A stretch of DNA of 64,000 nucleotides from Francisella tularensis subsp. holarctica (GTDB lineage Bacteria; Pseudomonadota; Gammaproteobacteria; Francisellales; CACEW01): NCBI GenBank assembly GCA_945879065.1, contig CAMCUU010000003.1, forward strand, positions 2,079-66,078, given 5' to 3'. Made by a program: the position numbers and the translations under genes. Under the pieces are notes generated by a model. That model had not been told where the DNA came from. It did no database searches and saw nothing but the letters and a program-made list of their open reading frames with translations. Positions 1 to 64,000 of this stretch are shown here, piece by piece (within the stretch, counting starts at the first letter, position 1; each line of letters opens with the position of its first letter).

Positions 1-81
1 AAAAAATAGTGGTTATGAAGACCTTGTTTTTGAAAGATTACTCTTGTAAAAAGCCACATTAATTTTTAAGTTTAAAAAAAT

Positions 82-630
82 ATGTCAAAAGAAATCGATG
101 AAAATTTTTTAGTCGCAATGGCCGGAGCTGTTGCTCATATTCAAGATTATTCTGGTCAATATCAGGATCATAAAGAACGCCAACTAAAGCTAAAAATTTT
201 ATTGCTTGGCATTGTTTCTTCAGTGATTGAAATTGAAAATGTGCAGGATCCAACCTCTGCCGCCAATCTATGGTCTTTCATGGAAGTCAGTGCTAAGCAA
301 AAGGGATTAGACCATGTCACGGAGCTCTTACATTCAGAAAGATCTTATTCTGTTTCTGAGATAGAAGATCATGATGTCCCTTCAGGGATGAATTACTTAG
401 GACAAAAATTGTATTTGTCTTTATACAAACATCTTCTAGATCTTCCACAATCTCTTCAAACCTCAGAGCTCTTATTAAGAGCCGTTGAGACTTTGCTGAC
501 GAACCTTTTGCACCAGCAATTCCAGGATGAAAATCAGCATCAGCTGATCGATAGTTTTGCGGAGCATGTGCATTTGTCTTTGCGAGACCTTAAAAATCGA
601 AAAATTGTAGGGTTATATGAGCGAAATTAA
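82..630 (+). CDS. hypothetical protein (182 aa)
   Basis: Uninterrupted ORF that overlaps the next ORF by 14 nt (operon-like). No motif recognised. Confidence 0.4.
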   Translation: MSKEIDENFLVAMAGAVAHIQDYSGQYQDHKERQLKLKILLLGIVSSVIEIENVQDPTSAANLWSFMEVSAKQKGLDHVTELLHSERSYSVSEIEDHDVPSGMNYLGQKLYLSLYKHLLDLPQSLQTSELLLRAVETLLTNLLHQQFQDENQHQLIDSFAEHVHLSLRDLKNRKIVGLYERN

Positions 631-964
631 CTTTATTGATCAGGACTATGGGTATCGCGTTCAATCGGGATCTTCAGAGATCAAAAAAGTTAAAGTTACG
701 AGTTGGGGTTCTCGACCATCAGAAACCGAATTTTATGACGCAGAATATGGCTTAGATCCAAAATACTATGAAAAAATTTTTAAGAGCTGTTTTATGCTTG
801 GTGGCGGCTTTGTAGCAAAAACAAAGCAAGAAGCGATTGATTGGGGGATATTAGATTCCGCAGAGCAATTTGCTCACTGTGAGCAACAGGCACAAAAATA
901 TAAGCAAATACTCTTAGACCTCAATAACCTAAAGCAAGAATTAAATGAACTAGAGAATTATTGA
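617..964 (+). CDS. hypothetical protein (115 aa)
   Basis: ORF overlapping the upstream gene. C-terminal coiled-coil-like tail. No motif recognised. Confidence 0.4.
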   Translation: MSEINFIDQDYGYRVQSGSSEIKKVKVTSWGSRPSETEFYDAEYGLDPKYYEKIFKSCFMLGGGFVAKTKQEAIDWGILDSAEQFAHCEQQAQKYKQILLDLNNLKQELNELENY

Positions 965-1024
965 CATCACAGAGCATGCTAATGTATGCTAAAAGACACA
1001 AATTTAAGTTAAAAAGAAAAGTTA

Positions 1025-1312
1025 ATGCTTGAAAAGCGTATCGATTGGGATCCAGAAAAAAACTTAAAGCTTCAAGAGGAGCGTGGCCTTAGCTTTGAGC
1101 GCATTTATACTGCGATCGATACAGGACATCTTTTGGAAATTATTCCTCATAGTAATCCAAAATATGCACACCAAAATGTAATGGTGATTGATATTGATTC
1201 GTACATTGTACTGGTCCCATTTGTTGAATCTGAAGATCATATTTTTTTAAAAACTGCGTTCCCAAGCCGAAAAGCAACTAAAACCTATTTATCAAAAAGG
1301 GGAAAAAAATGA
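1025..1312 (+). CDS. BrnT-like (DUF497-type) toxin
   Basis: N-terminal IDWDPEKNLKLQEERGLSFERI resembles the F-WD-x-K-N-x-KHG-SF-E signature. Its stop overlaps the start of a CopG-like partner (ATGA). Confidence 0.55.
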   Translation: MLEKRIDWDPEKNLKLQEERGLSFERIYTAIDTGHLLEIIPHSNPKYAHQNVMVIDIDSYIVLVPFVESEDHIFLKTAFPSRKATKTYLSKRGKK

Positions 1313-1602
1313 AAAAGTATCAACTAGATCAAGAAGAGCAGGACATTCTAAATGCTTTTGAAGAAGGAAAGTTAGAACCAATTCCCAATAGCCAAGCGGA
1401 AGTCGCTCGTTTAACCAGCCTGTTTAAAGCGGCAGGGAACAAAACAAGTCGTGTTAGTTTACGGATGAGCGAGAATGATTATCTTCGTGCTAAGGAAGTA
1501 GCTATGCAAGAAGGGTTGCCCTATCAAACGTTGCTTTCCAGCATTTTGCATAAATATTTCACAGGACAATTTACCGAAAGAAGAAGCTCAGGGCTGAATT
1601 AG
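1309..1602 (+). CDS. BrnA/CopG-like ribbon-helix-helix antitoxin
   Basis: RVSLRMSENDYLRAKEVAMQEGLPYQTLLSSILHKY matches the BrnA-type C-terminal RHH motif. 4-nt overlap with the toxin gene. Confidence 0.6.
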   Translation: MKKYQLDQEEQDILNAFEEGKLEPIPNSQAEVARLTSLFKAAGNKTSRVSLRMSENDYLRAKEVAMQEGLPYQTLLSSILHKYFTGQFTERRSSGLN

Positions 1603-1695
1603 AGATACCCAGCATATTTGTGTTGGAATTTATGGTAATGCATTTATTAATTTAACATAACACACATTATCTGATTTAGTATTTATATATAAAAA

Positions 1696-2010
1696 TCAAT
1701 CGTATGCGCTGTCATGATCCGGACATAAATCAAGCAATACAATGTATTGATCCGCTCTATAAGCGATGCCCCTATATTTTTTAGAGAACCTAAATGAATA
1801 AAGTGCCGAACCCATTTTTGTTTTCCGTGATGTAATCAACTCCCATCGGATGCCTTTGTCTAAATAAAGTGAATCCCAAGTCAGTTTTTTCATCTTACGT
1901 AACGTATTGAGCAAAGCACGCTGTTCTATTTTCTCTAAAGAAAAAAGTTGATCTTGAAAATCAGGGATATTCATATCAATCAAAATTGTAGATGGGTCCT
2001 TACTTGCCAT
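1696..2010 (-). CDS. RelE/ParE-superfamily toxin (104 aa)
   Basis: C-terminal YSFRFSKKYRGIAYRADQYIVLLDLCPDHDSAY resembles the RelE/ParE core. 11-nt overlap with the upstream small AbrB-like gene. Confidence 0.5.
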   Translation of the reverse strand: MASKDPSTILIDMNIPDFQDQLFSLEKIEQRALLNTLRKMKKLTWDSLYLDKGIRWELITSRKTKMGSALYSFRFSKKYRGIAYRADQYIVLLDLCPDHDSAYD

Positions 2011-2278
2011 TTTTTTCTATGCGCTCTGCAATTTCATCAAAGTTATCACGACGAGGATGACTTTCAGCCCAATCAAGAGCCTTTTCAAGTCTCTTCAGAT
2101 TCGCTTCTGTATGAAGCCAGCGCTCATTATCCGGAATGAACTGCCCAGGCTGTATTAATAAAGAACCATCAGACATCTTAGAGATTTGCACTTGCTTACC
2201 TGCAAACTCTTTCCCAAGAGAAATTTGACCATTTAGGCCGACTTGTTTAATGGCTTGAAAATTTGGACTTGCTGACAT
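2000..2278 (-). CDS. AbrB/MazE/SpoVT-type antitoxin (92 aa)
   Basis: GQISLGKEFAGKQVQISKMSDGSLLIQP looks like a swapped-hairpin AbrB-type motif. Sits upstream of, and overlaps, the toxin gene. Confidence 0.5.
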   Translation of the reverse strand: MSASPNFQAIKQVGLNGQISLGKEFAGKQVQISKMSDGSLLIQPGQFIPDNERWLHTEANLKRLEKALDWAESHPRRDNFDEIAERIEKNGK

Positions 2279-2379
2279 AAGACACCTGCTCTTATTAATT
2301 CCTAATTTAGGATAATAGGATTTTACAATAACTAATTAAAAATGCAATTTTTTTATCTAAAGCCATTCAATTTTCTCTT

Positions 2380-2910
2380 TTAACCCTCAATCAAAACCCA
2401 ATCACCTTGCACCGCCTGCTCACACTCACCTTCCATGATTTTAAATAACATTCCATACGGCACGCGATAATTTTTAGAATCTCTAGTTGTTAAACTCACC
2501 GTCTTAAAATTTAATTTACTAACTACACCCGAGTAATTTTTACCCTCATAGTCAAAGCCCACTAAGTCCCCAACTTTTAGATTATTTTTGCTTAATTTTT
2601 CTCGACCCTGAGACTTAATATCACTGTCTTTGCCAGAAAGATTAATCATGCAATAAGGCAGACTCCAAGTCCCATTATCTACGACATCTTTAATTACAGC
2701 CTTCTTTAAGTTTTTCTCTAAAACCAGGCCTTGCGATAGCGAATTAGTCCTGCCATTGAAATAAGAAACCATATCCCCGACGGCAAAAGAATGTCGAGCC
2801 TGATGAATTTTCTCTGGGTCTTCCATCTGATTTTTTAAAGCGACTTGCAACCGATAAAGATCATACAAACTCGCGTTTTTTAATAGGCCCATGACTTGTG
2901 TGAAGTCCAT
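2380..2910 (-). CDS. hypothetical protein with two VGD-x-V SH3/KOW-like modules (176 aa)
   Basis: Internal duplication (FAVGDMVSYF... and LKVGDLVGFDYEGKNYSGVV...). The same module occurs in the ORF at 44412-44714. Confidence 0.4.
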   Translation of the reverse strand: MDFTQVMGLLKNASLYDLYRLQVALKNQMEDPEKIHQARHSFAVGDMVSYFNGRTNSLSQGLVLEKNLKKAVIKDVVDNGTWSLPYCMINLSGKDSDIKSQGREKLSKNNLKVGDLVGFDYEGKNYSGVVSKLNFKTVSLTTRDSKNYRVPYGMLFKIMEGECEQAVQGDWVLIEG

Positions 2911-2995
2911 TTGAAACTATCCCTCAATATTTTTAATAAAAAAATCAGTGCGCATGCTACACAAAGTCAAAGCAATTTTTTTACATTTTTTTCTA

Positions 2996-5962
2996 TCAAG
3001 CAAACAAATCAAACCCTACTGACCCCAAGACGCTCTCTTCTTTTTCAGCTTTCTCCCAGATCCCACCGGCAAAACAATAAGCGCCTCTTTGGTAATGGCT
3101 TTTAATTTCCCGTTTCCACTGACGCTGTGCTTCACTTTTAATGTGCATTGAGTCTTCTATGAAATAGTCTCTAGGTAAGTTCATCACCTCCGCCAAGATC
3201 ATAGAAAAACGCAGTTCAGGCCGGGTGTACTCTTTAAACATGTCACCATATAACCCGAATAGTTCATCAAAAAGAACCCCTTGATAAGCCTCTTTAAACA
3301 AGCCCTCTTTTTTCATAGCCAGTCGTTTCAATTGATTTTGAAGATCAGAGACTGCCGTAAAAATATCGGCCCAAGATTCTTGGATATGGGCTAGACACGT
3401 TTTTTTAAGGGCCTTTAAAAAAGAAAGCCAATCCGTCTCTATTTTAATTTCCGCCGTCCTATTTTTCTCTTGAATCTGAATCAAACTTCTCGCCCAAGAG
3501 ACAAAATAAAGGTAATGATGATTGCTGGTCGTCATGACCGACCCGCTTAAATCTTTCAGAACAAGCGCTTCACATCGCGCCGCCAATTTTTCAAGATCAA
3601 TGGCATCAAAAGCTAAATAAACTCTTTTTAAAAAAACTTCAAAACGCTTAAACCCTTCATACATCGCCGCATCTTGAATGGATTTGATTTGACGAGAGCG
3701 AGACGCTAATGCTGTGTGAGATTGTCTTAATGTTTTTAAAATTTGAAACCAATTTGGCTCTTTAGCTAAGAGCGCTCTTTCGGTCTCCTCTGGAATCAGT
3801 CTTTGAATCAGACGATCTTCCATAGATAAAACAGAAATAACTTCACCTGGATTACCCTGTCTTGCCACTCGACCATCTGCCTGCTGCCCAACACGCTCAT
3901 GGTTTTCAAAAAAAGTTTTAATGACTTTATATAAACCACGAATATCTGCCCCCCGTGTCGCAATATTGGTCGCGATGGTAATCGTTCTAGGTAATCCCGC
4001 TCTCCCAATAATCACCTCTTTGGGCTCGTCTTGATCGTCATTCAGCAATTGATGAATCAGACTCTTCGATTTTAAAAACGCAGAAAATTGTTGTGTGGCT
4101 TCAATGCTTAAAAACAAAACTAAAACAGCCTGTCCGAGCCCTAAAGCTTTATTAATTTCTAATAAAATTTCTGAATAATGCGCCTCTTTAGTCATGCATA
4201 GCCTTGGCTCCAGGGTGGTTCTAAGACAGGGTTGATGAGTTGGAATATCAAAGCAGTCCACCCCATAAATTTCTCGTATTTCATCTCGTTCAATAGACGT
4301 TCCCAGCGTTCCACTCACGCCAAATAGCACAGAGGCAAAATTTTTGATCAGCGCCAAATTCGACATCGAAGCCATGGTCATGGTATGGCATGTGGGCTCT
4401 AGACCTTCTTTGACCTCTGCAAACATATGGGTGAATCCATTCCAACGAGAGTGGGTTTGACGCGCCCCCGTGTCTTCGAAATCCATGATTTCAACTTTAG
4501 GCCCGGAGGTATATTTCTTAGCGACATAATGCGTTCCCCTGGTCTTTTCAAAACAGACATCTTTGGCTTGTTTTAAATAAACATGCATCAGTACATCATT
4601 TTTAAGCTTGCCGGCTGTTTCGGCATAAGCGCCGTCTTCAGCTTCTGCTAATTCCTGTTTTATTTTGAGAAAAACTTTCTTCCAACCCTCATCACTACTA
4701 ATGGCTTTTTCATACTCTTCTGCTGAGGCATATTGACTCATGAATTTGTACAGGGGTTTCACCATCCAAGTCCTTTGCTCAAAAGGTGTATGGGCAATTC
4801 GAGCCGCGGACCCTGCTGCGTCAATCAATAGATTGTCGACTTCATCAATAAAAATAACGCGTGGCTCTCTAGGCATTTGTTGTTTCTTGGGATGCTTCAG
4901 TGCGTCCCCCATCAAGATAAAACAAAACTCTGAAGTCGTTCCATAAAGAATGTCCTGGTCATAGTGTTTAACCAGATGCCGGTTATTACACACATGAAAA
5001 CTAGTCACACCCAAACTGTCATGAAAATCTTTAAATTCTTCGTAATCTCGCACGGTTAAATACTCAGAAGAAGTAATCATATTGATTTTAAGCCCACAGC
5101 ACGCAATCAGCGCTGCAAATAAATTACTGGTTAAAGACTTTCCCTCCCCCGTTTTAATTTCCAGCAGCCGACCTTCTGGATTTTTTAAGAGGGCAAAAAT
5201 CGCAAAGACCTGCTCGATATAGGGAAATTTTCCGAGCTTCAATTTCCCAAGACAGGCAATCAGCGCCAGTAATTCGCAGTGCTCTGGATTGAGCCCACAG
5301 GGAAGCTGAGTATTTTTTTTAAATTTGTCTCGAAGACGTGAAATTCCTATTTGTAAAACAGATAAAGGGCTGTGGGAATAAATATCTGCATAGTGTTTAA
5401 AAATCTCATATTCCTTGGCGATTTCTATGAGATCTTCTTCTGGAAGAGGAAATTTTAAAAGCTCTGTGGGTGTCAAAAAAGACCCCATTGCACGCTCAAT
5501 TTCTTCTGATTTCGTCTCTCCCCCTGCGGGAGAGACAGCCGAAGATGGCAGAGCCATCGGAGGCAGAGAGGGGGGGATTTCAAAATCAAATCTCCCTGCT
5601 TCAGCCTCCATCGCCCATCTTTCTGCAATACCAATAAACCCAGAAATAGTTTTAATTAATTTTAAATTTTCCAGATCAAATAATTTTAAAAAACAGTCCA
5701 TGCCGGCTTTAAGTTTTAATTCACAGGCTGACTGAATAAATTTCTCAGGTTGATGATTTAAATCCTCATGGACAGGATCAGGATCTTTGATTTTTAAAAA
5801 AACACACTCAGCATAAATTTTGGCCATCTGAATCTTTTCAGGATTGCTTAAAATTTTTAATCGAACTTGTTCTAGTTTTTCAAAAAAAATTTCTAACAAA
5901 TCTTGGCTGGTTCTATCTAAGCTTTGCGCTTTTTTTAATACTTCTTTTTTAAACTCACGCAT
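2996..5962 (-). CDS. SecA-like DEAD-motor ATPase, highly divergent, with unique N- and C-terminal regions
   Basis: Motifs: KTGEGKS (Walker A), VIFIDEVDNLLIDAA (SecA FAIVDEVDSILIDEA), GVSGTLGT (GMTGTA), TIATNIATRGADI (TIATNMAGRGTDI), DGRVARQGNPGE (RGRSGRQGDPG). The ATG at 5962 has AGGAG 9 nt upstream and overlaps the giant-gene stop (ATGCGTGA). The ORF track starts at a TTG at 5968. Confidence 0.8.
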   Translation of the reverse strand: MREFKKEVLKKAQSLDRTSQDLLEIFFEKLEQVRLKILSNPEKIQMAKIYAECVFLKIKDPDPVHEDLNHQPEKFIQSACELKLKAGMDCFLKLFDLENLKLIKTISGFIGIAERWAMEAEAGRFDFEIPPSLPPMALPSSAVSPAGGETKSEEIERAMGSFLTPTELLKFPLPEEDLIEIAKEYEIFKHYADIYSHSPLSVLQIGISRLRDKFKKNTQLPCGLNPEHCELLALIACLGKLKLGKFPYIEQVFAIFALLKNPEGRLLEIKTGEGKSLTSNLFAALIACCGLKINMITSSEYLTVRDYEEFKDFHDSLGVTSFHVCNNRHLVKHYDQDILYGTTSEFCFILMGDALKHPKKQQMPREPRVIFIDEVDNLLIDAAGSAARIAHTPFEQRTWMVKPLYKFMSQYASAEEYEKAISSDEGWKKVFLKIKQELAEAEDGAYAETAGKLKNDVLMHVYLKQAKDVCFEKTRGTHYVAKKYTSGPKVEIMDFEDTGARQTHSRWNGFTHMFAEVKEGLEPTCHTMTMASMSNLALIKNFASVLFGVSGTLGTSIERDEIREIYGVDCFDIPTHQPCLRTTLEPRLCMTKEAHYSEILLEINKALGLGQAVLVLFLSIEATQQFSAFLKSKSLIHQLLNDDQDEPKEVIIGRAGLPRTITIATNIATRGADIRGLYKVIKTFFENHERVGQQADGRVARQGNPGEVISVLSMEDRLIQRLIPEETERALLAKEPNWFQILKTLRQSHTALASRSRQIKSIQDAAMYEGFKRFEVFLKRVYLAFDAIDLEKLAARCEALVLKDLSGSVMTTSNHHYLYFVSWARSLIQIQEKNRTAEIKIETDWLSFLKALKKTCLAHIQESWADIFTAVSDLQNQLKRLAMKKEGLFKEAYQGVLFDELFGLYGDMFKEYTRPELRFSMILAEVMNLPRDYFIEDSMHIKSEAQRQWKREIKSHYQRGAYCFAGGIWEKAEKEESVLGSVGFDLFA
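5512..5576 (+). repeat. palindromic in-frame element, type A, copy 1 (inside the SecA-like gene)
   Basis: Sequence tcgtctctccccctgcgggagagac...ggcagagaggggggg. Translated as PSLPPMALPSSAVSPAGGETKS. Confidence 0.85.
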
Positions 5963-8900
5963 GCTCAAACACTCCTGAAATCTCTCCGCCTTTTTTCTTC
6001 GCCAGTCTTTTCGGTGTCATCATCTGGCTATTTTGAGTTTCTGGATTGGCGCCCAGGCTTAATAATTTTTTGGCTAAAAAGACGGATCCTGTTTTAACCG
6101 CTTTATGCAGCGGCGTATTCCCTCGTTTATTTTGCCGATCTATTTCAACGCCCATGTCACACAACAATCTAAAAGATAAGAGCGCCTGATATTTGACTGA
6201 AAAGTGCATCGCTGTATTGCCTTTAGAATCTATCGCCTCTCGATCAATCCCCGCTCCTAATAATAAATTTACCGCCTGATCAGCTTGATTGATGACGGCA
6301 AGATGCAAGGCACTGCGCGACTGTTTTTTATCTCTGGCATCCACAGGGAAATTGATTAATAAGAGCTCTCGCAAGACATCTAAATTATTTCCCATGGCCG
6401 CTGCGAACCAAATTTTTATTTTAATTTTTATAGTGGTTGCCACATCCAATCCACAGACTAATTGAGCCAGCTGAGGTACTTCGCTGGACATCACCGCTCT
6501 TTCTAAAGCTGTTGTTTTAAATGCATCTTTTTTAAGAACATGGGCCCCTAGATTTAATAACAATACGAATGCCTCGTACTTGCCAGCAATTGCGGCGATA
6601 TGCAGCGGAGTGAACAAGAATTTTCTTCGAACAGCATCCACTTCAAATCCATTCGAGACTAATTCAGGCATCACGGTCGTTGAGCCTGAAGCTGCAGCCA
6701 GGTGCATGGCCGTATTTCCCTCTTTATCCACGCGATGCGATTCATCTCCAGGATTTAATAATCTAAGCAAGGGCAGGCAATCACTAGCAGCGGCAAGCAT
6801 CAGCGGCGAATGCCCCAGCCTATTTTTGACTCGAAGCGCGATGTCACTCATGTGGATATATAGCTCCAGCGCCAGCGCTTGATGCTTATTGATCAAGGCA
6901 TAATGCAAGGCTGTATTGCCAAAAATATCTTGATGATTAGGACTACCTCCACTTGAAATTAATAATTTAACCAGTGGCAAGCTCCCCATTTCTGCTGCAA
7001 GTATTAAGGGCGTTTTTTGCTGGAAATCTTTACTTAATGGCACACCTGCACTTAAGAAAAATTTGACTAGATCCACAGACCCTGAGATTACGGCGACATG
7101 CAGCCAAGACGAGCCATCTGAAAAATTTTGATTTTTAAGATCAGAATATTCATAAGCCAGTTTTAAAAACCACGCATGATGCAAGGCGCTCGCAAGATCC
7201 AAAGCACTAGGCCCACCGAGTTTGCTGATAAAATTATAAGCATCTAAAACACCCCCGCGTGGAAAAATGCGCTGTAGTAATAAATTAAACCAAACGGTCA
7301 CTTTTTTCTGATCTCCAGACATCGCCATATGATGAAAAATAGTGAGCCCCTGATCATCTTTCTCGAGCCGGAGATAGGGATTTATTTTTAAGCTGGAAAT
7401 CACCTCTCGATCATCTGCTTTAAAAGCCGTCGCAAGGGCAATCCCCAGTTCGGTTGGAGCCTTCAATGAATTCAATCTTATTTCATGTTTTTCTATCGCC
7501 CCGAGTGTTATCAGCCATTTAACTTGTTCTTGATTGCCAGATTCAAAAGCCGCTTTTAATCCATCACTTAAAGCAATATCCCCCAGAGCGCATCCAGTTT
7601 GATTAGTAGATAGAATTTGCTGTCTTAATTTTTCGACAGGGATTGCTTTTAAAATGTCATAGCCTGCTGATCTCCCAACGCGATCCGCTTCTAAGATATC
7701 TTTTAAAATTTCAAACCAGCCATGTTCGATCCAATCTTGAATAGAAGTAATTTTAAATAACGCTTCTAGCCCAGCCTTATCATTATTCTTCAGCAAGATT
7801 CGATAGGCGTTATTGTCATAACTCCAATTAGGTGAATTTTCTTGATGCTCATACAGATTCACGCCCTGCTCTTGAAAATATTTAAACAAATGGTGATGCC
7901 CATACTGCGCGGCGATATGAGTGGCTTTGTTATATTTTATGAGCTTATGAGTTGCTGAATAACTCACCTCGCCGGCTTCCTGAAGCCGTTCGCTTAAGAC
8001 ATTCGGTGAATGCTGGACGATCAGATCAATCACTGATTTCCGACCATTGATCACTGCCGCTAAGAAAGGATGAAGAATATGCTGACGTCCACCGCCCTCT
8101 CCAGGTAAATAGGCCAATTCATTGGGCTTTAAATATTTCAGCACTTCTCGAATGCAGGCTTTACTGCCATAAAACGCTGCCCAGCTGAGAGTGGTTTTCA
8201 TTTGCTTTGTAAACTCTTGACCTGACCACTTGGGTTTAAATTCAGCGATGTATTTTCTGAGCCACGCAAGATCATCGGCTCGGATTCGCAAAGTTTTAAG
8301 TCTCTGAGCATCTGTCATTTGATCTTGATGTCGTCTCTCCCCTTGTGGGAGAGACGGGCCCGAAGATGAAATCGAGGGACAAAAATGGGGCTGAACCCAA
8401 GCAGCGCCTTTTTTCTCCAGCATATAAACCAATGCCAAATGCCCATGAGATAAAGCAATCGCCAAGCTCGAAGATCCATTAAATTCCAGATGGGGCAACA
8501 GCCCCAGTTTCTTAGCTAAAGCTTGATAACGCTGCAGCTCCCCATGCGCTAATAAATAATAAATATAAGAGCGCCCGTCTTGTCCTAACTTAAGCGGCGA
8601 AACACCTCGAGCAATTAAAAGATCAGCGACAGACCAGAGTCTTAATTTCGCAGCCAATAAAAGCGCTGAGTCAGCTTTGGATTCATGAGCACCTCTTATA
8701 GAAATTTCCGCGGCGAGAAATTCAGCCATCTCCAGGTGGACTTGTTTCAGGGCCATTAAAATCGGTGTTTCTTGATCCAAAGTTTCCAGATCAACATTGG
8801 CACCCCAGTCATCTACTAATAATTTAACCGTCTCTAAATACCCTGCTTGAACAGCCAAATGCATGGCTGTTTTTCCAGACTCTAGAGCCTGGTCAACATC

Positions 8901-11900
8901 AATAGAATTATCAGAACGGCTGAGCATGGCTTGGCACACGTCTGTTAAGCCTCGTTCAACGGCCAAGTGAAATGCCGTCGCACCATCGGATTTTCTTTTG
9001 AGTGTTAAATTCGCACCGGCCTGAATTAAAGCCTCCGCGACTTCTTGAAGTTCCAGCATCACCGCTAAATGCACGACCGACATGCCTGTATCTAAAACTA
9101 GATCTAAATTAATTCGCCCAGCGCCTTTTTGAATTAAATCCAAAGCGGTCTGGACATGAGATTCTTGAATGGCGATATACAACGGAAATAGCCCATTGGG
9201 TAAACAAGCATTGAGATCTTCCCCCGCACTGATTAAGCCGTCTATATATTTTAAATTCGCTTCAGAATCTCCGGCTTCTGCGGCTGTGATTAAGGGTGAT
9301 TTTGGTAATTTATACCCCTCTCTGCCCAACAGGCCTGCGGCCAGTCGGTCTGTCTCTCCCGCAAGGGGAGAGACGAAATCATGAAGGAGAACCCCTGGAA
9401 ATAATTTCAAATAATCCATGGGACTTAAGGCCATCTTCGGCAAAATCCCCATTGAAAATACAGTGTAAGACTGGCCTTGATACTCAGCCGACCTTAAAAA
9501 ATCCCGACCTAAATTCACCAGCTTTAAATCATGCGCGGGTAAGCTGACTGAGCACCCACCCACGACTTTGGCATGAGAAGGGCAGGCGTCGAAATATTCT
9601 TGATCCCCAATCTCAAGCGTTGACGCAATGTAAGAAAATTTAATTTTTGATCCTTCAAGCGCTGCTCTTTCCAGTGATTGTATCGGCGTTGGAAGTTCCA
9701 GACGCATCTCTGCTAACAGCGCAAGACGCTCGTCTCTTATTCTCGAACGCTCACCTTTAAAATCTAATCGCAAGGCGGCAATGATCTTTTCGCCATTTGC
9801 TAAAATTTCAGCACGAACAGAGGCTTTATCAACTTCTATTTGCGCTTTAAACGCTCGAATATTTTCTTGATTAAGATCTAAAAGATGCGCAGGAATTTTT
9901 GTTAATTGAGCCTTAGATTCTGCTTCTATTTCTTTTAATTCTTTCGCAATTTTTTCCTGAGCTAATCTATTAATTTCTCGAATGCTTTCAGCCAAGGGCC
10001 CACGAGTTTCTCGCGTAGATTGAGGAAACTCTTGTGTCTCTTCTAAAAACTTCGCTCTCACGCCAGCCTCTAATTGATTGAATAAATCAGAGACTTTAGG
10101 CCGCTTGCTAAAATCAGAAGCCAAACTAGAGAGCCCCCACTTACTTCGCATTTTTTCAAACGCGCTCATCATCGACTCTCGACGCTTCTCACACACAGCC
10201 TCTAACAATTCTTTGAAATCTTGTATCGCCGATTTTTGATGGGCTTCAAAAATTTCTGGGTCTTCTGATCTTAAAGATTCCCCCACTTTATTTAATAAAA
10301 TCTGAGTCATCACTTTTTCTAAAGCCAGACTTAAAAGCCTATTTGAACCAACATTAATCTCTAATGTATGACTAGGATCTTCGAATCTTTTAATAAAAAA
10401 GTTATTTAAATAACTTAATTCTAGAGGGCTTAGACCAGAAAAAAATTCAGCCAAATTAATTTCAACCGGGATTTTTTTATAAGCCCTGACAGGGATATGT
10501 GGAAATATTTCAGGGATCCCAACTTGAGTTCTTGCACTCTCTGGCAAGCTGGGAAGCTTAGGAATAAAACCGCTTTGTTTCAGGGTATTAAATAAATAAG
10601 AATAAAAGCTAATCAGCCCTAATAATTCAAAATATTTTTTAAATAAGGGGATCTGGGGCATCTGCGTTTTAATCCGCTCTGCCATACGCACATAGAGTTT
10701 TTTTACTTTTTCATAGTCTTCAGGATACTCGCCATGTTCGGCCTTATATTTTTCAAGATAAGCCTTGTAATCCGGCATTAAATCTATGGTGTACTCGACG
10801 TCGAAATACGGCTTAATTAAAAAAGTTCGAGTCTTGGGATCAAATAGAAAACTCTCTTCTTGCTTGGCAATAATTCTAAAACTGGTCATGTATTTCATGC
10901 CGCCATAGGGCGAAGTATCTGACCCAGAGGCCCGTTCCCCCAGCTCTTCTAAACCCATCTCCATGCTTAATTCGCGCAAAGATTTATAGGTAAAACCTAA
11001 ACCCTGCTCACGGCAGTATTTTTTCAAATCTATTAAGTTAGCTTTTAAATAATCAGGATCTGAATTTTGATCTCTGGGCCAAGCGTCTAAAAATTCTTCG
11101 CTATATACAGCTCCATTGAGAAAGCCTTTCATCATGACATCAGATAAAGCCGCGACTCTTCCCGCTAAGTTATTAAAAGCTGGATGGTGAACGGGGTACA
11201 TATTGGACTGCTTATTAAAATGCAAAGAGAAAAATACGAAAGTTTCTTGCACCAAGGCGGCATAGGCGACCTCGTGCTGAATTTGCAAATTTTCTGCTGG
11301 CGTAAAACTTAAGTGTCCCGGTTTTAAAGAGACCGCAAAATTAAAATCTTTGATTTCACCGCGATCTAATAAATCTTTTAACCCTTCAATCACACCGACT
11401 TTAGTGGCTACCCCACCGATATCCCCTCTTAAGCCACCGAGTCTCGGGATATTACTCCAGGGTGCCGCATGAGAGGCTTCATAGGAAGAGACTAAACCGG
11501 TTGATCTTAATAAGTTCACAAAGTCTCGAAAATCTCCGCCACCGCTCCAGCCATGGCTACGACATTGTGAAGCAAATGTCGCATAGGCATCCCCAAAACT
11601 GCCTCGATAAAAAGCCTGGTTCTCATAGGCTGCTTTTGCAAGATTTCGCAGCTCTTGATCAAAAGGCCGACGTGAACGTCTGTTTAAAATAGACCCTGCG
11701 CTAGGGCCGAAACTAGCGCCTGGCGCTTGGAACCAAGAGGGCTGACCGGAATAGTAACTGGACTGACTTAAAGACCCATAAATATTGGCAGGGCTTAAAT
11801 ACGAGACGGAACTTTTACTAGCCTCAAATCTAAATTGATTCTGCTGACGCCAGGTATCTATGGGGCTTACAAATCGACTTTGCTGTTGCTGTTGCGCCCA

Positions 11901-17746: not shown

Positions 17747-18598
17747 TCACTCGTTTTTTCTAAGTTCCAAAAGCTTCGACACCAGGTCCATTTTATTTCT
17801 GGCTTTTAACTTATTTCGCAAAGAGGCTGTGTACTCTTCAGCGGTTCTGACCGAGATATTTAATTTCTTAGCAATCTCTTTCGAGGTCAGACCTAATAAA
17901 ATCAAAGGCACATAGTCCAGCTCTCTTTGAGTGAACACATCCATCTTGTTTATTTTGTTAATTTTGATTTGATCTAAAAAATCCATCTTGTCTTCTAAAG
18001 ATAAAGACAAATTATTTAATACATCTAATTCATAAAGACTGGGGTCTGCCCGATCCATAGAGTTCATAGCGCTCATAGACACTTTCAAATCATAAGCCGC
18101 ATATAAATCCGGGGAGGCTTTCATCTTATGGGTAAAATACGCAATAAAAGATTCCAATAAATCTAAATGGTTCACATAGCGCTGATTAATGGCCTGGCTC
18201 TCCAGGTGCGTTCCAAAATGATAATAATCCACATGAGTCTCAGTTGGCTTAATCACTGTAAAGATATGTTTAAAATCATGATCCGCCGCATCTTTGATCA
18301 TCTGGGAAGCCTGACCTTTTAAATCTAAAACATCCCACATTAGGCAATTAGATAAATGACAATGTTTAGGATTCACATGCACATCGGCGTTGTAATGGGA
18401 TTTTTCTAAATAATTTCTCATGAACTCTGGATTCGTCGCGATGGCGCCAAACTGACCGGCTGATTCCCCCGCATGATGCATTCGAAGATGCGCAAAAGAC
18501 GTGATGTCTAATATTTCCAATGGCTTGCAAATCCCCACAAAATCTTCGTGCAGGATGCAGCCTGGATGACTTTTTAGGATTTTATCAACAGAGGACAT
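17747..18598 (-). CDS. LuxR-family transcriptional regulator (283 aa)
   Basis: C-terminal LuxR/GerE HTH: FTQRELDYVPLILLGLTSKEIAKKLNISVRTAEEYTASLRNKL. The N-terminal sensor-like domain is unassigned. Confidence 0.75.
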   Translation of the reverse strand: MSSVDKILKSHPGCILHEDFVGICKPLEILDITSFAHLRMHHAGESAGQFGAIATNPEFMRNYLEKSHYNADVHVNPKHCHLSNCLMWDVLDLKGQASQMIKDAADHDFKHIFTVIKPTETHVDYYHFGTHLESQAINQRYVNHLDLLESFIAYFTHKMKASPDLYAAYDLKVSMSAMNSMDRADPSLYELDVLNNLSLSLEDKMDFLDQIKINKINKMDVFTQRELDYVPLILLGLTSKEIAKKLNISVRTAEEYTASLRNKLKARNKMDLVSKLLELRKNE

Positions 18599-18881
18599 GA
18601 CTTAATTCCATGACAATAGGCGCCATAGTTTAGTGGGATTTTTTTAGATTCTGCAATGACTAAAAATTCTTTAGTTAATTTATCAACTCAATCAAATTCA
18701 TCCGTCGCGCCCGTAGTTTTACTGGTATGTTTATAGCGAAAATTACTAGACAATCCCTCGATTTTTAATAGATGAACTGGGGATAACCTTCTGTTTAATC
18801 CTGAAGAGGTTCACTTTCAAATTGAATAAATCACGAATTTCAATATTCTCCACCGTCTTAATTCTTGGCAGGATTTTAAAC

Positions 18882-20144
18882 ATGCTCAAAAAATCTCAAA
18901 CTCTCAGCGCCCTATTCTTTGGACTTTTAATCTCTTGTTCGAATATAAGTTTTGCAGATTCGCTAGATGACCAGCTCAACGCCAGCATCTCGGCTTATTT
19001 AACTAAGAATCAAACGCCCTATCATATGTCAGCCGTCCAACTCAGCGTTTTATTACCCCATGAACAATCCAGAGATTACGTTGTGGGAACTCAGTATTTT
19101 GGAGAGTCTCCAAAAGCAACGATCGACATGATGTTCCAATGGGGGTCTATCACCAAAGAATACACTGATGTTTTGATCTTCCAGTTGGTCCATCAGGGCT
19201 TATTTAAAACAACAGATCTCTTGGGGAATTTATTACCCACTTATTTTGATCAATCTAATAAAACTCCTTGGCCCGCGGCTTGGAAAAACATCACTGTGAA
19301 TCAGCTCATGAATATGACCAGCGGCATCCCTAGTTACGATGATATTTTCAATTTGAATCCAGATGGTTCTTATACGCTGGAAAACTTAGTGGCATATGCT
19401 GCCGATTACCAAAATACGAATGGCTGTAAGACCTCTCATGGCTGCTTCCCAGCTGGGACAAATTACAATTACTCCAATACGAATTACATTATTTTGGCTT
19501 TAATGATTCAGAAATTTTCTGAAACAACTTATGCAGATGCTTTAAACACGCACATTTTGGAAAAATTTCAGAATCAAAACCCAGTCAATCTTTATTATGA
19601 TGCGGATTACTATCCAGCCAATGCTTTGGCCAATATGGTTCATAGTTATTATCAGCTTGATTCAACGAAGCCTGTCTGGACAGATGTTACTAACTGGAAT
19701 CTCTCATGGGCCGCGAGTGCTGGTGCTTTAACAGGCAATATGAAAACACTAATCCAAATGACCCATGCGCTTTATGATCAACATGGCCACCACTTAGCCA
19801 AAAATTTTCGTATTGAAGATCTTAAACAGAATATTGTTCAGGCAACCACTGGAAAGCCAGTTCAAATTCAAAACATCAAAACAGGCTGTGCTTACGACCA
19901 TCTCACTGGCATAGGGAATGAGTGCTATGCCAATGGAATCGTAGTTTTTTATGATCCTTCTTGGGGAGAAGTCTGGACCTACACTGGCGGCACTCCAGGC
20001 TATGCAACTACTTATCTGTACTTCCAAGATCAGCAGGGCCTAATCATCGCCATTTCTCAAGGCAATTCATCGGCAGCAATGGATCAAGAAACATTTCAAA
20101 TCAGCGATATTGTTTTGAAATTTCTGAATTCCAAGCCGCATTAA
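18882..20144 (+). CDS. secreted serine hydrolase, class C beta-lactamase / DD-peptidase family
   Basis: SxxK motif (WGSITKEY) and a YSN-type motif (YNYSNTNY). Signal peptide MLKKSQTLSALFFGLLISCSNISFA. The ATG at 18882 is preferred over the TTG at 18822. Confidence 0.8.
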   Translation: MLKKSQTLSALFFGLLISCSNISFADSLDDQLNASISAYLTKNQTPYHMSAVQLSVLLPHEQSRDYVVGTQYFGESPKATIDMMFQWGSITKEYTDVLIFQLVHQGLFKTTDLLGNLLPTYFDQSNKTPWPAAWKNITVNQLMNMTSGIPSYDDIFNLNPDGSYTLENLVAYAADYQNTNGCKTSHGCFPAGTNYNYSNTNYIILALMIQKFSETTYADALNTHILEKFQNQNPVNLYYDADYYPANALANMVHSYYQLDSTKPVWTDVTNWNLSWAASAGALTGNMKTLIQMTHALYDQHGHHLAKNFRIEDLKQNIVQATTGKPVQIQNIKTGCAYDHLTGIGNECYANGIVVFYDPSWGEVWTYTGGTPGYATTYLYFQDQQGLIIAISQGNSSAAMDQETFQISDIVLKFLNSKPH

Positions 20145-20148
20145 AAAT

Positions 20149-20165
20149 CCGCGACACTGTCGCGG
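20149..20165 (-). terminator. hairpin between convergent genes (possible bidirectional terminator)
   Basis: ccgcgac-act-gtcgcgg is a perfect 7-bp stem. It is followed by atttttaa on the minus strand and preceded by aaaaat on the plus strand. Confidence 0.45.
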
Positions 20166-20213
20166 AAATTGGGAATAGGGGATTTTAAATCTAGGCAGCA
20201 TCACTAAAATAAA

Positions 20214-20792
20214 TCACCAATCTACTTTTAAATCTGGCAGCCCTTCCAGCCCATATCTCGCATAAACCAAAGTGTCTGCCAGTTCTCCACTTAATCTATC
20301 TCGTCGACTAAATTTCAAAATCCCCTCTAAAACATACCCCAAGCGTTCTGGAATTTTTTTGGATTTTATATTTTCTGGCTGACACGTAATCGCGATTCTT
20401 TTGGCGCCAAGCTGAATAAAAGCATATCGAGTCATGGCATTCGCAGCTTCTGTCATATAGCCCTGGTTAGCCGCAGCACTTCGAAGCCAGTAACCCGTCT
20501 CAAAAGAAGGCACTTCCCAATTCATATGATGAAACCCCGTCGCGCCTAAAAAATTGCCAGAAGACTTTTCAAAAATAAACAAAGGCAAATAAGGCTCTTC
20601 GTTCTTTTTGGCTATCCAATTATCAATCGCTTGTTGAATAAAAGTTTCTGTTTCTTTCAAAGAAGGCGGCGTTTTTGCCCAAGGCATAAATCGAGATAAA
20701 TCTTCGAATGATTCTAAAATGGCCGCGTTAACCACTTTGGCATCAGAGAGTTCAGGCCGTCTTAGAATTAATCTTGGTGTCATGATGGGCAT
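20214..20792 (-). CDS. GNAT N-acetyltransferase, RimJ/RimL-like (192 aa)
   Basis: The LILRRPELSDAKVV start, WLRSAAANQGYMTEAANAM (acetyl-CoA motif A-like) and overall length are typical of Acetyltransf_3. Confidence 0.8.
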   Translation of the reverse strand: MPIMTPRLILRRPELSDAKVVNAAILESFEDLSRFMPWAKTPPSLKETETFIQQAIDNWIAKKNEEPYLPLFIFEKSSGNFLGATGFHHMNWEVPSFETGYWLRSAAANQGYMTEAANAMTRYAFIQLGAKRIAITCQPENIKSKKIPERLGYVLEGILKFSRRDRLSGELADTLVYARYGLEGLPDLKVDW

Positions 20793-20834
20793 TGGGGAAT
20801 CTGGAATACGAGCTTCTGATTTTTTTAATACGTA

Positions 20835-21404
20835 CTAATAAACCACAGAATCCTCCCCATCAATCCAGGCCCTTCTTGAAAAAACCATTCCTGCTTTTTG
20901 CATGATTTTTTCAGAAGCCGTATGGCCTACTTCAGCAATAGCAATAATTTTATCTTTTTGAATATTGCCTCCAGCCCAAGCTAATACGGCCTGAAGCATT
21001 TCAGTGGCATAGCCTTGGCCTCTGTATTTTTCTAACACCACATAGCCGACTTCGATTTCATGAGTGCCATTAATTTTATTTTCAAAATCGGCGAACCCAG
21101 TGCGGCCCATAAAATCATGGGACTTCAGATCAAACACTAAAAAAGGCCCATAGCCTTTTTGATTAAAAAAGTGGATGTCTTCTTTAATTTTAGAAGTTAA
21201 TTTTTCTGGAGATTCGTTCCAGTACTTTGGATCAGCAGCAGCCAGTTCTAGTAAATAATTCAAATCCGTATTCATGACAGGCCGAAAGCCAAGATGTTGA
21301 GACTGGAATAGGTAGGTTGGTTTCATGTTTTTTGATCGTTGGGAATTAAGCACACAGGGTATCAAAGTAAAATCGAATTTGTATTTGCTTTGAGCATTCC
21401 CCAT
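20835..21404 (-). CDS. GNAT N-acetyltransferase (189 aa)
   Basis: VLEKYRGQGYATEMLQAVLAWA matches GNAT motif A. GAGG lies 6 nt upstream of the ATG at 21404. The N-terminus reads MGNAQSK. Confidence 0.75.
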   Translation of the reverse strand: MGNAQSKYKFDFTLIPCVLNSQRSKNMKPTYLFQSQHLGFRPVMNTDLNYLLELAAADPKYWNESPEKLTSKIKEDIHFFNQKGYGPFLVFDLKSHDFMGRTGFADFENKINGTHEIEVGYVVLEKYRGQGYATEMLQAVLAWAGGNIQKDKIIAIAEVGHTASEKIMQKAGMVFSRRAWIDGEDSVVY

Positions 21405-21449
21405 CGTTAACCTCGTCTGCTTAATTTTCAGCCTGTAAACTCAATAAAA

Positions 21450-22076
21450 ATGCTTATTTTACTCATCAAAGGCCTCATCCTCGGATTCTCAATCGCTGCC
21501 CCCGTCGGCCCCATTGGATTACTTTGCATTCAAAGATCGCTTCATGACGGATTGAAGATTGGCTTACTGACAGGCCTAGGAGCAGCACTCGCTGATGGTG
21601 TTTATGGTCTGATCGCAGGGCTTGGCCTCACTGCTGTTTCATCCTGGCTCATAGAATATCAATCCTGGATACAATCCCTTGGTGGGCTTTTTCTTATTTA
21701 TCTTGGGATTCAATTTTTACGTAAAAAAGCGACTCCTGAATCTAAAGAAAAATATGAAGCGTCTGGCATAAAAGCACTCTCTTCAACTTTTTTATTAACC
21801 ATCACGAATCCCATGACAATCTTATCTTTCATCGCAGTCTTCGCAGGCCTTGGTCTAGGATCTGGAAAAACAAATTTTATTCACGCCTTCGCCTTGGTTT
21901 TTGGAATCGTTGCAGGATCCGCCCTGTGGTGGCTCATTTTAAGCACAAGCGTTGCTCATATTCTGCGACACAAACTTAGCAGCAGAGCTCTATTGGGAAT
22001 TAATAAATTCTCTGGTCTTATCATGCTGGCACTAGGGGTTTTGGCGATTTTTGAGGCATTGATGCCTCTGTTTTAA
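21450..22076 (+). CDS. LysE/RhtB-family amino-acid exporter
   Basis: About 208 aa with six hydrophobic segments. The N-terminal GLILGFSIAAPVGPIGLLCI resembles the LysE signature. Confidence 0.8.
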   Translation: MLILLIKGLILGFSIAAPVGPIGLLCIQRSLHDGLKIGLLTGLGAALADGVYGLIAGLGLTAVSSWLIEYQSWIQSLGGLFLIYLGIQFLRKKATPESKEKYEASGIKALSSTFLLTITNPMTILSFIAVFAGLGLGSGKTNFIHAFALVFGIVAGSALWWLILSTSVAHILRHKLSSRALLGINKFSGLIMLALGVLAIFEALMPLF

Positions 22077-22101
22077 TCTAAGATCCACCTAAATTTTCAG
22101 C

Positions 22102-23526
22102 CTAAGAACTCATAAAATACGAAAGCATAGACCCCAGTAAAAATAATAACCCTGCAATAATTAGTGTGATGTGCATCCCATTCATAAATGAAGACGCCGT
22201 GACAATGATTGTCCCAAAGGCAGCAACCCCTATGAGGCTCCCTAATTGTCTACTGGTATTGAAAGCTGCAGAAGCTATCCCTGCCCTATTTGTTGGAACA
22301 GCATGGATTGCAATAATTGTGGAAGCCGGCATAGCGAACGCCGTCCCAAATCCGATCATAGCTAGTGGCAGTAGCAGGAAGAAATATTGAGGTGAGTGTG
22401 CTCCAACAATGAGCAAGCTAAAAAAGCCAACCATGCCAATGACGAGCCCAATGACTAAAGGCAATTTTTCACCTTTATGGCTGGCTACCCTGCCTGATAA
22501 ATATGAGGAAATTGCGACCAAGATTAATAAAGGGAAGATGGCGAAACCTGCTTGCATAACGCTGTACCCTCTGATCTGTTGGAAATACAGTGGCAAAATA
22601 AACAGCTCACCGTACAGACCTGTATTCAATAGCATCCCTATAAAAACAGAGATAGAAAAATTCTTTAATTTAAAAAAGCCTAAGGGGAACATGGGCTGTT
22701 TGACGTGCTTCTCAACAAGTATAAAAAGACAAAGGCTGACGACGAACACCATACTCGCCGTGATCACTAGCAGGGAAGACCAACCAAGCCTCCCAATTTC
22801 AATTAAAACAAATGCAAAGCTAGCTGTTGTTATAATCCCAAGAAATTGCCCTGGTAGATCAAAATGAGGATTCAGGTGTTTCTGAGTTTTGACAACGTAT
22901 CGCATGACTAAAAATACAGTGATCAGCCCAATGGGGATATTTATAAAAAATACAAAGCGCCAGCTGAGATAAGACGTTAATACTGCACCAATAACAGGGC
23001 CACTTGCAGCAGCGATCCCCCCAACACCACCCCAAATTCCAATAGCTTTAACACGTTCTTTTTTATCATCATAAGAGGCATTAATCAGTGCTAATGAGGC
23101 CGGCATTAAGGCGGCGGCGGCCATGCCTTGCAAGAATCTAAACAAGATCAAAAAATTTATAGTTGGCGCTATTCCGCAAGCAAAAGAGGTGATGACAAAG
23201 AAAATCAATCCAAGAACCAATGTTTGTTTTGCGCCCACTTGATCAGAGAGGTGACCGGCAAACAATAAGAAGCAGGCCAAGGTCAAACTGTATCCTGCGA
23301 CAACCCATTGCAGATCAGAGAGTTGAGCATGCAACCCTAATGCCATATTGGGTAGAGCCACATTTACGACCGTCACATCCATAATTACCATAAAAAATCC
23401 CAGGCAGAGGGCTGCGAGGGATAATGATTTTTTTGCTCTTGTTTCCACGTTACTGGTCTCTTTATTGGATTTTTTAACAGTATAGTTGTTTCCAAATATC
23501 ATAAATATCTCTATATTTATAAACAC
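22102..23526 (-). CDS. MFS transporter, DHA2 (EmrB/QacA-like, 14-TMS) family
   Basis: LGFFMVIMDVTVVNVALP and GHLSDQVGAK motifs. Start uncertain (M1 or M9). Confidence 0.8.
   Translation of the reverse strand: MFINIEIFMIFGNNYTVKKSNKETSNVETRAKKSLSLAALCLGFFMVIMDVTVVNVALPNMALGLHAQLSDLQWVVAGYSLTLACFLLFAGHLSDQVGAKQTLVLGLIFFVITSFACGIAPTINFLILFRFLQGMAAAALMPASLALINASYDDKKERVKAIGIWGGVGGIAAASGPVIGAVLTSYLSWRFVFFINIPIGLITVFLVMRYVVKTQKHLNPHFDLPGQFLGIITTASFAFVLIEIGRLGWSSLLVITASMVFVVSLCLFILVEKHVKQPMFPLGFFKLKNFSISVFIGMLLNTGLYGELFILPLYFQQIRGYSVMQAGFAIFPLLILVAISSYLSGRVASHKGEKLPLVIGLVIGMVGFFSLLIVGAHSPQYFFLLLPLAMIGFGTAFAMPASTIIAIHAVPTNRAGIASAAFNTSRQLGSLIGVAAFGTIIVTASSFMNGMHITLIIAGLLFLLGSMLSYFMSS
23501..23520. 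promoter_or_regulatory. candidate LysR-type operator (T-N11-A-containing palindrome)
   Basis: ataaatat-ctct-atatttat has perfect 8-bp arms. It lies in the divergent MFS/LysR intergenic region. Confidence 0.35.
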
Positions 23527-23547
23527 TTGTTTCCCTTTGGCTTACAT

Positions 23548-24426
23548 ATGTCAGATTTAGATCGCTTTGAACTTTTTACCCAGGTTGCAGAGGCCGGCAG
23601 CCTAACTAAGGCAGCAAACCAGTTAAATATGACCAAGGCTTCTCTAAGCAAACAGATAAAGCGCTTAGAAACCGACTTTTCAATTTCTGTTTTTGCAAGA
23701 CATAAGCAAAGATTGATCTTAACAACGCAGGGAGAAGCGCTACTTGAGCAGTGCTTGCGACTTAAGCGGGAGCTTGAAGAAACCAGGACCGTCTGCAAAA
23801 AGTTTCATGAAGAACCCGAGGGTTATTTACATATCGTTGCCTTTGTTTATTTTGCACAAACACTCATCTTTCCAAAATTAAAATCATTTTTAAAACAATA
23901 TCCAAAAATCAGACTTCAGATTGACCTGACAGAGCGCGTCCCTGATTTTGTACAAGAGCAGGTTGATTTGGCTTTAGGTTTTGCTTTACCTGTTCAAAAT
24001 CCTAATGACGTTATTCAAAAGAGAATGACCACAACCCGCTATATCTTATGCGCGTCTCCAAAATATTTTGAAGAGAACGGGATTCCAGAAAAGCTGGAAG
24101 ATCTGCAGCATCACCAATACATTGGCCATGTGAGTCGCCCAGCGGATCAAATCATCAAATTAAAAGAGGGTCATCAATCATCGATAAAACCTTATTTATT
24201 GCTCAACAGCGTTATGGCGATGATTGAATGCGCCAAGCAAAATCTTGGCTTGATCCAGCTGCCGCTTTATATGTTGGATGAAATTCTAAAACGAGGTGAA
24301 TTAATAGAAGTTTTGTCAGAATACCAGGCAACCAATGCGAGCGTTTATTACCACTACCCAAAGTTTCGTTATATGAAGCCAAAAGTCAGAAAATTTATAG
24401 ATTATTTTTTAGAAGATAAAAATTAA
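23548..24426 (+). CDS. LysR-family transcriptional regulator
   Basis: N-terminal HTH: LDRFELFTQVAEAGSLTKAANQLNMTKASLSKQIKRLE. Divergent from the MFS gene. The ATG at 23548 is preferred to the TTG at 23527. Confidence 0.85.
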   Translation: MSDLDRFELFTQVAEAGSLTKAANQLNMTKASLSKQIKRLETDFSISVFARHKQRLILTTQGEALLEQCLRLKRELEETRTVCKKFHEEPEGYLHIVAFVYFAQTLIFPKLKSFLKQYPKIRLQIDLTERVPDFVQEQVDLALGFALPVQNPNDVIQKRMTTTRYILCASPKYFEENGIPEKLEDLQHHQYIGHVSRPADQIIKLKEGHQSSIKPYLLLNSVMAMIECAKQNLGLIQLPLYMLDEILKRGELIEVLSEYQATNASVYYHYPKFRYMKPKVRKFIDYFLEDKN

Positions 24427-24575
24427 CTTAAGTACATGTTATTTTTTCACTGACTGTCCTAACACCAACATCACGGTTCCTGGATAGAAAAAATCCACCT
24501 CCGATTTCAGCCAGTGTATTAATTTCCAGCTGATATGATTTGCCGCCTGAAATTAATTTATTTTTTAAGATTCGT

Positions 24576-26024
24576 ATGACCTCCATGACACTCAACTACG
24601 ACCCTGAAGAGTTTTATAAAGCCCATCTAGCCCGCGATTTTAGATTTGATGGCAAATTTTTCGTGGCCGTCAAAACAACACAAATTTATTGCCGGCCTGT
24701 TTGTCCTGCGCGAAAAGCAAAACTAGAAAATCTCGAATTTTTTATTCATAAAGTTCAAGCAGAAGAAGCGGGCTATAGACCCTGCTTACGCTGTCGCCCT
24801 GAGACAGCTCCGGGCTCTCCCGCTTGGCTTGGGACTTCTGATTTAGTTAGGCGCGCTGTACGCATGATGGATAGCTGCGCCCTAGAGGATTTAAATATTT
24901 CCCAAATAGCTGAAAAACTAGGTATTGGAGAACGTTGGTTAAGAGAATTATTTCAAGAACAAGTGGGATCGAATCCCCAGGCTATTTTAATTTCTAAAAA
25001 ATTAGATCTCGCCAGAAATTTATTAGACAACTCCAATCTTTCTATCACTGACATCGCTTTTAGTTCTGGTTTTTTATCTGTTCGCAGATTTAACGATGCG
25101 TTTAAGAATAAATTTAAAAAAACACCGACAGAGTGTCGAACACGGGCCAATCTAAGCGAAAAAAATTCTGAAAGTTCTTTCTGTATTTATTTAAATTACA
25201 GACCCCCCTATGCCTGGTCTGAAATTTTAAATTTCTTAAAATTTAGATTAATCCCAGGCCTGGAATGGGTTGAAAATAATGCGTATCAGCGCCTGATTGC
25301 TTTAGGGGATCTTCGCGGTTGGTTCAAAGCAAGTCATGATTCAGAGAGCGCAGAAAGTCATAAAATTAAGATCGAATTTAAGTTAAATACGAACGCCAAT
25401 ATTTTAGAGCTGGTGAGCAGAGTCAAAAATATTTTTGACGTGGATGCCGATCCCATGAGTATTGAAAAAGGCTTATCAGAAGATCATCAACTTCAGCCTT
25501 TCTTACAACAACATCAGGGCTTAAGGATTCCAGGCTGCTGGGATGGATTTGAGCTAGCCGTTCGAGCAGTTCTTGGCCAGAAAATTAGCGTCAAAGCCGC
25601 ACATACAATTTTGGGCCGCATTGTGAATCTCTGTGGAGAACCGCAAGATTTAGATCAACATTTTAAATTAGATAAATATTTCCCAAGTCCTGAAAATATC
25701 TTAAAAGCGGATTTGAATAATCTAGGGCTGCCGCTGAGTAAAATTGCGACTCTAAAAGAACTAGCACAACAATTTTTAAATCAAGAACTCATCTTAGATG
25801 GTACCGCGGATTTTGATCAAAGCTGTAAAAAATTATTAGCCATAAAAGGCATTGGTCCTTGGACGGTTGAATATATTGCGATGCGAGCCTTGCGAAACCC
25901 AAATGCTTTTCCCGAGAGTGATTTAGAGCTCCAGAAGAAAATTAAAAAATTTAATTTAGACCCAAAGATCTGGGTTCCCTGGAGAGCTTATGCAGCGGTA
26001 TTACTTTGGAATATAAAATCATGA
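24576..26024 (+). CDS. AdaA-AlkA fusion: Ada Zn-finger methylphosphotriester domain + AraC HTH + DNA-3-methyladenine glycosylase II
   Basis: FDGKFFVAVKTTQIYCRPVCPARKA (Ada N-terminal Cys cluster), AraC-type HTH (ITDIAFSSGFLSVRRFNDAFKNKF) and a HhH-GPD region (LLAIKGIGPWTVEYIAMRAL). Confidence 0.8.
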   Translation: MTSMTLNYDPEEFYKAHLARDFRFDGKFFVAVKTTQIYCRPVCPARKAKLENLEFFIHKVQAEEAGYRPCLRCRPETAPGSPAWLGTSDLVRRAVRMMDSCALEDLNISQIAEKLGIGERWLRELFQEQVGSNPQAILISKKLDLARNLLDNSNLSITDIAFSSGFLSVRRFNDAFKNKFKKTPTECRTRANLSEKNSESSFCIYLNYRPPYAWSEILNFLKFRLIPGLEWVENNAYQRLIALGDLRGWFKASHDSESAESHKIKIEFKLNTNANILELVSRVKNIFDVDADPMSIEKGLSEDHQLQPFLQQHQGLRIPGCWDGFELAVRAVLGQKISVKAAHTILGRIVNLCGEPQDLDQHFKLDKYFPSPENILKADLNNLGLPLSKIATLKELAQQFLNQELILDGTADFDQSCKKLLAIKGIGPWTVEYIAMRALRNPNAFPESDLELQKKIKKFNLDPKIWVPWRAYAAVLLWNIKS

Positions 26025-26554
26025 GAAGTATTCAATTAATTAATTCTTTACCCAAAGACGCTGTGTATTCCCAGATGGACTCTCCCGTCGATGTCTTAAC
26101 TTTAATTGGCTCCCATCAGGGGCTTCATGCGGTTTTATGGGAATCTGATTTTAAAAATCAAAAATATACGGATTTATTAGGGCAACTTAAAAAATCTGAA
26201 GATTTAAAAATAATTTTTGAAACTAAAAAACAGCTGTCTGAATATTTTTTAAAACAAAGAAAAAATTTTGATCTGGACTTGGTTTTATATGGCACAGAGT
26301 TTCAAAAAAAAGCCTGGGCTGAATTAAGAAAAATCCCCTATGGCCAAACTATTTCTTATGGTGAACAAGCCAAAAGAATGGGGGATAAAAATAAGGCCAG
26401 AGCCGTCGGCATGGCCAATGGCCAGAATCCCATTTCTATTATTATTCCATGCCATCGGGTGATTGGGTCAAATGGAAATTTGACGGGTTTTGGCGGTGGG
26501 TTAGATAAGAAAGAATTTTTATTAAATTTAGAAAAAACTGAGATGACATCATGA
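26006..26554 (+). CDS. ogt: methylated-DNA-protein-cysteine methyltransferase
   Basis: Active-site IIIPCHRVIGSNG (PCHRV motif). Overlaps the upstream ada-alkA gene. Confidence 0.85.
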   Translation: MEYKIMRSIQLINSLPKDAVYSQMDSPVDVLTLIGSHQGLHAVLWESDFKNQKYTDLLGQLKKSEDLKIIFETKKQLSEYFLKQRKNFDLDLVLYGTEFQKKAWAELRKIPYGQTISYGEQAKRMGDKNKARAVGMANGQNPISIIIPCHRVIGSNGNLTGFGGGLDKKEFLLNLEKTEMTS

Positions 26555-27906
26555 TGAATAGAAAAAATTTGGCCTTCACTGCGCTCTGCATGGGGTTCTT
26601 CATGGTGATCCTGGATGTCACTATCGTGAATGTTGTTTTGCCAACAATTGCTCATGCGCTCAAAACAACGCTGTCTGGTCTTCAATGGGTTGTGGATGGA
26701 TACACCTTAAGTTTTGCAGGATTTCTCTTATTAGTCGGAGAGTTCAGTGATCGATTTGGAGCAAAAATAATCTTTCAAATCGGACTCCTCTCTTTTATTT
26801 TAAGTTCTTTAGCCTGTGCCCTGTCTTTATCAATTACAGAACTAATCTTTTTTAGATTTATTCAAGGGGCCGCTGGAGCTCTTTTATTGCCCTCTTCTTT
26901 GGCATTAATTATGGGCCTTTACCAAGACGCAAAAGACAAAGCAAAAGCGATTGGAATTTGGGGATCCTTAGGAGGGCTAGCTTGTGCATCAGGTCCTTTT
27001 TTAGGCGGGACATTGGCTAGTTTATTTTCTTGGCGATCTATTTTTTTAGTGAACGTCGTGATTGGACTCATTAGCTTTTTTTTAGTTTCTAAAACGATCG
27101 AACGACCTCAAGTCATCCATTTAATCCAAAGAAAATTTGATTTTTTAGGTCTTCTTTCTGGCGTTGTGAGTATTTCGTTATTTTCCTATGGGTTGATAGA
27201 GGTCAGTCTTTATAGCTGGAACAGCCCTATTATTATTTTCTGTTTTATTGCGAGCTTCTTGGGGTTGATTTTATTCTTATGGATTGAGTCTCATGTGAGT
27301 CATCCTGTGCTTCCATTGGGTCTTTTTCAAAACAAGACAACCGCAATCGCACTCTCTGTTTCTTTTCTTTTAAATTTGGCTTTTTACGGCGAGCTATTCA
27401 TGATGCCGTTTTATTTTGAAAACTACCGGCATTATTCCGTGTTTATGACTGGGTTAGCCATTCTCCCCATCCCTGCTTTAGCGCTGATTGGCTCCTATTT
27501 AGGCGGAAAAATGACGGCGAGCAAAGGTCCAGGATCAACACTAGTCATTGGATTCTTAATTGCGGCACTCAGCCTTTTTTCGTTGCTGTTTTTAATAAAA
27601 GAAACAAGCCTTTTATATGTATGGCTGCTGATTCCATTTTTGACTCTGGGCTTTGGCTTATCTTTCGCAACGCCTGCTATGACGTTTGCTGCCATTCACT
27701 CTGTGGATCCAGCACGATCTGGAATTGCTTCTGCCGTTTTAAATACAGGCAACCAAGTTGGAAGCCTCATAGGTGTCGCTGCCTTTGGGACAATCGCAGC
27801 TATTTCCAGTCACTTTATGTTAGCCATGCATCTAACGCTCTTCTTAGCAGGGGCTCTACTTTTGATCGCTGCTTTTTTAAGCTTGACGATTATCAATGAA
27901 AAATAA
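26551..27906 (+). CDS. MFS transporter, DHA2 family
   Basis: LCMGFFMVILDVTIVNVVLP and GEFSDRFGAK motifs. ATGA overlap with ogt. Confidence 0.8.
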   Translation: MMNRKNLAFTALCMGFFMVILDVTIVNVVLPTIAHALKTTLSGLQWVVDGYTLSFAGFLLLVGEFSDRFGAKIIFQIGLLSFILSSLACALSLSITELIFFRFIQGAAGALLLPSSLALIMGLYQDAKDKAKAIGIWGSLGGLACASGPFLGGTLASLFSWRSIFLVNVVIGLISFFLVSKTIERPQVIHLIQRKFDFLGLLSGVVSISLFSYGLIEVSLYSWNSPIIIFCFIASFLGLILFLWIESHVSHPVLPLGLFQNKTTAIALSVSFLLNLAFYGELFMMPFYFENYRHYSVFMTGLAILPIPALALIGSYLGGKMTASKGPGSTLVIGFLIAALSLFSLLFLIKETSLLYVWLLIPFLTLGFGLSFATPAMTFAAIHSVDPARSGIASAVLNTGNQVGSLIGVAAFGTIAAISSHFMLAMHLTLFLAGALLLIAAFLSLTIINEK

Positions 27907-28023
27907 ATCACATAATCAAACCTGGTCTCATGAAAGATTGCAGCCTTAGAAAACCATAAAATTATTGACCACCAGCAAATTCCCCTATAAATTTCGCTCG
28001 TTTTAAATTTGGAGCACGCACCC

Positions 28024-28044
28024 ATGAATCAAAATCTCGTTTAG
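28024..28044 (+). promoter_or_regulatory. possible leader peptide uORF (MNQNLV) upstream of the ABC-F gene
   Basis: GGAG lies 9 nt upstream of the ATG. The 6-codon ORF ends 34 nt before the ABC-F start. Confidence 0.25.
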
Positions 28045-28078
28045 CTAATTTTTTCTTAAAGCTATTGGAGATTCATGT

Positions 28079-29530
28079 ATGCATTCAACTTTATCTATTC
28101 GAGATTTTTCTATCACCCTCCCCCATAAAATCTGTTTCGAGAACTTCAGCGCCGATATTTCGTACGGCGATAAGATTGCTTTGATCGGCCGAAATGGCGC
28201 TGGGAAATCGACCCTACTCCATCAAATTAAAGTTCTGGCTGAACAGTCTGGGATTAATCTTGGCTTCGTCCCTCAGATTCCAGAACCCACTGACCCACTC
28301 TTAAAAAATAAAAGCGGTGGCGAGCAATTTAATTATTTATTGTCTCAGGCCCTCTCGACCAATCCAGACTTTTTATTACTAGACGAACCGACCAACCACT
28401 TAGATCTCCAGAACAAAAAATCTTTGTTTAAATTTTTAGAGCACTTCCCTGGGACGGTCTTACTTATTTCCCATGATCCTGGCTTATTAAGTCAAAAATT
28501 CTTAAGTACTTTCTGGCACCTGGAAAACCAAAGAATCAGAATTTTTACAGGCGAATATCAAGATTATAAAAACTTGCTCTTCCAAGAAAAATCTAACTTA
28601 GAACATCAGAAAAAATTACTCAAACAAGCCCAAGAACAAGCTCATGAGTCCCTGATGAAAGAGCAGATTCGAGCTAAAAATTCAAAACAGAAAGGCCAAA
28701 AAAGTATTGAAAATAAAAAATGGCCGACGGTGACCTCTAAAACCAAAGCAGGCAGATCCCAAAAATCCGCTCTCAAAAAATCAAAACGAATTCACCAAGA
28801 GCAAGAAAATATTTCTGAACAACTTAAAAATGTTTTTATTCATGAAGAAATCAAACCCACTTTTACTTTAAGCCCTGAGCTCTCTTTATTAATTAAGACC
28901 CCCAGAGTCTTATTGAATATTTCGAATGGCAGCCTGGGTTATGCAAAAGATCAGCCCCTGCTTTCGAATATTTTCGTCTCTATTCAATCGGGAGATCGAG
29001 TCTGCCTACTGGGCAATAACGGCTCTGGTAAATCGACTTTACTTAAAGCTCTCTTGGAAGATTCCAATTTAATTAAAACAGGCGAGTGGCTTTTAGAACC
29101 CAATAAAAATATTGGCTATTTCGATCAGCATTATTCTATTTTTCACCCAAAAGAAATTTCAGAATTAACCCCCTTAGAATTTCTAAAAAACTTGAGTCCT
29201 GATTGGACAGAATCTGAGCTAAGAGCCCACCTGGCTAGTTTTTTATTTCGCAAAACAGAAGAAGTGAATACGCCAATCTTAAAACTATCAGGGGGCGAAT
29301 TGGCCAGATTGGCTTTGGCCAGCATCGCAATTAAAACTCCAGCAGTTTTATTTTTAGACGAGATCACTAATAACTTGGATCTAGAAACCAGAGCGCATGT
29401 GATTGAAGTTTTAAAATCTTATCCCGGAACTTTAATCGCTATTTCCCATGACCCTGATTTCTTGGAGGCGATTGGGATTAATGCAAAAATAGAGGTCTCT
29501 GATTTTTATCAAAAGCCCACCGACCTCTAG
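28079..29530 (+). CDS. ABC-F ATPase (no TM domain), antibiotic-resistance (ARE) type suspected
   Basis: Two ABC cassettes (GRNGAGKST / GNNGSGKST, SGGE signatures, LLLDEPTNHLD / LFLDEITNNLD) are joined by a ~90-aa Lys/Gln-rich linker. 483 aa. Confidence 0.8.
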   Translation: MHSTLSIRDFSITLPHKICFENFSADISYGDKIALIGRNGAGKSTLLHQIKVLAEQSGINLGFVPQIPEPTDPLLKNKSGGEQFNYLLSQALSTNPDFLLLDEPTNHLDLQNKKSLFKFLEHFPGTVLLISHDPGLLSQKFLSTFWHLENQRIRIFTGEYQDYKNLLFQEKSNLEHQKKLLKQAQEQAHESLMKEQIRAKNSKQKGQKSIENKKWPTVTSKTKAGRSQKSALKKSKRIHQEQENISEQLKNVFIHEEIKPTFTLSPELSLLIKTPRVLLNISNGSLGYAKDQPLLSNIFVSIQSGDRVCLLGNNGSGKSTLLKALLEDSNLIKTGEWLLEPNKNIGYFDQHYSIFHPKEISELTPLEFLKNLSPDWTESELRAHLASFLFRKTEEVNTPILKLSGGELARLALASIAIKTPAVLFLDEITNNLDLETRAHVIEVLKSYPGTLIAISHDPDFLEAIGINAKIEVSDFYQKPTDL

Positions 29531-29541
29531 GAACACGAATT

Positions 29542-30573
29542 TTGAATCAAGACCTCATCCAAAAAATCTGCCAAAAATTAAATCTAGGAGCCCCCACAAG
29601 CCCAGTCGAAAGAATCTACGGCGGCCTTTTACATAAAATGTGGAAACTCACAACAGATCAAAACTCTTACGCCATCAAAGCGCTTTCATCCCATATCGAC
29701 TTTAAAAACCAATCAATTAGACGCAATTACGAACTCTCTGAAAAAATTGCCACCCTATTTGCTCACGATGGCATCCCCGCTGTTAGCGCTATTCATCAAG
29801 ACGGTGACACTCTCACCGAAATCGACGGAACATTTTTCCTAATTTACCCCTGGGTCAATGCGAAGACCTTGTCACCTCATGAACCCATCTCAGATCAACA
29901 GGGCATTAAAATCGCTGAGTTAATTTCAAAGCTTCACCAAATTAATTTAAATATTTTCTCGCTTCCACCCAGCCAAGAACCCGAATTTAATAGTTTAAAT
30001 TCAGAGGAAATTCTGAATGCCATTAAAAATTCACAAACCCACAAAGCCCCCTTCGCCCACGAACTTACGAAACATCAAAAAATTCTTCTTGCGCTCAATC
30101 AAAAATATTTAGAGGCCATCCCATTATTAAAAAAACACTCTGTCATTAGCCATGGGGATTTGGATCCCAAAAATGTTCTCTGGGATGCTGAGGATCAGCC
30201 TATCTTGATTGACTGGGAATCCGCTCGCAGACTCAATCCAACCCATGAGATCATTAATGCTTGTTTAGATTGGAGCGGCATTACTCTTGAGAACAATTTT
30301 AATCGACCTCTATTTTTTAAAATGCTGGAGAGTTATCAAAACGCCGGAAGTGTATTAGATCAAAATCTTTTGGAACCGGCTTTCTATGCTGTTGCTGGCA
30401 ATTGGATTAATTGGATGGTCTTTAATATTCAGAGATTTTGTGAGACCCAAGATTCAGAGGTTTTAAACTTAAGTGCTGAGCAAGTGAACCAAACATTGAG
30501 GACCATTGTCTTCTTGGAAAATCTTATTCCAGCTCTAATATCAGAAATAAAAAACCAAGAGACTAAAAAATGA
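29542..30573 (+). CDS. APH-family phosphotransferase (aminoglycoside/macrolide kinase-like)
   Basis: Catalytic HGDLDPKNVLWD followed by ILIDWESA (Brenner and DxD-like motifs). TTG start 12 nt after the ABC-F stop. Confidence 0.75.
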   Translation: MNQDLIQKICQKLNLGAPTSPVERIYGGLLHKMWKLTTDQNSYAIKALSSHIDFKNQSIRRNYELSEKIATLFAHDGIPAVSAIHQDGDTLTEIDGTFFLIYPWVNAKTLSPHEPISDQQGIKIAELISKLHQINLNIFSLPPSQEPEFNSLNSEEILNAIKNSQTHKAPFAHELTKHQKILLALNQKYLEAIPLLKKHSVISHGDLDPKNVLWDAEDQPILIDWESARRLNPTHEIINACLDWSGITLENNFNRPLFFKMLESYQNAGSVLDQNLLEPAFYAVAGNWINWMVFNIQRFCETQDSEVLNLSAEQVNQTLRTIVFLENLIPALISEIKNQETKK

Positions 30574-31178
30574 ACACCCCTTCACAACCCGGTAAAGTAA
30601 TTTTTCTGAATGGCCCCACCAGCTCAGGAAAAACAAGCCTAGCTAAAGCCCTACAAGACAAATTGCCAGAACCTTATTTGCATATCGGGATTGATCGCCT
30701 GATTGGAATGATGCCAGAGCATTTAAATAACTGGACTGGAGATTTGAATAACACGGATGGCTTTTCTTTTACTCAAGAAAAAGATTCATCAGGACATTTA
30801 ATCTCGCAGCTTCAAATTGGCCCTTATGCTGACAAGATTTGCGATCTTCTCAGAACACTGGCCATCACTATGCTCAATCAGGGATTTAATTTAATCATCG
30901 ATGAAGTCTGTCTTCGAAAAAACAGCTTTGAAAATTGGCAAAAAATATTAGCCCCCTACTCTACATTTTATATTGGCGTTCAGGCTTTCTTAGACATTTT
31001 AGAATCACGTGAGAAACAACGAGGCGACAGAATATTAGGCTCTGCCAGATCTCAAAATGTTTTGGTTCATCAAGATAATCTTTATGACCTGATGCTTGAT
31101 ACGAGTGACGCATCTATTGCTCAGTGCGCAGAACTTGTTTTAAAAAATTTAAGTCTTTTCCAGATGAAAACCCCTTAA
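30570..31178 (+). CDS. chloramphenicol phosphotransferase-like (CPT) P-loop kinase
   Basis: VIFLNGPTSSGKTSLAKALQDKLPEPYLHIGIDRLIGMMP resembles the N-terminus of Streptomyces CPT (recalled from memory). ATGA overlap with the APH gene. Confidence 0.7.
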   Translation: MNTPSQPGKVIFLNGPTSSGKTSLAKALQDKLPEPYLHIGIDRLIGMMPEHLNNWTGDLNNTDGFSFTQEKDSSGHLISQLQIGPYADKICDLLRTLAITMLNQGFNLIIDEVCLRKNSFENWQKILAPYSTFYIGVQAFLDILESREKQRGDRILGSARSQNVLVHQDNLYDLMLDTSDASIAQCAELVLKNLSLFQMKTP

Positions 31179-31250
31179 AATATAAACTAAACTTGCAAAA
31201 ACTATCGAAAATCGATATTATTTGAAAGTTTTAATCACTTTAAGACATTT

Positions 31251-32039
31251 ATGCAAATACAAATTTTCATTGATCAACTACGCAGTCAGGGCCGATTTTC
31301 ATTTACCATCACAGAGTTGGAACAAGCACTAGAAGCTAATAGAGCTGCTGCTCTTAATGCCTTATCCAGACTTAAAAAAAGTGGAGCTATTGCAAGTCCC
31401 GTTCATGGATTTTATTTGATACTCACTCCTGAATATCGCGTATTAGGCTGCCTTCCTGCTGATATGTTTATTGCTGATCTCATGGCCCATCTCGAACAGC
31501 CCTATTACGTTGGCCTATTAAGCGCTGCGCAGTTTTATGGCGCTGCACATCAAAAACCACAGAGATTTCAAGTGGTCATTAAACAAAATCGTCGAGCGAT
31601 TCAATGCGGTCGAATCATGATTGAGTTTATTGCGAATCAACATATGGAATTGCTCCCAACTCAATCATTTAATACAGCCTCTGGAACTATTTTTGTTGCA
31701 AGCCCTGAAGCCATTGCCTTAGACATGCTAAGTAATCAAAAACATGCGGCTGGCATAGATCATATTGCAACTGTTTTGCTGGAATTATCAGAAAGCCTCA
31801 ATGCTGAAAAATTGTTATTATTAGCCCGCACTTATCCAGAAACTGCTTGGCTTCAACGACTAGGATACTTACTGGAGACTCTTGGTTTTAATGAGTTATC
31901 AGAAAATATTTTAAAAATTTTAAAAGAAAAAAAAGTAAATTGGGTTCGCCTAGCCCCTCGAATTTCTTCAATGCAATTATCCAGAAATTCAAAATGGAAA
32001 ATTATTGTCAACACCACTGTGGAGCCCGATGAATTATGA
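31251..32039 (+). CDS. AbiEi-family type IV antitoxin / transcriptional regulator
   Basis: N-terminal wHTH (FTITELEQALEANRAAALNALSRLKKSGAI) plus the PYYVGLLSAAQFYGAAHQ motif. 4-nt overlap with the AbiEii gene. Confidence 0.7.
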   Translation: MQIQIFIDQLRSQGRFSFTITELEQALEANRAAALNALSRLKKSGAIASPVHGFYLILTPEYRVLGCLPADMFIADLMAHLEQPYYVGLLSAAQFYGAAHQKPQRFQVVIKQNRRAIQCGRIMIEFIANQHMELLPTQSFNTASGTIFVASPEAIALDMLSNQKHAAGIDHIATVLLELSESLNAEKLLLLARTYPETAWLQRLGYLLETLGFNELSENILKILKEKKVNWVRLAPRISSMQLSRNSKWKIIVNTTVEPDEL

Positions 32040-32884
32040 TTCCTATTGCTTATATCACTCAATGGAGGCAATTCGCGCCCTGGATTGATAATGCTCAAGT
32101 GGAGCAGGATTTAATTCTCTCAAGAGTTATTGTTGACCTATTTTCAGATCCTTTTTTAAGACAAGAATTGGCTTTTCGTGGCGGGACCGCGCTCAATAAA
32201 TTATTTTTCAAACCAGCTGCAAGATATAGCGAAGATATTGATCTCGTCCGAACTTCAACGGGAGCCATCACCGACATCATTGATGCATTAAGATCTCGCT
32301 TGGATCCTTGGCTGGGTGAACCTCAAAGAGAGCGAAAAGAAAATGGTTTTAAACTCAGATATATCTTTAATCCTGAGGGCTCACCCAATATCAAACAAAA
32401 AATAAAAATAGAAATTAATACGCGTGAGTGCTTTACCGTCTATGACAGAATTCTTGAACCATTTTCAGTCAATTCTTCTTGGTTTTCTGGCGAGTCTTTA
32501 GTCAACACTTATCAGTTGGAAGAATTAATGGCGACCAAACTTAGAGCTTTGTATCAACGTAAAAAAGGCCGGGATTTATTTGACCTATGGTTCGCCTTAC
32601 AAAACGACTCTTTAGATTCAGAAAAGATTATTCATGCTTTTCAGCATTATATGAACCAAGAAAATAAATCGATTACACGCGAATTATTTGAGCTCAATCT
32701 CGATCAAAAATTAGAAACCTCTTTTTTTATGGAAGATATTAATATCTTGCTTTCGCCCGACCTAAAAAATAAAACTTCGGTCAGTACTGAAGGAAATTGG
32801 AATATGTTTAATGCGGCTCAGCTCGTCAAAAATAAGCTCTTAGTAAAATTACCCCCTTCTATTTCAAAGAGCGCAAAGAAATGA
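32036..32884 (+). CDS. AbiEii/AbiGii nucleotidyltransferase toxin (DUF1814)
   Basis: FRGGTALNKLFF...RYSEDIDL NTase motifs and C-terminal ELMATKLRALYQRKKGRDLFDLW. Confidence 0.8.
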   Translation: MIPIAYITQWRQFAPWIDNAQVEQDLILSRVIVDLFSDPFLRQELAFRGGTALNKLFFKPAARYSEDIDLVRTSTGAITDIIDALRSRLDPWLGEPQRERKENGFKLRYIFNPEGSPNIKQKIKIEINTRECFTVYDRILEPFSVNSSWFSGESLVNTYQLEELMATKLRALYQRKKGRDLFDLWFALQNDSLDSEKIIHAFQHYMNQENKSITRELFELNLDQKLETSFFMEDINILLSPDLKNKTSVSTEGNWNMFNAAQLVKNKLLVKLPPSISKSAKK

Positions 32885-33414
32885 CCCAACCCTCCTTCCA
32901 CTTTCAAGATTTAACGCTTCAAGACGCCGAAATCCTCGCCGATTATTTTAAAAAAATCGGCTGGCATAAGCCGCTTTCTGGATTCTTAATTTACCTCCAA
33001 GAAGCAGAGCTGGGATTAAGAAAAAACATCGTTGCCAAAAATTCAGCAGGCCAGATTTTGGGCTATGTGACTGTTCTATGGGAATCCGACCATCCGTATT
33101 TTCAAGAAGGAAAAATCCCAGAGATTAAAGATTTAAATATTCTCCCAGAGTTTCAAAAACAAGGTTTTGGAAGAGCTTTACTTAAAAAATCTGAGCAAGA
33201 AATTTATAAAAAATTAGGACCTGATCAAACCATTGGCATTGGTGTTGGGATTCTTAAAGATTATGGCCCTGCCCAAAAACTTTATGTCCAAGAAGGCTAC
33301 GTTCCCAACGCTGAAGGGGTGACGGCGAATCATCAAAACTTAAATTATGGCGATACAGGATCTGTTGATGATGATTGGGTTTTATGGATGACTAAGAAAA
33401 AAGGAGAAGTTTAA
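32881..33414 (+). CDS. GNAT N-acetyltransferase (177 aa)
   Basis: IKDLNILPEFQKQGFGRALLKK matches GNAT motif A. ATGA overlap with the abiEii stop. Confidence 0.75.
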   Translation: MTQPSFHFQDLTLQDAEILADYFKKIGWHKPLSGFLIYLQEAELGLRKNIVAKNSAGQILGYVTVLWESDHPYFQEGKIPEIKDLNILPEFQKQGFGRALLKKSEQEIYKKLGPDQTIGIGVGILKDYGPAQKLYVQEGYVPNAEGVTANHQNLNYGDTGSVDDDWVLWMTKKKGEV

Positions 33415-33432
33415 CCTTCTCCATGCTGACGC

Positions 33433-33666
33433 TTAAGGCATCCCAGCCACCAGGATCAATTGATCATCAGTCATATCGCCCTTGGTCATCGCTTCAAAAA
33501 AACCAACACAACATTGGCCAGCTCTAGTAGGGCAGCTTTTTTCTTTTTTTGGAAAGGCACGCTCAACGCCAGCATCTTTGGCCTCACCAGAACCTGACGT
33601 AGTGCCAACAACTGGCGTTCTGTCATCCGCTAAAAGAGCTTCTTGGGCTTGCGTAAAAGAACTCAT
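33433..33666 (-). CDS. small hypothetical protein (77 aa), Cys-containing
   Basis: Strong RBS (AAGGAGA 7 nt before the ATG). No family recognised. Preferred over the antisense ORF at 33482-33685. Confidence 0.5.
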   Translation of the reverse strand: MSSFTQAQEALLADDRTPVVGTTSGSGEAKDAGVERAFPKKEKSCPTRAGQCCVGFFEAMTKGDMTDDQLILVAGMP

Positions 33667-33832
33667 GATTAATCTCCTTAATTAAATTATTTTTAAATTG
33701 TTTTGACTGGGTTTGATTAACCCGAAAGAGATCGTATATGAAAAATTTAGCGCTTATCACCGAACTTTTGTGCTGGTTCTTTTACTTATTTACTATGATG
33801 GCCTCTTGAAAAATTATTGACTCACTAATTTT

Positions 33833-34576
33833 ATGACTGACGAAGAATTTCTAGAAACGGCCGTTTCAGCAGTTAAATTTATTGCCGAATCTTCAGAGAA
33901 ACAAATCATTGGATTTAAACGCGCTGATAATTTCAAAAACCTTTATTTTTCGCCCTATTTACTGGAGCTATCCAATCTTTCAGAACAAGAGGTTTTAAAT
34001 AAAACGGTCTTACTCTCCACCTATGGTGACGATCCAAATTTTGAAAAAATTATCACTGAGGAAGATCAGGCGATTGTTAAAAGCCGCGAGTCCAAAGTGC
34101 TACTTAAAGTTAATCAATTTAAAACGGGCCTTGTTCCCTATCTTTGTAAAAAATCGCCTTTTATTAACCCAGAGACTGGGAATGTTGTGGGCATTCTGGT
34201 CCAGGGTTTTGAGATTGGGCTCTTATCTCTTAATCAACATCTCAAAAAATCAATTCATCAAAAAAATTCAGCTCAACCTCACTTAGAAAACCCCAATCTT
34301 CCCCGCTTAACCAAGCGCGAAAAACAAGTGATCTTTTTCTTCATGTCGCATTTGAGCAGCCAAGAAATCGCTGATGTTTTAGCTCAAATGGAAAGCAAAA
34401 AAATCAGCAAGAGTACGATTGATTGTGTGTTTAACGATCAGCTTTATTTAAAATTCGAAGTGGGCAGTCGTCCCGCTCTTTATAAAAAGCTTCAAGCGCT
34501 GGGCTATGACCGAATGATCCCGAAAGAAAACCTATCTGTCAGCTCGAATTTCTTAGAGGTCATGCGGGTGTATTAA
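33833..34576 (+). CDS. LuxR-family regulator with N-terminal PAS-like region (247 aa)
   Basis: C-terminal LTKREKQVIFFFMSHLSSQEIADVLA... resembles a LuxR/GerE HTH. Confidence 0.7.
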   Translation: MTDEEFLETAVSAVKFIAESSEKQIIGFKRADNFKNLYFSPYLLELSNLSEQEVLNKTVLLSTYGDDPNFEKIITEEDQAIVKSRESKVLLKVNQFKTGLVPYLCKKSPFINPETGNVVGILVQGFEIGLLSLNQHLKKSIHQKNSAQPHLENPNLPRLTKREKQVIFFFMSHLSSQEIADVLAQMESKKISKSTIDCVFNDQLYLKFEVGSRPALYKKLQALGYDRMIPKENLSVSSNFLEVMRVY

Positions 34577-34643
34577 GCATGCTATTAATAGTCTCCCCCA
34601 CTAAACTCCGCCGTTTTTCAAATCACCCCAGAGAAAATTAAAC

Positions 34644-35708
34644 ATGCTGCGAAAAATCCTATTGAGCTTACTCAAAGGCCTCGGGCCTTTTGTATTAATT
34701 ATTGTGGTTATTGGCTTAATTTCTTGGGCTTATTTTACCCATGAGCTGACTTACCCTTCGACCGCCGATGCCGTTTTGTATAACAGCGTGGTCTCTATTT
34801 CTCCCAGGGTCAGCGGAACCGTAAAGCAGGTCAATATTCAGCAAGATCAGCTGGTTCATCAGGGGGATCTTTTATTTTCTCTCGATGACCATCAGGCTCT
34901 ATTAGATCTTGCCAATGCGCAGAATGATCTGGTCTTAGCCCAGCAAAATTTAGCTGAAAACCAAGCGGCTTTAATCACGGCCAAAGCGAATGTCGCCAGT
35001 GCCCAATCCGCTGTTAATTTACAAAAATCAGAATTTGATCGAAAACAGACTTTATTTAAATCAGGGTCTCTATCACCCAATGATTTTGATATTGCCAAGC
35101 AAGCTTTATTAGCCTCACAAGCCAGTCTTCAAGTCGCTCAAGCGAATTTAAAAAGTGCGATGGCAGCGCTTGGGACTAATCAGAATTCCAATCAAACTCA
35201 AAACCAAACCCCAGGCATTCAAAAAGCCAATCTCGAAATTAAACAGGCCCAGCTGAATCTTTCTTACACACAAATCACCGCCCCTGCCGAGGGCTTCTTA
35301 ACTAATTTAAATTTAACACCTGGCCAGACCGTCACCGCCAATAATGTTCTTTTTGGAATCACAACCCAGAAAGATTGGCGCGTGCATGCCGAAATTCTTG
35401 AGACTTTTTTAAGACATATTCGCGTGGGTCAGCCCGTGAGTTTAAGATTGCGTATGTATCCCAATACCCAATATCAAGGCGTGGTTTCTGGCATTGGTTA
35501 TGGCATTAATATCGACGGCTGGCAGGCCAATCAAGCTCTCCCAACGTCTGATCCTTCTTTCGAATGGATCTCTGTCGCTAAAAGATTCCCAGTGATTATT
35601 ACGGTTACTTCACCCCATGATTTCAATACGGAACCTTTTAGAATTGGCGCATCGGTTATTTTAACTATTGATACGACCAAAAATATTAATTTACCCTCTC
35701 AGAAATAA
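34644..35708 (+). CDS. HlyD/EmrA/AaeA-type membrane fusion protein
   Basis: N-terminal TM anchor, lipoyl-like SPRVSGTVKQVNIQQDQLVHQGDLLFSLDD, a long coiled coil and a beta-barrel C-terminus. Confidence 0.8.
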   Translation: MLRKILLSLLKGLGPFVLIIVVIGLISWAYFTHELTYPSTADAVLYNSVVSISPRVSGTVKQVNIQQDQLVHQGDLLFSLDDHQALLDLANAQNDLVLAQQNLAENQAALITAKANVASAQSAVNLQKSEFDRKQTLFKSGSLSPNDFDIAKQALLASQASLQVAQANLKSAMAALGTNQNSNQTQNQTPGIQKANLEIKQAQLNLSYTQITAPAEGFLTNLNLTPGQTVTANNVLFGITTQKDWRVHAEILETFLRHIRVGQPVSLRLRMYPNTQYQGVVSGIGYGINIDGWQANQALPTSDPSFEWISVAKRFPVIITVTSPHDFNTEPFRIGASVILTIDTTKNINLPSQK

Positions 35709-35722
35709 AGATTGATTGCCCC

Positions 35723-36835
35723 ATGACAGCGACTTCTATTTTTAAAACTTTTTCTAATTTTTCCCATTTTTCCTGGCACAAAAATCCAGAAAGCTACGCG
35801 CCGTTTTCACTCCAGTGGATCTATGTTTTTAAAGCGGCTTTGACTTCTTTTTTATTGTTATTACTTATTTTTTACTGGAACCTGCCTACTGGTTCCAGCC
35901 TCATGTGCGCCGCGCCCTTATTCATGATGTCTGGCGATCGAAGCTTAGTAAAAGATATGTTCTGGCAAGTGCCAAGCGGCTTTGTCATTGGGATTTTATT
36001 TGGATTATTGGGCCTAAATCTCATTGGCGTTTATTGGCCCATTGCTTTACTCATCATGGCCTTCTGGAATGCCGCCTGGATCTATCTCTCCAGCCTCAAG
36101 GATGTTTTAAATATTCCCTGTCGGATTATCAGCATCACGCCTTTAATTTTATTTAATATGGCAGGCTTCGGACAAATTAATTTAATCCCCTCTGCGATTG
36201 AAATTTTATTGGGCTTGTCTTTCTTGGGCATCTGGGGATTTGTTTTAATAGACCATCTGGTTTTTCCCATTAAAAATAATTTCCAAAAAAATAAAATAAA
36301 TTTAAATCTCAAAAATTTTAATTTGGATTTTGTAAAATTTGACCTGAGTTATTTTATTCTTGCGCTCCAGACCATGTTGTCTGTCTTATTTATTTTATTA
36401 ATCGCTTATTTAACTAATTTTCCAGGCTCCAGCTTTATTACCCCCGCCATTATTTCTTGCGTCGTCATAGCAACACCCTGTTCCGTCAAACTTAAAAGCA
36501 ATTTATCCAATCGAATTATTGGGGCCGTATTTGGCGGATTACTGGGGATTTTATTTGTGTTTTTACTTAATCAATGTCCTCTGACATGGCTCATGATTTC
36601 CAGCTTTATTGTCAGCATTGGATTAATTGCTTATTTAGCCCAGATCCATATGCGATTCATGAGCATGGGCCTACAAGCGGGCTTTGCATTTATAGCAATC
36701 GCCGCGCCAGGGATAGAATCTACTGGCGATATCAATGCCGGATTAATCAGACTGGGCGGCATTTTTTATGGCTGTGCGGTGAGTTATTTTGTGGCGTATT
36801 TATTTTATTTTTTAACTCGCCATAAAGAAAAATAA
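35723..36835 (+). CDS. FUSC/AaeB-like integral membrane efflux protein (370 aa)
   Basis: Polytopic membrane protein immediately downstream of the MFP, mirroring aaeA-aaeB organisation. Confidence 0.55.
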   Translation: MTATSIFKTFSNFSHFSWHKNPESYAPFSLQWIYVFKAALTSFLLLLLIFYWNLPTGSSLMCAAPLFMMSGDRSLVKDMFWQVPSGFVIGILFGLLGLNLIGVYWPIALLIMAFWNAAWIYLSSLKDVLNIPCRIISITPLILFNMAGFGQINLIPSAIEILLGLSFLGIWGFVLIDHLVFPIKNNFQKNKINLNLKNFNLDFVKFDLSYFILALQTMLSVLFILLIAYLTNFPGSSFITPAIISCVVIATPCSVKLKSNLSNRIIGAVFGGLLGILFVFLLNQCPLTWLMISSFIVSIGLIAYLAQIHMRFMSMGLQAGFAFIAIAAPGIESTGDINAGLIRLGGIFYGCAVSYFVAYLFYFLTRHKEK

Positions 36836-36922
36836 GCCTGTCAAAAGGCTCGAGTTTTAATTGACTTAAAGCACCCTCATCATTACCGTTCTGAAAATTT
36901 GAAAATAGGGTTCTAGAGTCCA

Positions 36923-38530
36923 ATGAAAAATATCCTAAAGGCATCTTTATTTAATTTGTTTTTTCTAGGGATTCTTAGTTCATCTTATGCATCGACACCA
37001 ATCACCTGGTCACCCTGCCAACAAGATCATTCTTTCTCTTGCGGTATGCTGACCGTCCCACTGGATTATCTAAGACCCTATTCAACCATGATCCAGCTCC
37101 CTGTGGCCATCCACCGAGCTTCCAGCAATAAAATTGGAACGCTGATTTTAAATTTTGGCGGCCCCTGGATTGATGACACTCAAACCGTACAAAACATCTT
37201 CCCCTATTTATCTAAAGGCATTCAGGACCACTTTGATATCGTCGGATTTGCACCACGCGGCACGGGTCCCAATGCTATTTCTTGCCACTCCGATCAAATG
37301 GACCAAGTTCACGCCTTAGAGCAAACGCTCAATTTAACTTATCTCGGAACTTCTTCTGGCGCTGAACAGATTTATAACACGGTCACTTCAGAGCGAAATT
37401 TATGCCAGTACGATGCGTCTTATCCTGAAGCTAAAACAAAAAATACGGTTCAAGATTTAGATCAACTTCGTCAGGCACTCAACATTGATCAATTAGATTA
37501 TTACGGGGCCTCTTATGGCACCAGACTCGGACTGGCCTATCTCATCACTTATCCTGAGCATGTGAATAGCATGGTCTTAGACGCCAACGTCGCACCCAAT
37601 AATAATTTTTTAAAATTTGTTGAAAGCTCTTCAGCCGCTTCAGACAATACACTGCAAGCCTTTTTTAGTTTTTGTTATGCCGCTGGTGAATCTTGTCCCC
37701 TGTATCAAAATTCTCCTCAGGCCATTCAAGCCACTTATCAAAAATTACTAACCCAGGCACAAACTCCAAAAGGCATCCCAACCTCAGCGACTTATTCCAA
37801 CCAACCCTTCACAGCAGCCATGCTGACGGTGTTAGTCACTGGAGACTTGGGTGATTCAACTTCTTGGATGAACCTGGCCTCTGAATTAAATCAAGCCGTT
37901 GTTTCCAATAATGCTGACGCACTCATGAATGATTACAGCTCAGCGACCTCTTATATCCCCGCCACAAATACTTTCCAATATTTTGATGACAGTGCCGTTC
38001 ACAGCGCGGTACTTTGTGCGGATTATTTCATCCCGCAAGCGTTGCAAGATAAATCTAATTGGCTTGCTGAAATGCAAAAATTACACGCACTCTATCCACT
38101 GCAAGGCGGCTTATGGGGTGTCTTCTTCTCTGAAAGCTGTATCAATTGGCCAGGTTCGAGTGACCCACTGCTGCCTCAAAATATTCAGCCAATTCAGCAA
38201 GGCAATCCAAAAGTCCTCATCGTCAATAATGCTTTTGACCCAGTCACACCTTTAAGCTCTGCCCAAGACGAAAGCCAATATCTAAATTCTTTTAAAATTT
38301 CTAACCAGCTACTCACCTGGGGCGGCGCAGGCCATGGGTCTTATCAGCAAAACACGCCACAGAATGGTTGTATTGATACCAATGTTGATCAGTTTTTGCT
38401 CACTAATAATTTCCCAACGATTAGTACTTGCACAGATCAGGTGAATCCGTTTGAACAAAGTGTGGCGCTGAGTCCGAGATTAAATTTAAACTCTCACAAT
38501 CACCCGCCCCACCGGATGCCCATGCTCTGA
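36923..38530 (+). CDS. secreted alpha/beta hydrolase, tripeptidyl-aminopeptidase (TAP, S33) like
   Basis: Signal peptide, nucleophile elbow GASYGT, and a C-terminal TAP-like region (NAFDPVTP). Confidence 0.75.
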   Translation: MKNILKASLFNLFFLGILSSSYASTPITWSPCQQDHSFSCGMLTVPLDYLRPYSTMIQLPVAIHRASSNKIGTLILNFGGPWIDDTQTVQNIFPYLSKGIQDHFDIVGFAPRGTGPNAISCHSDQMDQVHALEQTLNLTYLGTSSGAEQIYNTVTSERNLCQYDASYPEAKTKNTVQDLDQLRQALNIDQLDYYGASYGTRLGLAYLITYPEHVNSMVLDANVAPNNNFLKFVESSSAASDNTLQAFFSFCYAAGESCPLYQNSPQAIQATYQKLLTQAQTPKGIPTSATYSNQPFTAAMLTVLVTGDLGDSTSWMNLASELNQAVVSNNADALMNDYSSATSYIPATNTFQYFDDSAVHSAVLCADYFIPQALQDKSNWLAEMQKLHALYPLQGGLWGVFFSESCINWPGSSDPLLPQNIQPIQQGNPKVLIVNNAFDPVTPLSSAQDESQYLNSFKISNQLLTWGGAGHGSYQQNTPQNGCIDTNVDQFLLTNNFPTISTCTDQVNPFEQSVALSPRLNLNSHNHPPHRMPML

Positions 38531-39421
38531 ATACTCCAGCGCTTCTTTAGCCTGATCTAAAGAAAACACTTTTGAAATGGGAACCTGAAGCGCACCTTTA
38601 TCTGCCAAAATCGCCAAAGCTAATAGACGTTTGGCTGTTGGCTCTGTGTATTCAATTAATGCTTGAACTTCATATTTTTTCATAAGCTCTTGACGTGGAT
38701 TTTCCAGCATCGAAATAATTAGCCCACCCTTTTTCAAAACCTCAAATGATTTTAAATAGACCTCACCACCTAAAGTGTCTAAGACAAAGTCATAGTCGTG
38801 AATTAAGTTCGTAAAATCTTGCGTCTTGTAATTAATAGTTAAATCAGCGCCTAAATTTTTCACAAATTCTTGATTCGCCCCACTCACCGTCGTTGCGACG
38901 TAAGCTCCTAAATATTTGGCGATTTGAATTGCACAAGACCCAATGCCGCCAGAGCCTCCATGAATCAAAATTTTGTGATTTTTAGAAAGATGCATCGTAT
39001 CGACTAAGGCCTGCCAAGCACTGACACCCACCATCGCCAAACCACCCGCTTCAATATGAGAGAGTTTCGTAGGCTTATGAGAAAAAATCTTGGGACTGGC
39101 CGTCATGAATTCTGCAAAAGTTCCACTCTCACCGTTTAAATAATTATTTTGGCCAAAGACTTCATCGCCAATCTTAAAATCTTTGACACCTTCACCGACT
39201 TCAATAATCTCTCCAGAAAAATCCATCCCCAGCGTCAATGGGAATTTGGCAGGTTTAAAATCTTTTAAAAATCCCTCACGAACTTTCCAATCCACCGGAT
39301 TCACGCCTGCGGCATGCACTTTAATTAAAACTTGACCTGGATTTAGTTTGGGTTGCTCAGCATTAAAATTAATTTTAACTTGATCGTTATGGCCGTAGGC
39401 GTTGATTTGAATGGCTTTCAT
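38486..39421 (-). CDS. NADPH:quinone oxidoreductase / zinc-type alcohol dehydrogenase (MDR) family
   Basis: VLIKVHAAGVNPVDWKVREG plus Rossmann motif ILIHGGSGGIGSCAIQIAK. Confidence 0.85.
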   Translation of the reverse strand: MKAIQINAYGHNDQVKINFNAEQPKLNPGQVLIKVHAAGVNPVDWKVREGFLKDFKPAKFPLTLGMDFSGEIIEVGEGVKDFKIGDEVFGQNNYLNGESGTFAEFMTASPKIFSHKPTKLSHIEAGGLAMVGVSAWQALVDTMHLSKNHKILIHGGSGGIGSCAIQIAKYLGAYVATTVSGANQEFVKNLGADLTINYKTQDFTNLIHDYDFVLDTLGGEVYLKSFEVLKKGGLIISMLENPRQELMKKYEVQALIEYTEPTAKRLLALAILADKGALQVPISKVFSLDQAKEALEYSEHGHPVGRVIVRV

Positions 39422-40038
39422 TATTTTTCAATCCCAATCCTCAGATCATTTTTAATATAATTCTCAATAAACCCAGGAAGTTTTCTAGGGTCATTCATCG
39501 CCTCAAAACGCTGGATCATCTCCAGATCTTTCGTGGGCGTTAGATGCACAATTCTCCAAGTATTTCGTGGCTGATCTTCAGGTCCAGATGCCCCATGCTG
39601 AACATGAAAAAGTGGCTGCGTTGGATTTAAAATCTTCGAGGCCCCTTCTAGATTTTTCACCCCTAAAAAAGTAATCAGCTGTCTTTGATGATTCACATAG
39701 ACTTCTTCGTACACCTCTTCATAGACCTCTGGATCCAGCCATTTTCTTTGAGCTGAAGATCTGACAAAAATCTCACCGCCAGTTTTAGAATCAGGTTTCT
39801 TACCCCAAGCTTTCGCCGACCCTTCTTTTAAGACATAGGGAATATAAGCCCCTGGATTCCAGGACTTTTTCATTTCCATGTCCCAGAGCATAGTTTTAGT
39901 AAAATGCAGTGGCTTCTGAAGTTTGTAATGGGCCAAGGCTTGATTTACATCAACGTCGTCTAATTCAATCGCTGTGTAATTTGGATTAGACCAGCAGTTT
40001 TCAAATTCTTTTTCGGCATCGAGGCAGTTGTTAAACAT
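39421..40038 (-). CDS. hypothetical protein (205 aa)
   Basis: ORF tightly packed in the operon, with overlapping stop/start on both sides. Contains an EVYEEVYEEVY mini-repeat. Confidence 0.45.
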   Translation of the reverse strand: MFNNCLDAEKEFENCWSNPNYTAIELDDVDVNQALAHYKLQKPLHFTKTMLWDMEMKKSWNPGAYIPYVLKEGSAKAWGKKPDSKTGGEIFVRSSAQRKWLDPEVYEEVYEEVYVNHQRQLITFLGVKNLEGASKILNPTQPLFHVQHGASGPEDQPRNTWRIVHLTPTKDLEMIQRFEAMNDPRKLPGFIENYIKNDLRIGIEK

Positions 40039-40993
40039 GTTTTGCTCCTTTGATTAAAAATCTTTCATGCGGTGTATCTAAATTTAACTCGGGCCCCTTG
40101 GGAACAATGCCCATAGGATTAATATGCGTATGGCTTAAGTAATAGTGTCTTTTAATATGATCAAAATTAACGGTCTCTGCTAAATCCCATGTCTGATAAA
40201 GATCTTTGAGATAATTAAAAAGATTGGGGTAATCAACAATTCTTCGCCAATTGCATTTGAAGTGGCCGTAATAGACAGCATCAAAGCGAATCAACGTCGA
40301 AAACAATCTTAAGTCCGCTTCAGTGATTTGATTCCCGACTAAATAACGCTGCTGACTTAATAAAATTTCTAATGTGTCCAGCTCTGCAAATAAACGATCA
40401 AAAGCCAGCTCATATTTTTGTTGGTCATTCGTAAAGCCACATTGGTACACGCCGATATTAATAAATTTAAAGACACGATCATTGATTAAATTAATTTCAG
40501 CTCTGAGCGCTTCTGGATAAAAATCTAATTGAACATCCGTGAACGCATTAAATTCTGAATTCAGCATTCGGATAATTTCTGAAGATTCATTATTGACAAT
40601 CGTTCCAGTCTTTTTATCCCACAAAACAGGAACACTGGCACGACCCGTAAAATCAGACCTACCCCTCGCATAGATCTGATGAAGATATTGAGCCTGATTA
40701 ATAAAATCAGAAATGCATCCCAGATTTTCAGAAAACTGCCAACCATTTTGACCCATGATGGGATCAACAATGGAGAGCGAAATAATAGACTCCAGCTTTT
40801 TAATCTTTCGCATCATTAAAGTTCTACAAGCCCAAGGACAAGCCAGAGAAATATAAAGATGATAACGATCAGCCTCTGCTTTAAAACCTGTTGAACCATC
40901 TGCGCTAATCCACTCATGAAATTCATTCATAGGCTGAGTAAAAGTTTTGCTATCAAGATCCGACTTCCAGTGCCCCTGGACCAGCATGCCCAT
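40031..40993 (-). CDS. Xi-class glutathione S-transferase / glutathionyl-hydroquinone reductase (YqjG/ECM4-like)
   Basis: The CPWACR active-site motif matches CPWAHR of YqjG. About 320 aa. Confidence 0.8.
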   Translation of the reverse strand: MGMLVQGHWKSDLDSKTFTQPMNEFHEWISADGSTGFKAEADRYHLYISLACPWACRTLMMRKIKKLESIISLSIVDPIMGQNGWQFSENLGCISDFINQAQYLHQIYARGRSDFTGRASVPVLWDKKTGTIVNNESSEIIRMLNSEFNAFTDVQLDFYPEALRAEINLINDRVFKFINIGVYQCGFTNDQQKYELAFDRLFAELDTLEILLSQQRYLVGNQITEADLRLFSTLIRFDAVYYGHFKCNWRRIVDYPNLFNYLKDLYQTWDLAETVNFDHIKRHYYLSHTHINPMGIVPKGPELNLDTPHERFLIKGAKHV

Positions 40994-40996
40994 GCG

Positions 40997-41617
40997 CTAA
41001 AACCCAAGAACTTCTTTAACCAAGATCACCGTAATTCGGCCTTTTTTAATTTCTTCATGCAAAATAAAAATCTTATTAATGGCACTGGCTGGAACCCCAT
41101 AGGCTTTGCGGGCACGCTCACTTTCTAAAACCAAACAATGCTCATAAAGCCGCTTAAATCCTTCATCTAAATTTTTGACTATTTTTTGCGCGCCAACAAC
41201 CAAGATCAGATGATCTGATCCAAAACTATAAGCCGCAAGCTGGCTACCAGACTGAGAAGACACCATGAGACTTCCCTCTTCAGTCACGGCATGAACACTG
41301 CCGACGGTCCAATCAGGAATATCTCTCAAGCCATGAATCTCTTTGGCTTGTTTGACCTGATCTAGGGAGTAAGAAATTTTTCTGGCGGATTTATACACGC
41401 CAGATTCTTGAATTTCTTTGGAGACCCCAATGGTATCCAGTGTCACTGACGTCATATCCATCACTTCAGCACCTTTAGGTAATAAATCTAAAACTAAAGA
41501 TTTTGCCTCAGCGCCATTCTTGGCAATTTTCACAGACATGCCATGGGATTCGAGTGCTTTGGCAGTTTTAGAAATAATTTCGTCTGAGGGGATTTGATTA
41601 AATTTCGAAGCGGTCAT
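40997..41617 (-). CDS. LUD-domain (LutC/YkgG-like, DUF162) protein
   Basis: Length and pattern (GAEVMDMTSVTLDTIGV ... LILVVGAQKIV) fit the LUD family. Confidence 0.55.
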   Translation of the reverse strand: MTASKFNQIPSDEIISKTAKALESHGMSVKIAKNGAEAKSLVLDLLPKGAEVMDMTSVTLDTIGVSKEIQESGVYKSARKISYSLDQVKQAKEIHGLRDIPDWTVGSVHAVTEEGSLMVSSQSGSQLAAYSFGSDHLILVVGAQKIVKNLDEGFKRLYEHCLVLESERARKAYGVPASAINKIFILHEEIKKGRITVILVKEVLGF

Positions 41618-41632
41618 TGGGCTGTCTCCTGT

Positions 41633-42097
41633 TTAATTAAAATGAGTCGATTGAATGGATAGCCCCAGTTTTTTACAGAGGCGTTTGAGTTCTTTGGTTT
41701 CATCAGTATTTAGAACTGACATCAGCTGAGTAATTTTTTTGACATGATTTGGGAATATTTTTTTCATAAAAGACTGACCAGATTTAGTCAGCTCAACGAT
41801 CACAGAGCGGCGATCATTGGGATCCATCACTCGTGTAACTAGAAATTGTTTTTCTAAATTATCAACAATCGTCGTGATATTGCCTTTGGTACTTAAGACT
41901 TTCTGACCCAATGATTTTTGAGATAAGGGACCTAGATGAAACAAGGCTTCCAAAATACCAAATTGAGCGGGTGTCAAATTATTCTCGAGAATACCTGAAT
42001 TCAGAGTGCTCGAGAAAGTAGAACTGGCGCGCATCAAAGCGATATAAGCGTCCAGCGCTCTAATTTCATTGGGACTGCCTTGGTATTTTGTACCCAT
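41633..42097 (-). CDS. MarR-family transcriptional regulator
   Basis: Winged-helix LTPAQFGILEALFHLGPLSQKSLGQKVLSTKGNITTIVDNLEKQFLVTR..DPNDRR. Confidence 0.85.
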   Translation of the reverse strand: MGTKYQGSPNEIRALDAYIALMRASSTFSSTLNSGILENNLTPAQFGILEALFHLGPLSQKSLGQKVLSTKGNITTIVDNLEKQFLVTRVMDPNDRRSVIVELTKSGQSFMKKIFPNHVKKITQLMSVLNTDETKELKRLCKKLGLSIQSTHFN

Positions 42098-42124
42098 GGA
42101 GGATCTGATTTAGGGGATTGAGAT

Positions 42125-42153
42125 GGTTTAAACCTAAACCAATATTCTGGTTT
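42125..42153. promoter_or_regulatory. candidate MarR operator palindromes
   Basis: ggtttaaacc is a perfect 10-bp palindrome. It is followed by aaacca-atattc-tggttt, just upstream of the marR-led operon. Confidence 0.35.
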
Positions 42154-42239
42154 GTCAAATTTATGGGATTTGAAATATCAGCATTGCTAAACATCTTTAA
42201 TTACTTGAACATTCACCCACAAATTTTAGGGGGAAATAA

Positions 42240-42755
42240 ATGAAATTTTTAAAAATTATGTGTATTGGCATTGCTAGTTTTCTAACCTCAACGTCTTTCG
42301 CTCTCTTAAGTTATAACCCCACTGACCTTAAAACCTTTGAATCTACAAACCAGTGCAGCAACTGCGATTTTTCAGATTTAAATTGGTGGAATGGTAATGA
42401 TGGAGCAACGCTTAACCATTCAGAAGCCATCATCAACGGCTCTAATTTCAGCGGGGATGATATCGAAAATTTTAATCTTTCTGGCTCTCAAGGCGCCAAC
42501 TCAATTTTCACGAATGTATATAACGTCGAGTCTTCTGAGACAGACTTCAGCGGCGCCAATCTTAAAGGAGCTGATTTTTCAGGCAGTAGCTTGGAAAATT
42601 CTAATTTTTCTCACGCAGACCTCACAGGCGCTTCATTTACAAATTCAGATTTAATGGATGCAAACTTTAGCAGTGCCATAGGGGCCAATTTAACAAACGC
42701 TAAAACCATATGTGGTGCGACCATGCCAGATGGGTCTATTGGGAAGTGCAGTTAA
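42240..42755 (+). CDS. secreted pentapeptide-repeat protein
   Basis: Signal peptide, then tandem A(D/N)LxX pentapeptides (ANLKGADFSGSSLENSNFSHADLTGASFTNSDLMDANFS). Confidence 0.8.
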   Translation: MKFLKIMCIGIASFLTSTSFALLSYNPTDLKTFESTNQCSNCDFSDLNWWNGNDGATLNHSEAIINGSNFSGDDIENFNLSGSQGANSIFTNVYNVESSETDFSGANLKGADFSGSSLENSNFSHADLTGASFTNSDLMDANFSSAIGANLTNAKTICGATMPDGSIGKCS

Positions 42756-42783
42756 ATAAAAATTAGGCCCTCTTAATTGACGA

Positions 42784-43092
42784 TCATGCACACAAAATAT
42801 CTAGTCCTTTGGACGCTATAAGATTAAGTAATTTAAGTGCAGGTCCAGTGGGGTGTTTTTCGCCTGTCTCCCATTTCTTTACGGTTGATGGACTCGCATT
42901 AATGTACTCTGCAAAAACAGGCTGACTTAATTTAGCCTTGACACGAATGGCTTTAATTTGCGCTGGGCTTAGCTCTTTCACTTCAGGCAAACACAGGGCA
43001 TCAAACTCTTTCATCGTTTGTATATCCATGATACCGACTTTATGTAGACCCTGTGCGGTCTCATGAATGGTTTCTAATAATGTCTTTTTCAT
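42784..43092 (-). CDS. HTH (XRE/YiaG-like) antitoxin
   Basis: LSQPVFAEYINASPSTVKKWETGEKHPTGPALKLLNLI. 4-nt overlap with the upstream toxin gene. Confidence 0.7.
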   Translation of the reverse strand: MKKTLLETIHETAQGLHKVGIMDIQTMKEFDALCLPEVKELSPAQIKAIRVKAKLSQPVFAEYINASPSTVKKWETGEKHPTGPALKLLNLIASKGLDILCA

Positions 43093-43460
43093 GATTTCAC
43101 CTCTATCAGTTCACCAGATTTAATAACTTGTTTTATTTGATCGTTGTTAAATTCAAAATAAAATTTAGCTAATTTTTTTAATGCCTTTTCTTCTTTATCC
43201 GTAATATTGCTTTTTTTGTTCTTGGCATACCCGTAAAGAAAAATAGATTTATCATTGGTCTTGAATGCGACGATAGTCCTTGCGCCGCCTCGTTTTCCTT
43301 GATTATTGAGAGGCACTCTTTTTTTATAAATATTCCCACCCAGATTTGCCTCATAGAGGTTATTTGATAATTCAGAAGCAGCCGTTACCAGACAGGAATC
43401 AGTGATACCAACTTCTGCCATCCATTCGTCAAAAGGCTTTATTTTAAAAATTCTCATCAA
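43089..43460 (-). CDS. RelE/HigB-like toxin (COG4737/DUF1044 type)
   Basis: GGNIYKKRVPLNNQGKRGGARTIVAFK...FLYGYAKNKKSNI is a characteristic motif. Confidence 0.7.
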   Translation of the reverse strand: MMRIFKIKPFDEWMAEVGITDSCLVTAASELSNNLYEANLGGNIYKKRVPLNNQGKRGGARTIVAFKTNDKSIFLYGYAKNKKSNITDKEEKALKKLAKFYFEFNNDQIKQVIKSGELIEVKS

Positions 43461-43541
43461 TAAGTCTCAGGATTCTTTACTTGTTCATAGTGTGCCACTT
43501 TGTGGCATATATGTCAAATTCATTGATAATTTTTTCACAAT

Positions 43542-44348
43542 TTAAATCCAAAGCTGCTTTCTAAGTTTAATCAGGCGAATCAGCATCTCCGTGTCCTCAT
43601 CTTCTTGCTCCTGCTCTATCTGATAACAACGATCAGATAACTCTTGCCGCTGCTTATCTTCATCTTCAGATCTCTTGAAATCCCAAAGAGTCGTAGGATG
43701 CTCATCGTAGTAAGCGCTTAAACCACTAGCTTCCATGGGATCCTGGCGTTTTGGATAGTCTTCTTTCCACCAGTGATACAGCTCTAAAATTTCTTTTGCA
43801 GCTAAAGCCTGAGGCGTTGGCTGGCCCAAAAGAGGGCTCGATTTCCCGCAGTCATTTTCATCACAGGTCAATTCACTGGCCCACTGAAGATGCTTCAGCC
43901 CCGCTTCTGGACAGCGCCAAGTTCGAATACGAAATAGCTGACGCCTCCAAGGACCTTTGTATTTTTTCCAGTCTTCTTCTGAGCACACAACCATCATCCA
44001 GGCCTGTTCAATTTCAACAAAATTAACCAGCTCATCGAACAGCGCATGCCTCAGCCGAGTATCCATGTCATACCACTCGCCTTTTTTAAGCCTAGAGGTG
44101 AGCGCGTGTGTTTTAGTCAGCCAGCGATTATCAATATAGCCCCCCATATTTCTAATAAATCTAAAAGGCCAAAATATGAAATCCTGCAAATGATCGAGAC
44201 CCTCTTCGACCAACCAATAACGGATTGGCTTCTCTTTAGCCTTGGCCTCCCAGGCCGCCCACTCTTCTAAAGAGCCAGATTCTGGCTTAGGGGTTCCTCT
44301 GAGATAATCCGCAAATTTTGTGCAAGCCCAGCAAGTCGGTTTCAGCAT
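43542..44348 (-). CDS. hypothetical protein (268 aa), Trp-rich, acidic C-terminus
   Basis: Long ORF. No motif recognised. Confidence 0.45.
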   Translation of the reverse strand: MLKPTCWACTKFADYLRGTPKPESGSLEEWAAWEAKAKEKPIRYWLVEEGLDHLQDFIFWPFRFIRNMGGYIDNRWLTKTHALTSRLKKGEWYDMDTRLRHALFDELVNFVEIEQAWMMVVCSEEDWKKYKGPWRRQLFRIRTWRCPEAGLKHLQWASELTCDENDCGKSSPLLGQPTPQALAAKEILELYHWWKEDYPKRQDPMEASGLSAYYDEHPTTLWDFKRSEDEDKQRQELSDRCYQIEQEQEDEDTEMLIRLIKLRKQLWI

Positions 44349-44411
44349 TGATTTCTCTTTTTAAAATTTTGATGTCTTATGTGCCCAATATAACGATTAT
44401 CGTTATTTTGG

Positions 44412-44714
44412 TTACATAAGAACTTTTGCAGCCGGCTTCTTATTCTTAATCTCTCTGAATATCACTAGACACTCAGGAGGCACGAGTAATTTTCCGTATT
44501 TTGGCGTCATAACCGTTATGGTTCTTCTATTCACTCTTTGGACAACACCAATGACCTCACGCGAACCAAGCTCATATAACTCAAAATAACCTACCTGATC
44601 GCCAACTTTGAAGAGGGAAAGTTCTTTTTTAAGCAGAGCTTCATATTCTTCGCGAGTGGGTAATTTTGGAACTTTGGCCCAGTCTTCCTTTGTTAAATAC
44701 ACAAAACCCGTCAT
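44412..44714 (-). CDS. hypothetical protein (100 aa) with VGD-x-V SH3/KOW-like module
   Basis: FKVGDQVGYF...IGVVQRVNRRTITVMTPKYGKLLVP is paralogous to modules in the ORF at 2380-2910. Confidence 0.4.
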   Translation of the reverse strand: MTGFVYLTKEDWAKVPKLPTREEYEALLKKELSLFKVGDQVGYFELYELGSREVIGVVQRVNRRTITVMTPKYGKLLVPPECLVIFREIKNKKPAAKVLM

Positions 44715-44822
44715 TAAATTTCTGCTTGATCACCATAAAAAAACAGCATTTTTACAAAAAAATAAGCAATAGCAACCTATTTCATCATCATATTTTTAAG
44801 TAAAAAATAGTGCTATGAGCCC

Positions 44823-47800
44823 CTAAGTTGAACGGCCTCTACTTTTTGACATCGACTGACTCTCCGAATCACCCGACCCAAGCCTCCGCTCAATTTTCCC
44901 CACCCGATCCAACGCCTCCCCCATCACATCCCTGCTGAGGGTTCCCTGTTTCATCGCCGCTCGAATCTCTGCTGTATCCATTTGTGAAAGCATTGGAACA
45001 TCGGCCTGTTCAGACAGCACATTCCAACGCTCAGGATTTTTTAATTCCTTAACGAGGCCACTTTGTTCTTGCTCAATACCCTCTATTTTTTCATCCAATG
45101 ACTTTTGAAGCGCCTCATCTTCTAAATAATTAAATTTCTTGATGCCGGCTTCCATGTATTGTTCATCGAGATCAAACAATCGCTCCATTAACTCAACCGA
45201 ACTCTTATTTTTATAAAGATCCGGCTTAGCATGCTTGGTGGCCTCATCGATGATTTTATTAATTTCTCGCATTTCCACTGAGGCTAATTTTGCTGATCTT
45301 AAAAGCATGGGGTAATGTGCCGCTCTTTCTTTTTCAATTTCACTTGCCATTTTAAAAGCCTTATCAAAATCTTTTCTCTGAATCGCATTGACCAGAGAGC
45401 TAGCCCTCACTAACCTCTCGTGCGCCTTGGAATCACGTTCCAATCTCTCCGGGCTTAAGCGGTTTTTCTCAATCGCCACTGCCAATATTTCCTTGTTTTG
45501 ATAGATCTCATGACCCAAGGCGTTTTGCTTAATTTTCAGCTCTTGGAAAGCCTCATAGCCTGGATGATCCCAGAGTTTTTTATCTGATTCTAAAGAAGCT
45601 TTGAGCTGGAGATATTCCGCCCGAACTTCTTTTGAAAGATCCGCATAAGCCGCGACTTTTCGAGCCTCTTCTCGATGAAAGATTTTATTTCCTGGCTGGA
45701 GCACCCGCTCTGAAACCCGCTCCAAATAAGCCTGGTAATTAGTTAAATAGAGCCAGCTATCAATCACTTTATCTTTCAAACTAATTTTTTGAGCTGCACG
45801 ACGGGCTGATTCATCTGCATCAAATCCACGACGAATACCAAACCCCAAGGGGTAATCAATAATGGCGTCTTTAATCCCCACTCGAGATAAGCTGGTTTTT
45901 AAAGCGTCTAACGACCGATGAAATTCTTGAGAGGCGAAAATTTGAACGTTGGATATATGCCTCGACAAAGCCACGTAGGCTAAATGCCGATCCCAGCCAA
46001 AACCGTCAATAAGAACAAAAACTAAATTCTTTGTTACGCCCTGCGTCTTATGAACAGTCGCCGCATAGCCATAAGTAAAATGCTCATACTCTTTGGCTGA
46101 GAATTGAATGGTTTTTCCATTGTCTAATCTCACCGAAATCTGGGATCCAGAAATAGCTATCACAGAGCCGAAGCTACCGTTCCTCACACCCAACTGCTTA
46201 TTATTTTTTAAGAATAAGAGCCTCTCATTGACGCCAACTTCTAATACCCGGCCATCCAATTTGAAAACCTTCGGATCCATGATCCAGCTTTGTTTTAGAA
46301 TTTCTTCACGGGCTAGAAGATTCAATTCAACGACGCTCTTATTTTGATGCGCCAAAATAATTCGGTTCGGTAAATTCTCGAGACTTACGTCACTCGCCCA
46401 ACGGCTGACTAAATCTTTTGAGCTTTTTGCTTTATCTTCTGCAAAATGAATATGTCCGGCTTGATGGTAATAATCCAGCGCCCTTCCCGTCTGGCCATTG
46501 GATAGGTCACCCGTTGCAATGCGATGCGCTTCAATTCGTTGCCTCAGGATTTCATCCATTTCAACAAAGGGTACAGTGCTCATTAAAGATTTAAGCCCTG
46601 ACCCTGCGCCTAAGGATTGAGTTTGCTCCAGGTCCCCAATGACGGATAATTTTGAACCTGTTTTTGAAACAAGATTAACTAATTTGGCCATGTCATCACT
46701 GTCCGTCATACCCGCTTCATCCATCACAACAATGTCATTGGCATCTAATTTTAAATAGCCCCGCTCCAGGCGATATTTAAAAGCGTGAATCGTATTTGAA
46801 CTAATCCCGGCATCATTTTCTAATCCTTCTGCCGCAATGCCTGATAAAGATATTCCATGGACTTTAAACCCGGACGATTCCCAAATGTCTTTGGCGACTT
46901 TCATCATATAAGTCTTACCAGTCCCTGCTTTACCGGCGACTAAGCTCAAATCTCCACCCAAGACAATCGCTCTCAGCGCCTTCGCTTGAGAGTTATTCAG
47001 GCCATATTCCGAAATCTTCTGTTCAACAAGTTTCTTATTCACAGAATGCGAATATTTCAAAGACAGCTTCTCAGCCTGATCCAACATCTTGGCTTCTTGT
47101 TTAAACCGATAAATGGTTGTGTAGTGATCTCGGCCGTCTTCACCCACGCCCAAATTAATTAAATGCTCATGGGCTTTAACCTTAGCAAAGAGATTTAAAA
47201 AATCTTCATGGGACTCAGCGCGTTCATGAAGTATTTTTTGAATATCCCGCTCTGAAAAAACGGCATGCTTGGCTTCTAAATTTCGAACCAATTGATCAAT
47301 CTCAGCTTTAGAAATCTCGACCTTCTCAGGCAAGTATTTATGAATTTCATAGGCTAAATGATGAGCATGAAAACGCTCTTGAGTCTGGGCCATCTTATGC
47401 AACAAGGCCTCAGGATTTTCATGAATATGGGCATAATTTTGAGATCGAATCTCTTTATTCATGGCAATGCGTTCTAATTCAATCCCGCGTTCGTTCATGT
47501 TTTTAGTGCCAATGCCTTCATGGATACTGGGCTGAAGATCCACGCCTTGATCGACAAAACTGCGATGATCAATCTTGGTCTCAAATCCATGGCTCTTAAG
47601 ATGCGTATTGGCATAATTGGCCCATTGAGCTCTTAGCGAATGCAAAAATTCTTTTTTATTCCATTCAACAACTTTTAAGCCAAAGCCATCGGCTAATAAC
47701 TCTCGCATAGTCAGCATGACATGCACGTGAGGATTCCCATCCTCCCAGTGAATTGCGAAATCCGCGATCATTCCTTTCTGAACAAACTGGTCTTTTATAA

Positions 47801-48167
47801 AACTTCTAGCTAGCGCTAAGTTTTGATCTTCATTGAGCTCAATGGGCAAAGAAAATTCAAATTCACGGGCTAATTGCGAATCTTTTCTTTTTTCAAATAA
47901 TTCAACTTTGTTCCAAAGTGTCTCTGAGGCTAGGTGAGTTTTTTCAGAATCGATTTCTGAAGAAACCGCCAAACTTTTCACCCATTGAGGCGAACTCTCA
48001 GGAACCATCACTTCGCAATGAATGACATTTTGTTTACTCGAATAATTATGAGTCTCTCCTAAATATTCATCGAACATCTTGGCGGCATGACGATAGGCAG
48101 CCGCTTTTACGACACTTCTGCCCTCTGAACGCTTAATGATTTTTGCTGTGAAGTGATAAATGGCCAT
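44823..48167 (-). CDS. traA: conjugative relaxase, Ti-type TraA (MobA/MobL N-terminus + TraA/RecD-like helicase)
   Basis: MAIYHFTAKIIKRSEGRSVVKAAAYR and HWEDGNPHVHVM (3-His motif). Helicase Walker A GKAGTGKT and VVMDEAGM. The start is taken at the conserved MAIYH rather than the upstream ATG at 48197. Confidence 0.85.
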   Translation of the reverse strand: MAIYHFTAKIIKRSEGRSVVKAAAYRHAAKMFDEYLGETHNYSSKQNVIHCEVMVPESSPQWVKSLAVSSEIDSEKTHLASETLWNKVELFEKRKDSQLAREFEFSLPIELNEDQNLALARSFIKDQFVQKGMIADFAIHWEDGNPHVHVMLTMRELLADGFGLKVVEWNKKEFLHSLRAQWANYANTHLKSHGFETKIDHRSFVDQGVDLQPSIHEGIGTKNMNERGIELERIAMNKEIRSQNYAHIHENPEALLHKMAQTQERFHAHHLAYEIHKYLPEKVEISKAEIDQLVRNLEAKHAVFSERDIQKILHERAESHEDFLNLFAKVKAHEHLINLGVGEDGRDHYTTIYRFKQEAKMLDQAEKLSLKYSHSVNKKLVEQKISEYGLNNSQAKALRAIVLGGDLSLVAGKAGTGKTYMMKVAKDIWESSGFKVHGISLSGIAAEGLENDAGISSNTIHAFKYRLERGYLKLDANDIVVMDEAGMTDSDDMAKLVNLVSKTGSKLSVIGDLEQTQSLGAGSGLKSLMSTVPFVEMDEILRQRIEAHRIATGDLSNGQTGRALDYYHQAGHIHFAEDKAKSSKDLVSRWASDVSLENLPNRIILAHQNKSVVELNLLAREEILKQSWIMDPKVFKLDGRVLEVGVNERLLFLKNNKQLGVRNGSFGSVIAISGSQISVRLDNGKTIQFSAKEYEHFTYGYAATVHKTQGVTKNLVFVLIDGFGWDRHLAYVALSRHISNVQIFASQEFHRSLDALKTSLSRVGIKDAIIDYPLGFGIRRGFDADESARRAAQKISLKDKVIDSWLYLTNYQAYLERVSERVLQPGNKIFHREEARKVAAYADLSKEVRAEYLQLKASLESDKKLWDHPGYEAFQELKIKQNALGHEIYQNKEILAVAIEKNRLSPERLERDSKAHERLVRASSLVNAIQRKDFDKAFKMASEIEKERAAHYPMLLRSAKLASVEMREINKIIDEATKHAKPDLYKNKSSVELMERLFDLDEQYMEAGIKKFNYLEDEALQKSLDEKIEGIEQEQSGLVKELKNPERWNVLSEQADVPMLSQMDTAEIRAAMKQGTLSRDVMGEALDRVGKIERRLGSGDSESQSMSKSRGRST

Positions 48168-48197
48168 AACGCCGAGCACTCTACATAAAAAGCACAA

Positions 48198-48223
48198 TGT
48201 TGCAAAGCAACATATAAGTGCGC
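48198..48223 (+). other. candidate oriT core: inverted repeat + MOBQ-like nic sequence
   Basis: IR tgttgc-aaa-gcaaca (48198-48212), then TAAGTGCGC (48215-48223), resembling the RSF1010/R1162 nic region GGTAAGTGCGCCCT (from memory). Lies between divergent traA and traC/D. Confidence 0.55.
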
Positions 48224-48248
48224 ATTTTCTTAAAAATCAAAATGAGCA

Positions 48249-48288
48249 GGATCTAATTCATTAGATCCAAAAATTCTTTCGAATTTTT
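48249..48288. repeat. two adjacent perfect inverted repeats in the oriT/promoter region
   Basis: ggatctaat-tc-attagatcc has 9-bp arms. It is followed by aaaaattc-tttc-gaattttt with 8-bp arms. Confidence 0.6.
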
Positions 48289-48415
48289 ATTCGTTACTGC
48301 TTCGCAGTGCTTTTATTTTATATTTGATATGACAGATTCGTGTGCGCCATTTTATATGGCTAATCATTTTCCATAGAATTAAGAAAGGTATAAAACAATA
48401 ACGAGGAGCTCTCTC

Positions 48416-48667
48416 ATGCCAGATTCAAAATCGATGACACGCCGTAAAATCTCTTTCCAAGAAAAACGCTCAAAAATTCAAGATGAATTAGAAGCCATGA
48501 AACGAAGACTGGCTGATATAGAAGATAAAAGAAAAAATGAATTAGGTTCCTTACTTTTAAAATGCGGATTGGCTGATTACGACGATTCTATTTTAGAGTC
48601 CGAGTTCAAAGCCATTTCTGAAAAATTAAAAAATATTAAAACAGCGACAAAAGAAATTTCCGCATGA
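48416..48667 (+). CDS. TraC-like conjugal transfer accessory protein (83 aa)
   Basis: Small coiled-coil protein with ELGSLLLKCGL motif. Position matches traC of Ti-type Dtr loci. GAGGAG RBS. Confidence 0.5.
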   Translation: MPDSKSMTRRKISFQEKRSKIQDELEAMKRRLADIEDKRKNELGSLLLKCGLADYDDSILESEFKAISEKLKNIKTATKEISA

Positions 48668-48948
48668 GTAGCGCTGAAGAATTTGTAAAGGCTCGTCAAA
48701 AAGTGGCGAGCCTTCAATCAAAATTGGCTATCAATGCCAAACAATTAAGAAAGATTGATACTCGCCATAAAATAGAATTAGGGGGCTTAGTGCTTAAAGC
48801 CGGTTTCGGAGAAACTTCCAAATCTATTATTTTAGGCGCCCTACTTTCAGCCATGGAACAAATGCAAAGAGAGCCTGAAGCAAAAAAATTATTTCAACTC
48901 AAAGGCGAAGCGGCGTTTATGGGGTTTTCTGAAAAAAGTGAGTCATAG
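48664..48948 (+). CDS. TraD-like conjugal transfer accessory protein (94 aa)
   Basis: HKIELGGLVLKAGFGE...ILGALL resembles Ti TraD (KIELGGLIVKAGL, from memory). ATGA overlap with the upstream gene. Confidence 0.6.
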   Translation: MSSAEEFVKARQKVASLQSKLAINAKQLRKIDTRHKIELGGLVLKAGFGETSKSIILGALLSAMEQMQREPEAKKLFQLKGEAAFMGFSEKSES

Positions 48949-49534
48949 ATTCAAACCAATTCGAGAAAGTCTGAGTGGTGACAAAGGGCCGAATTACGCC
49001 TTGAATATTTGCTCGATCCACCCCGCCATAGAATCTCGAATCCCAGGAATACTCAGGATCATTAGCGCCATACAACCAGTATTGATTCGTGCTTTTAATA
49101 GTTTTGATGGAATAAGAACTCATGGGCTGCCCATTCATATCAAATTTGATAAAGGGCGCGTAGTAAAAAATCTGATTAACCGATATCCCCTCTTGGGTGA
49201 TTTGAACTGCATCGCCAGGGGCGGCAATCAATTCTTTAATCACGGGCTCAAAGCCACCCGCGCAAGAACCTTTGTTCAAATAGCCACGCTGAAGTCCCTG
49301 CTCTCCAATGATTCTGGGAAGACACACTTCGACCGTCTGGCCTCGTTGGAGTTTTCCTGGATGAGAGACTTGGTAATAAAGCCCAATGGGCATAGAAGGC
49401 GTGAAATTAAACCGCATGTGAAAAACGCCCATCAAAGCGAGCAGCGTGATGACGACTAAAACAGCCACGACCCATCGCCAATTTTCTTTAAATTTAACTT
49501 TGCCCATTCTCATTGGCGCCCTCTTCTCTCTCAC
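48917..49534 (-). CDS. traF: TraF-type conjugative signal peptidase (S26 family)
   Basis: FNFTPSMPIGLYY and SWDSRFYGGV motifs, with an N-terminal TM. The start may be M8 or M10 rather than M1. Confidence 0.8.
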   Translation of the reverse strand: MREKRAPMRMGKVKFKENWRWVVAVLVVITLLALMGVFHMRFNFTPSMPIGLYYQVSHPGKLQRGQTVEVCLPRIIGEQGLQRGYLNKGSCAGGFEPVIKELIAAPGDAVQITQEGISVNQIFYYAPFIKFDMNGQPMSSYSIKTIKSTNQYWLYGANDPEYSWDSRFYGGVDRANIQGVIRPFVTTQTFSNWFESMTHFFQKTP

Positions 49535-50666
49535 CTGGTATTCATTGCCTAGTATCGGCCTGCTAGTTCTATTTCCTGCCCTCTGGCTACTTTGGAAAAC
49601 TCGACTTCAGTCCAGTTCGTTTATTGTTAGTTTCTGGTTATTCACCGACTGGGAGATTATTTCAGACACCGCTGGCTTTTTCTCCAACGAGCCATTCAGC
49701 CTATCGATGGGCGTTGCTATTTGGCTAGCTCAAGCCATTTTATATTCCGCCCCCTGGGTGATCTTCTATTCGAAAGATAAAAATTGGCTCAATCTTTCTC
49801 TGAGGACATTAAGCCTGCTTATTATTCTCACCCTGCCGCCTCTGGGTTATTTCTTTTGGTTGAGTCCCCTGGCCAGTGCAGGCGCGTTATTTCCAGGATT
49901 GGGATGGCCTGGATTATGTCTTGCGATTCTTTTGATTATCCTGTTCGTCAACCTTCCCCATAGCAAAAATAAAATTTATTTAATCATTCCAATCTCTATT
50001 TTGTTAGTGACTTCCATGTTGGCGAATTTAGCTTATCTCCCACCTTCAGCACCGAAAGATTGGATTGCCATCAATACAAAACTAGGCGGAACGCCTGCGA
50101 ATATTTTTGAACTTCCCACCCGAGAATCCCAATTAATTTCACTCGCTCAGAAGGCTTTAGATAAAAATTATAAAGTCATTATTTTCCCAGAAAATATTGC
50201 TCTCGACTGGCTACCTGGGACTCAGTTCCAGTGGCAAGATTTAAATCAACAGGCCCAACAAAAAGGCTCAACGATTGTTTTAGGCGCTCAGCAGGACTTA
50301 AAAGACGGGTCTTCTAACAACGTTCTGATCGTATTAGGTCAAGGCCATGACTCTATTTATCCAGCTCGCCAACCCATGCCCATTGGACTCTGGCAGCCGT
50401 GGAAATCCAAAACAGATAATCACCACTGGAACTTACCTGGGAAATTCGTATTACAGGGCCAAGAGACGGGCTATTTGATTTGCTACGAGCAAATTGTCCC
50501 ATGGCCAATTTTAAGTCTGTTTCTACAAGCGCCCCACCCTTTGGTGATTATCAGCGCGGCGAATCAGTGGTTTTCGATGCCCAGTGGCTATCTTAAACAG
50601 AGTAATCATATGAAAGCGTTTGCCAGATTGTTTGGAGTGGCGACGGTGGCATCTGTGAATAAGTGA
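49446..50666 (+). CDS. TraB-like polytopic membrane protein with Lnt/CN-hydrolase-like C-terminal domain
   Basis: About six TM helices, then VIIFPENIA...ICYEQIVPW, which resembles apolipoprotein N-acyltransferase. Divergent from traF. Start uncertain. Confidence 0.5.
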   Translation: MMTTKTATTHRQFSLNLTLPILIGALFSLTWYSLPSIGLLVLFPALWLLWKTRLQSSSFIVSFWLFTDWEIISDTAGFFSNEPFSLSMGVAIWLAQAILYSAPWVIFYSKDKNWLNLSLRTLSLLIILTLPPLGYFFWLSPLASAGALFPGLGWPGLCLAILLIILFVNLPHSKNKIYLIIPISILLVTSMLANLAYLPPSAPKDWIAINTKLGGTPANIFELPTRESQLISLAQKALDKNYKVIIFPENIALDWLPGTQFQWQDLNQQAQQKGSTIVLGAQQDLKDGSSNNVLIVLGQGHDSIYPARQPMPIGLWQPWKSKTDNHHWNLPGKFVLQGQETGYLICYEQIVPWPILSLFLQAPHPLVIISAANQWFSMPSGYLKQSNHMKAFARLFGVATVASVNK

Positions 50667-50734
50667 AAAAAATTTACTCTTTAAAATCTAAAGAGGAAAA
50701 TGCGCGCTTTTATAAAAACAACTTAAGCTAATAA

Positions 50735-51585
50735 ATGAATTTCGAAGATATTTTCAAAACGTATGAAAAATTTATTGAATACGCTGTCAGCAAAACAGAT
50801 TTATCAACTAGAGGCGAGGACTTACAAAACATTAAAGAATCTGGCGGAATGACAGAAGAAATTATCAAAAATTTCTTTGCTCAATTCATACCAAAACGAT
50901 ATGCAATAACTTCAGGTTACATCATCAGATCCAATGATAAAGATAAAGAACCAATCATATCTTCTCAGCTAGATATGATTGTCGTAGACACACTAGTCCC
51001 CCACTCTTTTTGTAATTTAGATGACAAGGCCTCAGTCCAAGTTGTTCCCTGGGAATGTGTTGTCGCGGTTTTTGAAATAAAAAGAACGCTTAACGCAAAA
51101 ACTATTAAAGAAGCGCTAAATGTTTTTAGAAAATTAAAAACAAGAGAAATACTACCGAAAGAAAAAAATTGAAAGGCTACGTAGATTCGCCTGGTGGCGC
51201 TATGCAACTGAGAGGCCAAGATAAAGAAAAACTAGACTTCAACCCCATTTTTGGAATTCTTGGGCTTCAAGATAGCTTAGGAAAAGGTAAAAGAGATTTT
51301 CTATTCAAAACAGTAAAAGACCTAGCTGATTTAAAGATCGATATTATTTTTTCTTTTTCTGGATTGTTATTCTCAAGTTACCTGGATGGAGAACCTTATT
51401 TTCAAGCCTCTAAATATGAGGAAAAAGACAGAAAATACAAAGAAGATCGTTATGGATTTTCACCTCACTCTGAGCAAATAAAAATTATTTCGGAGACCAT
51501 AGGTTTTATACAATGGAACATCCAACTTCTAAATGGTCTTAGATGCAACAGCAAAAATTATTTCTGGAATAAAATCATTCCTTGA
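50735..51585 (+). pseudogene. PD-(D/E)xK-like nuclease-fold gene (DUF6602-like), split by a frameshift
   Basis: ORFs 50735-51172 and 51169-51585 abut at gaaaaaaattga, an A7 run. QLDMIVVD...VAVFEIKRTL looks like a D...ExK motif. The combined ~283 aa fits a single protein. Confidence 0.45.
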
Positions 51586-51640
51586 ACTCACCCCTAAGCC
51601 GCTTCCAGATCAATATGAACCGTTTGCCAAAAAAAATGAC

Positions 51641-52222
51641 TCAATCTCCATAAACCCAATCTAAAACTTGAGGAAGTTTTTCCCAGTAAATATCGTAAGG
51701 CTGCAAATCTTTAATTTGATGAGCCAGCATGCTCTCCCATTCCTTCGTCAACTCTTGAAGCTCAGGCCTAGTCTGAAGTTCATCCATTTTTGGCAACCCA
51801 ATTTTCTTAAATTCGCATTTCTCTTTTAGGCAAAGAAAAATCTGGTTTCTGTCGGCCTGCGATCTCTTTCGTTCAAATAAACAAACGACATCATACAAAT
51901 CACGAGGCCTCATCCGCTCCACTAATGCTCTTAACTTTTCAGCAAAGATTTCTTCCAAGCAATAAGACTGAATGCTGGCTTTTAGCCCATCTGAATAAGG
52001 GTGATGAATAGGACTCAGGGCAGCTGGAAAAACTAATTTTTCATGATGAGTCAAATCCAGCTTAATTCTCGCCCAGTCTCCTTGTCGCCTTAGCGGGCCT
52101 CTAAAACCAAGTCGACCTTCAACAGCCACGCCTCTTTTTGGCGTTTGAAATTCCTCAAATCGAATATCTGAATTTAATATCTCTATGCCTGAATTTTCAT
52201 AGATCCACTCTGAAATATTCAA
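51641..52222 (-). pseudogene. N-terminally truncated AbiEii-like nucleotidyltransferase remnant
   Basis: EIFAEKLRALVERMRPRDLYDV matches the AbiEii C-terminal half. The GGTAL/DID NTase motifs are absent. The frame is closed by a stop 7 codons upstream of a TTG. Confidence 0.6.
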
Positions 52223-52514
52223 AAAAGTTTTTTTAGAAATTCAAAAAGAATTTAGCTCTTTTGATACTTATCTTTGGGGCTTTGTTCAAAATCAGCCGAT
52301 TAAAAATCACTGGAAGAATTTTTCAGAAGCCCCAGTCAAAACTACGGAAAGTGATGCCCTATCCAAAGATCTTAGAAAACGCGGGATGAATTTCGTTGGA
52401 TCAACCATTATCTATGTATTTATGCAGGCAATTGGCATGGTTAATGATCATCTGATGGATTGTTGGAAATATGACAAAAAAAATCAAAATATATATAAGA
52501 AATATATGTTTTGA
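52221..52514 (+). pseudogene. tag: C-terminal remnant of DNA-3-methyladenine glycosylase I
   Basis: Translation FDTYLWGFVQNQP...SDALSKDLRKRGMNFVGSTIIYVFMQAIGMVNDHLMDCW aligns with the E. coli Tag C-terminus (from memory). There is no start and no N-terminal ~100 aa. Confidence 0.7.
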
Positions 52515-52536
52515 CTTGAAGCGTCAAAAATATTCT

Positions 52537-52749
52537 TCATTCATATCCAAGCTTAAGTTTTTGGGCTTCTTCCATTAATTTTTCCAAGGTTTTAGATCTT
52601 AATTCAAAAAAATTTTCTACTGACACCGGCTCTGTTTTAACTTCAGGAATAGAAAGATTTTTTTGTGCAGCGACTAACTCTCTCTCCTTCAAAAGCCCTT
52701 CTTCTTCCAAGAAACTATTTAAGCTGCTTCCAATATGCTTTTTCTTCAT
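52537..52749 (-). CDS. small hypothetical protein (70 aa)
   Basis: The N-terminal MKKKHIGSSLNSFLEEEGLL motif resembles N-termini of some plasmid antitoxin/HTH proteins, but no HTH follows. Confidence 0.35.
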   Translation of the reverse strand: MKKKHIGSSLNSFLEEEGLLKERELVAAQKNLSIPEVKTEPVSVENFFELRSKTLEKLMEEAQKLKLGYE

Positions 52750-52796
52750 AAGCCCAACCTGTTTTTCTTTCTTATTTAAAAATCAAATATGATAAT

Positions 52797-52844
52797 AACA
52801 CATTGAAAAATATTGCTTATATTTAAATTTTACCGGGTAAAATC
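52797..52844 (-). repeat. 48-bp inverted repeat, left copy, flanking the rep-par module
   Basis: The reverse complement gattttacccggtaaaattt...caatgtgtt shares its first 20 and last 9 nt exactly with 57499-57546. Contains the near-palindrome attttacc-n-ggtaaaat. Confidence 0.65.
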
Positions 52845-52848
52845 ATCT

Positions 52849-54171
52849 TTATTCAGTAATTAAAGTCTCTTTTAAAGAAGCTTCAAATGTTTCCATACTC
52901 TTGATGGACTCTGAAAGCGCTGACTGAGAGAGTAAATAGGAATGAAAAGCTCTTTTAACCAGAGGCGATTCCATGGGGTTTCTTTTTTTCTTGGCTAATT
53001 TATCGACAGCTGTTGCTTGTTCAATCACGTCTTGTTTCTCGGCAAGGAAGTCAGCTGTGAATTTAGCAAGACTCACTTCATCTAAATTTTCTAAAAATTT
53101 AGATACTTCAAGATTGACATATTTCTGATATTTCTCTTTGAGGTCATCTAATGTTCGGCGAATATTTGTATCGCTCTCTTCTTTTTTGCGCTTGCTAGAT
53201 TTTTCAACTTTTACGTCAAAAGCAGCCACTTCTTTAGAAAATCCTTCTTTAATAGCTTTAACGACATAACCCGCAATATTTCCTCGCTTGTCTTTATAGG
53301 CTGAAGTATTCCTCACATAGTCAATGCCAGAAAATATTTTCTCAAGAGGAACGGTCAACAACAAATGCTCAACCATTCTTTTTTCAACACTAAATTCATT
53401 AACTAAAATCTCTTCTGCTCTTAATGCCCTTTCATCATTGATAGTCTCTGATAAAGGAAGCTGCCGTTTATATTCAACATTGAATTTAACATGAGTGACT
53501 GAAGTTCCTTTTTTCTGAAATTCAGGATCCACTTTAATATCTGAGACCGAATTAATTTCAGTAATCGCTGGTTTCAAAACCCATTTATTAAAATCTTTAT
53601 AGGATTCGTAGCGTTTTTCAACTCCAAAAATATCTCTTAAATCTTGGACAGAGAACCAGCGTGTCCCACCAGGGCTCGTGACGTAACGGAGGCATTGCTC
53701 ATATAGAACCAGGGAATAAACACTGGCAAATTTCGACTGCATATCCAATGTTAACGAAGCATATTGCTGTGGATAATGAAAAAGATCAGGAATGCCATCT
53801 CCAAATTTCCAACAAAATTCTCTTGTTTCTGCATTCCATCTTAAACTCGAGATAAGAACAGAGCGTTGGTAACTTTTTGATTCATCAACCTTTGGGACAT
53901 CTCCAAAGGCATTCCAAGTAAATATAATTTTTTGCAAATCTTCAAAAGCCGTACTGAGTAGCTTCCAGTTATTTCCTGTGTAACCAAAATAGGTATGGAG
54001 AGTATCAATATGGATCTTATGCCAATCACCTGTTTTTAATTCATTATAAACATGGTAAACGCAAACATTGATCAGCTTTCTCGCAACGAGACTCACAGCA
54101 GAAGAAGGTTTGCATTGAATGCCAGCAACACTCTTCTTCAACTTCAGCTGTTTATCATCAGAGGTCATCAC
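52849..54171 (-). CDS. plasmid replication initiator (Rep, iteron-binding type)
   Basis: 440-aa ORF adjacent to the iteron array, with an iteron copy in its own promoter. N-terminal region typical of wHTH Rep proteins. GGGAG RBS. Confidence 0.7.
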   Translation of the reverse strand: MMTSDDKQLKLKKSVAGIQCKPSSAVSLVARKLINVCVYHVYNELKTGDWHKIHIDTLHTYFGYTGNNWKLLSTAFEDLQKIIFTWNAFGDVPKVDESKSYQRSVLISSLRWNAETREFCWKFGDGIPDLFHYPQQYASLTLDMQSKFASVYSLVLYEQCLRYVTSPGGTRWFSVQDLRDIFGVEKRYESYKDFNKWVLKPAITEINSVSDIKVDPEFQKKGTSVTHVKFNVEYKRQLPLSETINDERALRAEEILVNEFSVEKRMVEHLLLTVPLEKIFSGIDYVRNTSAYKDKRGNIAGYVVKAIKEGFSKEVAAFDVKVEKSSKRKKEESDTNIRRTLDDLKEKYQKYVNLEVSKFLENLDEVSLAKFTADFLAEKQDVIEQATAVDKLAKKKRNPMESPLVKRAFHSYLLSQSALSESIKSMETFEASLKETLITE

Positions 54172-54207
54172 TACTCCCTAATCAGTCTCGTACAACATAA
54201 AAAATTA

Positions 54208-54227
54208 AAGGAGGAGAGATTGCACAG
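54208..54227 (-). repeat. single inverted iteron copy in the rep leader
   Basis: aaaggaggagagattgcacag is the reverse complement of the iteron ctgtgcaatctctcctccttt. It lies between the rep promoter and the RBS. Confidence 0.75.
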
Positions 54228-54260
54228 AAATACTGATCTCTCCCACCAATAGCAGCAAGA

Positions 54261-54289
54261 GTTATATCTCCTACCGTAGGTTTTGTCAA
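54261..54289 (-). promoter_or_regulatory. candidate sigma70 promoter of rep
   Basis: On the minus strand: TTGACA - 17 nt - TATAAC. The spacer contains the cctacggtagg palindrome. Confidence 0.5.
54265..54281. repeat. 17-bp operator-like repeat, copy 1 (tatctcctaccgtaggt)
   Basis: Identical 17-mer at 55209-55225. The core cctac-c-gtagg is palindromic. Confidence 0.6.
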
Positions 54290-54423
54290 ATTTTGAATAA
54301 AAAATAATTGCTCATGTCAATAGACCGCCGTCTGTTTTTACAAAAAACCTGTAAAAAACCAAGGTAAATTAAGAAAAAGAGACCATCCCAAGACTAACAA
54401 TCCGAATAGCGCTGATTTTCCAC

Positions 54424-55057
54424 GGTGCAATCTCTCCTCCTTTCTGTGCAATTTCTCCTCCTTTGCACTAATCACAAAACAATTTCTAAGAATCAGAAAT
54501 TAAAAAAGGCCTTTATTCATTAAAATCCGCACAAAACAACCCTTTCAAGCATGGTTTTTAGTCCATTTTCACGTAAAAACAGCGCCCTGTGCAATCTCTC
54601 CCCCTTTCTGTGTAATTTCTCCTCTTTCAATAGAAATTGAGAAGGGAGCGCTGGCTTGGATATAAAATCTGTGCAATCTCTCCTCCTTTGCACTAATCAC
54701 AAAAACAACTTCTAAGAGTCAAAGATCAAAAAAGGCTCATATTCGTAATAAATTCGTACAAAACCACTCCCTTCAATCAGATTTTTTAGCCCATTTGCAC
54801 TCAAAAATAGCCCTCTGTGCAATCTCTCCTCCTTTCTGTGCAATCTCTCCTCTTATGCTTGTGCAATCTCTCCTCCTTTGACTTTCATAATGAACAATAA
54901 AACCGCAGAAAAACATTTAAAAAAGAAATAAAAATCAATAAGTTATAAATAAAATAAGATTTTTGTTAATTCTGTGCAATCTCTCCTCCTTTCTGTGCAA
55001 TCTCTCCTCCTTTGCTGTGCAATCTCTCCCCTTATGCTGTGCAATCTCTCCTCCTTT
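54424..55057 (+). repeat. oriV iteron array: 12 direct ~21-bp iterons in 5 clusters (2+2+1+3+4)
   Basis: Consensus ctgtgcaatctctcctccttt, starting near 54424, 54444, 54587, 54608, 54669, 54815, 54836, 54858, 54972, 54993, 55015 and 55037. The 122/125-bp spacers 54465-54586 and 54690-54814 are diverged duplicates. An AT-rich tract lies at 54898-54971. Confidence 0.85.
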
Positions 55058-55123
55058 GTCCTTGAAAACCATTGAGCAGCAACGGTTTCACTAGTCGTAA
55101 ACATAGGTTTAAACAAATGTATA

Positions 55124-55139
55124 TAACAACATGTTGTTA
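55124..55139. repeat. perfect 16-bp palindrome (candidate parS/operator)
   Basis: taacaaca|tgttgtta, between the iterons and parA. Confidence 0.45.
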
Positions 55140-55180
55140 CATTCTTAGGTTTGTTTTATAAGTTTTATTTTTAGAACACC

Positions 55181-55209
55181 TTGAATAATCAATCTTTTAG
55201 CCCTAATCT
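55181..55209 (+). promoter_or_regulatory. candidate parA promoter
   Basis: TTGAAT - 17 nt - TAATCT, immediately followed by the 17-bp operator-like repeat. Confidence 0.35.
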
Positions 55210-55225
55210 ATCTCCTACCGTAGGT
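55209..55225. repeat. 17-bp operator-like repeat, copy 2
   Basis: tatctcctaccgtaggt lies 7 nt upstream of the parA ATG and overlaps its RBS (aggtga). Confidence 0.6.
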
Positions 55226-55231
55226 GATTGA

Positions 55232-56125
55232 ATGATTGGGATTATGACTATACAAATCGACGTATCTAATAGAAAAGGAGGCACTGGGAAATCAGAAACA
55301 GCCTTACATTTGGCTATTTACTTAGCTTCTATCAAGGGCAAGAAGGTCCTTTTGATCGACGTTGACGGCTCTAACTGCAGTCTTTCATGTCAATTGCTTA
55401 AAATGGAAAGAGATGGCGTTACAGAGGGTTTTAAACCCCCTATTCATCCAAAGTATGATGATTTGATCGATAAGCACCCTACATGGTCTGGAATTAGCTC
55501 AGTGGCGTCTATTTTCTTCGATGAGCCTGTTATTCCATACGGAACAGCCTATGAGAATCTAGATATCCTTCCGGCCTACACAGCGGCTTTAGATAAAGTC
55601 GAGGAAACTCATAGGAGTCTCGTAGAAAAGAACGTTTACCATAAGTATGAAGCTTGGAGAAACAACGAAGATATAGTTAATTGTTACGATTTTATCGTCA
55701 TTGATCATTCGCCAACTAAAAAACATGTTGCAGATGCAGCCTTGAGCGTTTCAGATGGTTTGATTATTCCAACACAAGCATTGTCGGCCTCACTGAATGG
55801 CATGAAAACAATGTTGCAGATCTGGACTCAAATAAATCAAGCAAGAACCATATCAAACCCGTTGAGACTACTGTCAATTATTATCACTAATTACGATAAA
55901 CGGGTTTCTATTCAGACCGGAATTGTCAATTCAATTGAACAAAATGCAGTTGCTTCAAAATATTTAGCGCCAGAATACATTCCAACCAATAAATTTTTCC
56001 AAGAAAAAGACTATGAACGACAAAAAACGAAGAAAGGTTCAATTTTTGATCTCCCTGAAGGCAATCCTATTAGGGAAAAAGTAGAGAAAAACTGTGAGTA
56101 CATTTACAAGGGAGTCATGGAATGA
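55232..56125 (+). CDS. parA: ParA partition ATPase
   Basis: Deviant Walker A NRKGGTGKS, plus LLIDVDGS and VIDHSPT motifs. Confidence 0.85.
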   Translation: MIGIMTIQIDVSNRKGGTGKSETALHLAIYLASIKGKKVLLIDVDGSNCSLSCQLLKMERDGVTEGFKPPIHPKYDDLIDKHPTWSGISSVASIFFDEPVIPYGTAYENLDILPAYTAALDKVEETHRSLVEKNVYHKYEAWRNNEDIVNCYDFIVIDHSPTKKHVADAALSVSDGLIIPTQALSASLNGMKTMLQIWTQINQARTISNPLRLLSIIITNYDKRVSIQTGIVNSIEQNAVASKYLAPEYIPTNKFFQEKDYERQKTKKGSIFDLPEGNPIREKVEKNCEYIYKGVME

Positions 56126-57159
56126 GCAAGAAATATAAGTCTAAAGCAGAAAAGTATTCTGATAACGAAGATTTTATGGGTGACTTAGAAACAGTGATCC
56201 AAGTTAATGAAGAAAATGCTCATATCAACACTCAGCTCAAAGCCATTGAATGTCGCAGTATCAAGATTCAAAGAAATCAAAGGGCGTTGGCATTAAGCCA
56301 AAAAGATATTTCGCCAACAGGAACGCTGATTTCAGATAGTTCAGACCCTTGTCATGCACAAAAGCTTGCTGAGTTTGAGTCATTAGAACTCACTGCTAAA
56401 AATATTAAAGAAAATGAACTACAAAACCCAATATCAGTCTACATAGATAAAGGATCTTATTATTTAAAAGCAGGGCAACGACGTTTATTGGCTTCAACAA
56501 TTGCTGGTAAAAAGACAATATTAGCGCGTGTCTATGATGAAGTTCCCAATGATTATGACCTTGAAATATTCCAATGGACTGAGAATTTTCATAGAGAAGA
56601 TTTAAGTACTCGAGATACAGTGGCTGCGGTTATGGCTATTGCGACTCTTTGGGAAAAGCGTAATGACTCAAAAATAACACCATCAGGGCTTGCTTCCACA
56701 CTGAATTGTTCTAATTCACAGGCAACCAAATACTTTGCTTTATTAGAAGCTCCTGAGGATGTTCTTGAAGCCATCAGAGGTGGACAGCTAACCAGCCTCA
56801 AAAAAGCCTATGAGCTGACGAAGATTACAGACGTCAAGAAAAGAAAAGAGTTAATGCAAAAAATCATTGATGGTGAAATAACTCAAGACATGATTATCTC
56901 CCTAACATCTCAAGACAAAAAAGAATTGACTAAATCAGTTGAAACAAAATCAAGCAGAGGCAGGGCCTTTGTAAAAGCAAACCTTGGAAGTACAGGATCA
57001 GTGGGTGTTGTTAAGACGCTTATTGACGTTGTCCTTTCAAACTCACATTACAAAGCATTAAAACCAATAATGGGGAAAATAGAAATTTCTGATTTCAAGT
57101 CTGCAACAGCCGCTTTTAAAAAATTAATTGCAGAAATGGAGAAATTAGAGAATGCCTAA
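56122..57159 (+). CDS. parB: ParB/KorB-like partition protein
   Basis: ParB-box NPISVY...LKAGQRRLLAS. ATGA overlap with parA. Confidence 0.8.
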   Translation: MSKKYKSKAEKYSDNEDFMGDLETVIQVNEENAHINTQLKAIECRSIKIQRNQRALALSQKDISPTGTLISDSSDPCHAQKLAEFESLELTAKNIKENELQNPISVYIDKGSYYLKAGQRRLLASTIAGKKTILARVYDEVPNDYDLEIFQWTENFHREDLSTRDTVAAVMAIATLWEKRNDSKITPSGLASTLNCSNSQATKYFALLEAPEDVLEAIRGGQLTSLKKAYELTKITDVKKRKELMQKIIDGEITQDMIISLTSQDKKELTKSVETKSSRGRAFVKANLGSTGSVGVVKTLIDVVLSNSHYKALKPIMGKIEISDFKSATAAFKKLIAEMEKLENA

Positions 57160-57499
57160 TGAAAAGAAAGTAAAAATTACTTTTAAGGCACACAAAGAAC
57201 TTATCAAAGAAATGGGCCTTGGGATTAAAAAAGCTGGATATGGATACCATGAAAAGAGTCGGTGGGTTTCTGAGGCGATCGAATATTTAATTTCAGGAGA
57301 TGATTACCTTGATAATGTCTTAGAAGAAAAACCTATCGGGAAACTTGAAGACAACCCAGCAACTATTTTTATTACGAGTGAGCTCAGAAATAAACTCGAT
57401 AACGCTATCGAAAATTGCTTAAAAAAAGACCCATTTAAGCAGGGGGTCCAGAGCTCAATTATTAGGACAGCAATTATTCAAAAACTGCTGAGAGGCTAG
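57152..57499 (+). CDS. small protein, possible ribbon-helix-helix DNA binder (115 aa)
   Basis: 8-nt overlap with parB. C-terminal IFITSELRNKLDNAIE...SSIIRTAIIQKL looks like an RHH strand-helix-helix. Confidence 0.45.
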   Translation: MPNEKKVKITFKAHKELIKEMGLGIKKAGYGYHEKSRWVSEAIEYLISGDDYLDNVLEEKPIGKLEDNPATIFITSELRNKLDNAIENCLKKDPFKQGVQSSIIRTAIIQKLLRG

Positions 57500-57546
57500 A
57501 TTTTACCCGGTAAAATTTTATAAAATCACATTAAAAACAATGTGTT
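57499..57546 (+). repeat. 48-bp inverted repeat, right copy, flanking the rep-par module
   Basis: gattttacccggtaaaattttataaaatcacattaaaaacaatgtgtt begins at the last base of the 115-aa gene stop codon. A partial third copy (cgggtaaaatgac) lies at 57570-57582. Confidence 0.65.
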
Positions 57547-57685
57547 GAGAGACTAATTAAAAATCAAATCGGGTAAAATGACTGTCGAAACGACTGTAAT
57601 TGATAAGGCGGGTTTTGAGTGACGCCTCTAATTAATAAATTTAAAATGCCTTACAAATTTTGACCAAGATCCAGAGAATTTTTTA

Positions 57686-58678
57686 ATGTCCAATTTTGAG
57701 TCAGCGATCAAAAATATTTTAGAGCGTTACGCACCAATGGCTTATGAACTAGACCGAGATTCAATTCTACTTAAACAAGCTTATGAAGATTTAATAAAGC
57801 AGGGCGCTCTGGGCTTATTAATTCCAGAATCTTGCGGAGGAAAGGGCGGAAATAGAACGGACTGGGCCCGTTATAATATAGAGATGGCCTCATGCTCTGG
57901 GGCCTTATTATTTTTACAGGCCCAACATCAGTTCTCAGTGCATCGCTTAAAAACTTTATTGCCAGAGTCTTTAGGTGTTCGTGATTTATTAAAAGAGGTG
58001 ATTAATACAAAACAGGGGCTTGGATTTATTTCATTACTCCAGGCTAAATCTCTCACGATTATCAGAAAAAAATCTGGTTGGATTTTAAATGGAAAAATCC
58101 GCTGGATCACGGGATGGGATTTTTTCGAGCGATGCTATCTATCGTTCGAATCAGAAGGGCTTCAGCATCATGCTTTAATACCATTTCGGAATAGAGCAGG
58201 GCTCAATTATTCCACCGTGATGAATACCAGTATGTTTCAATCGGCTAATACGGTCTCTTTGAATTTAGAAAACTATTTTTTGTCTGATGAATCGGTGCTC
58301 CATTCAAATCCAATCACAGAGTCTGTGCCTATGGAACATCCGACAATTTATAACTTTGCAGGTATTTCAAAAGCCTGTTTGCGAGAGGCAAAATTAGGTA
58401 AATATTGTCGAAGTGAACAAGCCTTGGTTGAATTTTTTAGGCTGGAGAGAAAATTAGAGGCTTATTGCGAAACAATCTTTTCAGGCCTTTCTCATGAGCC
58501 GTTGGCCCTAAGATCTCGAGGCTTAAAACTTGCCGAAGCCTGCGCGTCTTTCGCTAGACTCATGTGCGGAGCTTCATCCGTGCTAGAAACTCACCCGATG
58601 GGGCGAATCAGCAAAGAACTTTGGCAAAATGCAGTCGCTGGAATTTCAGAGGCTCAAATAGAGGCGTATTTGGAGTAA
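57686..58678 (+). CDS. acyl-CoA dehydrogenase-like flavoprotein (330 aa)
   Basis: The N-terminal pattern LIKQGALGLLIPESCGGKGG is typical of the ACAD family. Shorter than canonical ACADs. Confidence 0.55.
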   Translation: MSNFESAIKNILERYAPMAYELDRDSILLKQAYEDLIKQGALGLLIPESCGGKGGNRTDWARYNIEMASCSGALLFLQAQHQFSVHRLKTLLPESLGVRDLLKEVINTKQGLGFISLLQAKSLTIIRKKSGWILNGKIRWITGWDFFERCYLSFESEGLQHHALIPFRNRAGLNYSTVMNTSMFQSANTVSLNLENYFLSDESVLHSNPITESVPMEHPTIYNFAGISKACLREAKLGKYCRSEQALVEFFRLERKLEAYCETIFSGLSHEPLALRSRGLKLAEACASFARLMCGASSVLETHPMGRISKELWQNAVAGISEAQIEAYLE

Positions 58679-58737
58679 ATAATTTGGTGTTTTTCATATT
58701 GGCATGATTCAATAACTCCTTTTTTAAAAGGACCAGT

Positions 58738-59505
58738 ATGGCAATTCAAACCTTGCTCATTACCGGCTGTACCAAAGGCATTGGTAGGGCTTTAGCGATT
58801 AATTTTGCGCAACAAGATTATAAAATCTATGCCGTTGGCCGAGATCAAAATCAGCTCAGTGAACTTTATACAGTCTCAAAAAATATTCATCCGATTTGCG
58901 CTGACATTACCAGTGTGAATGGCCAAAACGCGATTGAATCAGCTTTAAAAAAAGAAGCTTCTTTATCCATTATTCACAATGCAGGAATTTCAAGCTCATC
59001 GCCTTTTACTCTCATGGCAGAGCAGGATTTAAGACAGGCCTTTGAGACTAATTTTTTTGCCCCCCTTTTATTAACGCAACAACTGCTCGTAAAACTAAGA
59101 GGTCAGCGGGTGCTTTATATTTCTACAGGGGCCGCGGTACAAAATTTAGAAAGTAAGTTGGCCTACTGCACGAGTAAAGGCGCCATGCATCATGCGATTC
59201 AATGTTTGAATACAGAATGTAATTCACATGGCACGTACTTTTCTAACTTACGACCAGGCATGGTGGATACCAATATGCAGGCCGCGCTCCGTGAGGCTAG
59301 CCCTGATATTTTACCTTCCAGAGATTTTTTTATTCGTGCAAAAGAAGAGGGTAAGTTAATCAGTCCAGAGACCGTTGCAGCTTTTGTGAATTTTGTAATG
59401 TTTAAAACAGACCCTAAAGCTTTTACTGAAATTTTTTGGAATATTTACGACGAAGCTTATCATCCAAAATGGCTGCCAGAAGGGGACATGAAACCCAGTT
59501 TTTGA
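58738..59505 (+). CDS. short-chain dehydrogenase/reductase (SDR)
   Basis: TGCTKGIGRALA (TGxxxGxG), NAG, and the catalytic YCTSK motif. Confidence 0.85.
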   Translation: MAIQTLLITGCTKGIGRALAINFAQQDYKIYAVGRDQNQLSELYTVSKNIHPICADITSVNGQNAIESALKKEASLSIIHNAGISSSSPFTLMAEQDLRQAFETNFFAPLLLTQQLLVKLRGQRVLYISTGAAVQNLESKLAYCTSKGAMHHAIQCLNTECNSHGTYFSNLRPGMVDTNMQAALREASPDILPSRDFFIRAKEEGKLISPETVAAFVNFVMFKTDPKAFTEIFWNIYDEAYHPKWLPEGDMKPSF

Positions 59506-59571
59506 TAATAAAAAATTAGGTATTTTGTGATAACACCGACGTTTTATGAGCCTTAGCCATAATAACAATCT

Positions 59572-61515
59572 TTAGACCACTTGTATTAAAACATGCGCCA
59601 GCAAATTTTTCGGTAAAAGTTTTATTCTATTTTTTTCGCAACGCTCGATGATTTCTTGATTCTCATAATGAGAAGTGACTAAAACAGGCGGCTGGCTCAA
59701 CTCTAGTTTTTCCAATACGTCTAAGCCCGTTAAAGAATCTCCCAATAACTCATAGTCAGAAAATATTTTAATCTTGGATTGAGATTGTTTTTCATACCAG
59801 GTCATAAAATCTGAAGAATTATAAAAATGATGAATTTCTAGATTCTTTGAAACCTCATCCAGACGATTATCCCAGGCCCCATGAACAGAGGGGTCATCGT
59901 CTAAAATAGCGATAGGTGTTGACGGGGAGACCTCTATATTTGAAATGAGCCAAGAGGGTGGCTTAACAGAGGGTAGCGTCATTAAAACTTGCGTTCCATG
60001 GCCTAGTGAGGAAATTAACCTGATACTTCCCCCTAATGCTTCAATTGTTTTTTTGGCATGAGAAAGTCCTAAACCATTTCCCTTTTCTTTAGTTGATTCG
60101 AGAGTGTTGGCTAATATTTTTTCTTGAACTTCCTGTGATATGCCAGATCCATTATCACTGACTGCGAGATGAATTTTTTCATGGATGATATCTAGGCTTA
60201 ATTTGATCACACCGTGCTGATGGCCACTCATGGCTTCCACGGAGTTATTAATCAAATTAGATAAAAGGCGCTTCATTTCAGTAGGATTAAACTCAGCGAA
60301 TGTAAAAAATCCTTGCTGGGATATCTCTGATTCAATCGATAAATTTTTATTACTCAGTGTCATTCTTTTTTCAGAAATCAGTGTTTCAACAAGCGGGGAA
60401 AGCAGCCATGTATTAGTGGCAGTATCAAAATCAGAAGTCTTTCCTTTGTGCTGAAGCAATAAGTTATTAGCAATGTCATTGATTCGATTAGCGGCATTGC
60501 GCATCAAAACTCGCTGCTCTTCTGGAATCTGTGGCAATGATTTAAGGCAGATATTAAGCGCTGCAAGGGGCGATCGGATGTCGTGAGCGACTTGAGCCAC
60601 CATTTTTCCAAGAGCGATATTAATTTGCTGCTTTTTATAACTTTTTATGGTTTTAAAAAGATAAGACAGCTCTGAAAGATAATCGTCTTGATGTCCAATC
60701 GATTCATTCCCTAAAGCAATGCTGCGCTGTATTTCGCTGATTGGTGTTATCAGGTAGGAAGTTACAAGTCCTTTTATTAGCCATTTACTGAAAAATAGGA
60801 GGGCCATAACAAATAATAAAAATATCAATAGAGAAATAATAAGCTGGTAGGGGAGGGGCTCGCGATAATTTAATTTAATTGCTGATTTACTTGACCCTAA
60901 GACAGGAAATTCACCTAGTTTTTCTGTGGATAACAAAGGATAAGTACGACATTTTTTATCTTGGCATGAATCAATGTTTTTATTGATAGATTTTAATTTA
61001 GAAACATATTGATCTTCGTTAAAGTAAACCGTTAATTGGTAATCACACTGGCCTAAGGCGGGGTTCAATCGCCCATTGATGTAGCACATGGCTAATGAGC
61101 TATAAGTTTTTGTTTCTTTCCCGTACGAGAACAGATTTTCTCCTGTTTTAGAGGTTACGGAAATTGCAGGAATGAGTTTTCTATCAAGGTCGGAAAATAA
61201 CCATTCCATGTTTGTATAGTTTTCTTGTCGGGTAATTACTCCAGATCTCAAATAATCAATAAAGTCAGAATTATTGCCGATGATGCTGATCTGCTCAGAT
61301 AAATTTGACATCAACAAGCTATTTGCGCTGTTAATTAATTCATCAGCTGTATTTTGTTCTTTTTTATTCACTAAGAAGTAGAAAAAAGAAAAAACAATCA
61401 GTGCCGATACAATGCTTCCAATACTGAGCAACGTTATAATTTTTGAAATTAATTTTTGAAACGACATCAAATCTTTCGCACGGAGTTTAATAGGGTTCTT
61501 AATTATCTTTTTCAT
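59572..61515 (-). CDS. hybrid sensor histidine kinase (periplasmic sensor, HisKA, HATPase_c, C-terminal receiver-like domain)
   Basis: H-box VAHDIRSPL, N-box LLSNLINNSVEA and G-box DNGSGI...GNGLGL. Two TM helices flank a ~190-aa loop. C-terminal ILDDDPS...FSDYEL. Confidence 0.8.
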   Translation of the reverse strand: MKKIIKNPIKLRAKDLMSFQKLISKIITLLSIGSIVSALIVFSFFYFLVNKKEQNTADELINSANSLLMSNLSEQISIIGNNSDFIDYLRSGVITRQENYTNMEWLFSDLDRKLIPAISVTSKTGENLFSYGKETKTYSSLAMCYINGRLNPALGQCDYQLTVYFNEDQYVSKLKSINKNIDSCQDKKCRTYPLLSTEKLGEFPVLGSSKSAIKLNYREPLPYQLIISLLIFLLFVMALLFFSKWLIKGLVTSYLITPISEIQRSIALGNESIGHQDDYLSELSYLFKTIKSYKKQQINIALGKMVAQVAHDIRSPLAALNICLKSLPQIPEEQRVLMRNAANRINDIANNLLLQHKGKTSDFDTATNTWLLSPLVETLISEKRMTLSNKNLSIESEISQQGFFTFAEFNPTEMKRLLSNLINNSVEAMSGHQHGVIKLSLDIIHEKIHLAVSDNGSGISQEVQEKILANTLESTKEKGNGLGLSHAKKTIEALGGSIRLISSLGHGTQVLMTLPSVKPPSWLISNIEVSPSTPIAILDDDPSVHGAWDNRLDEVSKNLEIHHFYNSSDFMTWYEKQSQSKIKIFSDYELLGDSLTGLDVLEKLELSQPPVLVTSHYENQEIIERCEKNRIKLLPKNLLAHVLIQVV

Positions 61516-62578
61516 TGAGTTTTATTTTGAGAGCCTCCCACTCCTGATCATATTGTGGGAAGTCAGATACGGGCTCAATCCATGATAATTTTGGTAGCAT
61601 TTTTGCTGTTTGGCCATAAAGAGCATGGAATCGAGGATCATCAACTGAGTCTTGAAAATAGGGTGAAAAATAGTAGGTGCTGTTTTCTACATAGGCCATT
61701 ACTTTTGGACTTTCGAGGACATGTGCAACACAGCTTGCTGGTTGAGAGTTTTTTATTTGGGCTAAGAGATCCGTACAGATATAGGATAATTTAGGATCTA
61801 GAATGAATTTGTAGGGCTTGTGAGATTGTTGGATATATAAAATAGAATCACCAGACCACATAAAACTCATGGCAAAATTATTCAGTTTATAAATTTGGTT
61901 GTAATCATTAGTTGTGAAGATATTAGTGTTTTGACTGACTCTTTTAAAATTATTGTAATTAAGCTCAACCATGCCCTCTGAATCATAAGTGTTCTTTGGC
62001 CATACTTGGCCTGATGTTTTGTAGCCTAACGTTAAGAGACTTCGTATTTCTGCGGGATCATCCACAACCACTACATAATTGTTTTTGGCGCTTTTGAAAA
62101 TATCAAAAATATCTTCGCCTGGAGTTATTTGCATCACAGCAGGGTTATACATAAAACCCATCAAGGCATGTGAGAAAAATACGACGTTTTTTGGATAGTT
62201 ATGCTGAAAATAATAATCTCTAAAGTATGGGTAATACCCCTTAGCAACATCAGATAACGTGCTGTTGTTATCTGCAATTTTGTTTTCAATGCTTTTATAC
62301 ATTAAGTTTGAAAAGACGATGACATCATAACGGTCTTGGTGCTTTTTAAAGATCTCAGAAAATTCTTCATTCGTATAATATTCATCGACTGATAAATTGA
62401 CGCCGCATTGGTCTTTTACTGCTTCAGCAATGCGTGGGTCATCCAGGTATCCCCACCAAGAAAGGACGTTAACATAGTTCTTGGTATCGAGGCTTTTATC
62501 TTCAGCCATGGAATACTGACTTAAAGTAGTAAAAAGCCCTATAAGGGCTGCCTTACGAAAGAAGTTACTTTTATACAA
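61499..62578 (-). CDS. periplasmic solute-binding protein, PotD/PotF (polyamine)-like
   Basis: VLSWWGYLDDPRIAEAVKDQCGVNLSVDEYYTNEEF...YDVIVFSN. The TTG start at 62578 gives the signal peptide LYKSNFFRKAALIGLFTTLSQYSMA and overlaps the upstream stop. The longer track ORF would overlap the ABM gene. Confidence 0.6.
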   Translation of the reverse strand: MYKSNFFRKAALIGLFTTLSQYSMAEDKSLDTKNYVNVLSWWGYLDDPRIAEAVKDQCGVNLSVDEYYTNEEFSEIFKKHQDRYDVIVFSNLMYKSIENKIADNNSTLSDVAKGYYPYFRDYYFQHNYPKNVVFFSHALMGFMYNPAVMQITPGEDIFDIFKSAKNNYVVVVDDPAEIRSLLTLGYKTSGQVWPKNTYDSEGMVELNYNNFKRVSQNTNIFTTNDYNQIYKLNNFAMSFMWSGDSILYIQQSHKPYKFILDPKLSYICTDLLAQIKNSQPASCVAHVLESPKVMAYVENSTYYFSPYFQDSVDDPRFHALYGQTAKMLPKLSWIEPVSDFPQYDQEWEALKIKLNEKDN

Positions 62579-62888
62579 GCTCAATCTCTTTATGCGTGGT
62601 GATCTCCATAGAGTCAACCAGTGATGGAATAACCTCATCAAAGAAGTGTTTTGTGTAATCTTGGTCGCAGTGAAACTCAAAGGCTGCTTGGTCTTTAAAT
62701 CGGTCGATAAAAGTAAATACACTTGGATCCTCTTCACTTTGATGGAGTTCGTAACGAAGGCATCCTGGCTCAGCGGGGCTTAGTTTTTTTAACTGAGAAA
62801 AAACGGATAATAATTCATCTGTTTTATTTTCTTTTGCTTTAAGCGTTGCGATGCATATGAGGTATGTATTTTTAATTATCTTCATCAT
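62571..62888 (-). CDS. antibiotic-biosynthesis-monooxygenase (ABM/YgiN-like) domain protein
   Basis: About 100 aa. EPGCLRYELHQSEEDPSVFTFIDRFKDQAAFEFH matches the ABM dimeric alpha/beta-barrel pattern. Confidence 0.75.
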   Translation of the reverse strand: MMKIIKNTYLICIATLKAKENKTDELLSVFSQLKKLSPAEPGCLRYELHQSEEDPSVFTFIDRFKDQAAFEFHCDQDYTKHFFDEVIPSLVDSMEITTHKEIELV

Positions 62889-62903
62889 TGTTCCTTTTTT
62901 TAC

Positions 62904-64000: not shown

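Follow-up and report, generated by a model that had tools for sequence, protein, structure and literature searches.

Seven palindromic sequences in and beside a giant ankyrin-repeat gene are copies of a non-autonomous repeat of about 65 nt, a member of the CGTC-tagged class of REP-like repeats, which has spread to some 60-65 copies within a genus of uncultured freshwater bacteria. We consider it probable, at roughly 78%, that these seven copies are explained by insertions of a selfish repeat into pre-existing flexible linkers and loops, filtered by selection. Under this explanation insertions would land anywhere, and selection would discard those that break the fold or the reading frame. Insertions that preserve the frame would persist, helped by an element that lacks stop codons in every frame, and the surviving copies would be those in flexible linkers or surface loops. 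The favoured frame would supply a small flexible peptide, V-S-P-x-x-G-E-T, which is the same in either orientation because the hairpin is palindromic. After insertion a copy would either be kept intact or decay in frame, through partial deletion, by exchanging its second hairpin for one of the GTAG type, or by flipping its orientation.

The window examined here is the whole 64-kb stretch of DNA. Scanning with the core pattern TCGTCTCTCCCC-N4-GGGAGAGAC returned seven matches, at 5512, 8331, 9352, 12095, 13979, 14884 and 16768, and none in the remaining 52 kb of the window, where shuffled sequences also lead one to expect none. The corresponding copies of the two-hairpin, CGTC-tagged repeat span 5506-16798. 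With the genome-wide total of about 65 copies in 1.95 Mb as base, the presence of seven within 11.3 kb has a Poisson probability of 1.6e-7. Six are carried by the giant gene, a 3903-aa ORF on the minus strand (5955..17666; ORF list and translation), and one by the neighbouring minus-strand gene for a SecA-like ATPase of 990 aa (2996..5968; ORF list, translation and Pfam), which overlaps the end of the giant ORF by 14 nt. Judging from the intact 3903-codon frame, the copies are probably translated. Copies 4 and 5 show the same 1884-nt spacing as copies 6 and 7; a hidden duplication behind this spacing was rejected, blastn and tblastx similarity being confined to the elements, and it is treated as coincidence.

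The giant protein runs from an N-terminal region with a hydrophobic helix through an N-domain, four tandem repeats, a cassette and a disordered REP-rich linker to a helical module, a Gly-rich hydrophobic segment, a central domain, a coiled coil and an ankyrin array. Pfam assigns the ORF to ankyrin families only, and neither PDB sequence searches nor Pfam scans returned anything for the non-ankyrin modules. Orthologues of 3984 aa (P0003) and 3230 aa (P0004) were found, and in other organisms SecA_DEAD is fused C-terminal to the ankyrin part in a single giant protein.

A consensus derived from 65 aligned copies, taken from the window and a sister genome, begins with GA(T/A)(T/A)TC and continues with a 9-10-bp hairpin, GTCTCTCCC-N5-GGGAGAGAC, a second hairpin, variable in sequence but constant in its pairing, and a purine tail, CAGAGAGGGG. 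Every copy begins (T)CGTCTC(T/G)CCCC...GGGAGAGAC(G/A); the first hairpin measures 25 nt and the conserved unit about 65 nt, where CGTC-tagged REPs are units of 20-40 bp. Two-hairpin folds have z-scores of -1.1 to -4.0, and the predicted hairpins are stable. The family is concentrated in two congeners, with about 65 and about 59 copies respectively, against at most three in 39 other relatives and zero control matches.

Its first hairpin (T-CGTC-TCTCCCC...) carries the tag of the CGTC superfamily of REPs, and the type of second hairpin seen in copy 5 and in an orthologue from a metagenome starts GTAG-GGGCGG, as in the GTAG-tagged superfamily. Di Nocera et al. 2013 (PMC3733652) report that REPs occur inside genes, and that a dedicated transposase for CGTC REPs was not found. 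Unlike the repeats of these superfamilies, the unit described here is a composite of CGTC hairpin, variable hairpin and purine tail, some copies carry a GTAG-type hairpin in the second-hairpin slot, and inverted pairs flank DUF559 nuclease remnants (at least five pairs in the sister genome, bracketing a shared cargo of about 400 nt). The window has no Rfam match at the gathering score. The ends of the repeat, GTCTCTCCCC and CAGAGAGGGG, are mirror-related and not inverted, and the terminal inverted repeats of a MITE are therefore absent. No consistent flanking target duplication appeared among the 65 aligned copies, nor was an empty site with a clean target duplication recovered.

All seven copies fall in linkers or loops separating units that are independent in homologues, and AF2 models, conservation minima and alignments to element-free homologues agree with the suggestion in the preliminary description that copies survive only in disordered linkers. 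Copy 7 (16731..16798, element strand minus, complete, read as DFVSPLVGETAQQATGQLGREG) occupies aa 292-314, leaving a gap of 10 aa after the hydrophobic helix (261-282), the predicted TM helix that it had been said to follow. Copy 6 (14847..14914, minus, complete, read as DFVSPLAGETDLASEALTGQRG) occupies aa 918-940, past the fourth tandem repeat as described and 13 aa (39 nt) ahead of the cassette. Copy 5 (13973..14050, plus, degenerate, read as GGHAGPPLQGGSAAGGETKS), described as closing a module at aa ~945-1205, directly adjoins the end of the cassette at aa 954-1210; it retains its first-hairpin half, and a GTAG-tagged hairpin (14008-14034) occupies its second-hairpin slot. Copy 4 (12089..12152, plus, complete, read as SPSLPTPAAPSVSPTGGETKS) falls within a Pro-rich hypervariable linker that joins the Gly-rich segment to the central domain, again where it had been placed. 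The linker placement of copies 7, 6 and 5 was judged solely from comparative module limits.

For copies 3 and 2 the structure prediction that had been proposed as a check shows low-confidence coil beside confident ankyrin repeats. Copy 3 (9315..9382, minus, complete, read as DFVSPLAGETDRLAAGLLGREG) forms a segment of pLDDT 33-46 adjoining the first ankyrin helices (pLDDT at least 89), in keeping with its reported position immediately ahead of the ankyrin repeats, and copy 2 (8325..8390, plus, its purine tail degenerate, its reading PHFCPSISSSGPSLPQGERRH in a third frame) forms a 22-residue coil of pLDDT 48-65 with ankyrin repeats above 90 on either side. These values come from an AF2 model built on a 29-sequence alignment (mean pLDDT 77); a first run on a 2-sequence alignment (mean pLDDT 46) was used as weak support only. 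Furthermore, all six flanks in the giant protein rank among the lowest 12-31% of 50-aa windows in the conservation profile, where they form local minima, and homologues at 25-32% identity show an alignment gap exactly at copies 4, 3 and 2. In the SecA-like protein, copy 1 (5506..5575, plus, complete, its reverse complement read by the gene as PPSLPPMALPSSAVSPAGGETKS) lies at aa ~133-155, upstream of the SecA_DEAD domain (aa 194-558). One placement has to be revised: copy 2 had been taken to separate two ankyrin blocks, but 'block 1' and 'block 2' form one continuous array in all distant homologues, and by this comparison copy 2 is a loop insertion inside the array and not a module boundary.

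Translation reproduces the frames reported earlier, with copies 7, 6 and 3 reading DFVSPL(A/V)GET and copies 5, 4 and 1 reading ..GGETKS; copy 2, in another frame, reads GPSLPQGERRH. Genome-wide frame statistics were computed on the sister genome (G001), where 11 copies are internal to ORFs of at least about 350 aa. Eight of the 11 use the VSP..GET frame, as do six of the nine outside this operon, and pooling the sister genome with the window gives 12 of 16 (P = 8e-4). Ordinary genes also receive copies; a 638-aa ORF in the sister genome, which we take to be heparinase-like, holds three in frame. Because the element is open in all six frames and VSP..GET prevails in unrelated genes of the sister genome, the shared frame is a bias of the whole repeat family.

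The same frame sharing had suggested that same-orientation, same-frame copies serve as portable homology, through which recombination deletes, duplicates or swaps modules in frame, and that the gene was built or is being remodelled in this way. We regard this as distinctly unlikely. Same-frame direct pairs are present (7/6/3 and 5/4/1), and modules between copies do exist separately elsewhere, as that proposal had asked: the N-domain in some 35 proteins of 198-460 aa that stand alone, and the cassette domain both by itself, in a protein of 188 aa, and as part of other large proteins. Copies 6 and 5 flank the single module polymorphism that distinguishes the orthologues, and in the sister genome small in-frame deletions have one end inside copies 3 and 7. 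Nonetheless, a three-way comparison of orthologues revealed no indel or swap with both ends in same-orientation copies. A segment of 552 aa (aa 850-1401; 13464..15119, minus strand) is absent from the sister-genome orthologue, and the in-frame 1656-nt indel takes out copies 6 and 5, but its ends lie in Pro-rich sequence beyond the elements, at a 4-nt microhomology, GCCT. Likewise, the cassette swap is flanked by inverted and not direct copies, and its left end is 39 nt beyond copy 6. In E. coli, RecA-dependent exchange needs roughly 23-27 bp to be efficient, more than the 12-20 nt of the longest exact match between direct copies, and the sharing of frame is family-wide.

Furthermore, homologues have the same junctions without elements at the sites of copies 5, 4, 3 and 2, the outcome that the preliminary description had named as speaking against its proposal. 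They include a protein from another genus, the homologues at 25-32% identity and an element-free paralogue on G000:C33, which runs in the order Gly-rich segment, Pro linker, central domain, coiled coil and ankyrin. These protein comparisons indicate that the module junctions at the four sites are older than the elements, which mark linkers; that the elements created the junctions is not supported. Some observations do speak for recombination, namely the cassette polymorphism bounded by the inverted copies 6 and 5, the flip of copy 2 between species and the breakpoints in copies 3 and 7; assembly or remodelling of the ORF by in-frame recombination between same-orientation copies is not supported. 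The mechanism itself has a parallel in enterobacteria, where imperfect dispersed palindromes are rare recombination endpoints: in E. coli a minority of the junctions of duplications contain REP copies (PMC1428787), and F'128 formed between REP sequences according to Kofoid et al. 2003, as cited in the same paper. In contrast to the arrangement proposed here, the documented cases are intergenic and not in-frame module joints, and the three orthologues contain zero copy-copy junctions.

Orthologous sites in the three genomes illustrate what becomes of the copies. Copy 3 is missing from the metagenome orthologue, and in the sister genome a deletion of 38 codons has cut it short. The metagenome orthologue carries copy 7 with another second hairpin; in the sister genome the purine tail is all that is left of this copy, and copy 4 is reduced to its GGGAGAGACGAAAAGC end. 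Copy 2 is flipped in orientation between species, with re-insertion as a possible alternative to inversion in situ; its CCGAAGATGAAATCGAGGGACA middle was rejected as a diagnostic of such an inversion, as it belongs to a subfamily that is common, G000 having 8 exact copies. Copy 1, however, has stayed intact and in place in all three genomes, matching the metagenome orthologue at 68/68 positions (flanks 83-88%) and the sister genome at 62/68 (flanks 69-82%), and copy 4 matches the metagenome orthologue at 66/68, with flanks of 69-88% across the genomes and copies compared. Three retained copies exceed their coding flanks in conservation. The preservation of copy 1 (68/68 against about 85% in the flanks, with a unique second hairpin) is not predicted by pure selfish neutrality.

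Such conservation would follow if the hairpins were selected as nucleic acid, retained for a role in the long mRNA or the DNA at domain boundaries, such as ribosome pausing for domain-wise folding or transcript stabilisation. The predicted stability of the hairpins and the superiority of copies 1 and 4 over their flanks are consistent with this, and the second hairpin of copy 1 is single-copy in the genome, so that gene conversion from other copies offers no explanation. However, other copies have disappeared from their orthologous sites or been truncated, overwritten or flipped there, copy 6 does not exceed its left flank in conservation, and the homologues have a viable arrangement free of elements at the sites of copies 4, 3 and 2. 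We find a selected hairpin function very improbable as the explanation.

The cassette itself (257 aa, aa 954-1210; 771 nt, 14037..14807, minus strand) has limits set by two independent comparisons. The metagenome orthologue has in its place some four additional tandem-repeat units, a stretch that is not homologous to it; blastn detects no homology between the two stretches, and a MAFFT alignment of them was discarded as spurious. Homology to the metagenome orthologue resumes at CDS nucleotide 3631 (window 14036), the inner edge of copy 5, and the left break falls in unique sequence beyond copy 6. The cassette is absent from the sister genome, and another genus has a copy with 51% identity at the N-terminus of a protein of ~2000 aa. 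Its position between inverted elements might mean that copies 5 and 6 mark, or once mobilised, an exchangeable domain cassette: copy 5 (plus) and copy 6 (minus) face outward with their CGTC ends outermost, the DUF559-remnant cargo sits in the same inverted-pair geometry, and G000 and the metagenome orthologue have unrelated sequences between these two copies. Yet we think this reading highly unlikely, as it is a single case whose left break avoids the element, whose replacement consists of old repeat units (66-75% identity to the first repeat block), and whose cassette is followed by the helical module within 10 aa in the element-free protein of the other genus, an adjacency that makes the cassette look ancestral in place.

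Insertion of a selfish repeat followed by selection thus remains our preferred explanation. The giant ankyrin protein would act as an insertion sink because it is long, fast-evolving and rich in linkers. With 7 of some 65 copies crowded into 0.6% of the genome, the clustering may nonetheless exceed what tolerance alone explains, and may reflect local hopping or targeting. More speculatively, the outward-facing copies 5 and 6 could constitute an exchangeable in-frame domain slot in a giant host-directed protein, the family occasionally driving domain swapping and the well-conserved intact copies being kept for swapping or for a role at the mRNA level. We consider this combination unlikely; if true, an inverted pair serving as a cassette slot would give bacterial effector-like proteins a new way of shuffling domains.

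In-frame insertions of both REPs and RPEs have precedent (PMC3733652), and the closest likeness is to the RPEs of Rickettsia (Ogata et al. 2000/2002, as cited in PMC3733652 and PMC10969869). As in Rickettsia, a short palindromic repeat is dispersed through a small genome, many copies lie in frame inside protein genes that are left intact, the extra peptide falls in loops or linkers, and presence or absence differs between close relatives. Here too the family is palindromic and dispersed, its copies stand inside intact genes, and the peptide occupies a loop or linker with the fold intact. The likeness is one of description, and the host is an unrelated freshwater MAG labelled Thiotrichales. Unlike the RPEs, the present element is shorter (~65 nt) with two hairpins and a purine tail, crowds six copies into one giant gene, and is strongly biased to one frame that is equivalent in both orientations.

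Overall, the family adds a well-documented example from outside Rickettsia in which selfish palindromic repeats are translated within proteins, and comparison of three genomes shows the fates of copies: intact, truncated in frame, with a hairpin overwritten by another repeat type, or flipped. It is also an instructive negative result, in that a shared frame and a boundary position look designed for recombination but result from a family-wide frame bias together with selection on tolerated insertion sites. For proteins without known domains, the positions of such repeats mark linkers and loops cheaply and reliably.

The pattern TCGTCTCTCCCC-N4-GGGAGAGAC, searched with up to three mismatches allowed, matches the window seven times between 5512 and 16792, where shuffled sequences are expected to give no match, and has no match in the other 52 kb. 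Copy 1 (pattern match at 5512) lies in a SecA-like gene of 990 codons (2996-5968; SecA DEAD and P-loop domains in Pfam), and copies 2 to 7 in a giant minus-strand ORF of 3903 codons (5955-17666; ankyrin repeats only in Pfam), whose end overlaps the start of the SecA-like gene by 14 nt. Once oriented and aligned, the copies of this ~65-nt element share a left end GA(T/A)(T/A)TC, a CGTC-tagged first hairpin of 9-10 bp, AG, a second hairpin whose sequence varies from copy to copy while its pairing is kept, and a purine tail CAGAGAGGGG, which is degenerate in copy 2. The copies fold as two-hairpin RNAs with z-scores of -1.1 to -4.0. In copy 5 the first half is kept and the second hairpin is a GTAG-tagged one (GTAGGGGCGGAC...GTCCGCCC); the element's two hairpin types match both the CGTC-tagged and the GTAG-tagged REP superfamilies set out by Di Nocera et al. 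(PMC3733652). The coding sequence also runs through GTAG-tagged hairpins at 12978-13006, 13648-13675 and 14008-14034, which are translated as QVRPYT or GGHAGPP according to frame.

The element is abundant in the window's own genome (about 65 copies in 1.95 Mb, 91 contigs) and in G001, the genus's only other species, whose label is 'MAG: Thiotrichales bacterium isolate RH-23may17-890' (about 59 copies), with 0 to 3 copies in each of 39 other relatives. Its clustering in the operon is real: seven copies occupy 11.3 kb against 0.38 expected (Poisson P = 1.6e-7). Exactly 1884 nt separates both copies 4 and 5 (12095/13979) and copies 6 and 7 (14884/16768); a hidden duplication was considered, and as the intervals share no other similarity we regard the equal spacings as coincidence.

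The preliminary description placed the copies at module boundaries of the giant protein. This holds, with one correction, and the limits are now fixed by independent comparisons. An exhaustive HMMER search, with aa 300-1420 as query, recovered an N-domain (aa ~373-544) from about 35 stand-alone proteins, 198-460 aa long; the cassette between copies 6 and 5 (aa ~975-1208) turned up by itself in a protein of 188 aa as well as in other settings. The N-domain is a separate 360-codon ORF in one other genus of the family, and in another a ~2000-aa protein has a 51%-identical cassette (aa 958-1211) right at its N-terminus. Copy 2 (8331) is the exception: the ankyrin array runs through its site in every distant homologue, so the two ankyrin blocks formerly told apart form a single array that carries a loop insertion. 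An AF2 model of aa 2640-3330 (29-sequence alignment; mean pLDDT 77) places copy 3 (9352) in a stretch of pLDDT 33-46 directly before helices of at least 89, and copy 2 in a 22-residue coil of pLDDT 48-65 with ankyrin repeats above 90 on both sides. When conservation is scored in 50-aa windows, the flanks of all six giant-gene copies rank among the lowest 12-31%. These observations, with the module limits, support the suggestion that the elements survive in linkers.

Several junctions exist without the element. A paralogous giant ORF on another contig of the same genome (G000:C33; open frame 3761 aa, central domain 41% identical) runs from a Gly-rich segment through a Pro-rich linker, central domain and coiled coil to ankyrin, and neither the ORF nor the rest of that contig matches the pattern. 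Homologues of 25-32% identity, from sources including Legionella, Candidatus Jidaibacter and chlamydiae, keep the same module order, and their alignments show simply a gap where copies 4, 3 and 2 lie. In the protein of the other genus a helical module begins within 10 residues after the cassette; in the window it begins 208 residues after it, past copy 5 and a disordered stretch. Homologues of the same architecture with element-free junctions, which the preliminary description had named as evidence against its own proposal, were thus found for copies 5, 4, 3 and 2, the copies covered by this comparison; no outgroup shares the junctions of copies 7 and 6. At four of the six giant-gene copies, these alignments indicate that the elements did not make the junctions, contrary to the proposal that the ORF was assembled through them.

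Only three orthologues of the giant protein were found among 5.8 billion proteins: that of the window, that of G001 (3230 aa) and a third from a contig of a lake metagenome (L049; 3984 aa, about 87-90% nucleotide identity). Copy 1 is intact in all three. Copy 4 is intact in the window and the metagenome orthologue, and retains one end only in G001, beside a different hairpin. Copy 7, intact in the window, is a first hairpin plus a GTAG-type hairpin in the metagenome orthologue and a purine tail only in G001; copy 3, also intact in the window, is absent from the metagenome orthologue and is truncated in G001 by an in-frame deletion of 38 codons, one end of which falls within the first hairpin. 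Copy 2 is complete and forward in G001, a forward remnant in the metagenome orthologue and in opposite orientation in the window, with the left junction GGTTC within 1 nt between window and G001; either an in-place flip of the 65-nt element or loss followed by re-insertion would account for this. Copy 2 (8325-8390 in the window, 8746-8816 on the G001 stretch L004, ~13550-13590 on L049) is in frame in all three genomes. At the L049 sites orthologous to copies 7 and 2, GTAG hairpins hold the second-hairpin slot; hairpins are thus being exchanged within resident copies.

No difference among the three orthologues joins two same-orientation copies. G001 lacks aa 850-1401, and with them copies 6 and 5, through an in-frame 1656-nt indel. 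Its ends share a GCCT microhomology, within Pro-rich stretches that lie 68 codons ahead of copy 6 and 170 codons beyond copy 5. Cases of REP copies at the junctions of rearrangements are on record, if rare (PMC1428787). In favour of some recombination role, small in-frame changes clearly concentrate at the elements, and the only module polymorphism is bracketed by two of them, copies 6 and 5. Between these, window and metagenome orthologue are unrelated: the former has the 257-aa cassette, the latter about four additional tandem-repeat units with 66-75% identity to the first block. A role for these two copies as a slot around an exchangeable domain would fit their inverted, outward-facing arrangement, and the same geometry in G001, where element pairs enclose a cargo of ~400 nt that includes the remnant of a DUF559 nuclease. 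We nevertheless consider it very improbable, as the cassette adjoins the helical module also in a protein without elements and the left homology break lies away from the element (the two sequences cease to be homologous 39 nt past copy 6, and are so again from the inner margin of copy 5). The G001 inverted pairs (L037, L038, L040, L045, L046) are a composite repeat family: each element is followed by a GTAG-type hairpin, around a ~250-nt shared core ending in the DUF559-like ...RVLRFWNHEIFK remnant; the family may hint at the mobilising enzyme.

Retained copies are more conserved than the surrounding coding sequence (copies 1 and 4; 5506-5575 and 12089-12152); others decay freely. Copy 1 matches the metagenome orthologue at 68/68 positions (flanks 83-88%) and G001 at 62/68 (flanks 69-82%); copy 4 matches the metagenome orthologue at 66/68 (flanks 69-88%). 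Since the second hairpin of copy 1 occurs once per genome, conversion from other copies does not explain its conservation.

SecA_DEAD is fused C-terminally to a homologous central-domain-plus-ankyrin protein in other bacteria (e.g. Candidatus Jidaibacter) and some protists. With SecA_DEAD and ankyrin joined in homologues P0010, P0020, P0021, P0025, P0027 and P0052, the operon's two genes (2996-17666) are one protein elsewhere, a natural fusion without involvement of the elements. At a distance of 27 kb from the operon, 44823-48197 encodes a Ti-type TraA/MobQ conjugative relaxase-helicase of 1124 aa, so an integrated conjugative element may make up part of the window.

Translation confirms the readings reported earlier, DFVSPL(A/V)GET for copies 7, 6 and 3 and ...GGETKS for copies 5, 4 and 1; copy 2 reads ...SLPQGERRH. 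All six element frames are open, so stop codons do not force the shared frame. Because the hairpin is palindromic, V-S-P-x-x-G-E-T is read from both orientations, and the two favoured readings are one. Every G001 copy was surveyed with its flanks, and VSP..GET is read in 8 of the 11 lying well inside long ORFs (6/9 outside the orthologous operon), or in 12/16 with the window pooled (P = 8e-4 against one third). A 638-aa ORF of G001:C2 (L009, 669-2585), presumably heparinase II/III-like by its sequence, holds three in-frame copies in three different readings, with GTAG-type hairpins (GGHAGPPL) also in frame. Uninterrupted identity between direct pairs is only 12-20 nt, below that needed for efficient RecA-dependent exchange in E. 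coli. With the absence of junctions between direct copies in the three orthologues and the family-wide frame, this speaks against in-frame recombination between same-orientation copies, and the view of the elements as recombination joints that assembled the gene is not supported by these comparisons. Frame sharing, being dominant among intragenic G001 copies too, is a property of the repeat family rather than of the giant gene, and most likely reflects which peptide is tolerated. The in-frame presence of such elements in protein linkers is RPE-like and of a kind already known.

What the first reader, a model, noticed from the sequence alone, without database searches (positions are those of the whole stretch)
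28024..31178. msr/mph-like arrangement: short ABC-F ATPase + phosphotransferase + chloramphenicol-phosphotransferase-like kinase in one operon
**The ABC-F.** It is 483 aa with two cassettes, no TM domain and a ~90-aa basic inter-domain linker. That size and architecture match ribosome-protection (ARE) ABC-F proteins rather than housekeeping ABC-Fs.

**Its neighbours.** 12 nt downstream is an APH/Mph-family kinase (HGDLDPKN). Overlapping that is a CPT-like P-loop kinase.

**Why it matters.** The ABC-F-then-kinase order mirrors the msr(E)-mph(E) macrolide-resistance operon. If the host is a Legionella-like pathogen, a plasmid-borne macrolide/phenicol resistance cassette would be clinically relevant.
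Basis: partly seen in the sequence, partly recalled or inferred. Interest (0 to 1): 0.6.

Follow-up and report, generated by a model that had tools for sequence, protein, structure and literature searches.

The report
Inducible ribosome-protection gene with two kinases
A mobilizable plasmid of an uncultured freshwater bacterium carries a likely antibiotic-inducible ribosome-protection ATPase followed by two small-molecule kinases; it looks like a resistance operon, but it is only an analogue, not a relative, of the clinical msr(E)-mph(E) macrolide cassette, and its drugs are unknown.

Summary
The three genes are there as described: a 483-aa ABC-F (28079-29530), a 343-aa APH-fold kinase 11 nt downstream (29542-30573), and a 202-aa CPT-family kinase overlapping it by 4 nt (30570-31178).

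**Not msr/mph.**
- The ABC-F is 28% identical to Msr(E) and scores 231 bits against a 680-bit Msr cut-off.
- The kinase scores at most 16 bits on any Mph model; the Mph(E) control scores 696.

**An ARE (antibiotic-resistance ABC-F) reading is still favoured.**
- The ABC-F belongs to a distinct, uncharacterised family found in Legionellales-like gammaproteobacteria, Holospora and Midichloriaceae.
- The family is accessory: 17 of 400 genomes of the class hold it.
- It is sister (98/88 support) to the ARE5+BAF2+BAF3 clade, not to EttA, Uup, YheS or YbiT.
- It has an Msr-length linker, no arm and no C-terminal domain.
- 28 of 33 distinct upstream regions carry a 5-6-codon uORF (0.35 expected by chance). 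The uORF's 3' end is complementary to the ABC-F Shine-Dalgarno (SD) sequence, as in a leader-peptide attenuator.

**Context.**
- Promoter, uORF, ABC-F and kinase travel as one block. The third slot varies (CPT-like, GNAT or other).
- The replicon is a plasmid (Rep_3 initiator, TraA relaxase).

Drug specificity, pathogen status and clinical relevance are not shown. The scan had already noted the uORF on this same window.

The parts
27965..27993 (+). Promoter-like site (TTGACC-17-TAAATT). It marks the left edge of the conserved mobile block.
   Evidence: Consensus scan. DNA homology to L001, L003, L006 and L007 starts at 27957-27959, with unrelated sequence upstream.
28024..28044 (+). Leader uORF MNQNLV* with SD GGAG at 28011-14. 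Codons 4-5 (AAUCUC, 28033-38) are complementary to the ABC-F SD region.
   Evidence: A 5-6-codon uORF preceded by an SD is present in 28 of 33 distinct family leaders, against 0.35 expected.
28033..28073 (+). Predicted SD-sequestering helix. AAUCUC (28033-38) pairs with GAGAUU (28068-73, overlapping SD GGAG at 28067-70). It encloses a small hairpin, UAGCU (28042-46) with AGCUA (28060-64), that contains the uORF stop codon.
   Evidence: RNAfold of each leader on its own gives the same topology in nearly all family members. Duplex-energy controls support it. Column-wise covariation is not significant.
28079..29530 (+). ABC-F ATPase, 483 aa, a candidate ARE-type ribosome-protection protein. Both Walker A, signature, Walker B (DE) and H-loop motifs are intact. 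NBD1 is minimal, the linker is long and basic, and there is no C-terminal domain.
29542..30573 (+). APH/choline-kinase-fold small-molecule kinase, 343 aa, HGDLDPKN, substrate unknown. It is not an Mph.
   Evidence: Family contexts among GNATs, APHs and efflux pumps.
30570..31178 (+). CPT-family P-loop kinase, 202 aa. The P-loop GPTSSGKT and the equivalent of catalytic Asp37 are conserved. This is a variable third cassette.
   Evidence: PF07931 136 bits. NF033114 100 bits against a 250-bit cut-off. S. venezuelae CPT E = 3.7e-20 with alignment. Homologs. Swap at the ATGA junction.
26551..27906 (+). Upstream DHA2-family MFS efflux pump. This is context and lies outside the conserved block.
   Evidence: TIGR00711 230.6 bits against a 230.2-bit cut-off. 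MFS pumps are adjacent or overlapping to ABC-F homologs in L012, L013, L015, L018, L019 and L021.
31251..32884 (+). AbiEi/AbiEii toxin-antitoxin pair. Together with the CPT-like gene, it is inserted between the kinase and its usual GNAT partner.
   Evidence: Comparison with L006 and L134, where the GNAT directly follows the kinase.
32881..33414 (+). GNAT acetyltransferase, 177 aa. In relatives it is the gene translationally coupled to the kinase.
   Evidence: 84-89% DNA identity to the gene after the kinase in L001, L003, L006 and L134.
44823..48197 (-). MobA/MobL-AAA_30 (TraA-type) relaxase, a plasmid marker.
   Evidence: The nearest plasmid relaxases are in Aquicella lusitana and Fluoribacter dumoffii, at 33-38% identity.
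52849..54171 (-). Rep_3 replication initiator, a plasmid marker.

Best explanation
This is an accessory, plasmid-borne antibiotic-defence operon. One promoter (about 27965) drives a short leader, an ARE-type ABC-F and two small-molecule kinases.

**Proposed mechanism**
1. Without drug, the last codons of the 6-codon uORF pair with the ABC-F Shine-Dalgarno, so little ABC-F is made.
2. A ribosome-targeting drug slows elongation or termination on the uORF. The stalled ribosome holds the helix open and frees the SD. The ABC-F is translated, and with it the coupled kinases.
3. The ABC-F binds the ribosomal E site, inserts its long basic linker towards the peptidyl-transferase centre or exit tunnel, and dislodges the drug.
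4. The APH-fold kinase and the CPT-family kinase phosphorylate and inactivate a drug, either the same one or others.

**Shown**
- Gene order and the conserved block.
- Family membership and non-membership of each protein.
- ARE-like architecture and tree position.
- Patchy distribution and plasmid location.
- The conserved uORF and its complementarity to the SD.

**Inferred**
- Ribosome protection, drug induction, kinase substrates and co-transcription.

The unit is an independent assembly that is functionally analogous to msr(E)-mph(E). It is not related to it by descent.
For: 1. **Family and placement.** The protein belongs to a large family of 457-485-aa proteins at 43-51% identity. The family is monophyletic (100/100) and sister to ARE5 (LmrC, VarM)+BAF2+BAF3, at 89/96 and then 98/88 with more references. 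It is separate from E. coli EttA, Uup, YheS and YbiT and from ARE1. The best NCBIfam model is 'ribosomal protection-like ABC-F' at 314 bits, more than 100 bits above Uup, YheS, YbiT and EttA.
2. **Architecture.**
   - H-loop1 to Walker A2 is 181 aa. MsrA has 175; Uup, YheS and YbiT have 142-143.
   - There is no arm: Walker A1 to signature is 42 aa, against 117-131 in housekeeping proteins.
   - The C-terminal tail is 28 aa, like Msr.
3. **Accessory and mobile.**
   - The family is present in 10 of 54 high-quality genomes of the order.
   - It is absent from the other genome of the same genus.
   - It is present in 17 of 400 genomes of the class.
   - The host has separate Uup-like and EttA-like genes.
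   - The contig carries Rep_3 and a relaxase.
   - The block sits in four unrelated contexts.
4. **Leader.**
   - 28 of 33 leaders have an SD-preceded 5-6-codon uORF, for example MKIIS, MNTIA, MRNIS and MNQNLV. Shuffles give a mean of 0.35 and a maximum of 3.
   - Independent folds all pair the uORF 3' end with positions -20 to -5 of the ABC-F.
   - Own-partner duplex energy is -11.4 kcal/mol, against -7.2 for swapped partners (0 of 5000 permutations as low) and -4.4 for shuffled arms.
   - Short uORFs with SD sequestration are the documented control of ARE-ABCFs: MsrDL MYLIFM stalls at its stop codon (PMC10314930), and CplR, VmlR and LsaA have uORFs (PMC10201436).
5. **Neighbours.**
   - MFS pumps overlap or adjoin homologs.
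   - The kinase family lies among GNATs, other APHs, MATE pumps and beta-lactamase-fold genes in Legionella and relatives, and is sometimes fused to a GNAT.
   - Known AREs are likewise linked to a second determinant: msr(E)-mph(E), optrA-fexA, and abc-f-estT.
6. **CPT-like gene.** It keeps the P-loop and the Asp37 equivalent.
Against: - There are no functional data for any family member, and no paper was found on ABC-F proteins of this group.
- All three proteins are below NCBI's curated cut-offs: 314 of 380, at most 37 of 194, and 100 of 250 bits.
- BAF2 and BAF3 are only predicted AREs, and deep ABCF nodes are poorly resolved.
- Several reference sequences are trimmed copies from a supplement.
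- In most distant relatives the ABC-F stands alone, and many carriers are small-genome host-associated bacteria. A physiological translation role is therefore possible.
- The ABC-F/kinase link is separable. L004 has the ABC-F alone, and L134 has kinase-GNAT with only a remnant of the ABC-F.
- Column-wise covariation of the leader helix is not significant: 63.6% of cells paired against 61.5% in shuffles, with 51 of 500 shuffles as high. RNAalifold found no consensus structure.
- The duplex-energy test is inflated by related sequences.
- Structural neighbours of the kinase are generic, at 11-16% identity.
Confidence: 0.6

Rival explanations
1. It is a macrolide (and phenicol) resistance cassette in the specific sense the first reader proposed. 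The ABC-F displaces macrolides like Msr(E), the APH-fold kinase is a macrolide 2'-phosphotransferase, and the CPT-like kinase phosphorylates chloramphenicol.
For: - The gene order matches msr(E)-mph(E).
- The linker is Msr-length and NBD1 is short.
- The hydrophobic 5-6-aa leader ending at a stop codon recalls MsrDL MYLIFM, which senses macrolides.
- CPT-family membership holds, with catalytic residues conserved.
- Mph(2')-I is among the structural neighbours of the kinase, at TM 0.53-0.60.
Against: - The ABC-F is outside ARE1. It is 28% identical to Msr(E) and scores 231 of 680 bits on the Msr model.
- Its nearest characterised relatives (ARE5) act on lincosamides and streptogramin A, not macrolides (Murina 2019 Table 1).
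- The kinase scores at most 16 bits on Mph models. Mph is only rank 22 among fold matches, behind YihE, YtaA, APH(9)-Ia, NahK and choline kinases.
- The Brenner motif differs from that of Mph(E).
- The CPT equivalog cut-off is missed, at 100 of 250 bits.
Confidence: 0.15
2. The ABC-F is not a resistance factor. It is a lineage-specific translation factor that rescues particular stalled ribosomes, and the uORF is a feedback sensor of translational status. The kinases and GNAT are unrelated detoxification or metabolite kinases that merely share a variable accessory island.
For: - In 16 class-level loci the gene mostly stands alone on chromosomes of small-genome bacteria.
- The ABC-F and kinase modules are separable.
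- Phmmer scores to ABCF1 and YheS equal those to VmlR.
- The protein is below the NF000355 cut-off.
- uORF sensors of general translation stress exist outside resistance genes, for example the topAI leader (PMC12121999, listed).
Against: - The family is patchy: 4% of genomes in the class, and absent from the other genome of the same genus.
- It is on a plasmid and in mosaic islands.
- One copy is disrupted by an insertion without apparent consequence (L021).
- The host already has Uup-like and EttA-like genes.
- The architecture and tree position are ARE-like.
- Efflux pumps and drug-modifying enzyme families recur next to it.
Confidence: 0.2
3. The cluster belongs to a toxin-antitoxin or phage-defence island. 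The CPT-like P-loop kinase would act as a zeta-type toxin, or the ABC-type ATPase as an Abi component, working with the adjacent AbiEi/AbiEii pair.
For: - AbiEi/AbiEii lie directly downstream.
- ABC-F homologs sit beside RelB/YafQ and AbiE modules in L004 and L007.
- There are weak Pfam hits to Zeta_toxin (21.7 bits) and AAA_21.
Against: - The CPT model scores 136 bits against 21.7 for Zeta.
- The AAA_21 hit is the generic ABC ATPase signal.
- The AbiE pair carries its own upstream piece and a promoter-like site, and it moves independently of the ABC-F and kinase.
- TA modules are ordinary residents of plasmid accessory regions.
Confidence: 0.04

Closest known systems
msr(E)-mph(E) macrolide resistance operon (Acinetobacter/Enterobacterales plasmids; reference locus L010)
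   Same: - An ABC-F with no membrane domain is followed closely by an APH-fold kinase on a mobile replicon.
- The ABC-F has a long linker, a short NBD1 and a short C-terminus.
   Different: - 28.4% identity to Msr(E), and outside ARE1 in both trees.
- The kinase is not in the Mph family: at most 16 bits, against 696 for Mph(E) itself.
- A third (CPT-like) kinase is present.
- The two units were assembled independently.
ARE5 (LmrC, VarM) with the predicted ARE groups BAF2 and BAF3 of Murina et al. 2019 (PMC6723617)
   Same: This is the sister clade of the window's family (98/88). BAF3 includes a plasmid 'ribosomal protection-like ABC-F' next to the macrolide hydrolase gene estT, with a similar linker length of 178 aa.
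   Different: - The window's family sits on a long stem of its own (0.9-1.2 substitutions per site).
- Its NBD1 is far shorter: Walker A to signature is 42 aa, against 106 aa.
- It lives in Legionellales-like, Holospora and Midichloriaceae lineages rather than in Actinobacteria or Bacteroidetes.
Leader-peptide attenuators of ARE-ABCF genes (MsrDL MYLIFM; CplR MR[I/M]; VmlR MIN; LsaA MAGN)
   Same: A very short conserved uORF lies upstream, with the main-gene SD sequestered in RNA structure. [quoted passage not shown]
   Different: - The uORF itself forms the anti-SD arm, giving a single long-range helix.
- No intrinsic terminator was predicted, so the control looks purely translational.
- From my own knowledge, this resembles the cat/cmlA type of leader more than the transcriptional attenuators of msrD or vmlR.
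- The peptide consensus M-x-x-[I/L/F]-[S/A] is different.
- There is no Rfam match.
Chloramphenicol 3-O-phosphotransferase CPT of Streptomyces venezuelae (PDB 1QHX and others)
   Same: Same Pfam family. The P-loop and the catalytic Asp37 position align, with E = 3.7e-20.
   Different: It scores 100 bits against a 250-bit equivalog cut-off, carries insertions around residues 55-75, has an unknown substrate, and is fused to a GNAT in one relative (P0243).
APH(9)-Ia spectinomycin kinase of Legionella pneumophila; YihE/SrkA; YtaA; NahK
   Same: These are the best structural neighbours of the AlphaFold model (pLDDT 92.8), with TM 0.55-0.72. Size is similar (about 330 aa) and the HGDxxxxN catalytic loop is shared.
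   Different: Identity is 13-16%, there is no sequence-level PDB hit, and no substrate can be inferred.

Membership tests
Msr family ABC-F (ARE1) | Reaches the curated NCBIfam Msr model NF000168 (cut-off 680 bits) | tested here: not met
   230.9 bits.
Msr family ABC-F (ARE1) | Groups with Msr/Vga sequences in a phylogeny | tested here: not met
   ARE1 (MsrA, MsrE, MsrI-like, VgaA, VgaC) forms its own clade at 99/100. The window's family lies elsewhere.
ARE-type (ribosome-protection) ABC-F | Two ABC cassettes with intact catalytic motifs and no membrane domain | tested here: met
ARE-type (ribosome-protection) ABC-F | Inter-domain linker (ARD) extended relative to housekeeping ABC-Fs | tested here: met
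   H-loop1 to Walker A2 is 181 aa, against 142-143 in Uup, YheS and YbiT and 175 in MsrA.
ARE-type (ribosome-protection) ABC-F | Reaches NCBIfam NF000355 'ribosomal protection-like ABC-F' (cut-off 380 bits) | tested here: not met
   313.9 bits. It is the best-scoring model but falls below the cut-off.
ARE-type (ribosome-protection) ABC-F | Variable presence within lineages and carriage on mobile elements (criterion of Murina et al. 2019) | tested here: met
   Present in 10 of 54 and 17 of 400 genomes. Absent from the other genome of the same genus. On a plasmid, in mosaic contexts.
ARE-type (ribosome-protection) ABC-F | Regulatory short uORF with attenuator structure upstream | tested here: inconclusive
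   uORF conservation is strong: 28 of 33 leaders against 0.35 expected. SD complementarity appears in every fold. Column-wise covariation is not significant, and induction was not tested.
ARE-type (ribosome-protection) ABC-F | Confers resistance to a ribosome-targeting antibiotic | not testable with these tools
   Needs MIC assays.
Mph macrolide 2'-phosphotransferase | Reaches any curated Mph model (cut-offs 500-650 bits) | tested here: not met
   The best score is Mph(C) at 16.1 bits. The Mph(E) control scores 696 bits on its own model and 189-236 bits on six other Mph models (MphA/B/C/F/L/M).
Mph macrolide 2'-phosphotransferase | APH/eukaryotic-like kinase fold with an HGD catalytic loop | tested here: met
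   PF01636 at 69.7 bits, and the AlphaFold/Foldseek result. The loop is HGDLDPKN, against HGDLYAGH in Mph(E).
CPT (chloramphenicol phosphotransferase) family | Pfam PF07931 above its gathering score (22 bits) | tested here: met
   136.1 bits over the full profile.
CPT (chloramphenicol phosphotransferase) family | NCBIfam equivalog NF033114 (cut-off 250 bits), meaning the same function as S. venezuelae CPT | tested here: not met
   100.3 bits.
CPT (chloramphenicol phosphotransferase) family | P-loop and general-base Asp (Asp37 of CPT) conserved | tested here: met
   GPTSSGKT aligns to GGSSAGKS, and GIDRL aligns to GVDSL. The role of Asp37 is from my own knowledge of the CPT structure papers.

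The most novel reading that the evidence does not exclude
The ABC-F defines a previously unrecognised antibiotic-resistance ABCF subfamily, a candidate 'ARE9'.
- It is native to protist- and amoeba-associated Proteobacteria (Legionellales-like lineages, Holospora, Midichloriaceae).
- It is switched on by a conserved pentapeptide leader (M-x-x-I/L-S/A-stop) that senses a particular natural translation inhibitor met in that niche.
- In the window's lineage it has been combined with dedicated kinases and an acetyltransferase that inactivate the same compound. That would give a self-contained sense, protect and destroy module that moves between plasmids.
Probability: 0.3. Interest if true: 0.65.

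Novelty: new member of a known kind. Interest (0 to 1): 0.45.

Why it matters
**Scope of ABC-F resistance.** If the ABC-F protects ribosomes, ABC-F-mediated resistance would extend to a large, unstudied family native to Gram-negative, host-associated environmental bacteria. Legionella relatives are among them, and macrolides are first-line drugs against Legionella. The family would be a reservoir that current AMR databases cannot flag, because every curated cut-off is missed.

**A ready test object.** The conserved 5-6-codon leader and its anti-SD helix make a compact, ready-made reporter. It could reveal which drug class is sensed and how such short peptides stall ribosomes.

**How accessory operons are built.** The exact swapping of genes at ATGA stop/start overlaps shows how multi-mechanism operons are assembled in these plasmids.

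**Limits.** There is no evidence of a clinical threat. The host is an uncultured freshwater bacterium, and no substrate is known.

Tried and rejected
- **The search for related loci on genome contigs with the family alignment.** The patterns were generic ABC motifs. Only 2 of 80 loci were family members. I used the genome search plus fetch from genomes instead.
- **RNAalifold on 19 distant leaders.** No consensus structure came out, because the variable middle puts the arms out of register.
- **Named-structure count on that alignment.** It was not significant, so I do not claim covariation.
- **Rfam on the leader.** No match.
- **PDB sequence search with the kinase.** No hit.
- **Paper searches for ABC-F in Legionella.** Nothing specific. 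Supplement tables of Murina 2019 as stored do not list Legionella, Holospora or B. gladioli. I could therefore not read off the published subfamily label. PAF1, DAF1, DAF2 and DAF3 were excluded as homes by the trees.
- **The look-up of sequencing runs.** It was closed, so there are no expression or co-transcription data.
- **Integron-type cassette array.** Considered and dropped. The junctions are translational overlaps, not attC-like sites, although I ran no formal attC search.
- **Producer self-resistance.** The B. gladioli plasmid homolog sits among MATE, methyltransferase and hydrolase genes. No biosynthetic genes lie near the window's operon.
- **Structure model of the ABC-F.** Not run. 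I judged that it would add little beyond the linker metrics.

Full report
**Observation.** The three co-directional ORFs are as described.
- The ABC-F is at 28079-29530 (483 aa).
- The APH-fold kinase is at 29542-30573 (343 aa, TTG start). It lies 11 nt after the ABC-F stop, with AGGA overlapping that stop.
- The CPT-family kinase is at 30570-31178 (202 aa) and overlaps the kinase by ATGA.
- Pfam gives two ABC_tran domains and no membrane domain for the first, APH (69.7 bits) for the second and CPT (136 bits) for the third.
- The linker (about residues 164-272) has 23 K/R, 12 D/E and a pI of 10.
- The stated start, 28024, is the ATG of a 6-codon uORF.

**Replicon and host.**
- The window lies on contig C3 of a 1.95-Mb, 91-contig MAG that is 94% complete.
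- The same contig carries a Rep_3 initiator (52849-54171) and a MobA/MobL-AAA_30 relaxase (44823-48197).
- The nearest plasmid relaxases are in Aquicella lusitana and Fluoribacter dumoffii, at 33-38% identity.
- 'Plasmid-borne' is therefore supported. 'Legionella-like pathogen' is not: this is an uncultured organism.
- The genome also holds a Uup-like gene, an EttA-like gene and a second, partial copy of this ABC-F at 91% identity.

**Is it msr/mph?** No.
- Against 72,556 plasmids, the known AREs are 28-31% identical: Vga(C) 31.0%, Msr(I)-like 29.9%, Msr(A) 28.7%, Msr(E) 28.4% and OptrA 28.5%. The best hit is an unnamed ABC protein of a Burkholderia gladioli plasmid, at 43.8%.
- NCBIfam scores are: generic 'ribosomal protection-like ABC-F' 313.9 bits (cut-off 380), Msr 230.9 (680), Vga 221 (725), Uup 206, YheS 196, YbiT 186 and EttA 168.
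- The kinase hits no Mph model above 16 bits. Mph(E) from the reference locus L010 scores 696 bits on its own model and 189-236 bits on six other Mph models (MphA/B/C/F/L/M).
- BLASTP of the kinase against Mph(E) gives 23% identity over 114 aa around the catalytic loop (HGDLDPKN against HGDLYAGH).
- The kinase has no sequence-level PDB relative.
- Its AlphaFold model has pLDDT 92.8. It matches YihE, YtaA, APH(9)-Ia, N-acetylhexosamine kinase, choline/ethanolamine kinases and homoserine kinase ahead of Mph(2')-I, which is rank 22. All are at 11-16% identity.
- The third protein is a CPT-family member. It matches S. venezuelae CPT at E = 3.7e-20, with the P-loop and the Asp37 position aligned. 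It is far below the equivalog cut-off, at 100 of 250 bits.

**What the ABC-F is.**
- It belongs to a large family of 457-485-aa proteins at 43-51% identity. Source names include Tatlockia, Berkiella, Holospora, Midichloriaceae and unnamed Gammaproteobacteria.
- I built two maximum-likelihood trees (LG+C20).
  - Full-length references came from annotated plasmids and E. coli K-12.
  - Trimmed representatives came from the supplement of Murina et al. 2019.
- Both trees give the same picture.
  - The family is one clade (100/100) on a long stem.
  - It is sister to {ARE5 LmrC/VarM + BAF2} + {BAF3 + the Empedobacter plasmid abc-f next to estT}, at 89/96 and then 98/88.
  - It is separate from ARE1, ARE3, ARE4, ARE6, ARE7, PAF1, DAF1-3, YdiF and the four E. 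coli housekeeping proteins.
- Murina et al. name BAF2 and BAF3 as strong ARE candidates. They also give patchy presence within genera as an ARE indicator.
- The family is patchy. It occurs in 10 of 54 high-quality genomes and 7 of 20 genera of the order. It is absent from the other genome of the same genus. It occurs in 17 of 400 genomes of the class.
- Its architecture is ARE-like.
  - H-loop1 to Walker A2 is 181 aa (MsrA 175; Uup, YheS and YbiT 142-143).
  - Walker A1 to signature is only 42 aa (Msr 63-66; housekeeping 117-131), so there is no arm.
  - The tail after H-loop2 is 28 aa (Msr 26-30; Uup and YheS 140-154).
- All catalytic motifs are intact, and the linker holds family-invariant residues such as KWPT.

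**The leader.**
- In the window clade the uORF is MNQNLV, with variants MNQSLI and MDQNLV. It follows a GGAG SD.
- Distant relatives have a 5-codon uORF after a GAGG SD: MKIIS, MKIIL, MKISV, MNTIA, MRNIS, MRSIS, MSHLS, MDYFS, MNNIS, MNNIF, MNIHS, MNTHS, MQIIS and MDTIS.
- 28 of 33 distinct upstream regions have such a uORF ending 25-105 nt before the ABC-F start. Shuffled regions give a mean of 0.35 and a maximum of 3.
- Each leader was folded on its own. Nearly all give the same topology: the last two sense codons plus the stop codon of the uORF pair with positions -20 to -5 of the ABC-F, which is its SD. One or two hairpins are enclosed.
- In the window, AAUCUC (28033-38) pairs with GAGAUU (28068-73).
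- Own-partner duplex energy averages -11.4 kcal/mol. Swapped partners give -7.2 (0 of 5000 permutations as low) and shuffled 5' arms give -4.4. Related sequences inflate this test.
- Several positions show more than one Watson-Crick pair type.
- A column-wise count on a MAFFT alignment is not significant, and RNAalifold found no consensus. The helix therefore rests on conserved complementarity, not on demonstrated covariation.
- There is no Rfam match, and no terminator was predicted between the uORF and the gene.
- Short uORFs with SD sequestration are the documented control of ARE-ABCF genes.
  - MsrDL (MYLIFM) stalls with UAA in the A site (PMC10314930).
  - CplR, VmlR, VmlR2 and LsaA have 3-4-codon uORFs, and translational attenuation is sufficient for cplR (PMC10201436).
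- This supports the earlier first-reader note on the same window (e1-3519100).

**Modularity.**
- DNA homology to four related metagenomic contexts starts at 27957-27977. In three of the four (L001/L003, L006, L007) that is at the promoter-like site (TTGACC at 27965); in L004 it starts just downstream, at 27977.
- For L001, L003 and L006 it ends exactly at the ATGA that joins the kinase to the next gene (30570-74).
- The third slot then differs.
  - The window has the CPT-like gene.
  - L006 and L134 have a GNAT directly.
  - L001 has a 321-aa ORF whose C-terminal half is that GNAT.
- In the window the same GNAT (32881-33414) comes after the CPT-like gene and AbiEi/AbiEii. That stretch of about 2.3 kb therefore looks inserted.
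- L007 has ABC-F, AbiEi, AbiEii and another APH. L004 has the ABC-F alone.
- L134 keeps only the last ~84 nt of the ABC-F gene in front of kinase-GNAT. The ABC-F was deleted there.
- The ancestral unit in this clade was probably ABC-F, kinase and GNAT, but the modules are separable.
- In distant relatives the ABC-F is mostly a stand-alone gene with its leader.
- Exceptions within the order:
  - L012 has GNAT, GNAT, a GNAT-APH fusion (APH 46% identical to the window's kinase), a YchJ-like gene, the ABC-F and an overlapping MFS.
  - L013 has ABC-F, MFS and GNAT.
  - L015 has MFS then ABC-F.
  - L018 and L019 have an MFS and a LysR regulator within 4 kb.
- The kinase family itself sits among GNATs, other APHs, MATE pumps and beta-lactamase-fold genes in Legionella fallonii, on a Legionella sp. 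plasmid and in MAGs. It is sometimes fused to a GNAT.
- A CPT-GNAT fusion also exists.
- Known AREs show the same habit of pairing with a second determinant: msr(E)-mph(E), optrA-fexA, an Msr-like gene with an MFS, and abc-f with estT.

**Reading.**
- The best explanation, at about 0.6, is a drug-inducible ARE-type ABC-F co-expressed with two drug-modifying kinases on a mobilizable plasmid. It is analogous to msr(E)-mph(E) but was assembled independently.
- Which drug is involved is open. The nearest characterised clade, ARE5, acts on lincosamides and streptogramin A. The CPT-like gene hints at phenicol-like compounds. The hydrophobic leader that stops at a stop codon recalls a macrolide sensor. 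None of these hints is decisive.
- The main rival, at about 0.2, is a non-resistance translation factor sitting in a variable island.

**Limits.**
- Some reference sequences in the trees are trimmed.
- ARE2 and ARE8 are not represented.
- Deep nodes of the ABCF tree are unresolved.

Noticed in passing
L021:5135-9049 (G010:C101): An ABC-F homolog is split into residues 1-137 and 142-468 by an insert of about 2.5 kb. The insert carries 103-, 115- and 552-aa ORFs, which is an IS66-like layout. An MFS gene follows, and Ada/AlkA and Ogt genes lie 3 kb away, echoing the window's upstream genes.
   Followed up: partly
L130 (Legionella fallonii chromosome LN614827.1, 2742051-2753034): A co-directional array of at least ten GNAT, APH and GrpB-GNAT genes includes a 47%-identical homolog of the window's kinase. 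Beta-lactamase-fold genes follow. It looks like a large bank of small-molecule-modifying enzymes.
   Followed up: no
window 30570 and 32881; L001, L006, L134 junctions: Gene modules (CPT-like, AbiE pair, GNAT) are exchanged exactly at ATGA stop/start overlaps. Translational coupling is therefore kept after each swap. The mechanism of this precise cassette exchange is unexplained.
   Followed up: partly
window 31188-31231: A 44-nt stretch after the CPT stop contains a promoter-like site (31193-31221). It is shared with the ABC-F/AbiEi spacer of L007. The AbiE module therefore seems to move with its own upstream piece.
   Followed up: partly
L134:5287-5381: About 84 nt of the 3' end of the ABC-F gene survive upstream of a kinase-GNAT pair. 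This is a deletion scar showing loss of the ABC-F in a close relative.
   Followed up: yes
L012:3806-5446; proteins P0150, P0171, P0218, P0243: There are natural fusions of an Acetyltransf_3 GNAT to this kinase family (518-546 aa) and of a CPT-like domain to a GNAT (314 aa). In layout they recall bifunctional AAC-APH enzymes.
   Followed up: no
L001:5758-7318: Just upstream of the 95%-identical ABC-F copy lie an APH(6)-I-like gene (255 bits, N-terminally short) and an APH(3')-like gene. An integrase and a RepB-like gene lie further upstream.
   Followed up: no
G000:C88:2694-3569: A second copy of the ABC-F (91% identity, residues 1-293) is cut off by the end of a short contig in the same MAG.
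   Followed up: no
window 28079-28570 (NBD1): Only about 12 residues separate the Q-loop (VPQ) from the signature KSGGE. This resembles the Vga pattern (IPQLK...STKSGGE), although the family is not in ARE1. It is either convergent loss of the helical subdomain or unresolved deep kinship.
   Followed up: partly
L011 (Burkholderia gladioli BSR3 plasmid bgla_1p, 203793-205235): The only family member found on a catalogued plasmid has no uORF. It sits at the end of a co-directional run of MATE efflux, methyltransferase, ParB-N-domain and alpha/beta-hydrolase genes. It may be part of a biosynthetic or self-resistance cluster.
   Followed up: no
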